Shown here piece after piece: positions 1 to 37,871 of a stretch of DNA of 37,871 nt. Numbering within the stretch: the first letter of the stretch is position 1; the number at the start of each line of letters is the position of its first letter. Under the pieces are notes generated by a model, which was given only the letters and a program-made list of their open reading frames with translations, had not been told where the DNA came from and searched no databases. The position numbers were made by a program, and so were the translations under genes. Source of the DNA: a virus (taxonomy: Duplodnaviria; Caudoviricetes); IMG/VR virus record IMGVR_UViG_3300007735_000693, positions 1 to 37,871 of that record; one strand, given 5' to 3'.

Positions 1-126
1 AAGATTAATCGAGGCGATAAAGAAGGCGCTGCTAAAGAAATTTTAAAATACTGCAGGGCTGGTGGTAAAATTGTTAGAGGACTTCAAATAAGACGTGAAG
101 CTGAATATAGAATGTTTTTAGGGTAA
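1..126 (+). CDS. C-terminal fragment of phage lysozyme/endolysin (GH24-like)
   Basis: Frame 1 reads KINRGDKEGAAKEILKYCRAGGKIVRGLQIRREAEYRMFLG*, matching the typical GH24 C-terminus (AGGK..GL..RR..E..LF); truncated by the window edge. Confidence 0.8.
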   Translation, partial: KINRGDKEGAAKEILKYCRAGGKIVRGLQIRREAEYRMFLG

Positions 127-128
127 TT

Positions 129-2069
129 ATGCCATTAAGTAAGCTAATATTTAAACCAGGAGTTAACCGAGATCAAACTAACTATGCCTCTGAAGGTGGT
201 TGGTATGAGACTCAGTGGGTACGATTCCGTTCAGGTTTTCCTGAAAAAATGGGTGGGTGGGAACCTAAAAATATTCAAGCTTATAATGGTTCGGCCAGGA
301 GTCTTTTTTCTTGGAGTACAACAGATGGCAATATATTACTTGGTATTGGCACTAATACTAAAATGTACGTGGGCGTATCAACTAATATATATGACATTAC
401 ACCTATACGAGCTACCTTTACTTCCCCTGCTACAAATAATTGTATTAGTACTACTAGCGGATCTAAAACTGTCGTTTTTACTATTGCCGGATACGGCGGC
501 ATTACAGGGGACTTTGTAACTATAAGTGGAGTAACAGGTAACCCTGGTGGAATTCCTGACGCAGAATTTAATAAAGAACATCAAATTACTTATGTAGATG
601 CTAATAATTTTACTATTACTGTTACAACTGCCGCTACATCTACAGCAACAGGCGTGGGTGGTACAGGTATTACTGCCGTGTTTCAAATTAATTCTGGGTA
701 CAATATTACCACTGCGGGTTATGGGTGGGGTACAGGCGTTTGGAGTCGAGGCACTTGGGGTTCTGGATCTACTACACCAGTATATAATCCGGCGCGTTTA
801 ATATTTCAAGACAAATTTAATAACGATTTAATATTTAATATTCAAGATAGCTTCATTTATTATTGGGCATACACAAATGCATTTAATACCCGTGCTGTTT
901 TGTTATCAAGTTTATCAGGCGCTATCGCTGTACCTCAACAAGTTGGTAAAATCTTATTTGCTCCTAGTGGACACCTATTAGCTTTTGGATGTACTAACTA
1001 TGATCCCACTGCATCAGGCCCTAATTATCTAGGAACTTATGATCCGCTTCTTATTCGTTGGGCAAACGTAGATGCTGATATTGGTCCTGATCCACTTAAT
1101 TGGCAACCTACCTTAACTAATACTGCTGGTTATTTACGTCTTTCTATCGGTTCTAGAATTGTAGCGGCATTAAGAACTAAGCAAGAAATTCTTGTATGGA
1201 CCGATGTATCTTTATCATCACTACAATTCTTAGGTACATCAGAAGTATTTGGTTTATCAGAAGTTTCTTCGGCCACAACTATATTTGGTTCTAATACTGT
1301 AATTGGTGCTAATAACGTAGTTTACTGGATGGGTAATGATAAATTCTATACATACTCAGGCAGGGTTGATACCTTACCTTGTACGCTTCGTCAGTATGTG
1401 TTTACCAACATTAATAGACAACAACAAGCTTTATTCTTTGCTGGTCAAAATGCTGAGTTTAATGAAGTTATTTGGTTCTATTGCACTGCAAATTCAAGCG
1501 AAATTAATCGGTATGTTGTCTATAACTACGCTGAAAACATTTGGTATTTTGGTGATTTGGAAAGAACCGCATGGATTGACACAGGTGTTATTGACTACCC
1601 AGTTGCAGCTAAAGATGGGTATATTTATTTACATGAATTAGGAAACAATGATGGTCAACCTGCAGGGGCAGCACCATTACCTATTCCAGCCTACATACAA
1701 TCAGCAGACATAGATATTGAAGACGGTGATAAATACATGCTTATACGTCGTATTATTCCTGATGTAAACTTTAATAATTCAGAAACAACTAATCCTGTGA
1801 CGGGTGCTACAATTGTGCCAGAAGTAACTATGACTGTGGGGGTTCGTAATTTCCCAGGTGCAGCGTCGTCTACTACAAATGCAGAGGGTGAAACTACAGC
1901 TAAAGACGTAGTAACATCAACAGCTACTATAGACCAGTATACAAACCAAGTATTTATTAGAGCACGCGGCCGTCAAATGAATTTTAAAATTAGTTCTAAC
2001 GATGTAGGTACTCAGTGGCAACTAGGTATGCCTCGTGTTGATGCAAGGCCTGATGGACTAAGAAGCTAA
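129..2069 (+). CDS. Tail nozzle / packaged-DNA stabilization protein (P22 gp10-like)
   Basis: 646 aa, beta-rich; N-term KPGVNRDQT..EGGW..VRFR.G.PEK.GGW, C-term RARGRQ..W.LG..R.D.RPDG; Thr/Gly-rich insertion at about aa 95-190; lies ahead of the ejection genes. Confidence 0.75.
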   Translation: MPLSKLIFKPGVNRDQTNYASEGGWYETQWVRFRSGFPEKMGGWEPKNIQAYNGSARSLFSWSTTDGNILLGIGTNTKMYVGVSTNIYDITPIRATFTSPATNNCISTTSGSKTVVFTIAGYGGITGDFVTISGVTGNPGGIPDAEFNKEHQITYVDANNFTITVTTAATSTATGVGGTGITAVFQINSGYNITTAGYGWGTGVWSRGTWGSGSTTPVYNPARLIFQDKFNNDLIFNIQDSFIYYWAYTNAFNTRAVLLSSLSGAIAVPQQVGKILFAPSGHLLAFGCTNYDPTASGPNYLGTYDPLLIRWANVDADIGPDPLNWQPTLTNTAGYLRLSIGSRIVAALRTKQEILVWTDVSLSSLQFLGTSEVFGLSEVSSATTIFGSNTVIGANNVVYWMGNDKFYTYSGRVDTLPCTLRQYVFTNINRQQQALFFAGQNAEFNEVIWFYCTANSSEINRYVVYNYAENIWYFGDLERTAWIDTGVIDYPVAAKDGYIYLHELGNNDGQPAGAAPLPIPAYIQSADIDIEDGDKYMLIRRIIPDVNFNNSETTNPVTGATIVPEVTMTVGVRNFPGAASSTTNAEGETTAKDVVTSTATIDQYTNQVFIRARGRQMNFKISSNDVGTQWQLGMPRVDARPDGLRS

Positions 2070-2071
2070 AA

Positions 2072-2431
2072 ATGGCATTACAATTATTTGCCCCACCGGT
2101 CCTGCCATTAGCACCTACAACTTATGATCCTGAATATATTAATCAGCTTATACGAGCTCTTAATGTATATTTAAAACAAGTAGGTTCAACAACGCCTATT
2201 GTAATCGATCAGTTAACATTGCTAGCGTTACCTGTAAGTCCAATAGGATTAAGACCGGGCACTGTGTGGAACGACGGTGGCACATTAAAGATTGTATTAA
2301 GTAACACAATTGTAGTACCAACAGCAACACCGTTAACAATTACAGGCTACGCTCCTTCGTTAGACATAATAGCCCCACCTGTTAAAAATGTTAACTTAGT
2401 GGGTATAGCCCCCACAATTACAGTAGCATAA
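2072..2431 (+). CDS. Small virion protein (tail accessory/needle-like)
   Basis: 119 aa; P.LP.AP..Y...Y..QL.R.L..Y N-terminus typical of the gene after the gp10-like gene. Confidence 0.55.
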   Translation: MALQLFAPPVLPLAPTTYDPEYINQLIRALNVYLKQVGSTTPIVIDQLTLLALPVSPIGLRPGTVWNDGGTLKIVLSNTIVVPTATPLTITGYAPSLDIIAPPVKNVNLVGIAPTITVA

Positions 2432-2444
2432 AGGCTTAGAAACA

Positions 2445-2453
2445 TGATATTAT
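2445..2453 (+). promoter_or_regulatory. Possible extended -10 promoter for the ejection-protein genes
   Basis: TGaTATTAT in the 44-bp gap before the 606-aa gene; no clear -35. Confidence 0.25.
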
Positions 2454-2475
2454 TAGATAAATTCAAGGACTTCGT

Positions 2476-4296
2476 ATGACAGCACATTCCACAGCTCAGG
2501 GTATAGCCTCTTTAGGTAGATATGGTGACGATTTAATCGTTCATATGAACCAAGAAGAAGTACAGGGTTTGCAAGCATTAGCTAAGCAACATGGTACATC
2601 TTTAACTATTAACCCTAAAACTGGTATGCCAGAAGCGTTTAAACTAGGTAAAGTATTTAAAGCAGTTCTTCCTATTGCGGCAGGGTTTGCTTTAGGTCCT
2701 GGTGGGTTTGGATTAGGTGAAAGTATATTTGGTGCTGGCTCATTTATGGGTTCAGCTTTAGGTACAGGCTTATTAATTGGTGGTGCAACAGCTGCTTTAA
2801 CTGGTAATTTAGGTTCTGGATTAATGGCAGGGCTTGGAGCTTATGGTGGTTATGGATTAAGCGATACTTTAGCTAAATTAGGAACTGCGGGAGCTAGTAA
2901 TGCAGCTAGTGTTGCAAATGCTACTCAAGCAGCAACAGGAGCACCTTTAGTTGGAGCTTCATCTCAATTTATTAGCCCTTTTACCCCTCAAGGTATCGCT
3001 GGTGGCGCAGGTTTAGGTGTTGGCACTGTAGGTGGAAATGCCGCTAATGCATTAACCAATCAAGCTTTAAATGCTAGTTTAACAGGAGCAAATACAGTTG
3101 CTAATGCTGGTAATATTGCAAATACCGCTAATGTAGCTGCACCAGTATCTGGATTTGAAAAAAGCTATCAAGGACTTAAAAGTTTATTTCAACCTGGAGG
3201 TTTTGAACAAGCAAAAACTACATTAGGCACTACAATTCCAGGTAAAGAAGAAGTTATTACTGGAATTACAAAAGATGCTTATGGGAATGTAATATCTACT
3301 ACAACTACTCCTGCAACTGCAGCTACTGTAAAACCTCTTAGTACTGGACAGCTAGCTATGAAATTAGGAGCTGCTCCAGCTGGAGCTTTATTACAAGGCG
3401 TAGAACCTGAAGATTTTTATGAACAGCCTTTAGCGCAACGAGAAAAACAAGTTTATGAACAAACTGGTGTTGATGCTATGGGCAGACCTACGTATGGTTA
3501 TATTGCAGCATCTGCATTTAATCCTTATAGAAATCAAAACTTAGGTGGAGTAGGCCCCTTAAAATTAGTTGCAAAAGGTGGTCCTATAAATAGTTATGCC
3601 GAAGGCGGTGTAGTTCAACCAACTATTCAAACAGGTGGTATCCGTGATTTATATGGTTCATCTGACAACCAAACACAGCCTTTAAGCTCAGATGGATTTG
3701 GTCTTGGTAGATTAAGTAATTTAGCAAGTCAACAAGAAATGCAACAAGCTAAGACATTAGGTTATGCTGAAGGCGGAGAAACAAGTTTAAATTTAGATGA
3801 ACAGCCTACACTTAATTTAAATACTGGTAGACAAAGTTATGGTGGTATGGGCGGCGATGCTTTATATTCTTTTAATGATAAATATGCAATGTCACCAGTA
3901 GGAAGAATGCTTCTTTCTAAAATGCCTCAATCAGACCGTGCAAAATTTATAGGTTCAGGTTTAGGAACTTTTTTTGGATTACAAGAAAGGCCTAAGCAAG
4001 AATATTACACATCAAGTGGAGCTCTTACATCTCAATATGCTAAAGGCGGTTATTTAGATGGCGCGGGTGATGGAATGAGTGACTCAATACCTGCTACAAT
4101 AGAAGGCAAACAACCCGCTCGTCTAGCGGATGGTGAATTTGTAATACCAGCTGATGTTGTAAGCCATTTAGGTAATGGTTCATCTAAAGCTGGATCTAAA
4201 CGTTTATATGCAATGATGCAAAAAGTAAGAAAAGCTAGAACAGGTAATCCTAGACAAGGTAAACAAATTAATCCTAATAAATTCTTACCTGCATGA
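2476..4296 (+). CDS. Internal virion/ejection protein with glycine-zipper region and AxGG motifs
   Basis: N-term GRYGDDLIVHM..EE...INPKTGMPEAF; Gly/Ala hydrophobic stretch at about aa 64-130; four AxGG motifs; C-term YAKGGYLDGAGDGMSDSIPA..LADGEFVIPA resembling tape-measure C-terminal motifs. Confidence 0.7.
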   Translation: MTAHSTAQGIASLGRYGDDLIVHMNQEEVQGLQALAKQHGTSLTINPKTGMPEAFKLGKVFKAVLPIAAGFALGPGGFGLGESIFGAGSFMGSALGTGLLIGGATAALTGNLGSGLMAGLGAYGGYGLSDTLAKLGTAGASNAASVANATQAATGAPLVGASSQFISPFTPQGIAGGAGLGVGTVGGNAANALTNQALNASLTGANTVANAGNIANTANVAAPVSGFEKSYQGLKSLFQPGGFEQAKTTLGTTIPGKEEVITGITKDAYGNVISTTTTPATAATVKPLSTGQLAMKLGAAPAGALLQGVEPEDFYEQPLAQREKQVYEQTGVDAMGRPTYGYIAASAFNPYRNQNLGGVGPLKLVAKGGPINSYAEGGVVQPTIQTGGIRDLYGSSDNQTQPLSSDGFGLGRLSNLASQQEMQQAKTLGYAEGGETSLNLDEQPTLNLNTGRQSYGGMGGDALYSFNDKYAMSPVGRMLLSKMPQSDRAKFIGSGLGTFFGLQERPKQEYYTSSGALTSQYAKGGYLDGAGDGMSDSIPATIEGKQPARLADGEFVIPADVVSHLGNGSSKAGSKRLYAMMQKVRKARTGNPRQGKQINPNKFLPA

Positions 4297-4706
4297 AATC
4301 AGTACAATTAGTACCACCAGGTCATATATTAGGTATATGGGAAATAATATGGCCTATGTTAAACGTAGCTTTTATTAATTACGAACATGGTGACTACGAT
4401 ATAGAACAATTAAAAGTTCTATTAATAAAAGAGTTTCAAATATTATTTGTAGTGGTAGAAGATAATAAAATTATTGGGTGCTTTACAGTAGAAGTTATTA
4501 ATCAGCCTAATCACAAAGTTGCACATACAACATGTATGGGTGGTAAAAGTGTTTTTGATGAGCATACTGTAAAACAATATGAAGATTGGTGTAAAGGTAA
4601 TGGCATTACAAAAATAAGAGCGTATGCTCAAGATTCGCAAGCAAGGCTATTTAAAATGAAATTAGGACTTAAAAAAGTCACAAACGTAGTGGAGAAAACT
4701 TTATGA
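4293..4706 (+). CDS. GNAT-fold acetyltransferase-like virion assembly protein
   Basis: 137 aa; LFVVVEDNKIIGCFTVE strand pattern and WCKGNGITKIRAY..ARLFK.KLG C-term; ATGA overlaps on both sides. Confidence 0.6.
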   Translation: MKSVQLVPPGHILGIWEIIWPMLNVAFINYEHGDYDIEQLKVLLIKEFQILFVVVEDNKIIGCFTVEVINQPNHKVAHTTCMGGKSVFDEHTVKQYEDWCKGNGITKIRAYAQDSQARLFKMKLGLKKVTNVVEKTL

Positions 4707-5824
4707 AATTATTAAATCTGTTTAACTGGGTAGATAGCTTAGTAAGCTTTTTCACGCTTAGTATTGGCGGTGGAGGATCAAGTGGTGGTGGAGGAGGTTC
4801 TCAAACTTCTACTTCATATTCTACAAACTTACCAGAATATGCTAAACCCTACTATGAACAGTTATTAAAAGAAACTGGTAAAGCTGTTTACACTACTGAT
4901 CCTTCAGGTAATGTAACCGGCGTACAAGGATATACTCCATATACAGGTGCTAGACAAGCAGGATTTACTCCAGGTCAAGTTGCGTCTCAAGCAGAAACAC
5001 TTGGCATGACAACACCAACTCAATTTGCTCCAGCATCAACAGGTTTAGGAACTGGTTCTGCATTAGGCTTAACTTCTGGTCTTGCAGGTTTAACAGGTGC
5101 TATGGGTTATACACCTATGAGTGTAGGTACTGGTACATTTGGTGCTCCAGCAGCATCAGCTTATATGTCTCCCTATGCATCAGCAGTTACTGATCAAGCA
5201 GTTCGTGAAGCAGAAAAACAAAGAGACTTAGCTAAATCAGCAGGTGCATTAGGTGCAATTGGTCGTGGTACCTTTGGTGGTGCTCGTCAAGCTTTATTAC
5301 AAGCTGAACAAGGTCGTGGCGCTGCACAAAACATTGCAGATATTAGAGCTAAAGGTTTACAAGATGCTTATACAAATGCACAAGCGCAATTTAATCAAGA
5401 TCAAGCTCGTCAATTACAAGCACAACAACTTAATCAAGCAGCATATGGTCAACAAGCAGCTCTTCTTGGTCAATTAGGAACTGCTGGGCTTACAGCGGGT
5501 TTACAAGGTTCACAAGCTTTAGGTCAATTAGGAACTCAACAACAAACAGCGGATTTAGCTAGATTACAGGCTCAAGGAGCTGTGGGTGCTCAACAGCAAC
5601 AACAAGCACAACAAGGACTTGATATTGCATATCAAAACTTCTTAACACAACAAAATTATCCTAAATCACAACTTGAGTATCTCAGTAATATTTTACGTGG
5701 TAACGCCGGTGCCTTGGGTTCTACTCAAGTGGCTTATACTCCACAACCATCAACTGCATCACAAGTAGCAAGCTTAGGTTTAGCAGGGTTAGGTTTATAT
5801 AACGTATTAGGTAAAACAGTATAG
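4703..5824 (+). CDS. Ejection/DNA pilot protein (P22 gp7-like position)
   Basis: Leader then GGGGSSGGGGG, YMSPY, GTFGGARQ motif, Gln/Ala/Gly-rich coiled coil, hydrophobic C-term GLAGLGLY. Confidence 0.7.
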   Translation: MKLLNLFNWVDSLVSFFTLSIGGGGSSGGGGGSQTSTSYSTNLPEYAKPYYEQLLKETGKAVYTTDPSGNVTGVQGYTPYTGARQAGFTPGQVASQAETLGMTTPTQFAPASTGLGTGSALGLTSGLAGLTGAMGYTPMSVGTGTFGAPAASAYMSPYASAVTDQAVREAEKQRDLAKSAGALGAIGRGTFGGARQALLQAEQGRGAAQNIADIRAKGLQDAYTNAQAQFNQDQARQLQAQQLNQAAYGQQAALLGQLGTAGLTAGLQGSQALGQLGTQQQTADLARLQAQGAVGAQQQQQAQQGLDIAYQNFLTQQNYPKSQLEYLSNILRGNAGALGSTQVAYTPQPSTASQVASLGLAGLGLYNVLGKTV

Positions 5825-5833
5825 GACACTACT

Positions 5834-7513
5834 ATGAGCATAGGTAAAAATTTATCATATATTCCACAACAAAAACTAATTGAATATGTTAAAAATCCTG
5901 AGTTAGCCGCCGCTGCTAATATTCCCGCTGCATCTGCTTTATTTGAATTACAACAACGTATTGTAAAAGATAAAGAATTAGCTGCGTTAAAAGCTAAAGA
6001 AGCTATGGCACAAGGTCCACAAAGTATAGCTGATAAAACTATTGCTGCTTCACAAGAACAAGGTTTACCTGCTATGATGAGTATGGCATCAAATGATCAA
6101 GGCGTAGCATCATTAGATACAGGTGATATGTATGATGAAAAGAATTATGCAGGGGGTGGTATTGTTGCATTTGATGATGGTGGTGATGTTGATGTTAAAA
6201 CACGTAGTCGTTTTACTCCATTAACTAATGAAGAAAAACAAATGATTGCTGCACAATATGCCCTAAGTGCTGATGTAGGTAATCCCCGTGCTTCTGTAGG
6301 TGCTGAATATGCAGGTATTGTTAATGATAGAGGCGTTGCTAATCCTAGACTTAGTGAACTTCGTGGTCGTTATATGACTGATCAAGGTAATGAATATAAT
6401 GCTCGTTATGTGCCAGATGCAAGGGCTTTAAGTGTTGATAGATATGCAGGTAGAGCTTCTATGGGAGCAGATGTAGCTCCTGGTCTAGATAATCGTATGG
6501 GTTTAAGAAGTATTCGTGGTAGTTATATTACAGATGATGGCACACGTTATGGTGGTGACTATAATGTAGATACTCGTCAAGCGTTACTAGAAAGAATTAA
6601 TCGTGAAGGTAATAGTTTAGGACTTACTGTTGCTCCTGACAGTGTGGGGCTTCGTGGTGTTTATAATTTTGCTAAAGGTGGTGAAGTTAAACATTATGCT
6701 TACGGCGCAGCTGTTAAAACTGATCCTGAAAAATATGATCCGTTCTACTATAAAGATGCAGCAGCAGCATTAGTACCTGCTAGAAAGTTACCTACGGCTA
6801 AAGAGTATTTTGAAGATCAAAGATCTGCTGAAACTGAATTAGGATTAGATCCAGATTACTATAAAAATCGTATGAAAGAAATTGCTGCAGCTACAGCAGA
6901 AGAAACTGATTCGGCTAAACGATTAGCTAATGCTAATATTTTATTTGCTATGGCAGATACATTAAGTTCTACTCCAGGCCCTATATTAAGAGGTCTATCA
7001 AGAGCAGCCCCTGCAGGACTTAAAGCTGGTACAGAAGCTCTTAAAGATCTTAGAGAACTTGAAAAAGCTAAACGTGAAGCTGAAAATAAACTTAGAGATG
7101 CAGAATACTCACAAAAACGTGGTGATGCTCAAGGTTACGTAAAAAATATTAATGAATACAAAACACTTAATACTAATATTGAATTAAAGAATGCTGAACT
7201 TGAGACTTCTATGCGTATTGCTAACCTTAAAGAAAGAGCAAGTAAAACAGGTAAAGGATATGAGATATATGAAAAAGCGGCTAAATTAGCTCAAGATGCT
7301 TTTAACAAAGATTATCCTGATGCTGCTTTAGTTGAAACAGGCGGCGATGCTGATAAATTAAAATTAATTCAAAAACAATACCTTGAGAGATATTTACAAA
7401 CTCTTATGGGTGATATTGAAGGTGCTTATGGTACTAAACCTGCTCCAACACAATCAAGTGTAGCACAACCAGGTGTTAACAGAAAACCTCTTTCAGAATT
7501 TGCAGGAAGTTAA
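5834..7513 (+). CDS. Ejection protein with an AxGG-bounded beta-rich insert
   Basis: 559 aa; YAGGG/FDDGG and FAKGG/YAYG motifs flank a beta-strand-patterned segment; helical C-terminal half. Confidence 0.65.
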   Translation: MSIGKNLSYIPQQKLIEYVKNPELAAAANIPAASALFELQQRIVKDKELAALKAKEAMAQGPQSIADKTIAASQEQGLPAMMSMASNDQGVASLDTGDMYDEKNYAGGGIVAFDDGGDVDVKTRSRFTPLTNEEKQMIAAQYALSADVGNPRASVGAEYAGIVNDRGVANPRLSELRGRYMTDQGNEYNARYVPDARALSVDRYAGRASMGADVAPGLDNRMGLRSIRGSYITDDGTRYGGDYNVDTRQALLERINREGNSLGLTVAPDSVGLRGVYNFAKGGEVKHYAYGAAVKTDPEKYDPFYYKDAAAALVPARKLPTAKEYFEDQRSAETELGLDPDYYKNRMKEIAAATAEETDSAKRLANANILFAMADTLSSTPGPILRGLSRAAPAGLKAGTEALKDLRELEKAKREAENKLRDAEYSQKRGDAQGYVKNINEYKTLNTNIELKNAELETSMRIANLKERASKTGKGYEIYEKAAKLAQDAFNKDYPDAALVETGGDADKLKLIQKQYLERYLQTLMGDIEGAYGTKPAPTQSSVAQPGVNRKPLSEFAGS

Positions 7514-7526
7514 CTACTAATTAATT

Positions 7527-10500
7527 ATGGCATTTGACGTTCAAGGAGCCTTAAAAGAAGGCTATACGGCTAGTGAAATAAATGAGTACCTAGCTAAAGA
7601 AAAAAACTTTGATCTGGCTGGCGCTAGAAAAGAAGGTTATACTGATGATGATATTCTTTCATTCTTAAATCCAACTAAAGTACTCTCTGAAAAACCTGAA
7701 GACGTTGGCATGTTTACTCGTGCTAAACAAGCTTTAACTGAAGGCTTTGAATCTTTAGGTGGGGCTAAACGTGGTCTTGAATTAGGTAGTGCTGCTACTG
7801 ATAAAGATATGGAAGCAGCTGCAGCTAAGATGCAAGAGATAAAAGCTAAAGGTCAAGTTGCTCCTGCTGTTCAAACACTAACTGCTGCAGACATTCAACG
7901 TATTGCAGAAGAAAAAGGTCTTATTCCCGCTGGCATGCAAGTGCCGTCTTTTGTCGTAGAGCAAATATTAAAATCAGGTCCTGAAATGGTTATACCATTA
8001 TTAACAGGATTTGCTGCATCTGCAGGTACCGCTGCAGTTACTGGTCCAGCTGCTCCTTTAGCAGCGCCTATTGTTGGAGCATTGGTTGGTATTGGAACTT
8101 ATGGTGTTCAACAATATGGTCATTTTATGGAACGCCAAGCTTTAGAAAAAAGTGCACCTCAAGATTTAAATCCAACAGAAGCTAAAACATGGGCCGCTGT
8201 ATCAGCTCCTTTAGGATATGCTGTTGATAGATTTACTTTTGGTATTGGTAAAGTAGGTTCTAAAACTGCAATTAAAGAAATAACTAAAGAAATAGCTGAA
8301 AGAGGTACTGCTAAATATGTAGCTAAAGGTGCGGGTGAAGGTGCTATAAAAGGTCTTTCAGAAGTACCTACAGAAATACTAGAGCAAGCTGCAGAACGAT
8401 ATCAAGCAGGGTTATCATTAGATGATGAGCAAGCTAAAAACGAATACTTTGAAGCTGGATGGGGTGCATTGGCAGTGGGAACTGGTATTGGTGGAGTTTC
8501 TCATGGATATCAATCATATAAAGAAGCTAAACAAATAACAAATCAAGCTAAAGAAATTAACAAAGCTAAAGAAAAAATACTTAGTGATGATGTAGCAGAC
8601 ACTGAAACAGTTAAACCTAATCGTAAAGAAGTAATGGACGATACGTTTGAAAAAATTAAACAACAAGCAGATGACATTAAAGCTAAACAAGAAGAGATAA
8701 AAGCTAAAGTAAAAGCTAAAGTAAAAGCTAAAGAAGAGGAAGAAGTAGAATTAGATTCTGATGAACCATCAAGTGTTCTTAATGATACTACGTTAACTTC
8801 GTTAGGATTTAGAAAATCTTCAAATGCTTATAAAGCACTTATAGGTAAAGATATTTCGACTCAAGAAACTCGTGATTTATTAAATCAAGTTATAGAAGCA
8901 AATCCAGATAAAGTCAATGAAGATGCAGCGAATACTTTTATAGCTTCATTACCTCCTGTGATAGAATTAAAACAAGAAAAACCAACTTCTGAGGAAAAAA
9001 TTGATGTTAGCAGAAAGCCTAAAATTAAGTCCGAAACAGATAGAACTAGCGTTTCAGCACTTGATGAATCCAAACGAGTACGAACAACCACCGAAGGAGC
9101 TGAGCCAAGTGACGTTGGAGGAGTGGACACTACTGGGGTTGATGCTGGAAAACTTGCTGAACGAGATGAAAAACAACCCACTACATTAAAACAACCTAAA
9201 GCTCCAGAAACAGAAGAAGTTCTTAAAGGTGAAGCGCCTCTTGGTGCTTATTATGATATTACTGATAAAAAACAAAAATATCAGCAACAAGTTCCACAAG
9301 AAGGTAAATTAAATGTTCAACCTAAAGAATACGTTAAGCCTAAAGATAAATTAACACCTACTCCATTTATTGATAGGCTTTCACATCCTGATCCAAATAT
9401 TAGATATGAAGCACGTGTAGAGTTTTTAAAAACTTTAAGAGAACAACGTAATATTGAACGTTCTAAGCAGGAATCTGAATTACTTAAATCAATACCTCCA
9501 ACTTATCCTTTAGTAAAACAAGGACAGTTATTAGCTTCAAACTTATCTAATTTAAAAAACCCCCCTCCTCAATATCTTATTGATGAACTACGTGATCCTA
9601 TCTTAAACGATAAGCAACGTAAACAAAAAATTGCTGAAGGTAAAAAATATATTATTGATCAACGTATGGAATCTGTAATTGATAAGATTCTAAAACGTCC
9701 ACCTACACCTCAAGAAATAGAAGCCTTTAATAAACTACAAGATGAACTATTTGCTGAAGGTTTAGATAAGAAAGGTAAACGATTTAAACCTAAACGTAGT
9801 AAACAATCTGCAGAAGAATTTAATAGCATGATTGATGCTTTTATTGATGACTTTACAGGTTTAAAACAAGAGAAAAAATTATATAGTCGTGTAATAACCC
9901 CTGAGTTAACTCAGTGGTTTGAAGGCTCTAAATTAGTTGATGCTACAGGAGCTCCTTTAAAACTTTATCATGGTACTAATAGAGATGTAAAAAATTTAAG
10001 ATCAAGTAAAGATGGATCATTAGGAGCAGGAATATATTTAACACCTGATCCTGCTTTTGCTAGTAAGTATGCTGAAGCAGAAGGTGGAAATGTTCTTCCA
10101 GTAATAGCTAATCTTAAAAACCCACTAGTTATTAATACCGAAATGGGTAGATCAGATCCAATGATTCAAGCTCTTATTAAGTTAGGTGTAGCTGAAGAAA
10201 AAGCAGCTGATATAGTTGAAAAAGCTTATGAAGAAAAAGGTTACATATCTAAAGAAGTTATGTCTCGTGCTCAAAAACAAGGATACGATGGTATTGTTCA
10301 GTATAAAAATGGTGAGTTAAGTGAGATTGTTGCTTTTAATGCAGAGCAAGTTAAATCTACTATTGACTCTTTACAATCTACTTTAGAAGGCACGCCTGAA
10401 GGTAAGGCAATTGTTAATACAACAAAACCTGCTAAAACATTAGGTCAAGCCCTTACTATTATTAGACAACAACATTTAAACAAACTTAATCCTGTTCAAA

Positions 10501-13500
10501 AGATATTACTAGATGTTATATCTAAACTACCTAATGTAACTAAAGGCACTTATAAAGTTATGGGTATGAAAAAAGGTGAGTTTGGTTCTTACTCTCCTTT
10601 CCAAAACAAAACTACTATTAGTCCTGATGCTGGTGTAGATACTATATTCCACGAAGCAACACATAGTGCAACTACGTGGGAGTTAAGAAAACATGTAACC
10701 ATGAAAAATGGTAGACCGGTAGGACGCACTCCATTAGGTGATAAATTAGTAGATATATTTGATGCAGCCGAAGTTGCAGCTATGCAACAGGAATTAAATT
10801 TTGGCGAAGCATTTAAAGATATGGATGAGTTTATTGCAAATGCTTATAACACTGTAGAGTTCCAAAAATTCTTAGCAGGCGAACGTAGTGTTGTTCCTAA
10901 TGCTCCACCTGTTAATTCGTTATGGACAGACTTTCTTAACTTTGTTAAACAACTCTTAAATTTAGGTGATGTATCTAATACCTTATTAAGCGATGTTGTA
11001 GGTTTAACGCCTGACTTATTTACAGGCACAAGAGAAGTAGGTTCAGCTACTATCCCTGATTTCACACCACAAGATAAAATGTTTGCAAGGGATAATAATG
11101 AAAAGGCTGCTCAATACTTTAAAAATACAAATATTAAAACTGAAAAAGTTGAAGAGGCATCAGCATTTAACGAGTTTAAAGATGATCCTAAACAATTTGT
11201 TAAAGATAAGTTTAAAGGATGGCAACATTTCCTTGACACTGCCGAAACTAACTTTTTCTCATCAGATGCAGGTTTAAGTAATGCTATACGTCGTGGATTA
11301 GATGAAACTGCAGAATGGGCAGAAACTAAAAAAGTATTGCATTCCATCAGCACATCACAAGCATTACATAGTGAAGCACCTGCTCATCAGTTCTTAGAAG
11401 AAGGTGATATTAAATACGATCCTAACTTGTATAAATATGTTGTATCTAAATCAAATACTAGCTGGAAAAAGATGATGCTTAATATTAAGGCACTTGCTGA
11501 TAAAGCAGGTATACCTTATGAAACTATGGAGAAGTATGCTCATGCAGCGTTAATTGGTAAACGTTTAAACAGCTTAAAAGAAAAAAATAATGAGCTAAAA
11601 GAAGACGTATTAGATATGATGTTGCAAGGCAAAACTAAAGAAGCTAAAGCTAAATGGGAAAAAGAATATAAACATATTCACATGACCACAAAAGAAATAA
11701 ATAATGCGCTTAAACTATTTGATACATATCCTGGATTAAATAATATTGTTGATCAGTGGAATAGTATTAGAGCTAAAGTATTAAAGTTTGGCGTAGATTC
11801 TGGTCTTTATTCAGCAGAGCAAGCACAAGAATTATTAGATGTAATGGACTATGTTCCATTTTATCGTGTTGAGCAAATAGAACAAAAAGAAGGTCCTAGA
11901 GAATATACTCGTGGTTTATTAGATAGAGCTAAAACTGATCCTAGATTTAAAGGAAGTAATCAACCGGTTAATAATGTGTTTGATAACATGGAACGCTGGA
12001 TGACTTATGTTATTAGAAAAGGCATTAACAATAAAGCTGCACAAAATTTAGTTGCTGCTGCAGATCAATACTTAGAAGATGAAGTAACTAAATTACCTCC
12101 AGGTGCTAAGAGTCCTACAAGTAATACTATCGGTATATGGCAAAACGGTGGTATTGTTAAGTATCGATTTGAAGATCCATTATTTGTAAAAGCGTTTACA
12201 GGTATGGAAACTGTAGCTTTACCTGCATTCCCTAAACTTGCTAAGATAGCAAACGTATTACGTCAAAATATTGTATTGTATCCTTTGTTTTCTATTTCTC
12301 AAGTGTTTCAAGATGCATACAGCGCTATGATTACGTCTGGTGTTGAAAATCCTTTTATGATTCCTATTGAAGTAGCTAAAGAAATATATAGAACAGCTAC
12401 AAAAACTAGTACAACTAGAGCACAACTAAAAAGTGTAGGTGCTGTAGGTATTCGAGATTACTCAGCTGAAATAAGTAAATTAGATGCTGAGATTGCAGCG
12501 GGGTTAAAAAAACCAGGATTGTTTGATCGTATGATTAAAAATCCATTACAAAAGTTTTCTATGGCTTCTGATAATGTTATTCGCCAAGCTATTTATAATC
12601 AAACGTTAAAAGAAACAGGTGACAAAGCTCTTGCTATTGAACGTGCATTTGAGGTTATTAACTTTAGAAGAACGGGTTCAAATAAATTAGTATCTGTAGG
12701 TCGTCAAGTTATTCCATTCTTTGGTGCTTACTTACAATCTTTAAATGTAATGATGAAAGTTGCAGCGGGAAGAGGTATTGCACCTTCTCAACGTGCTGAA
12801 GCTTATCGTATACTACGTAACACTATGATGAAAACTATAATTTTAAGTTTAATCTATAGCGCATTAACTGCCGATGATGATGATTATGAAAAACTTGATC
12901 CAACTATCAGAGATAGACGATTTATTGTTCCTGGTATGGGTGGTTTAAGTATTCCTGTTCGTTCAGATTTAGCTACTTTGTTTACTAAAATTATTCCAGA
13001 ACATGTATATCATGTATTTTATAAACAAGATGAAGATGGAACTAAAATGGCTAAAGCTATGAAAGACGGCATAGTAAATGCTATTGCTTCTCCTTCAGTT
13101 ATGCCACAAGCTATTAAACCTTTGGTTGAAACATTTACTAATTATGATTATTTTACAGGTAGACCTATTGTAGGAACAGGTGTAGGTGGCAAAGAAGAAG
13201 AAATGCAATATACCGCTAGAACATCTGAGCTTGCTAAAGTGATAGGAGATTTTTCAGGTTATTCTCCTATGAAATTAGATCATTTACTTGATGCTTATTT
13301 TGGATATTCAGCAGGCTTAATACGTTTAGCCACAAACGGATTAATGGCAGACATTAGAGGAGACGTGTTACCTTCTAAATCTACACAAGATTTTATTAAT
13401 GCTCTTCCAGGCACATCAGCTTTTTACTCTAGAGAATTTGGCACTCGTGCTAAAAACGATTACTATGAACTAAGAGATATTGTAGATGAAGTTTATAATA

Positions 13501-13799
13501 CTTATAAAGATAAACAAAAATTTAGGGGTCCTGAAGAAACTTTAGCATATGTAAATAAAGATAACAATAAAGATCTCATACAAAGAAAACGATTATTAGA
13601 TAGTATGGGTAAATATTTAGGTCAATTAAGAGCTGCTGAACGTAGAGTTTTAGAAGATAAAAAAATGTCTCCTGATGAAAAACAACAAAGAATTAAATAT
13701 ATTAGGCAAGAAGAACTAATTGCGCTTGATCATATAACTAAATATAAAGATCGAGACGTTAAATATATTCAAAAAGTAAGATTTGAAGCAGGGTTATAA
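7527..13799 (+). CDS. Large polyvalent virion (ejection) protein: ART-like, zincin metallopeptidase and LPD38-like domains
   Basis: 2090 aa; WF.GSK.VD..G.P..LYHGT, GIYLT, GYDG, EIVAF..EQVKS (9903-10358); HEATH (10650-10664) plus EFIA; C-term P..KP..E..TNYDYFTGRPIV..TS..AK..SP.KLDHL. Confidence 0.8.
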   Translation: MAFDVQGALKEGYTASEINEYLAKEKNFDLAGARKEGYTDDDILSFLNPTKVLSEKPEDVGMFTRAKQALTEGFESLGGAKRGLELGSAATDKDMEAAAAKMQEIKAKGQVAPAVQTLTAADIQRIAEEKGLIPAGMQVPSFVVEQILKSGPEMVIPLLTGFAASAGTAAVTGPAAPLAAPIVGALVGIGTYGVQQYGHFMERQALEKSAPQDLNPTEAKTWAAVSAPLGYAVDRFTFGIGKVGSKTAIKEITKEIAERGTAKYVAKGAGEGAIKGLSEVPTEILEQAAERYQAGLSLDDEQAKNEYFEAGWGALAVGTGIGGVSHGYQSYKEAKQITNQAKEINKAKEKILSDDVADTETVKPNRKEVMDDTFEKIKQQADDIKAKQEEIKAKVKAKVKAKEEEEVELDSDEPSSVLNDTTLTSLGFRKSSNAYKALIGKDISTQETRDLLNQVIEANPDKVNEDAANTFIASLPPVIELKQEKPTSEEKIDVSRKPKIKSETDRTSVSALDESKRVRTTTEGAEPSDVGGVDTTGVDAGKLAERDEKQPTTLKQPKAPETEEVLKGEAPLGAYYDITDKKQKYQQQVPQEGKLNVQPKEYVKPKDKLTPTPFIDRLSHPDPNIRYEARVEFLKTLREQRNIERSKQESELLKSIPPTYPLVKQGQLLASNLSNLKNPPPQYLIDELRDPILNDKQRKQKIAEGKKYIIDQRMESVIDKILKRPPTPQEIEAFNKLQDELFAEGLDKKGKRFKPKRSKQSAEEFNSMIDAFIDDFTGLKQEKKLYSRVITPELTQWFEGSKLVDATGAPLKLYHGTNRDVKNLRSSKDGSLGAGIYLTPDPAFASKYAEAEGGNVLPVIANLKNPLVINTEMGRSDPMIQALIKLGVAEEKAADIVEKAYEEKGYISKEVMSRAQKQGYDGIVQYKNGELSEIVAFNAEQVKSTIDSLQSTLEGTPEGKAIVNTTKPAKTLGQALTIIRQQHLNKLNPVQKILLDVISKLPNVTKGTYKVMGMKKGEFGSYSPFQNKTTISPDAGVDTIFHEATHSATTWELRKHVTMKNGRPVGRTPLGDKLVDIFDAAEVAAMQQELNFGEAFKDMDEFIANAYNTVEFQKFLAGERSVVPNAPPVNSLWTDFLNFVKQLLNLGDVSNTLLSDVVGLTPDLFTGTREVGSATIPDFTPQDKMFARDNNEKAAQYFKNTNIKTEKVEEASAFNEFKDDPKQFVKDKFKGWQHFLDTAETNFFSSDAGLSNAIRRGLDETAEWAETKKVLHSISTSQALHSEAPAHQFLEEGDIKYDPNLYKYVVSKSNTSWKKMMLNIKALADKAGIPYETMEKYAHAALIGKRLNSLKEKNNELKEDVLDMMLQGKTKEAKAKWEKEYKHIHMTTKEINNALKLFDTYPGLNNIVDQWNSIRAKVLKFGVDSGLYSAEQAQELLDVMDYVPFYRVEQIEQKEGPREYTRGLLDRAKTDPRFKGSNQPVNNVFDNMERWMTYVIRKGINNKAAQNLVAAADQYLEDEVTKLPPGAKSPTSNTIGIWQNGGIVKYRFEDPLFVKAFTGMETVALPAFPKLAKIANVLRQNIVLYPLFSISQVFQDAYSAMITSGVENPFMIPIEVAKEIYRTATKTSTTRAQLKSVGAVGIRDYSAEISKLDAEIAAGLKKPGLFDRMIKNPLQKFSMASDNVIRQAIYNQTLKETGDKALAIERAFEVINFRRTGSNKLVSVGRQVIPFFGAYLQSLNVMMKVAAGRGIAPSQRAEAYRILRNTMMKTIILSLIYSALTADDDDYEKLDPTIRDRRFIVPGMGGLSIPVRSDLATLFTKIIPEHVYHVFYKQDEDGTKMAKAMKDGIVNAIASPSVMPQAIKPLVETFTNYDYFTGRPIVGTGVGGKEEEMQYTARTSELAKVIGDFSGYSPMKLDHLLDAYFGYSAGLIRLATNGLMADIRGDVLPSKSTQDFINALPGTSAFYSREFGTRAKNDYYELRDIVDEVYNTYKDKQKFRGPEETLAYVNKDNNKDLIQRKRLLDSMGKYLGQLRAAERRVLEDKKMSPDEKQQRIKYIRQEELIALDHITKYKDRDVKYIQKVRFEAGL
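8700..8733 (+). repeat. 12-bp in-frame tandem repeat (AAAGCTAAAGTA, about 2.8 copies)
   Basis: Encodes KAKVKAKVKAK in the low-complexity linker. Confidence 0.8.
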
Positions 13800-13988
13800 A
13801 CGCCAGACTCGTATACCTTGTATTCCGTCTTCTATAACAATTTTATGGGCAAACTCAAACTCTAATCGTTTACTTTCTCGTGTAATAGCTGCTATGGCAG
13901 ATTTAGTATCTACAGCAGGTATAAACATAGACGAGCCTGGTTTAAATTCAGCCCATAATATTTGATAATCTACGCCGTTAGTTAACAC
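13794..13988 (-). CDS. Small conserved phage protein
   Basis: 64 aa; W..F.PG.S.FIP..D....G..G.RVWR pattern; overlaps the primase stop. Confidence 0.7.
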   Translation of the reverse strand: MLTNGVDYQILWAEFKPGSSMFIPAVDTKSAIAAITRESKRLEFEFAHKIVIEDGIQGIRVWRL

Positions 13989-16827
13989 TTCTAGGTATAT
14001 CCAATGGTAAGTTATTTAATTTAATATCATCAAATGATGAGTTATCAATCCATAAGCAGCGTTTACCTGCTCCACTAATATCTAATCCTTTGTGTAACAC
14101 TTTTAAATCTCCTGAACGTCGATGTAATACATTTGCTTCTTTTAGTTTTTTAACAAAATCTTCTAGTTCAATTTTTCCTAGTGATTTTAAATATGTTCGC
14201 ATTGTATCAACACCTATATAAATTGTGTTAGTATCTGGTTCAATTCTGACACGTAATTCATTAGTAGGTTTAAATAAAGGTGCTTCTTGTAAGTTAGATC
14301 TTGAATCTACTTTGCTATTGATTACCAAAGTATTCTTTAAGTTCTCATGCAAGAAAGAAGTAAGTGTTTCCATAGCATCAAAGTCTCGTTCTTTAATTTC
14401 AACACGAGAGTCATTTAGTGCCTTACGAACGGCTTCTTGAACAGGAACAGGGTCTATATTATGTAATCCTAACTCACGTGCAATCTTAGCACCTAAAAAT
14501 ACTGCAGCTAAGGTAGCAGAATATTTACGTTCACGTCCTGTAATATTCCATGCCTTATCAATAATAAGCTGAGTCTCTTTTAATTTAACTCTAACAAGCT
14601 CTAGGTTAGCAATAAGCCATTGTGCATAGATTTCTCCAGCATGACCAAAGTTATCAAACAATAACTCAAAGTATTCATCAGCTTGTTCTTTTGTAAGCGT
14701 CTTATCTTCATCAATACGTATTTGTAGGAAGCGAGCCATTTCACCAGATGCTTTAGCATTTTCTGAAAAGACTACTGTCCTAAAATCTGTGTTAGAAGAA
14801 ACAACGCTAATAAGATTAAAGACGGTATCATTATGTCGCTCCTTGTTTTTACCACTACTATCCATACGATTTTTACCACGACCTGTAGCCATAAACTTTA
14901 AAAATTCATGTAACTGATCGGCATTTACTTTTGTAAATTCATCTACTGCGGATGGTAAGTTATTCATGTAACCCATACGATTAATAACGGCATTACCCGT
15001 ATCACCCCATACTTGAATAAGGTTTGCATTCATTTCAGGGTTACCATATATACTAGACATAGCTTGTAGAATAGTTGACTTACCTTGACCTGACTCAGGA
15101 TTATATAAATTAATTACAGCGGATTTCTCTTTTGATTTAAAGAAAGGCATAAGTAAAGAACCAAAACCACAGAAGAAACCAAACGCACGTAGTTCCATGC
15201 CTGGTCTTTCATAAACAGATATAGCTTTCTTCCATAAGTCTAAACTACCTTTTTTAGTTAAGGCAGGATTAACATCTTTTAAATCGTCTGATACAGGCAC
15301 AAACTTAATACCAAAGGCACTAATTTCTCTATTACCTATAAGTATTTTTTTATGGTCAGGTGTCCAACCGTATTGTTTATACATCATAGTAGATGGTTTT
15401 TGTTTTTGTTGATTAGAAATAACTGCCATGATGTAATAAATAACTTCATCTAACTGCTTACCATTTCTAACAATACCTTTGGCAGCCAAAATTTTACGTG
15501 CTTCATCACGAGATAATAATTGAGTAAGTGGGGCTATAAACTCTTGCACACCATCTTGTGGGAGATGAATTTTAAACCATGCACAAAAACCTGCAGCATC
15601 TTTATCATTTAAAATTTCAACAAGATAAAAGTCATAGTCATATATTAATACGGCTTCTTCTTGTTCGTCTTGTGTAGTTTTGTATACTCCACCATTCTTA
15701 CCTCTAAAATAAGGGAATGGATAGTCAGGCACATGGTATGTAACTGTTTCACCTAACGCTTCAGATTTTGCTTGTATAACATTATCTGCACCTTTAGCAC
15801 GTAAGATGACTCTACCTAATTCTATAGGAGAAGTAATTTTACCTTTATGTTTACATCCTTCACAACCTGATGGACGTAAGCTTTCAAATTGTTTACAAGT
15901 GTGAGGGCCTGGAATAGCATTAGCTTTAGCTTCTGTTTTAGCATAATCATAATCAGGATGTCTTTTAGATATATTATGAATAGCCGCTTCAGCATCATCA
16001 CAGAATGCTGCAATAGATAATCCTGAACGCCATAGTGGTTCTTCTATAGATGCTTGTTTTGTAACTATGTGTGTTAGTTGTGGACAGCCATCGTCTTTGC
16101 TGCAACGTTCTAATATTTTTTTAAATTTAGAAGAGCTATTACCTAAAATAGCTTTAGTAGCTTCATCAAGAGGTCGTTTAGCACGAGGTTTATCTGTAAG
16201 GTGAATAGGAATAAGTCTAGCTAATTCATCAAAAGGAGTTGCAACTCCTTGATTTAAAATAGATACTTCTATAGGGTTAGCTACATCTTTAAAATTCTTT
16301 GTGCCTGGCACTCGTAAAATACGAGACATATCTGCGGTGCAAGCACCATCAGCTTTTAAACCATGTTTAACACATAAAAACTTAAGACCTTCTGCTACAG
16401 GTTTCCATACAGCTTTATCTATAGGTTCTGTTAAAGGCCAATAACAATGAATACCATTACCTGAGTCTACAATAGTAGGAGCAGGTAATCCTGTTTTATC
16501 TGTAAATTCTCGTAGAGCAATTAATGCAGCGTCTTTAGTTTCATAGTCTTTCCACTTACGTTTTTTACTATCAAATCCACAATCAATATCTAACCAAAAA
16601 ATTCGTTGTTCTTTAGCGTTAGTTCCTTTACGTTCTGTAGGTTCTACCCATGAAGAGCAAGCAAAATATACATCTTGCTTGTCATCTAAAAACTTGTTGG
16701 ATATTGATACTGCTTCATCAATTGTTTTTACAAACTTAGGTGTAACTATATTTTTTTGATCTTTGCCACAGATACAATAGTATCCGTCATCGGGCCATAT
16801 GTTTTGTAAAAATTCTTTTGTTTGCAT
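13978..16827 (-). CDS. Primase-helicase (RepB-like primase + DUF927 + P-loop helicase)
   Basis: FWLDID, PTIVDSGNGIHCYW, RILRVPGT primase motifs; Cys cluster; ESGQGKST Walker A, VDE Walker B, GRGKNR. Confidence 0.9.
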   Translation of the reverse strand: MQTKEFLQNIWPDDGYYCICGKDQKNIVTPKFVKTIDEAVSISNKFLDDKQDVYFACSSWVEPTERKGTNAKEQRIFWLDIDCGFDSKKRKWKDYETKDAALIALREFTDKTGLPAPTIVDSGNGIHCYWPLTEPIDKAVWKPVAEGLKFLCVKHGLKADGACTADMSRILRVPGTKNFKDVANPIEVSILNQGVATPFDELARLIPIHLTDKPRAKRPLDEATKAILGNSSSKFKKILERCSKDDGCPQLTHIVTKQASIEEPLWRSGLSIAAFCDDAEAAIHNISKRHPDYDYAKTEAKANAIPGPHTCKQFESLRPSGCEGCKHKGKITSPIELGRVILRAKGADNVIQAKSEALGETVTYHVPDYPFPYFRGKNGGVYKTTQDEQEEAVLIYDYDFYLVEILNDKDAAGFCAWFKIHLPQDGVQEFIAPLTQLLSRDEARKILAAKGIVRNGKQLDEVIYYIMAVISNQQKQKPSTMMYKQYGWTPDHKKILIGNREISAFGIKFVPVSDDLKDVNPALTKKGSLDLWKKAISVYERPGMELRAFGFFCGFGSLLMPFFKSKEKSAVINLYNPESGQGKSTILQAMSSIYGNPEMNANLIQVWGDTGNAVINRMGYMNNLPSAVDEFTKVNADQLHEFLKFMATGRGKNRMDSSGKNKERHNDTVFNLISVVSSNTDFRTVVFSENAKASGEMARFLQIRIDEDKTLTKEQADEYFELLFDNFGHAGEIYAQWLIANLELVRVKLKETQLIIDKAWNITGRERKYSATLAAVFLGAKIARELGLHNIDPVPVQEAVRKALNDSRVEIKERDFDAMETLTSFLHENLKNTLVINSKVDSRSNLQEAPLFKPTNELRVRIEPDTNTIYIGVDTMRTYLKSLGKIELEDFVKKLKEANVLHRRSGDLKVLHKGLDISGAGKRCLWIDNSSFDDIKLNNLPLDIPRSVN

Positions 16828-16864
16828 TATTCTCTCGAAATAAAGTTTGTGTTACTAAATTAGG

Positions 16865-16882
16865 GGGGCTTGTTACAGCCCC
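16865..16882 (-). terminator. GC-rich hairpin between the HTH gene and the primase
   Basis: GGGGCT-N6-AGCCCC; U-tract is weak. Confidence 0.35.
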
Positions 16883-16889
16883 GAAGGTA

Positions 16890-17132
16890 TTACTTTAAGT
16901 TTATTTTATTTATCAAAGCAGCAACTTTTGACTCTGTCCGTTTTGATGGTTTTGTTTTACCAGAGAACCAATCATACACCGTTTGCCGAGAAACGTTAAG
17001 CTCTTTCGCTACTTGACTAGCAGGATACTTTAGTGATATGCAAAGTTTACCTAGTAATGTGCCTACTGTTTCTTTTGCTCGTTGATTAGCCTCTATAATT
17101 ATTTGAGAATAGCCTCGCATAGTTATGTCCAA
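16890..17132 (-). CDS. Helix-turn-helix DNA-binding protein (XRE/Cro-like)
   Basis: ASQVAKELNVSRQTVYDWFSGKTKP; true start may be MRGYS (17120). Confidence 0.8.
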   Translation of the reverse strand: MDITMRGYSQIIIEANQRAKETVGTLLGKLCISLKYPASQVAKELNVSRQTVYDWFSGKTKPSKRTESKVAALINKINLK

Positions 17133-18031
17133 TCTGATACAAGATCATCTAAACTAACATCACCTTGATCAACTTTTGGAGCTACAGGTTTTGGTGTTGG
17201 TGCAGGTTTTTCTGCGGCACGAACTGTTGGCTCTGGAATATCATCTTCAACTTTTGTTACTTGAGGACGTTGAATAGGTTGTTGTTTCTTTTGCTCAAAC
17301 TCTTCACCATCTTCATCTTTATTGATATTGACTGATAATGTAATAGCACGTTTAGCTTCCTCTGACGTTGACTTTGTGGAACATATAGCATACTCATCAT
17401 CGTTAAGAATACGAATAGGTTTAAACCCAATCTTAGTGCTTGATGAGTCTTCATCAAACGATACACGAGATACCACAGACATTAAATTTTGACCATTAGC
17501 ACGAACGTAATCTGTATATTCATGTAAAGGTTTGCAATCTTTTGTTCCATTACCAAATATAGATTGTGCAGGTAAAGTCATTTGATATACATCGCCATTT
17601 AAATCATCAGCACGAACAACTGCAATACGTCTACTAAAACGACATGCTTTAGTGCCATTAGCCCCTGAACCCTTAATATTTTGAGGACAGGATAAACATG
17701 ACTCAGCTTGTTTTTCTACAACTGCGTCATCGGGTTTTTGACTGTCAGATGTCCAACATGTTGGAGGTGGCATCTTTTCACCTGGCACATATGCTTTAGA
17801 AAAATACATTCTATGCACATGTGGTGATGCATTAACAATAACTACATCAAGTGCGTCTTGATTTGATTTCTCAACTTCTTTACCATTAACCATTAATCTA
17901 AATTTACCACCACGTATAGAAATACGTTTAGCAGTAACTGAGCTACCTGTAATATTTGCAGTAAAACCATCATCACGACGAGCGTGTGTTGTTATTGCGG
18001 TGCTACCAAATACATCTAATTCGTTACTCAT
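17123..18031 (-). CDS. Putative single-stranded DNA-binding/annealing protein
   Basis: RISIRGG.F, CWTSD..PD, C..CPQN..GS....KACRF.RR motifs; acidic tail LDDLVSDWT. Confidence 0.65.
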   Translation of the reverse strand: MSNELDVFGSTAITTHARRDDGFTANITGSSVTAKRISIRGGKFRLMVNGKEVEKSNQDALDVVIVNASPHVHRMYFSKAYVPGEKMPPPTCWTSDSQKPDDAVVEKQAESCLSCPQNIKGSGANGTKACRFSRRIAVVRADDLNGDVYQMTLPAQSIFGNGTKDCKPLHEYTDYVRANGQNLMSVVSRVSFDEDSSSTKIGFKPIRILNDDEYAICSTKSTSEEAKRAITLSVNINKDEDGEEFEQKKQQPIQRPQVTKVEDDIPEPTVRAAEKPAPTPKPVAPKVDQGDVSLDDLVSDWT

Positions 18032-18435
18032 ACTTCCTCCTTATTTTCTCTACTTTTAGTTATTCTTACTGTATATTCACTTGTTGCTTGTAAACCTGGC
18101 GGTTGTTTGTCAGGGTTCTGCTCTAAGTATTCTTTTATTGCTGATTGCACTAATCTTTTTTCAAAGAACTCAGGCAATTTATTTTCTAATATAAAGTCAT
18201 ACATGCTAGGCCAATCGCTTGACCAATATCTTGTTCTAAGTGTTCTTGATAATGTGCCTACTTTAGTCTTTAAACTAGTTACATTTAAAGTTCTACAAGC
18301 TTCATTTAAAGCTAGGTCAACTTTATCTTTTTGCACTTTGATATTTGTTATTTCTTTTTCTAAATCTTCAATCTTATCTCGCATATTGACAGAAGCCTGC
18401 ATTAGCTTCTCAATCTTATTATCATCTAACTCCAC
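18028..18435 (-). CDS. Coiled-coil phage replication-module protein (Gam/gp157-like)
   Basis: N-terminal coiled coil, DW...Y.FI, KRL, PPGL; GTG start at 18435 after AAAGGAG. Confidence 0.55.
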   Translation of the reverse strand: MELDDNKIEKLMQASVNMRDKIEDLEKEITNIKVQKDKVDLALNEACRTLNVTSLKTKVGTLSRTLRTRYWSSDWPSMYDFILENKLPEFFEKRLVQSAIKEYLEQNPDKQPPGLQATSEYTVRITKSRENKEEV

Positions 18436-18464
18436 ATTTACTCCTTTCAAATACTAAGGATAAC

Positions 18465-18492
18465 AGTATATCATAATTATTTACTTTGTCAA
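18465..18492 (-). promoter_or_regulatory. Sigma70-type promoter
   Basis: Minus strand TTGACA-N16-TATACT with TGn extension; the -35 overlaps the HNH stop codon. Confidence 0.7.
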
Positions 18493-18953
18493 CTATTTTT
18501 ATAAGTAAATAAAACCCACTCAGCAAATCTAATTAACTCCATAGATGTGGCATTATGTTTCATTGTGTTAGCTTTGTGGCTTATTACTCTTACGTTACCT
18601 TTTAAATAACCTTTGGAATTATCTATTCTATCTAGTGATGGAGAATTAGAAGTAGGTCCTGTGCTTTTTCCTTTAGTATAAGTTTTAACTATTGGAATAC
18701 CTAGTATAGGGCATATGATAGGTATATCTATATCTGATTTATCTATATTAAACTCAAGTCCTTTTTTCTTTGCTCTTCGTTTTGCCATTGAACATAAAAC
18801 TCTTTCAGGATGTTTTATTCTGTAGTTAGCACTATGTTCTGCATAATCAATATATTTTTCTTCTTTATATTTTTTAATCTTTTCCATATTTTTATTACGC
18901 CATTCTTTATAGTATTCTCGTCTATCTTTATGCATCGTTAAATTCCTTTTCAT
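18489..18953 (-). CDS. HNH-family (homing) endonuclease
   Basis: AKRRAKKKGLEFNI, CPILG, SPSLDRIDNSKGY..GNVRVIS..AN.MK. Confidence 0.85.
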   Translation of the reverse strand: MKRNLTMHKDRREYYKEWRNKNMEKIKKYKEEKYIDYAEHSANYRIKHPERVLCSMAKRRAKKKGLEFNIDKSDIDIPIICPILGIPIVKTYTKGKSTGPTSNSPSLDRIDNSKGYLKGNVRVISHKANTMKHNATSMELIRFAEWVLFTYKNS

Positions 18954-19177
18954 AAAGTCTTTATAAAGTCTCTATATTCTTGTCTATCCAAATACATTTT
19001 TAATACTGCTTTTACATGTGTTAGTTTTTTTGCATCTATTTTGGCATCTTCATAATCGGGTTCTTTTAAAAAGTCTACTAAACATTCAACATAGTTCATT
19101 AAATCTGTAATCACTACCTCTCGGACTTCCTCTTCACTTAATACAATATATTCATTTCTTATTGTTTGTTCCATCAT
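18950..19177 (-). CDS. Hypothetical protein
   Basis: 75 aa, translationally coupled on both sides. Confidence 0.65.
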   Translation of the reverse strand: MMEQTIRNEYIVLSEEEVREVVITDLMNYVECLVDFLKEPDYEDAKIDAKKLTHVKAVLKMYLDRQEYRDFIKTL

Positions 19178-20730
19178 TCCGCAAACTCCTCCTTGTATAA
19201 ATCAACTAATTTAGTATGCGTATCAATTTTACCTTGCAACATTTTGTAAATTTTTTGTTCGACAGGCGAACCTTGTAGGTGCACTACGGTCATCTTATTT
19301 TTCTGTCCAGCACGATCAACACGTGCACAACACTGTATGTATGTTTCAACAGACATAACAGGTGACCAAAATACAACTACGTTAGCTGCGTGGAGTGTAA
19401 CGCCATGTGATGCAGCTTGAGGTTGTATTACCAATACTTGTGGGTCTTTCTTTTCTTGGAAGTTTTTAAATATCTCTGAACGATTATTCATAGATACATC
19501 GCCATGTATTGCAGCGCATGTGATATGGTCTTTGTTTAACTCTGTCATAATTTTTTCAATACTATGTCTAAAAGGACAGAATATGAGAACTTTGTGGCTA
19601 GCTTCTTCAATAATTTCTTTAAGAGCAGTCATGCGGTTAGATATATCAAACTCGATAATCTCTTGTGTATCTGAATAGATAGCCCCCGCACTTACTTGTA
19701 GGAGTTTAGTAAGCATAACACCTGCGTTGACTACAGTAATCTCTTCACCTGAAGCTTGCATATACATATCTTTCTTAAGCTTCTTATAATACTTTTCTTG
19801 TTGTGGTGTGAGAGGGACTTCTCGTGTTGTATATAACACATCAGGTAAGTCAAGACATTCTTCTTTAGTATAACGAATGGCAGGTTGTAGCGTTTTAAAT
19901 ACTATATCCTGCGCATTAAATCTAGGCACCCAGGTGAACTGGCTGACTTTCTGCATTACCATATCCTTAAATGTTCCTGCATATTTGGGAACGGATGCGG
20001 GGTTCACAAGTCTAGCCAGTCCATATGCGTCAGCTGGTGATTGAGCAGCGGGTGTTCCTGTCATAAGCCATATCCACGTGTTAGGTGTTACTACACGATT
20101 TAATGACTTCCAGCGACGTGTCGTGACGGTTTTAATATAATTGGCTTCATCAACCACTATTAAATCAAAACCGCCAGATTTAATTTCTTTCTCTACTATT
20201 TCTACACCATCATAATTAATTATAACTACGTCTGTGTTTTCTGCAAATACTTTTTTTCTTTTTTCTGCACTGCCATGAGCAATACCTACACTTCTATGCA
20301 TAGCAGTTTTAAAGAAGTCTGATTGCCATGCTGCCTGCATAATAGATAGTGGGCACACTACAAGCATGCGTCTAATCTTACCTTGGTTCATTAAGTAATC
20401 AGCTGCCCATATAACTGCTGATGTTTTGCCTGTGCCTGCTTCACTTAAACAATATGCACGTCTATGTGCAGATAGAAAAGTAGCAGTGGTTTTTTGATGA
20501 TCAAAAGGTTTATGAATACCTGGAAAGTTATAGTCACGTGTTATAGGAGAAGGTGGGTTCTTAACCTTCATGTCAGACAGGGTGATGACTTCGTCTAATC
20601 CCCAATTAACAGCTACTTGAGTGACACCATTCTCGTATGTCTTAACGATTTTACTCTTTGGTATCTTATCTATAATTAATTCAGGGCGTTTTGTATTTAC
20701 TATCAACGCCTTATCTTTGTATACTTCCAT
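19174..20730 (-). CDS. SNF2-family (SF2) helicase
   Basis: EAGTGKT, VVDEAN, MTGTP, HGVTL..A, ARVDRAGQ; start moved to MEVYK (20730) because AGGAG lies at 20736-20740. Confidence 0.9.
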   Translation of the reverse strand: MEVYKDKALIVNTKRPELIIDKIPKSKIVKTYENGVTQVAVNWGLDEVITLSDMKVKNPPSPITRDYNFPGIHKPFDHQKTTATFLSAHRRAYCLSEAGTGKTSAVIWAADYLMNQGKIRRMLVVCPLSIMQAAWQSDFFKTAMHRSVGIAHGSAEKRKKVFAENTDVVIINYDGVEIVEKEIKSGGFDLIVVDEANYIKTVTTRRWKSLNRVVTPNTWIWLMTGTPAAQSPADAYGLARLVNPASVPKYAGTFKDMVMQKVSQFTWVPRFNAQDIVFKTLQPAIRYTKEECLDLPDVLYTTREVPLTPQQEKYYKKLKKDMYMQASGEEITVVNAGVMLTKLLQVSAGAIYSDTQEIIEFDISNRMTALKEIIEEASHKVLIFCPFRHSIEKIMTELNKDHITCAAIHGDVSMNNRSEIFKNFQEKKDPQVLVIQPQAASHGVTLHAANVVVFWSPVMSVETYIQCCARVDRAGQKNKMTVVHLQGSPVEQKIYKMLQGKIDTHTKLVDLYKEEFAE

Positions 20731-20746
20731 GCAATCTCCTAGTGAT

Positions 20747-20786
20747 AAAAATAGACGTGTCACCGAGAGAGGTAGTGACACGTCTA
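20747..20786 (-). terminator. Intrinsic terminator-like hairpin just upstream of the helicase RBS
   Basis: Perfect 12-bp stem TAGACGTGTCAC/GTGACACGTCTA, 11-nt loop, followed by TTTTT on the minus strand. Confidence 0.75.
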
Positions 20787-20870
20787 CTGACTACACGTTA
20801 ACACACAGCACGAAAGCGAATAAGAGCTGCTGTTAACTGACGTGGTTTTGCCGCACTCACGCCTGGCGGT
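20747..20870 (-). ncRNA. Candidate structured cis-regulatory leader RNA (pseudoknot + hairpin + terminator)
   Basis: GC-rich intergenic region with stems CCGC/GCGG, GGCGUG/CACGUC, GUUAACA/UGUUAAC, CAGC/GCUG and the 12-bp terminator. Confidence 0.55.
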
Positions 20871-20874
20871 TGAT

Positions 20875-21150
20875 CTATTTCTTTTTAGTAACATTCCTTT
20901 TCATCGAATGATCGCTGTTGCGTGGGTAAGAACTATTAGCACTCTTACTTTTAATACGCATATTGCTAGGTGTATTACTGCCACCTTTACTTAAAGGAAC
21001 TATATGATCAACATCCATACCATCTCCCTTATGCACTTTACCAGCTTTTATCATCATTCGTCTAGCTTTATTTCTAGCAACCCTCATTTTTATTTGTTCT
21101 GGTTTTGCTTTGTATTCGTTTTCTTTTTGATAATCTCTTTCTTTAGCCAT
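20875..21150 (-). CDS. Small HNH endonuclease with Arg-rich N-terminal helix
   Basis: RDY.KE..RVARNKARR..GDGMDVDHIVPLSKGGSN..SNMR....AN. Confidence 0.85.
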   Translation of the reverse strand: MAKERDYQKENEYKAKPEQIKMRVARNKARRMMIKAGKVHKGDGMDVDHIVPLSKGGSNTPSNMRIKSKSANSSYPRNSDHSMKRNVTKKK

Positions 21151-21172
21151 ATACATCCTTTAAATTTATTTG

Positions 21173-21229
21173 TAAAGCACTCTAGGTCAAATCAAGGACC
21201 CTTAATAACAACCTTGCTAAAGTGCTTTA
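21173..21229 (-). other. Long intergenic RNA hairpin
   Basis: Minus strand UAAAGCACUUUAG/CUAGAGUGCUUUA (13 bp, one G-U) enclosing CAAGG/CCUUG. Confidence 0.55.
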
Positions 21230-21246
21230 AAAATATGCACCCTATA

Positions 21247-21921
21247 TTACTTTCCCCAATGTGAACATGATTGAACGGGACAGAACTTCCTACATGCAAA
21301 ATTAGGGACTGCATTGAAAACCCCTGTCTGATGAGCAGTATCTATCCTATGTGTTATTTTACCCCATTCAGCAAACATTTCATCTACTTTGTCAATACTA
21401 TAATCTTCTTTCAAAATTTCTTTACTTACTAAAAATACTAGTCCAGACTTGACTTTTTGCATATCTGGAAAATGTTTAAATATGGCTACACTAAACAATG
21501 ATAGCTGTCTGGTATCTGCATATTGACTTGACTTACCTGTTTTATAATCAATTAAGGTAGCTAGTTTTGTTTCGGGGTTGACAACAAGTAAATCTATTAC
21601 CCCACGCCACCATACATTTTGAGCAAAGAAATCACATGGTTCTAAATCTTTTGTCAATCCTAATTTATATTCACAGTATTTATCGCCTGGAATAGAAATT
21701 AATTTGTCAAGCGTAGGTTGGAACATATTAAACTTCTCAGGCAGAGGAGTTGCGTTCTTGACGTATAATTCACAAGCTTTGTGAACTTCGTTGCCATAAA
21801 GAAAATGTTCTGTATTCGGGTCTTGCTTAATATCTTTTGCTACATACAGATGGTAGTATTGCTTAGGACATTTTTCAAATGTAGTTGCACTTGAGTAAGA
21901 CCACGTTTTAAGTTCAGCCAT
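21247..21921 (-). CDS. PD-(D/E)XK Cas4/RecB-like exonuclease
   Basis: WSYS....FEKCP, G..VH, E, RGVIDL, IDYKTGK, QL, C..FCP...C; start MAELK. Confidence 0.9.
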   Translation of the reverse strand: MAELKTWSYSSATTFEKCPKQYYHLYVAKDIKQDPNTEHFLYGNEVHKACELYVKNATPLPEKFNMFQPTLDKLISIPGDKYCEYKLGLTKDLEPCDFFAQNVWWRGVIDLLVVNPETKLATLIDYKTGKSSQYADTRQLSLFSVAIFKHFPDMQKVKSGLVFLVSKEILKEDYSIDKVDEMFAEWGKITHRIDTAHQTGVFNAVPNFACRKFCPVQSCSHWGK

Positions 21922-22096
21922 TTGATTTCCTATTAAGTTCTTGCATAATCTTTGCACGTTTCTTACCTTTGGGCTCGGCTTTACTTAGTGCCTCTTCTAA
22001 CTGCTTAACAGTAAACGCTTTATACTTTGGTCTACCATTATGGGTAAGCATTGGATTATTATGCCGTCTACTTTTGTGTATTTGTTGTGTCGCCAT
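21914..22096 (-). CDS. Small basic hypothetical protein
   Basis: 60 aa, overlaps neighbours in the operon. Confidence 0.6.
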   Translation of the reverse strand: MATQQIHKSRRHNNPMLTHNGRPKYKAFTVKQLEEALSKAEPKGKKRAKIMQELNRKSNG

Positions 22097-22298
22097 TATC
22101 TACCTTTTGGACTTCGCCTGTTGATTTGTTAAGTTCATACTCTGCTAATTCTGTATATAATTCTTTATGTTCTTTGATGCTTTCTTCTAATGCTTTTTTC
22201 TTGCCAAAGATTCTATCCCAACCATCACTAAACATATCACTGCTTGGTTTACTTACAATGAAGTCTCCTGTTACATCATTTTTAGCGGTCTTTTTCAT
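22068..22298 (-). CDS. Small phage protein
   Basis: AKNDVTGD.I.SK......GWDRIFGKK motif common in phages. Confidence 0.7.
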   Translation of the reverse strand: MKKTAKNDVTGDFIVSKPSSDMFSDGWDRIFGKKKALEESIKEHKELYTELAEYELNKSTGEVQKVDNGDTTNTQK

Positions 22299-22782
22299 AG
22301 TGTTCTTTTATATCTTTTACAAGTTGATCAAATGTTAATTCGTCTTTACCCTTAAGAAACTCTATGCTTAATAAATAACGAGTCGTTTCAAAATTATACA
22401 CTGTATGATTAGCTTGTGTATTAAAAATATAATAAGTTATGGGTTTGTATTTTAGTTCCTCAAACTTAAATACAACTTCGTTTGTATCATCAGCAAAAGC
22501 ACATACACTTCTAACGTGTGGTGTTAATAACATATTTACTCCAACACCCCGTCTAGTATCTTTATGCCAACTATAACAAGTATATGGGTCAAGCTTTATT
22601 ACTCCTGCAAGAAACTCATATCTTGCATGTAACCATCTAAAAAAGTTATCTTTAGCTATAATTTCAGGTGGTATAGGTTTAGCACTAAAGTTATAGTAAG
22701 GAAACCATGGACTAGAACTAAACGCATAATCTAATACTTCATTAGCTATGGTTGATTTAATTCCTATCTCATAGTAGTTCAT
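22282..22782 (-). CDS. 2OG-Fe(II)/AspH-like dioxygenase (cupin fold)
   Basis: YSWHKD (HxD), HTVYN, RYLLSI; TAATG coupling to polA. Confidence 0.7.
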   Translation of the reverse strand: MNYYEIGIKSTIANEVLDYAFSSSPWFPYYNFSAKPIPPEIIAKDNFFRWLHARYEFLAGVIKLDPYTCYSWHKDTRRGVGVNMLLTPHVRSVCAFADDTNEVVFKFEELKYKPITYYIFNTQANHTVYNFETTRYLLSIEFLKGKDELTFDQLVKDIKEHYEKDR

Positions 22783-24608
22783 TACTTAGCATCCATGTAG
22801 TTATCACCGATACCTACTTCACAACCTAACGGTAAATCTTCACACCATTTAGGTGCAGTAGTCATACATTGTTCAACATAGGCTTTACACGCATCTACTT
22901 CTTTGTCTTTACATAACATGACAAGTTCATCATGCACAGTCATAACGACAGGATACCTTTTCGATACTTGTATTAATTGTTCTGCTATTATATCACGAGC
23001 CAACGATTGTATGCAACGTTGAAATGTTTTGGCAGGGTGAATATATTCAGGAATTATAGTTCTACCCATAAGTTTATCGTAAGCCCATGACTCTCCTGTG
23101 TCTGTCTTTAACTTTCTTAAGTTAGGTAATCCTAACATCATGCCATTAGGTTTCATCATGCCTTCATGTGGAACGCTTGTGATAATACCACCATTACCCA
23201 TTTTATATACTTGTCCTGCACGAACACTTTCTAACATTGTGCCTGCATCAGCCCATGCTGCAACCAATTCGGGATTAGCACGTCTGTAGGCATATACAAT
23301 ATTTTTAACTTCATTTAATTCTTTTTTCACCCCACCTTGTTTTAAAATAGAGTGCATCTTATTAGCACCTACACCATAAATACCTGATAAGTTTACTACT
23401 TTAAAAATATACCGTAAGTCTTTAGATACTTCATCATAAGGTGTGCCTGTAATCTCACTTGCTGATTGTTTATATAAGTCAATACCTTTTTTAATTTGGT
23501 CTATCTTGCCATATGATTTAGCAAACCAATAGGCTAGTCTTAACTCAATATTACTTAAATCAGATGCAACTATTTTATAACCTTTTGGTGCACATATAGC
23601 TCGGCGTAGCTCTGATGTTCTTGGTAAGTTCTGTAAGTTAATACCATCTACACCACTCCATCTGTGTGATACTGTTGCCCCTGCATACTTCAAAGGCACA
23701 GGAAGTTTTCCTCTGTTAGCTATTTGAATAAAGTTTTCTGTTCTTGTTTCCTCAATCGTCGACTTGTTCCCGATACGAGCCGCCGCCAACGCTTGAACGT
23801 ATGGGTTATCATGTTCCAATAAAGCTTTAAACTCTTCATCTGTTTTAGCAAACGCATATGTTTCCTTTCCTGTGGTTGCACTAATTTTTGTTGGGGGTGT
23901 GATACCTTGTTCAATAAGTAACTCAGCAAACTTAGGGTTACTCATCAGTTCTTCTTTATCTACTGTAACTTTAGCTAGTAGTTTTTCTTTAGCGTCTTTA
24001 ACTTCGTGGAGATGTTTAATTAACAAACCTTTGTTAAGTTCTAACTTAGGTTCTGTAAACATACGGATAGTTAAATCGATAAGCTTCATCTCTGGTGCAG
24101 TAAACTTATCTTTTAACTCTGTGAATAATTCGTAGGTTAGTTCTACGTCATTGATACAATATTTAGCGTATGCACACATCTCACTTGCAGTAAAGTCAAT
24201 TCTACGTTTACCTAATGCATCTAATACTTCTGTTCCCTTCTCACCTAACTCATATAACTTAGATAAGTTAGCTAATGATACTGACTCAGTTAAGCCATGT
24301 AATATTTGAGCCATACTCATAGTATCAAACAAACCTAGTGGGTGAATGTCGTAGTGCCATGAAAGAATGGCGGCATCAAACCTCATGTTATGTCCTAACA
24401 CAAAGTGTTTGTGCATCTCGTAGGTATCTAAAAAAGTTTTAATCTCTTCATGAGTGCCTGATACCCATTTAGTTACACCATCAGCTTTAACTGCAACACC
24501 AATGGTTTCAAACCTATCATCTCGTATATATTCTTCTGTTGTTAACTTCTTTAAACCATACTCTTTATCGTAGTATGTTTCAAAGTCCAACGTAATTAGT
24601 TTAGGCAT
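22782..24608 (-). CDS. polA: Family A DNA polymerase with 3'-5' exonuclease
   Basis: LDFETY, HN..FD, YC..DV exonuclease motifs; NLQNLPR, SDLSNIELR (A), RYIFKVVNLSGIYG (B), TVHDEL (C). Confidence 0.95.
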   Translation of the reverse strand: MPKLITLDFETYYDKEYGLKKLTTEEYIRDDRFETIGVAVKADGVTKWVSGTHEEIKTFLDTYEMHKHFVLGHNMRFDAAILSWHYDIHPLGLFDTMSMAQILHGLTESVSLANLSKLYELGEKGTEVLDALGKRRIDFTASEMCAYAKYCINDVELTYELFTELKDKFTAPEMKLIDLTIRMFTEPKLELNKGLLIKHLHEVKDAKEKLLAKVTVDKEELMSNPKFAELLIEQGITPPTKISATTGKETYAFAKTDEEFKALLEHDNPYVQALAAARIGNKSTIEETRTENFIQIANRGKLPVPLKYAGATVSHRWSGVDGINLQNLPRTSELRRAICAPKGYKIVASDLSNIELRLAYWFAKSYGKIDQIKKGIDLYKQSASEITGTPYDEVSKDLRYIFKVVNLSGIYGVGANKMHSILKQGGVKKELNEVKNIVYAYRRANPELVAAWADAGTMLESVRAGQVYKMGNGGIITSVPHEGMMKPNGMMLGLPNLRKLKTDTGESWAYDKLMGRTIIPEYIHPAKTFQRCIQSLARDIIAEQLIQVSKRYPVVMTVHDELVMLCKDKEVDACKAYVEQCMTTAPKWCEDLPLGCEVGIGDNYMDAK

Positions 24609-24753
24609 TCTCTATTTCTTTCTTAGCTAGGTTGTAACCTGCTTTCCAAGCTTCCCACATTTTTTCATCATCATATTGTAATGACGCTAGGCTAGGGCTT
24701 TGTAGAAAAAATCTTTCATACCAAAACTTAAACTCTTCACTATAGTCATTCAC
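24601..24753 (-). CDS. Hypothetical 50-aa protein (not in ORF track)
   Basis: GTG start; MNDYSEEFKFWYERFF...MWEAWKAGYNLAKKEIENA; fills the gap with overlaps on both sides. Confidence 0.6.
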   Translation of the reverse strand: MNDYSEEFKFWYERFFLQSPSLASLQYDDEKMWEAWKAGYNLAKKEIENA

Positions 24754-24953
24754 TTTAATATACTCCAACAGATTTGTAGTTTATTCCAAAACGTTAACTT
24801 CTTTGAATTTGCTACTGTGTAATCTGCTAATGCTTTTTGTATGCCTGCTTGCAATATAACTTCTCTACCTGCTTGGTTCATGTCAAGCGTTAATTTACAT
24901 TCACCTGCTTTTGTGTCTTTAATACTTACAACTTTTATATATGGTTTAGCCAT
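24750..24953 (-). CDS. Hypothetical protein
   Basis: 67 aa, coupled overlaps. Confidence 0.6.
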   Translation of the reverse strand: MAKPYIKVVSIKDTKAGECKLTLDMNQAGREVILQAGIQKALADYTVANSKKLTFWNKLQICWSILK

Positions 24954-25147
24954 TATTTCCCCCTTACTCTTGCTTTAACTGCGTGTTCGTAGATTGCAGC
25001 GATGTCAATAACTTCTTCTGACTTTAGTCCTTTAGGTCTAATTTTGATAACACCATGATGTATGGTTACGATGAGGTTGCGTTCGCCACGATCGAATGTC
25101 GTAGCAGAAGTCTCCCTAACGGTAGGCTTCGTTGACTTTGTTGCCAT
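24953..25147 (-). CDS. Hypothetical protein
   Basis: 64 aa, AAGGAGAG RBS. Confidence 0.7.
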   Translation of the reverse strand: MATKSTKPTVRETSATTFDRGERNLIVTIHHGVIKIRPKGLKSEEVIDIAAIYEHAVKARVRGK

Positions 25148-25159
25148 AACTCTCTCCTT

Positions 25160-25357
25160 TTATTTGCGTCTATTGACGTGGTAGTCCCAATCGTCAGCAC
25201 AATCTTTATCGCACCAACGTTTTGAGTCATTTAGTTTCTCGCCACAGTTTAAACAAAAACCTGTAGGCTTGATATAGTTGATGCCATTCATTTCTTTACG
25301 GCGAATGGCGTCCTCTAATTCTATTCTATCCTGCGTTTTATCTGCATCATCTGACAT
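25160..25357 (-). CDS. TraR/DksA-like C4 zinc-finger protein
   Basis: MSDDADKT N-term (TraR has DxxDxA), CLNC...CDKDC. Confidence 0.65.
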   Translation of the reverse strand: MSDDADKTQDRIELEDAIRRKEMNGINYIKPTGFCLNCGEKLNDSKRWCDKDCADDWDYHVNRRK

Positions 25358-25496
25358 ATTTAAGCTTTTGTATTACCAATCGAATTATGAATAAGTCTAT
25401 CACTAAAGAAAAGATATAGGGTGCATCTTCCTCTAGAAATTTAAGTTCTAATCCTACCATAACTCCTGATATTAGTCCAAGCTGAAATACCCACAT
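25347..25496 (-). CDS. Hypothetical 49-aa protein (not in ORF track)
   Basis: MWVFQLGLISGVMVGLELKF...LVIDLFIIRL; TAATG coupling. Confidence 0.55.
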   Translation of the reverse strand: MWVFQLGLISGVMVGLELKFLEEDAPYIFSLVIDLFIIRLVIQKLKYVR

Positions 25497-25858
25497 TACT
25501 TAGAATTCACAGTCTGTTTCTCGATAGTTTTTACCCATCTGTTAACATACCATTGTGTCTTTTTGGCATCTTGAAGTTCATCGTCTTTATGTCCTGCTCT
25601 AGTTAAATACTTTAACGCAGTTAGTTTAAGATGTCCTTTAAACTCCTCAGGTGTAGACTTAGCTTCCATAATATCTATAGTCTCCATACCTCCTTGAGTA
25701 TAGTGTGGTGGGTGGTTGACCATGTCTTGTTCTTTTTCCATAGACAGCATCATTCTATATTTTGGTCTTTTTTTCTCTGTCATATTTTCTCCTGCTCCTG
25801 TTAATTTAACTGCACTTGAACCTGTGTAATTATTTAAAATAGTTTTCATTCTTGTCAT
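25496..25858 (-). CDS. DUF3310/SaV-like protein (T7 gp1.7-like nucleotide kinase family)
   Basis: DMVNHPPHYTQGGMETIDI, KYL.RAG.K, QD.KK..WY. Confidence 0.85.
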   Translation of the reverse strand: MTRMKTILNNYTGSSAVKLTGAGENMTEKKRPKYRMMLSMEKEQDMVNHPPHYTQGGMETIDIMEAKSTPEEFKGHLKLTALKYLTRAGHKDDELQDAKKTQWYVNRWVKTIEKQTVNSK

Positions 25859-26151
25859 GTAAGTGTCTCCAATCTTTGTTCTAAAGCTTCTAAATCGTCT
25901 TCATTTACTACTAATGCTATTCCGTTATTATCTCGTATAGCTTCAAGGTTTCGTAATTGTATTTCTGTAGGGCGGTTCTTGCCTGCTTTACATTCTATAC
26001 CTACAAATCTACCTTTTACACACGCAACAATATCAGGCACACCTAAACTTTGATATGGACCTGCAACGGGAAAAAAGTAGTAAAGATGCCTAGCTTTCAA
26101 CATCTTTACTACTTGTTGTTTAACCCACTTTTCTTTTACAGGTTGTTTCAC
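25855..26151 (-). CDS. VRR-NUC nuclease / Holliday-junction resolvase
   Basis: GVPDIVAC, FVGIECKAGKN.PT..Q, G.ALVVN. Confidence 0.9.
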   Translation of the reverse strand: MKQPVKEKWVKQQVVKMLKARHLYYFFPVAGPYQSLGVPDIVACVKGRFVGIECKAGKNRPTEIQLRNLEAIRDNNGIALVVNEDDLEALEQRLETLT

Positions 26152-26456
26152 TTTGGTATCTCCATCATAAGTTGCATGGCTCTAGCTTTTTTATGATGAT
26201 ACTCCATACCTTTCTGAGTTATTACCCTCATATCAAGTTTTTGCATCATGGCTGTATTTATTTTACCTAAAGCCTCACGATATTCTAAATAAACTTCATC
26301 AGTATCGTTTTCAGCAATTACATAAAATTGACCATCTCTTATGCCTACGTTTTTAACATACTTACCTATGTCAACAAGTTTAAGTATAGCTATTTTTTCT
26401 TTGTCTTCTTTAGATAAAATTGATGAGTTTTCATCTAATGCATGATATATTTTCAT
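26148..26456 (-). CDS. Hypothetical protein
   Basis: 102 aa; KIAILKL....V.NVG.R motif. Confidence 0.7.
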   Translation of the reverse strand: MKIYHALDENSSILSKEDKEKIAILKLVDIGKYVKNVGIRDGQFYVIAENDTDEVYLEYREALGKINTAMMQKLDMRVITQKGMEYHHKKARAMQLMMEIPK

Positions 26457-27295
26457 ATGGTTTCCATAATTTGATTAACTTTGTTTAATATTTCTTGACG
26501 AGCACCTGGACTTACACGCAACTCATCAGCAGTTACACCAACCAACGATTGCTCAAGTGAACGTCTAGCACTTTCTAATTTAGGGTCGTTTGTTACATTA
26601 AGCCTTGTTAAGAGATTTGTCAACTCTAACGCATTATCGACTAGACTATCTCTAAATATTTTCTTTTCCTCACCACTTAATCTATCTATCATATGTTCTA
26701 GTGTGGTGTGTAGTCTTGACCATGCGTCACTCATGGCGGCTTCAACTCTACCCTCGTATGCCTTCTGATATTCTTGTTGCATCTCATTACGAATATCATC
26801 TGCAATATCAACACGGAAGTCATTTGTTTCAGGCACAGGCATAATAGTATATCTCAAGTTAAACTTATTTGCAATCTTATCTGCATCGGGGTATTCTCCT
26901 CTGTCAAATAGTTTACCTAGTTTAAATGCCATACCTTGTATGATGTTTGGATACTGTTGTATAAATGTATTTATACGAGATTTAAATTCAGCTTCATAAA
27001 TGCCTAGCTGTTGCTTGTAATCAAAGAAGTTAGTCATAGGTAATAACCTTGTGCCTGTATCTGACCAAGGCAGAGTTTGTCTACCATGCCAATCACGAAT
27101 TTCATTTGCTAACTTTGTGATAGCATCTAGTTGGTCTGAACCTGCAAGGATATGTTTGTTATAGTTACCTGCCTTGATGGTTGTGTTTTTGTTTATATCA
27201 ATTTCTTTAGACACATTCTTATCTAGTTTCCTAGCTGTCCATACTGATATGTTTAAGTCAATTAAGACTGCACTGCTTGCTATACTGATACTCAT
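26453..27295 (-). CDS. DUF3150-like protein
   Basis: L.ISVW.ARKLD, K.IL, H...TLPW...G.RLLP, EYP, FRDSL, LN.TND. Confidence 0.7.
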   Translation of the reverse strand: MSISIASSAVLIDLNISVWTARKLDKNVSKEIDINKNTTIKAGNYNKHILAGSDQLDAITKLANEIRDWHGRQTLPWSDTGTRLLPMTNFFDYKQQLGIYEAEFKSRINTFIQQYPNIIQGMAFKLGKLFDRGEYPDADKIANKFNLRYTIMPVPETNDFRVDIADDIRNEMQQEYQKAYEGRVEAAMSDAWSRLHTTLEHMIDRLSGEEKKIFRDSLVDNALELTNLLTRLNVTNDPKLESARRSLEQSLVGVTADELRVSPGARQEILNKVNQIMETI

Positions 27296-27552
27296 TTTAT
27301 TTCCTCCTCTATGTTAATAATTTTATGTAATGCAGGGTGATACAATAGATGTTTGTATGTTTCTTCAAAATCTAATCTTTTGTATTTCCATTTTGGTTTT
27401 TTATCTTTGAACCAATCTGTATCTACTAACTGCATCAATACATGATGCAAAGCCCAATAGTCCATACGATACTCTTCATCGTTGTGGTCTCTCACAGATA
27501 TAACTGTTCCCCATTTGCAAGTTAACAAGTTTACGCTTTTAGGTTTAGGCAT
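27292..27552 (-). CDS. Hypothetical protein
   Basis: Likely start MPKPK overlapping the upstream stop. Confidence 0.55.
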   Translation of the reverse strand: MPKPKSVNLLTCKWGTVISVRDHNDEEYRMDYWALHHVLMQLVDTDWFKDKKPKWKYKRLDFEETYKHLLYHPALHKIINIEEEIK

Positions 27553-28147
27553 AATATTCATCCTCATCACGGTCTGTTTGTTCATATGGCAACGCATATG
27601 AATATTCTTCCCGACCTAATACGATAGGGAACTCAGTCATATCGGGTAGTTTCTCTAGCAATCCGTTAACTTTGTGGTCTTTAGCTAGCTTAATTCTGCC
27701 CACAGCGTGAATTTTATTTCTTACTATATAATCAATATATTGCAAATCAGCATTACCTATGGTGGGTCGCTCTAATATAACTCTTTCTAGTCGTCGTATA
27801 TTTAAGTCCCATGTATCTCGGTAGTGACCACCGCCTTCGGGAGGAGATAGTTTTGTAATAGCTAATGCCCCTTCTATTTCATTAAAGATGGGGTGGTCAG
27901 TAGGTATACCTTTCCATGCAAGATAACTATTACTTTCATTACCTACAATAAAATGTGGTATATCATATTCACGCAATATACTTCTAGATATGTATGAAGT
28001 AGTAGCATCACCACTTGTGGCATAACCATTCTCCACTTGTTTTACTACTCGTTTTAATTGATTTTTAGTAAGGTTTCCTATATCAATATTTACTTCTATG
28101 TCTTTTGCAATTCTTAATAAGTTATAATGTATTTGAATTTCTTGCAT
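27545..28147 (-). CDS. Hypothetical protein, paralog of 28158-28685
   Basis: AGGAG RBS; shares GD...S.I...Y..PHF..G and WK.IP..H..F....G....KL. Confidence 0.75.
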   Translation of the reverse strand: MQEIQIHYNLLRIAKDIEVNIDIGNLTKNQLKRVVKQVENGYATSGDATTSYISRSILREYDIPHFIVGNESNSYLAWKGIPTDHPIFNEIEGALAITKLSPPEGGGHYRDTWDLNIRRLERVILERPTIGNADLQYIDYIVRNKIHAVGRIKLAKDHKVNGLLEKLPDMTEFPIVLGREEYSYALPYEQTDRDEDEYYA

Positions 28148-28157
28148 ATTATTCTCC

Positions 28158-28685
28158 TTAATAACGATTAGCTACTTCATAAAAATCAACAGGCACTACA
28201 CCGAGTGTTCTGTTTTGTAATTTATCAATGAATGTTTTTACTTCATCAGGTAATTCAGTTTGTATAATCATGCTTTGTTTTAATTGCTGAGACATATGTT
28301 CATCATAAGAACCCATTCTCATATCACCTGAAGGGTTTTGTGCATCTGCATTTATAAGGTCTTCTGCTATGCGTTTTGAATCATAATTATCAGCTGTAAG
28401 TTTAGCGACTGATGCTACCCCTTTTAACGTTTCAAAGAAGGTATGACCGAATGGGATATTTTTCCAATCCGACCACCATCGTCCATATAAAAAATGTGGC
28501 ATAGAATATTTTTTGAATACCCATCTAACAATAGTAGATGTAGCAGAGTCACCTTTAGATACATGTCCTCTACGAATATATTTAATCATGTTTTTAATCT
28601 GTCCATCGCTAAATTTATTAAAGTCTATTTCAACCGTAATTGATTTAGCATAGCTAGATATTTCTTGTCTTAAGTATGTTGCCAT
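28158..28685 (-). CDS. Hypothetical protein, paralog of 27545-28147
   Basis: Start moved to MATYL (AAGGAGAGAG RBS). Confidence 0.75.
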   Translation of the reverse strand: MATYLRQEISSYAKSITVEIDFNKFSDGQIKNMIKYIRRGHVSKGDSATSTIVRWVFKKYSMPHFLYGRWWSDWKNIPFGHTFFETLKGVASVAKLTADNYDSKRIAEDLINADAQNPSGDMRMGSYDEHMSQQLKQSMIIQTELPDEVKTFIDKLQNRTLGVVPVDFYEVANRY

Positions 28686-28703
28686 TTTCTCTCTCCTTAA
28701 AAA

Positions 28704-28735
28704 GAGACAAAGTATCATTTTTGATACAATGTCTC
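28704..28735. promoter_or_regulatory. Palindromic element, copy 1 (inverted relative to copies 2-4)
   Basis: GAGACAAAGTATCA-TTTT-TGATACAATGTCTC. Confidence 0.75.
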
Positions 28736-28737
28736 GG

Positions 28738-29889
28738 TTAGTCTTCAATGTGAATAGTCTTGCCATGTGGTGATGTGATGTGTTTGGTTGTAATTGCCCA
28801 CAATGTAGGATAATCCCAATTACCACCAAAGTCGTCTTCCACATAGCCGTCTGTTAATATAATGATAGCTTCAGGTTCGATGCGTTTATCTTTGATATAC
28901 TGATTAACACACCCAACATGAGTGCCACCCCCACCTGCAGGTTTAGTTGACTGAACCAAAGCTTTGTAATCACCTTGATTGTATGTCTCATGTCCTGCAA
29001 CATGAGTATCCCAATACAATAACTCTATACTTGATGGGGATACATCATCACATATAGCTACAACTTCTGTTAAGAACTCATTAAGTTCCTTGTCACCAAT
29101 AGAACCCGATGTGTCAATACCAATAACTACTTGACCTATGGCTTCACCTATCATGCTAGGCATGTATATATCATGTCCAATGAAACGCTTGTGTGGTCGT
29201 TTCCATGATGTCCTATCTTTGTTTTTGCATGTGCTGTTTACAAACTCACGCAACTGTTCACGCCAATTTACTTTAGGTTCAAGTATCTCGTTAATACTTC
29301 TGTTCTTATTACCTTGCATCTTGCCACGAATGATTTCACCTTGACGCAATGCTTGGTCTATCTGCTTAGCCGTTTCTTTAACTTCCTCATCAGATAAAGC
29401 TTCAGCACCTTCCCAGTCGTGTGTATCATGACCACATTGTTGCTTAATATACTGACTATCTTTCTTAAGCATTTCAAAGATTTGTTTAGTCGTCATACCT
29501 TTGTATGCTAAGTCAAACAATGCTGACTCGGGTCGTTTAGCAATCTCACTTTGTTCATCAGCTTCATGTATTGCATAGTTCACAACATAATCAGCCGCCA
29601 TGTTAGCAAGCATAGCGTTCTCTTTGAATAGCTTTCGCCACAAGTGCATATGTTGATAGACCTTATGCAACGCTTCATGCAAAACTACATAGTTCAACTC
29701 CTTATCATCTAGTGTTTTGATGAAGTCTTTGTTATACATAACATCACGACCATTGGTGCAAGCCGTTGGTATGTCCTCTGTAAACATAACCTTGCCCACC
29801 GATAACACACCTGCAAACATACAGAATTGTTTGCTACGCATTATCGCTATGTGGGACTTCGTGACTCTTTGTTCACTTGTTAGTGCCAT
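28738..29889 (-). CDS. DUF2201-type metallopeptidase-like + VWA domain protein
   Basis: TACTNG, VLHEALH...H, N.AADY.VN; MIDAS IDTSGS, GGGGT, LTDG; start MALTS. Confidence 0.9.
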   Translation of the reverse strand: MALTSEQRVTKSHIAIMRSKQFCMFAGVLSVGKVMFTEDIPTACTNGRDVMYNKDFIKTLDDKELNYVVLHEALHKVYQHMHLWRKLFKENAMLANMAADYVVNYAIHEADEQSEIAKRPESALFDLAYKGMTTKQIFEMLKKDSQYIKQQCGHDTHDWEGAEALSDEEVKETAKQIDQALRQGEIIRGKMQGNKNRSINEILEPKVNWREQLREFVNSTCKNKDRTSWKRPHKRFIGHDIYMPSMIGEAIGQVVIGIDTSGSIGDKELNEFLTEVVAICDDVSPSSIELLYWDTHVAGHETYNQGDYKALVQSTKPAGGGGTHVGCVNQYIKDKRIEPEAIIILTDGYVEDDFGGNWDYPTLWAITTKHITSPHGKTIHIED

Positions 29890-30151
29890 TTTCAAACTCC
29901 TCCCAATTAAATACAGTATCTACATAAAACTCTAGTATCTCATCGTCTGTATCATTTTTAAAATATGCTGAAATATAATCTCTTATATAGTCAGGGTTTT
30001 CTCTAGCAAACTGATATTCATATTCAATGGCTTGTTCCCTAATTTCTTTAGGTGTCATTGATATTTTAATCATAGCTTTTGCCTCTTCTTTTTGCCTATC
30101 TAATTGCGATAGTCGTTCTAACTCTTTTCTTTCGTTGTTAGGGTTAGCCAT
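29873..30151 (-). CDS. Hypothetical protein between the AAA and VWA genes
   Basis: 92 aa, AGGAGG RBS. Confidence 0.65.
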   Translation of the reverse strand: MANPNNERKELERLSQLDRQKEEAKAMIKISMTPKEIREQAIEYEYQFARENPDYIRDYISAYFKNDTDDEILEFYVDTVFNWEEFENGTNK

Positions 30152-30159
30152 GTATCCTC

Positions 30160-31206
30160 CTAGAAGTATTGGTTATTCTTAACTGCCCAATCAACAAACG
30201 ATTTGTTTTGAGCCGCAACTGCTTTGCGTGATGATGCCATGATGTTGACTGCAAACAATGCTTGTATCTCCATTGGTAAGCGTTGTAAGTAAGTCAACCA
30301 TGCATCCATATGTTTATCTGTGATAGACATAAGTTCTCGCATTACCAATATCACACGAGCCGCAGGGTCGTTAGGAACATTAGCTTTCAATGGTTCTTGA
30401 TAGATACTTTCTTTGGTTGGTAGTCCATCTGCAAGACTAAAGTATGCAGACATATCACGAGCCGCTGACTCGCCTAGTGTGCCACTCAACGCAACCATCG
30501 TGGTATCTTCACCGAGTGTTGCTCTATTCTTAACAATGAATGACGCTTTCTCCAATGAACGAGGTGATACGAATGCCTCTTGTTGTTTGCGAGGATTGTA
30601 TATATACATGTTTTCTTTCTGTGCTTCATCTGTATAACATGCTAGTGCATGGGGAAATTGTTTAACCCAAGCAACAACTTCGGGTGCTATGTTGTTATCA
30701 ATAGCCCAGCTAATCCATTCATCATCATTTGGATTACGAACAATGACTGCCGTTAGTCTGTTCTTGGCATGAGCCTTCATGGTATCACCTACACCATCTG
30801 TTGTTAGGTTACCTGTTGAATACACAATTGAGTCGGGGTGAAACTTAACTGCACCTAGTCTGCGTTCTAGCATGACAGGTAGTAACATGTTCTTGACAGG
30901 CTCACTCGCTTTAGTAATCTCGTCAAGCATGATGATGACAGGCTTGTTATCATGTATTGCAAAGCGTTCATTCGGATAGAATGTTGTAGTCTTTGACTCA
31001 TGGTTCATGGCAGGCATAGCCAAGTCGCCCAAGTCTAAGTCTGCACAATCTATATACACAGGTGTGTGGTCGGGAAATCGTTTAGCTAACGACTTCAATA
31101 TAGATGACTTGCCGATGCCGGGCTGACCTTTAAGGTGAACCGTAACATCTTTACCTACTGTTGCAATCAACTCCTCTGCTTGTTTCAAACTAATTTCTTG
31201 TTGCAT
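30160..31206 (-). CDS. MoxR-like AAA+ ATPase
   Basis: GQPGIGKS, MLDEITK, TGN, KNRL, SPRSL. Confidence 0.9.
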   Translation of the reverse strand: MQQEISLKQAEELIATVGKDVTVHLKGQPGIGKSSILKSLAKRFPDHTPVYIDCADLDLGDLAMPAMNHESKTTTFYPNERFAIHDNKPVIIMLDEITKASEPVKNMLLPVMLERRLGAVKFHPDSIVYSTGNLTTDGVGDTMKAHAKNRLTAVIVRNPNDDEWISWAIDNNIAPEVVAWVKQFPHALACYTDEAQKENMYIYNPRKQQEAFVSPRSLEKASFIVKNRATLGEDTTMVALSGTLGESAARDMSAYFSLADGLPTKESIYQEPLKANVPNDPAARVILVMRELMSITDKHMDAWLTYLQRLPMEIQALFAVNIMASSRKAVAAQNKSFVDWAVKNNQYF

Positions 31207-31229
31207 TTTGCTTTCTCCTTAATGTTAAA

Positions 31230-31260
31230 AGACATCGTATCAAAATTGTTACTTTGTCTC
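31230..31260. promoter_or_regulatory. Palindromic element, copy 2
   Basis: AGACATCGTATCA-AAAT-TGTTACTTTGTCTC, upstream of the AAA gene RBS. Confidence 0.7.
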
Positions 31261-31263
31261 GGG

Positions 31264-32109
31264 TTAATTTACTTCTACTAAAACTTGTGGGTTCTCTATC
31301 TTAATATGCTTATCTAAAAATCTTTTGAATATACCTATGTTGCATGCATATTTATAGTTACTGCTACTTCCGTTATATCCTTGCCATACACTATGCTGAC
31401 ATTGTCTTAACACACTATAATATGCTAAATGTGTTTTATCTTCATCAGCACAAAGTCGTAACAGGTTTTTTGAATATTCATGCAATTTATATTCTTCTAT
31501 TTGCTTATTTAACTCTGCATCGTTTTCTACTCCTTCGTTATTAGTTAATTTCAACATAGTGTCTGCATACTTCAATAACTTTTTGTATGGCAAGCGTAAC
31601 TCACGCATCTGACTTGCATCAAACCTATACTTCACAGGCGTTTCAAATTGTTCTATGTTTAGTGGCGTGTTTGTATAGTCAAACTTATACCAATCAGTAG
31701 CGTTCATACAATGACCACCATTGACATGACATTCAATTTGATGGTTTTTAACTAACGGACTTCTAGTAAAGGGTGAAGGCACATAACGCTTATGGTCAAA
31801 CTCACTTATATGCACACCACCAATCCAATTTACAAAATACTGCGTGCTTGTTGATGGATAATTACCTAGCGTTATCTCTTTGTGTGTTGGGTAGAACCTT
31901 ACCAAGTCTGTGTCATAATATCCTGCCGTATACACTTCTATACCATCAAGCATATCTTTCCGTAGCCACTTTTCTTTTTCATACCTATCACCAATTCTAC
32001 GAACTGATTGGTTGCCACCACGAACTGCTGTTCTACTTTCAAACTCTCCCTTTGCTTCAGCATAATTCTCTATGCGAGGCATGTTATAAACATTGATATG
32101 AAAGCCCAT
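31264..32109 (-). CDS. Hypothetical early protein
   Basis: 281 aa, GGAG RBS. Confidence 0.8.
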   Translation of the reverse strand: MGFHINVYNMPRIENYAEAKGEFESRTAVRGGNQSVRRIGDRYEKEKWLRKDMLDGIEVYTAGYYDTDLVRFYPTHKEITLGNYPSTSTQYFVNWIGGVHISEFDHKRYVPSPFTRSPLVKNHQIECHVNGGHCMNATDWYKFDYTNTPLNIEQFETPVKYRFDASQMRELRLPYKKLLKYADTMLKLTNNEGVENDAELNKQIEEYKLHEYSKNLLRLCADEDKTHLAYYSVLRQCQHSVWQGYNGSSSNYKYACNIGIFKRFLDKHIKIENPQVLVEVN

Positions 32110-32110
32110 G

Positions 32111-32452
32111 TTATTCTCCCTCCTTTAAGTTATAACCTCTGTTCATCCAACTAACTAACTTCATGTTAATAAGCCAATCTTGTAGGCTAGGTATCCACCC
32201 ACCACAATCCTCTTTAACATGTTGTTCACCAATAAGTCTTGTAGGAACTTCTTTGCCATCACTATTCACAATGAATAACCCAAAGTGTCTTTCACATTCA
32301 AAGATACCTTGTGCATGATGTCTGATTGCTCTGTGTCTTGCGTCTGCAAAACATTCTTTGGTTGCATCAAACCAATCATGGATAGGTTGGTAGTCAGCTT
32401 CAACACCTCCCCACTTCTTTACAGATGTTTTAGAATGATAATGAGTATTCAT
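32111..32452 (-). CDS. DUF6915-like His-rich protein
   Basis: H...S..KWGG...DY..IH.WFD.TK, RHRA.RHH..G, EQHV.ED. Confidence 0.75.
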   Translation of the reverse strand: MNTHYHSKTSVKKWGGVEADYQPIHDWFDATKECFADARHRAIRHHAQGIFECERHFGLFIVNSDGKEVPTRLIGEQHVKEDCGGWIPSLQDWLINMKLVSWMNRGYNLKEGE

Positions 32453-32877
32453 TATTCTTCCTCCTCGTTCATATCAAAGTGATGGTCTTCTGTGGTCATG
32501 GTATTCACACCCACATTTAAAGTTATATTTGGTGGACTCTCTGTAAAATCAATTCGTAATTGACCTTGACCACCTTCGTTGTTATACCAATCTAATCCTG
32601 TTTCATCTAATGCTCTATAACATAAATCCTCTAACACATCATTGAGTGATGTTCTCTCTGTTTTCGGTTCTTGATTACCATATGTTTGTTTAGTCCATGC
32701 TAGCATGTCATCAGGTATGCCTTGGTCTACATCATTCTTATCTCGGTAAAATATTTCTTCTACTTGACCACTATCACCACCACCTCTAAAATCTACAATT
32801 ACATACTTCGCACCGAGCAGATTTAACTGCGTTAAGAGTGTTTCTTTTTCTTGTTTATTTGGAAAGATGTTTTGCAT
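32452..32877 (-). CDS. DUF6878-like protein
   Basis: V.F.GGGDSG, DWYNNEGGQG. Confidence 0.7.
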   Translation of the reverse strand: MQNIFPNKQEKETLLTQLNLLGAKYVIVDFRGGGDSGQVEEIFYRDKNDVDQGIPDDMLAWTKQTYGNQEPKTERTSLNDVLEDLCYRALDETGLDWYNNEGGQGQLRIDFTESPPNITLNVGVNTMTTEDHHFDMNEEEE

Positions 32878-33022
32878 TTTTCTCTCCTCGTTGTTTCATG
32901 ATTGAAACTACTAAATCGTAGTTTGTTTTGGAAGGCACAGGGGTTACATTTTTAATCCCGTAGTGCTTAAAGAATTCGCCGAGTGTTTCGGCTTGCTGTT
33001 TGTAATACTCGTTTTGATTCAT
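32855..33022 (-). CDS. Hypothetical 55-aa protein (not in ORF track)
   Basis: MNQNEYYKQQAETLGEFFKHYGI...; AAGGAGAGAG RBS, first gene after the promoter. Confidence 0.65.
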   Translation of the reverse strand: MNQNEYYKQQAETLGEFFKHYGIKNVTPVPSKTNYDLVVSIMKQRGEKNAKHLSK

Positions 33023-33047
33023 GATGCTCTCTCCTTAAATAAAAATA

Positions 33048-33078
33048 AGACATCGTATCAAAAATGATACTTTGTCCC
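33048..33078. promoter_or_regulatory. Palindromic element, copy 3
   Basis: AGACATCGTATCA-AAAA-TGATACTTTGTCCC. Confidence 0.75.
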
Positions 33079-33116
33079 TGTTTATAGAACTTACTTTTAC
33101 TACTCTTACAATTACT

Positions 33117-33145
33117 ATTATACTACAACCACTTGACAATGTCAA
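33117..33145 (-). promoter_or_regulatory. Consensus sigma70 early promoter
   Basis: Minus strand TTGACA-N17-TATAAT. Confidence 0.9.
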
Positions 33146-33164
33146 GTTTATGTCCGAAAAAAAA

Positions 33165-33359
33165 TCACTTACTTTTGTGTGACGAATTAAGACCTTTTAA
33201 CAATTCTAAATCAGTCACAACGATATAGTTTGACTTCGGCATAGGCACAATACAATGTTTATATTGTTGTGCGTGTTTCTCACCACAAGCCAAGCAAGTT
33301 TTGTATCCCAACTTATACCTAGCGTCAGCTATATCATCACCACAATCAATGCAATTCAT
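33165..33359 (-). CDS. DksA/TraR-type C4 zinc-finger protein
   Basis: CIDCGDDI...R...GYKTCLAC; start MNCID. Confidence 0.75.
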   Translation of the reverse strand: MNCIDCGDDIADARYKLGYKTCLACGEKHAQQYKHCIVPMPKSNYIVVTDLELLKGLNSSHKSK

Positions 33360-33616
33360 TAAAAATCCTTCCAAAGTAAAAACGCAATATAAATAAACGC
33401 AAACGCATAAATAGTTATTGTCATATACTTTTCTTGTCTACAGTCATCGTCTTCGTTTGTGTATGTTCCACCCCAAGCCTCTCGTGAACTTCGTGGTGTA
33501 GGTAACGGCACGCTATCGGGTTGAAAGAAACGCCACCCCTTTTTTGCGTTTGACGCAAACTTTCTTTCTTGCCATCGTTCAAATTTGCGTATGATTTTCT
33601 TTTGTTCTTTGTTCAT
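33359..33616 (-). CDS. Hypothetical protein with C-terminal membrane anchor
   Basis: TPRS.REAWG motif then a hydrophobic helix. Confidence 0.7.
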   Translation of the reverse strand: MNKEQKKIIRKFERWQERKFASNAKKGWRFFQPDSVPLPTPRSSREAWGGTYTNEDDDCRQEKYMTITIYAFAFIYIAFLLWKDF

Positions 33617-33779
33617 GTTTCCTCCTTAAAGTTATTAAACCTTGTTCTTGCAAATACTTTAGTCTGTGCCAATTAGTTATAATTTTCTTACACAGGTCTT
33701 TCTGTGTGATAGACGGATTACTCCGTAGTATCTCGTTAACTCTGTGGGCATGTCGCCAATCATCTAACTTGGTATACAT
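33579..33779 (-). CDS. Winged-helix DNA-binding protein
   Basis: ILRSNPSITQKDLCKKI....RLKYLQEQGLI; start MYTKL by TAATG coupling. Confidence 0.65.
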   Translation of the reverse strand: MYTKLDDWRHAHRVNEILRSNPSITQKDLCKKIITNWHRLKYLQEQGLITLRRKHEQRTKENHTQI

Positions 33780-33955
33780 TAAAATAAACACTCCCCCACT
33801 AACGCAGACAAGTCTTCTTTAACTTCTTTAACTACTTCTAGCTTGATGACATTGTTGCCTTGTTCTTTATGCCACTTCGCCTCTTTCGCACTCCATCTAT
33901 ACTTGCGTAAGACTTCGCCGTCATCATCAACGATAGCATAAGTAAAAGGTATCAT
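33779..33955 (-). CDS. Hypothetical 58-aa protein (not in ORF track)
   Basis: MIPFTYAIVDDDGEVLRKYRWS...VGECLF; coupled overlaps. Confidence 0.6.
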   Translation of the reverse strand: MIPFTYAIVDDDGEVLRKYRWSAKEAKWHKEQGNNVIKLEVVKEVKEDLSALVGECLF

Positions 33956-34167
33956 GGTGTAAGAGTCCTTTGTTCAAAGCATTCAAGGTGCGACTTCACA
34001 TAGAAGTTAGGTCGTATTTCTTCATAGAGTTCACCTTGTATACATTTTAAGTTCATGCTGTATTTCTTTTGTGTATGAGAATATTGCATGACTGCCCAAG
34101 TTAAACAACAACCTATGATAAAGCCCACTACTACAAACCCTGTGCCTTCATAATTATTATCCATCAT
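33952..34167 (-). CDS. Small membrane protein
   Basis: One TM helix then a C..G.LY...C domain. Confidence 0.65.
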   Translation of the reverse strand: MMDNNYEGTGFVVVGFIIGCCLTWAVMQYSHTQKKYSMNLKCIQGELYEEIRPNFYVKSHLECFEQRTLTP

Positions 34168-34439
34168 AACCCCCTGTATGCTTCAGATAGGGCTTGACCA
34201 AAATTCTTTAGCTTTTTGTCTTCAGCTAATATTGCATCACTTTCTTTTTTAGCTTGGACTACAAACTTTAGATAGGCATCTTCACCCATGAAGTATGGAA
34301 GTAATACATGAAACGCTTTGTTTAGCTTTTCATAATCGGGTTCTTCGGGAAATGTTAGATTGACTGTATAGGCTTGTTTTAATCCTTCAATCAATACAAT
34401 CTCTACTTGGTCTGGGTCTAGTTCAATTTGCACTTGCAT
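34164..34439 (-). CDS. Hypothetical protein
   Basis: 91 aa, AGGAG RBS. Confidence 0.7.
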   Translation of the reverse strand: MQVQIELDPDQVEIVLIEGLKQAYTVNLTFPEEPDYEKLNKAFHVLLPYFMGEDAYLKFVVQAKKESDAILAEDKKLKNFGQALSEAYRGL

Positions 34440-34809
34440 ATTTCTCTCCTTTTTGTTTATAAAAAATAAGATTAGACCACTTGACTACGGGTTCTAATCT
34501 ATACCATGACTTCGGTTTCTTTATGGTGGTGTCATGGAAATTGGTTGCACCATAACTATAATCAACTTCCAATCGGTGTAATACCTTGTAAGCAATATTA
34601 AAATACTCTTGCCTTATTACCGATGGTGGTTGCACAAACCCATACCAACTAAATTGATATGGTCGTTTCATTTCACTACACACATTCTTGTGATTAAATT
34701 CAGCACGCCTCATCAACACATATCCTACGGCTATCTGTGCTTCACGGGGTTCGTGAGCAGACTCCATGTATATGGTCGTGGCGAGACAAAGTAAAGCTTG
34801 GTCAATCAT
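34423..34809 (-). CDS. SleB/CwlJ-like cell wall hydrolase (Hydrolase_2)
   Basis: CLA..IY.E...E....Q.AVG.V..R, QFSW, GATNFH, P.W, .FY; AAGGAGG RBS. Confidence 0.85.
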   Translation of the reverse strand: MIDQALLCLATTIYMESAHEPREAQIAVGYVLMRRAEFNHKNVCSEMKRPYQFSWYGFVQPPSVIRQEYFNIAYKVLHRLEVDYSYGATNFHDTTIKKPKSWYRLEPVVKWSNLIFYKQKGEKYASAN

Positions 34810-34862
34810 ACTGACCTCCTTTAAATATGTTTATACGAGTTTAGTTATAACCGAGATGGTTA

Positions 34863-34901
34863 TTAGAATGTGGCAAAGTCCACGATGATAGATGTTTTCA
34901 T
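34863..34901 (-). CDS. Possible 12-aa peptide MKTSIIVDFATF
   Basis: AAGGAG 8 nt upstream, tandem TAATAA stop. Confidence 0.35.
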   Translation of the reverse strand: MKTSIIVDFATF

Positions 34902-34919
34902 AAGCATTTCTCCTTTTGA

Positions 34920-35165
34920 TTAGTCTTCACAACTGCCGTTGATACAGGCTTTGTTGTTTAAGATTTCTTCTTCCAATGATGCGAGAGCATCTTGTTTCTC
35001 AATGTCTAACGCTTTGGCATTGAGTTCTGCATACATATCTCTAGTATACGGCTCATACCTTACCACTAAACCTGCGTCAGCACAAGCATTTATATACTCA
35101 TCAAACAAAAACCGAGACACAGTATCAGAATTGATACTAATTACCATTGTTATTTTATTGCTCAT
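34920..35165 (-). CDS. Hypothetical protein
   Basis: 81 aa, ends in the C..G.CED motif. Confidence 0.7.
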   Translation of the reverse strand: MSNKITMVISINSDTVSRFLFDEYINACADAGLVVRYEPYTRDMYAELNAKALDIEKQDALASLEEEILNNKACINGSCED

Positions 35166-35463
35166 TGTTTCCTCCTTGTTGTAATTTTTCTAAATACTTT
35201 CTACCTTTAGCTGATATATCATACTTGTAATCAATATCTTTAGAATACTTTAGATAACCTTTAACCCACATATAATCAGCAATTTTAACTTGGCTAAAAT
35301 CAATTGAATACCCTTTCATATCTGTATTCCATTTAGTTTGTATTAACACATTCTGAAACTTAACACTCCATTCATGTGTTAGCAACATCTCAATTAGAAA
35401 ATCTCTAATCATTGTGGTTTTAGTAAGTTCACTCTCTGTAATTAAGTTAACTTCGTTGTTCAA
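35155..35463 (-). CDS. Hypothetical protein, paralog of 35447-35704
   Basis: Likely TTG start at 35463 after GGAGG; SEL.KTTM..DFLIE and DYKY..S..GRKYLE shared. Confidence 0.7.
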   Translation of the reverse strand: MNNEVNLITESELTKTTMIRDFLIEMLLTHEWSVKFQNVLIQTKWNTDMKGYSIDFSQVKIADYMWVKGYLKYSKDIDYKYDISAKGRKYLEKLQQGGNNEQ

Positions 35464-35704
35464 GATACTTCCTCCCCCTAACTGATACTTCATACTTATA
35501 ATCATTAGTGTCAGACCACTTCAACAGACCTAACCCGTATACATAGTCCGAGATGTGATTAGATGAACGCTCGTCGTCATATTCAATCAACACATTTACA
35601 AAACTATCCCATTGTTTAGTCAACATCAACTCTATGAGAAAGTCTTTAACCATTGTAGTTTTGTTGAGTTCACTAACTTTAAGTATTTTTAGTGCGTCTG
35701 TCAT
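35447..35704 (-). CDS. Hypothetical protein, paralog of 35155-35463
   Basis: 85 aa; wHTH-like C-term. Confidence 0.7.
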   Translation of the reverse strand: MTDALKILKVSELNKTTMVKDFLIELMLTKQWDSFVNVLIEYDDERSSNHISDYVYGLGLLKWSDTNDYKYEVSVRGRKYLEQRS

Positions 35705-35993
35705 GATGTCGTCTCTCTTGCCAACATAAGTCTGAACATCTCATGCACTCAATACATGCCTTATCAATGAGCAAGTCTTCATAGTGTCGTTCAGTATATA
35801 GCACATACCTAAAAAATTCTAACTCATGCCTTGCCCAATCAATTAGTCTGCGTTCTACTTCCCAAGGTTTAGTCCTTGTAATCTGCTCATACATGGCAAG
35901 CCATTCGCTATCATCAAAGTTATCTAGCAAATCTCTGACACGATAGTTCTTGACTTGATTGGTAACATACTCTTTGATTTGGTCTAGGTTCAT
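35679..35993 (-). CDS. Hypothetical protein
   Basis: Likely start MNLDQ by ATGA overlap. Confidence 0.6.
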   Translation of the reverse strand: MNLDQIKEYVTNQVKNYRVRDLLDNFDDSEWLAMYEQITRTKPWEVERRLIDWARHELEFFRYVLYTERHYEDLLIDKACIECMRCSDLCWQERRHHDRRTKNT

Positions 35994-36145
35994 CTCAACA
36001 CCATGACGAGTAGTAAAAATACTGAAATGCCCCATGAGATAACTTCGGTTAATATAAGTCGGCGATACCTTGCCTTTGGTATGGTGACATACTCACTCAT
36101 ATAAACTTCTCTCTCATAGTCTTTAAATATTGGTTTTGTTTTCAT
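35990..36145 (-). CDS. Small membrane protein, 51 aa (not in ORF track)
   Basis: MKTKPIFKDY...ISWGISVFLLLVMVLR; AAGGAG RBS. Confidence 0.6.
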   Translation of the reverse strand: MKTKPIFKDYEREVYMSEYVTIPKARYRRLILTEVISWGISVFLLLVMVLR

Positions 36146-36240
36146 TTACTATCTCCTTTGTCAATTAAAATACAAATGCACCATGTTATAAGTGCACACA
36201 AACAACCACCTAAAATACACATATCAAATATACTAAACAT
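36142..36240 (-). CDS. Cys-rich 32-aa membrane peptide (not in ORF track)
   Basis: MFSIFDMCILGGCLCALITWCICILIDKGDSK; AAGGAGAG RBS. Confidence 0.5.
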   Translation of the reverse strand: MFSIFDMCILGGCLCALITWCICILIDKGDSK

Positions 36241-36487
36241 TTTTCTCTCCTTTTAGTTGACGATATGCTTCAATAACTGCCTTGACATTTTCTCGGTCAA
36301 TACTATCAAAGTCTTTTATGTTTTTATAGTATCGCTTAACTGCCCGTTCAACTTCCCACAAATAATACGATTTATTCCGACTGCAATAATATGGAAAGTC
36401 TCGGTAGAAAAAGAAAACATAGTCAACAAAGTCATCAAACTTAAAACCTAATTTATGCCCATTACTTGCATTTAAAACATTCATCAT
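36233..36487 (-). CDS. Hypothetical early protein
   Basis: Start MMNVL after AAGGAG; FDSIDRE.V motif. Confidence 0.7.
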   Translation of the reverse strand: MMNVLNASNGHKLGFKFDDFVDYVFFFYRDFPYYCSRNKSYYLWEVERAVKRYYKNIKDFDSIDRENVKAVIEAYRQLKGEKNV

Positions 36488-36494
36488 ATACTCC

Positions 36495-36686
36495 TTAAAA
36501 GTCTGCTGTATGTTTATACTCACTAACACCATTCACTTCGGCAAGATGAACCGATACTTGCCATGCTTTCTTTTTAGGCACTTGTAAATCTTTGAGTGCC
36601 TTTTGTTTAGCTGACCAAACATCATCAGCATAAATCTCATACTTCTCACCAAGATATAACGCTATGTATCCGTTCATGTTATGCAC
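36495..36686 (-). CDS. Hypothetical early protein
   Basis: GYIA.Y.G...EI.A.....A motif. Confidence 0.7.
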   Translation of the reverse strand: MHNMNGYIALYLGEKYEIYADDVWSAKQKALKDLQVPKKKAWQVSVHLAEVNGVSEYKHTADF

Positions 36687-36909
36687 CTACTGCTTGGTTA
36701 TGAAACGCATAATCACTCTCGGTTCTAACTTCAACATAGTCAAAACCAAATCGTTTGCAATTTTTAATGTGCCATTCGGTAGGCTTAATGAAATCTTCAT
36801 AAGGCAAACTTAATGACAACATATGACCTGTAAAATAACCATATCTGCCAGACTGCGTTACATTGAGAGAAACCTTTTGGTTTTCCCAAACACCTTTGCT
36901 ATTAAACAT
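36679..36909 (-). CDS. First early gene, hypothetical
   Basis: Start MFNSK after GGAGAGAG, downstream of the promoter. Confidence 0.65.
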   Translation of the reverse strand: MFNSKGVWENQKVSLNVTQSGRYGYFTGHMLSLSLPYEDFIKPTEWHIKNCKRFGFDYVEVRTESDYAFHNQAVGA

Positions 36910-36936
36910 AATGCTCTCTCCAAAAGTTAAATAAAT

Positions 36937-36967
36937 AGACAAGGTATCAAAAATGATACTTTGTCCC
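36937..36967. promoter_or_regulatory. Palindromic element, copy 4
   Basis: AGACAAGGTATCA-AAAA-TGATACTTTGTCCC. Confidence 0.75.
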
Positions 36968-37005
36968 AACAAATGACGCATACACTTTCCTACGCATCAA
37001 TATAT

Positions 37006-37034
37006 ATTATACCTTAATTGGTGGACAATGTCAA
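37006..37034 (-). promoter_or_regulatory. Consensus sigma70 early promoter
   Basis: Minus strand TTGACA-N17-TATAAT. Confidence 0.9.
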
Positions 37035-37214
37035 TTCTATGTCCGAATTAGTTTTGGTTAACTTCGTTAACTTTGTGGATTGGTTTCAAGGGAAGGTTGG
37101 TTTCAACAAAATTTTTTAGCTCACCGACTGGACGAACGAACGGTCATGTGAAATTTTTGTCCCTGCTCTTCGTAGGGTTTTGTCTCTGTATTTTTGAGTG
37201 TCGTGTTATAATAT

Positions 37215-37639
37215 TAAGTGCTTGATTTTATTGAGAAAGTTGAGTTGACTTTGTTAACTTTGTGGGTATATTATAACAAGGTAAGTGCTTGATTTATAAG
37301 TAAAATAACAAGGGTATTTACAATGTCCAGACCAAAATAACAGGTTAAGTCATTGATTTTTCAGTAATAATACAATATAACACGAAAAACGGCATTGCGT
37401 GGTCTGGGGAAAAGGGCAGAGAAAAATAAAAAATTGATAGCCACAAAGTTAAAAAAGTAAAAACAAAATTTTCTGGCGAGGTAATTTTTAAAAAGTCGTG
37501 TTATATTGTATTTTTATATTAAGTTATTGATTTATATATATATTTTATTTTTAGCGTTTGCAAAGTTGACAATCGTAAGTCATTGATTTTTCAGTAATAT
37601 AACACTGGTCAAAAAATAGGCAATCGTAAGTCATTGATT
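37215..37639 (-). promoter_or_regulatory. Cluster of six IHF-consensus sites
   Basis: TAAGTNNTTGATT (reverse complement fits WATCAANNNNTTR) at 37215, 37282, 37346, 37520, 37576, 37627. Confidence 0.65.
37369..37512. repeat. 17-bp perfect inverted repeat
   Basis: AATACAATATAACACGA (37369-37385) / TCGTGTTATATTGTATT (37496-37512). Confidence 0.85.
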
Positions 37640-37655
37640 TTTCAGTAATATAACA
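37570..37655 (+). repeat. 35-bp perfect direct repeat, two copies, period 51
   Basis: CAATCGTAAGTCATTGATTTTTCAGTAATATAACA at 37570 and 37621; partial third copy at 37346. Confidence 0.9.
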
Positions 37656-37826
37656 GGGCTTGTTATAATACACCATATGCGTGTTATTTATTGTCACAAA
37701 AGTGTCACAATTAAAACACAGAGAAAGATGTAGCCACGAAGTTAACTTTGTTATAAGTCCCCCTCACCTACTTTAAGATACTACGGTCATCAAAATTTTT
37801 TGTCCCCAAAAAATGATGACAAAAAA

Positions 37827-37859
37827 AAGACAAAGTATCAATGAGTGATACTTTGTCTT
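37827..37859. promoter_or_regulatory. Palindromic element, copy 5 (perfect 14-bp arms)
   Basis: AAGACAAAGTATCA-ATGAG-TGATACTTTGTCTT. Confidence 0.75.
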
Positions 37860-37871
37860 AAATAAAAAAAA

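Follow-up and report, generated by a model that had tools for sequence, protein, structure and literature searches.

The described family to which the RNA analyzed here is most closely related is the Proteo-phage-1 motif, an orphan family of phage and prophage settings, which we take to come from the set of Weinberg et al. 2017. Rfam holds it as RF03044, of the type 'Gene; sRNA'. The searched part of the main text of PMC5737381 (Weinberg et al. 2017) does not name it, and our literature search, in which the supplements that may describe the family were covered incompletely, found no paper naming Proteo-phage-1 or RF03044. The motif had no hit in the searched part of the supplements of PMC10690425, and may be among the 10,000 candidates of that paper. 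Its core is a stem with a U-W-A-G...AG-UG loop, an A-rich linker ending in AAC, a strand complementary to the loop, and then A-GCC. The locus described here has the same core, also in a phage. It differs from Proteo-phage-1 in that HNH coding sequence occupies the place of the 5' hairpin with its internal loop and GNRA-type tetraloop, and in that the first stem (S1) and its loop are shorter. Furthermore, the Proteo-phage-1 model stops before the P3 helix, the G bulge, the anti-Shine-Dalgarno (anti-SD) loop and the 3' hairpin of the family described here.

The window, i.e. the whole stretch of 37,871 nucleotides that was analyzed, is a linear virus record that is ∼60% complete. Virion and ejection proteins are encoded on its plus strand. 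The minus strand carries genes for a DNA polymerase, an exonuclease, a small HNH protein and a helicase, and, farther upstream, a block of small genes that includes an AAA ATPase and a DUF2201 protein. The RNA element begins 5 nt past the HNH stop codon (20877-75, -) and is followed by the helicase gene, whose ATG is at 20730 (-). The helicase has no relative above ∼40% identity among annotated phages, and a blastn search of the element region against annotated phages gave no match. A second endonuclease gene (PHROG 3322; 18489-18953, -) lies downstream of the helicase. The gap between the exonuclease and HNH genes (21160-21246, -) is non-coding and contains a long imperfect inverted repeat and a promoter-like TTGACC-16-TAAATT; ∼100 nt of this stretch are skipped in related contigs of three runs, indicating that it is optional.

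Table 1. Features of the RNA element, its neighbors and its candidate targets in the window.
Feature	Position	Strand	Basis
Small HNH-family gene, 91 aa	20875..21150	-	PHROG 4590, HNH families, Pfam HNH
Pseudoknot stem S1 and loop: CCGC 20869-66 / GCGG 20854-51	20851..20869	-	sequence, covariation
Pseudoknot stem S2: GGCGUG 20863-58 / CACGUC 20844-39, one G-U	20839..20863	-	sequence, covariation, relaxed-descriptor hits
P3: 7-bp helix, bulged G 20804, 5-bp helix, 16-nt pyrimidine-rich loop	20797..20837	-	folding, covariation
Candidate seed 1, GCUUUC in P3 loop, matches ATPase ribosome-binding site (RBS)	20812..20817	-	unpaired probability 0.72-1.0
Terminator-like hairpin (13 pairs, 11-nt loop) and U5, predicted RNA 3' end	20747..20787	-	sequence, folding
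Candidate seed 2, CUCUCUC in terminator loop	20765..20771	-	unpaired probability 0.96-1.0; loop kept in 39 close relatives
Helicase Shine-Dalgarno (SD) AGGAG	20736..20740	-	direct sequence reading
SNF2-type DNA helicase gene, neighbor but no fixed partner of the RNA	19174..20730	-	PHROG 62
Candidate target GAGAGAG, RBS of 76-aa gene	36914..36920	-	sequence match
Candidate target GAGAGAG, RBS of 55-aa gene	33027..33033	-	sequence match
Candidate target GAAAGC, RBS of 348-aa AAA ATPase gene	31210..31215	-	sequence match
Candidate target GAGAGAG, RBS of 175-aa gene	28689..28695	-	sequence match
Candidate target GAGAGAG, RBS of conserved 64-aa gene	25150..25156	-	sequence match
Matching RBS words: GAGAGAG, GAAAGC (window); GGAGAAGU (G498); UGAAAGGA (G506)			

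The element is an RNA fold of ∼123 nt, consisting of a pseudoknot and two hairpins, with covariation in homologs. The initial annotation had placed a pseudoknot, a hairpin and a terminator on the minus strand, 5 nt after the HNH stop, and direct reading finds every sequence feature that it named in its place. The S2 region, which carries conserved AG, AG-UG and AAC junctions, shows homology to Proteo-phage-1, namely to its 3' half. P3 pairs 20837-26 with 20809-20797 (-), and a G precedes its 3' strand in 61 of 64 diverse homologs. The arms of the terminator-like hairpin (20787-75 and 20763-51, -) form 13 pairs including one terminal G-U, not the 12 counted originally; the hairpin and its U5 (20751-47) are present as described. 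The spacer folds with a z-score of -2.88, a stability equaled by none of 200 shuffles, and the core pattern has a single occurrence in the window, with none in 100 shuffles.

S1, S2 and P3 covary across many phages; the structure is real. In an alignment of 56 homologs, hand-picked from 92 and with S2 columns partly fixed by the search pattern, 92.2% of the pairing cells are paired (80.3±0.6 in shuffles), with values of 86% for S1, 100% for S2 and 91% for P3. Both sides have changed in 3 of 5 S1 pairs, 2 of 6 S2 pairs and 11 of 12 P3 pairs (16/23 overall), so that the pseudoknot and the hairpin behind it, both proposed earlier from the window only, are borne out. Since S2 was partly fixed by the pattern, the covariation test was redone on loci picked by protein only. 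Protein-based scans had yielded 160 rows of loci at first. In the loci picked in this way, 87 distinct matches to a relaxed descriptor were obtained, every one of them on the strand of the genes (four look like chance), compared to one in the reversed-sequence control. These loci add new S2 pair types at five of the six positions, including variants outside the search pattern (GGUACG/CGUAUC, GGUGCA/UGCAUC and GCGGGU/ACCCGC). The core is present in 41 of 79 distinct HNH-downstream spacers, and pattern scans added viral and metagenome copies, as well as two from Methylophilaceae. In homologs, S1 may be long and bulged, and the linker before the second S2 strand may hold inserted hairpins. The G-U pairs of the fold fix the strand of the element, as the initial annotation had noted for the single G-U in S2.

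An extra hairpin 3' of P3 is found in most distant homologs (L280, L428, L554, L665, L685 and many others), with CGUAA, ACGUCAC, ACGAGAC or GGAAAGAC loops. In many relatives, this is a GNRA-like hairpin similar to the 5' hairpin of the Rfam form, where C-GUAA-G precedes the knot; L695 carries both hairpins. The swap between the two positions could be a permutation or reflect a separate module. Two distant HNH loci with another gene order (L130 2526-2720 and L132 1033-1230) combine the knot variant GCGGUA/UACCGC with an ACGAGAC hairpin. At the position that the element takes up behind the HNH stop, two close relatives (L035 1355-1390 and L112 435-470) have small knots that resemble the H-type and are unrelated in sequence (AACGU/ACGUU with GCUCAA/UUGAGC or GGUCU/AGACC), followed by the same kind of C/U-loop terminator; neither of our two models of the element, R1 and R2, matches these knots.

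The core of the element is a divergent branch of Proteo-phage-1, and the initial annotation, which recognized no known family, was wrong on this point. The Rfam search suggested at that stage gave no Proteo-phage-1 match to the window at E≤10, the 42-bit gathering threshold not being reached, and no family match for the window and the first homologs; the link to RF03044 came through further homologs. The first weak match was L437 (29.8 bits); its hit and that of L502 (29.3 bits) lie at the same site as the element. L391/L695, of which L391 was found using the window's pattern, scores 49.2 bits and is the only one of 20 homolog-bearing records above the cut-off. Thus, with a bridging sequence above the cut-off and the window without a match, the window RNA is a divergent relative that does not qualify as a member by score. 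Models R1 and R2 were built with the three bridging sequences left out and match them at the same site, R1 at 45, 24 and 18.3 bits and R2 at 34.7, 31.4 and 22.4 bits. Reciprocal detection failed, as R1 and R2 do not recover L704 or L705, the strongest Rfam members, which were found in 2 of 151 genomes. Compared column by column, the window has the hairpin loop ...UWAG[S2]AGUG and a 3' AAC[S2']AGCC tail able to close the pseudoknot. As to a setting in phages or prophages of Proteobacteria, the window carries phage genes, and homologs occur in two Methylophilaceae assemblies and in P22. L704 and L705 run on, beyond the end of the Rfam model, into a P3-like helix with a C/U-rich loop, which indicates that the catalogued model is incomplete.

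The P22 copy (L718; NC_002371, 40196-40310, +) lies just after rha and is unannotated. It consists of S1, S2, P3 with an ACCUCC loop, and the 3' hairpin. Its model score is weak (13.7 bits, E 0.057), and Rfam gave no match at this site. The 150-nt stretch is near-identical in 165 phage records, including HK106, HK446, Sf6, ST64T and BTP1, and in 1121 of 5426 complete E. coli genomes. The BTP1 copy is not among the eight STnc60xx RNAs of the lysogen table in the searched part of PMC7067206. No paper was found that places the core 12-mers in an RNA context, or that deals with the P22 site or with the mechanism proposed below.

The element is not tied to the helicase. The initial annotation had assigned it to the helicase operon, an assignment that does not hold among homologs, where copies are also found behind primase, polymerase and island genes or stand by themselves. 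Upstream genes include primase-helicase, polymerase A, HTH and sortase-like genes, and those downstream encode helicases, YqaJ, T5orf172, small terminase, DEAD, HRDC and head-tail connector proteins. The element lies within 30 nt of a stop codon in 38 of 64 diverse homologs; some copies are located in 5' leaders (L304 type, L314 and L221), and the L277 copy stands alone, followed by a terminator and a convergent MscS gene. It is present in 3 of 151 Methylophilaceae genomes, and an order-level scan with R2 (E≤0.05) found it in 6 of 151, three of these looking weak; these counts rule out a core host element. Copies in small-genome Methylophilaceae-like DNA (L276, L296, L300, L313, L331, L278, L287 and L322) precede YqaJ or T5orf172 genes, pointing to phage-derived islands. 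In four relatives that lack the RNA (L542, L543, L545 and L546), a near-consensus promoter ends a few bases before the helicase ATG, which suggests a leaderless helicase mRNA.

The predicted open loops of the element are complementary to ribosome-binding sites of the same genome, and this complementarity follows a trend across lineages. Of 64 diverse homologs, 48 have UCCU or CUCC in their P3 region (16.7±3.6 in shuffles). The anti-SD loop persists in copies that have no downstream gene able to use it (L277, L297 and P22), and it fits its own downstream SD no better than the SDs of other homologs (n=49, p=0.42); pairing in cis with the downstream gene was rejected for this absence of covariation. 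GAGAGAG occurs six times in the window, once as the terminator loop's own complement and four times as the RBS of an upstream gene on the same strand. Five clade relatives repeat this pattern, and G165, without that loop, has no GAGAGAG in an RBS. Across 12 genomes, the RBS of the AAA ATPase gene is AGGAGAGAG in eight; the two genomes that carry GCUUUC in the P3 loop, and only these, have AGGAGAAAGC, and the two whose terminator loop lacks CUCUCUC have AGGAGUA. In G153, the loop has a 12-nt perfect match to one early RBS.

A cross-lineage test, run without choosing k-mers, showed that the pyrimidine-rich k-mers of the 3' domain match start regions of their own genome better than those of other lineages (16 lineages; p=5e-5 for 7-mers and 0.005 for 8-mers), and also when P22 and two GC-rich records were dropped (13 lineages; p=4e-4 and 0.03), with shared ancestry and base composition only partly controlled in all loop-RBS tests. 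The window clade is mid-field here: 7 of 25 outside genomes reach the window's score, and several clade members do worse. Within the clade, two perfect-run measures gave p=0.002 and 0.0005 for 12 related genomes, and 0.056 and 0.019 for the nine left after collapsing near-identical loops; the energy measure is not significant (p=0.45 and 0.81), and the late-gene control is null. Matches to loop words, chosen post hoc as k-mers but not by position, fall in the upstream same-strand block: 10/31 versus 0/47 elsewhere in G498 (GGAGAAG), 6/40 versus 0/87 in G506 (GAAAGGA), 5/39 versus 0/43 in G165 and 4/32 versus 0/15 in the window. Control SD 7-mers equally confined to that block amount to 1/33 in G498, 2/26 in G506 and 2/39 in G165, and to 7/19 in the window. 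The candidate seeds are only 6-7 nt long, no long antisense or guide target was found in the own genome across 11 genomes, and G514, G163 and P22 show no clear loop-RBS pattern. Ranking by whole-loop duplex energy, which placed the own genome first in 2 of 10 cases, one of them an artefact, was uninformative.

Based on these matches, we tentatively propose that the element acts in trans as an antisense RNA that damps translation of the phage's own upstream, presumably early, genes, the likeliest of the readings considered and one that we hold to be quite possible, if short of probable. The RNA would be expressed at the end of the polymerase-exonuclease-HNH transcript of replication genes, and transcription would end at the U tract, the predicted RNA 3' end. 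It may then be freed as a separate molecule; long-range action from an uncut 3' UTR would look alike. The predicted open pyrimidine loops would pair with extended SD sites of the upstream genes and, by repressing rather than protecting them, lower their translation as replication starts. The knot could serve as a stabilizing or protein-binding scaffold. The strongly conserved knot junctions and the G bulge are not explained by this model.

The initial annotation read the same features as a switch, in which CACGUC pairs either within the pseudoknot or with the terminator 5' arm and so gates the helicase operon. CACGUC is indeed perfectly complementary over 6 bp to GACGUG (20784-79, -) in the window genome, and is present a second time in the terminator's own 3' arm (20759-54), but the antiterminator pairing is not conserved. 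Among the 39 distinct close relatives that share the window's terminator loop, it is intact in 14, has one mismatch in 24 and two mismatches in one, whereas S2 is complete in all 39; the covariation sought in relatives is thus seen for the pseudoknot pairs and not for the antiterminator. In favor of the switch, S2 and the terminator arm have changed together in the L104-type clade, a single event, and 18 of 83 homologs (the 92 minus nine that are poor or cut), from three lineages, have a full partner for the S2 strand within 45 nt, compared to 4.3 in shuffles. However, in nested models, which leave pseudoknots out, the antiterminated fold reaches -34.3 kcal/mol versus -49.1 kcal/mol, ∼15 kcal/mol uphill, and its probability peaks at 0.35 as GACGUG emerges and is ∼0 afterwards. 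A heuristic search finds a terminator behind only 25 of 64 diverse homologs; most homologs have none or an unrelated one, and L035 keeps the same terminator arm behind its different small knot. Because the pairing is broken in 25 of 39 relatives while S2 never is, and given the energy cost and the few terminators, we regard the switch as unsupported and very hard to credit. An attenuator or riboswitch would be expected to show a conserved alternative pairing of sensor and terminator, and functionally coherent downstream genes; the former is intact in 14 of 39 relatives at a 15 kcal/mol penalty, and the neighbors belong to unrelated pathways. A ligand- or protein-binding aptamer acting in cis through lineage-specific platforms would account for the conserved junction bases and the copies in 5' leaders, but is highly improbable considering that the downstream genes (from helicases, YqaJ and T5orf172 to small terminase, HRDC and head-tail connector) have no common pathway, that only 3 of 151 Methylophilaceae genomes carry the element, and that stand-alone copies exist. 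The position of the knot 5 nt past the HNH stop, together with the AAA AAG AAA end of the HNH gene, is also what a signal for stop read-through or frameshifting would look like. This is scarcely conceivable, as in the window each of the three frames meets a stop within 30 codons, the distance from the stop to the helicase has no fixed phase (19/10/9 of 38), and copies also follow promoters and terminators.

An element working in cis, through which the downstream genes are expressed from the upstream transcript by put- or EAR-like read-through or by mRNA processing or stabilization, with the terminator only trimming the flow, is rather unlikely but agrees with several observations. A sigma-70-like promoter within 130 nt before the helicase occurs in 0 of 59 loci with the element and in 28 of 63 without, an exclusion to be expected in part, since most of the scanned 130 nt is taken up by the element and the loci share ancestry. 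A strong promoter begins at the knot in L416, and RNA-only antitermination is described for HK022 put and Bacillus EAR in the searched part of PMC8632103. Nevertheless, copies that stand alone, or that precede a terminator and a new promoter, have nothing to serve in cis, and the anti-SD loops are left unexplained; in L169, L177 and L192, a promoter-like TTTACA-16-TATACT follows the terminator, ahead of the helicase. The compact knot, near-invariant purine junctions, variable peripheral helices, unrelated neighbors and proximity to stop codons would also suit a new class of self-cleaving ribozyme, which would cut the phage polycistronic RNA and might also release the small RNA. The GNRA-like hairpin, which precedes the knot in the Rfam form but comes after P3 in many phage copies, adds to this resemblance. 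Such relocated hairpins are seen in permuted ribozymes. However, L695 has a hairpin on either side, so that a permutation is not established; the window has neither hairpin, anti-SD loops would be unexpected, and the window and 34 homologous or candidate loci match no Rfam ribozyme family (hammerhead, twister, pistol, hatchet or HDV-like), which makes a ribozyme improbable. Hatchet, twister, pistol, type III antitoxins and tmRNA PK1 were also compared and set aside on topology.

Returning to the trans-acting antisense RNA, a wider and more doubtful extension is that Proteo-phage-1 and its relatives are widespread modular phage regulators, in which a fixed pseudoknot scaffold carries interchangeable anti-SD loops, retuned in each lineage to an early-RBS tag, so that one RNA could switch off a class of early genes; the scaffold would then be present, unannotated, in P22, HK-type coliphages and about one fifth of complete E. 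coli genomes. What is new is a 3' domain for a known orphan family and the first functional hypothesis for that family. Proteo-phage-1 thereby gains its missing 3' half and a concrete function open to testing, and the tempting riboswitch reading of the helicase gap is removed as unsupported. Since the same architecture occurs in P22 and in E. coli phages and genomes, the question can be addressed in model phages rather than in an uncultured one. If the proposal is true, phages time the shut-off of early genes by an RNA that reads a private SD tag.

Known systems share parts of this arrangement. The T4/T2 gene 32 operator, like the window element, is an H-type pseudoknot in the replication region of a phage. 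The gene 32 knot belongs to a single gene, which is autoregulated. The window family, in comparison, has unrelated neighbors and a terminator between the knot and the RBS. HK022 put RNA and Bacillus EAR are likewise structured RNAs within operons, upstream of terminators; put differs, according to the searched part of PMC8632103, in being a double hairpin near the promoter that binds RNA polymerase, and it has no sequence or Rfam match to the window element. DicF of the Qin prophage, as described in the searched part of PMC12197685, is a small RNA freed from a prophage operon by termination and processing that acts by base pairing in trans, both release and trans action being predicted for the window RNA; it differs in being Hfq-dependent, 53 nt long, directed at host mRNAs and without a pseudoknot. 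The c4 antisense RNA of P1/P7, covered in the same part of PMC12197685, is also a phage RNA whose target-complementary loops block translation at a ribosome-binding site of its own mRNA. Whereas c4, which has no Rfam match in the window, is dedicated to a single target (ant), the window RNA has a pseudoknot and short candidate seeds for an SD tag that is shared by several genes.
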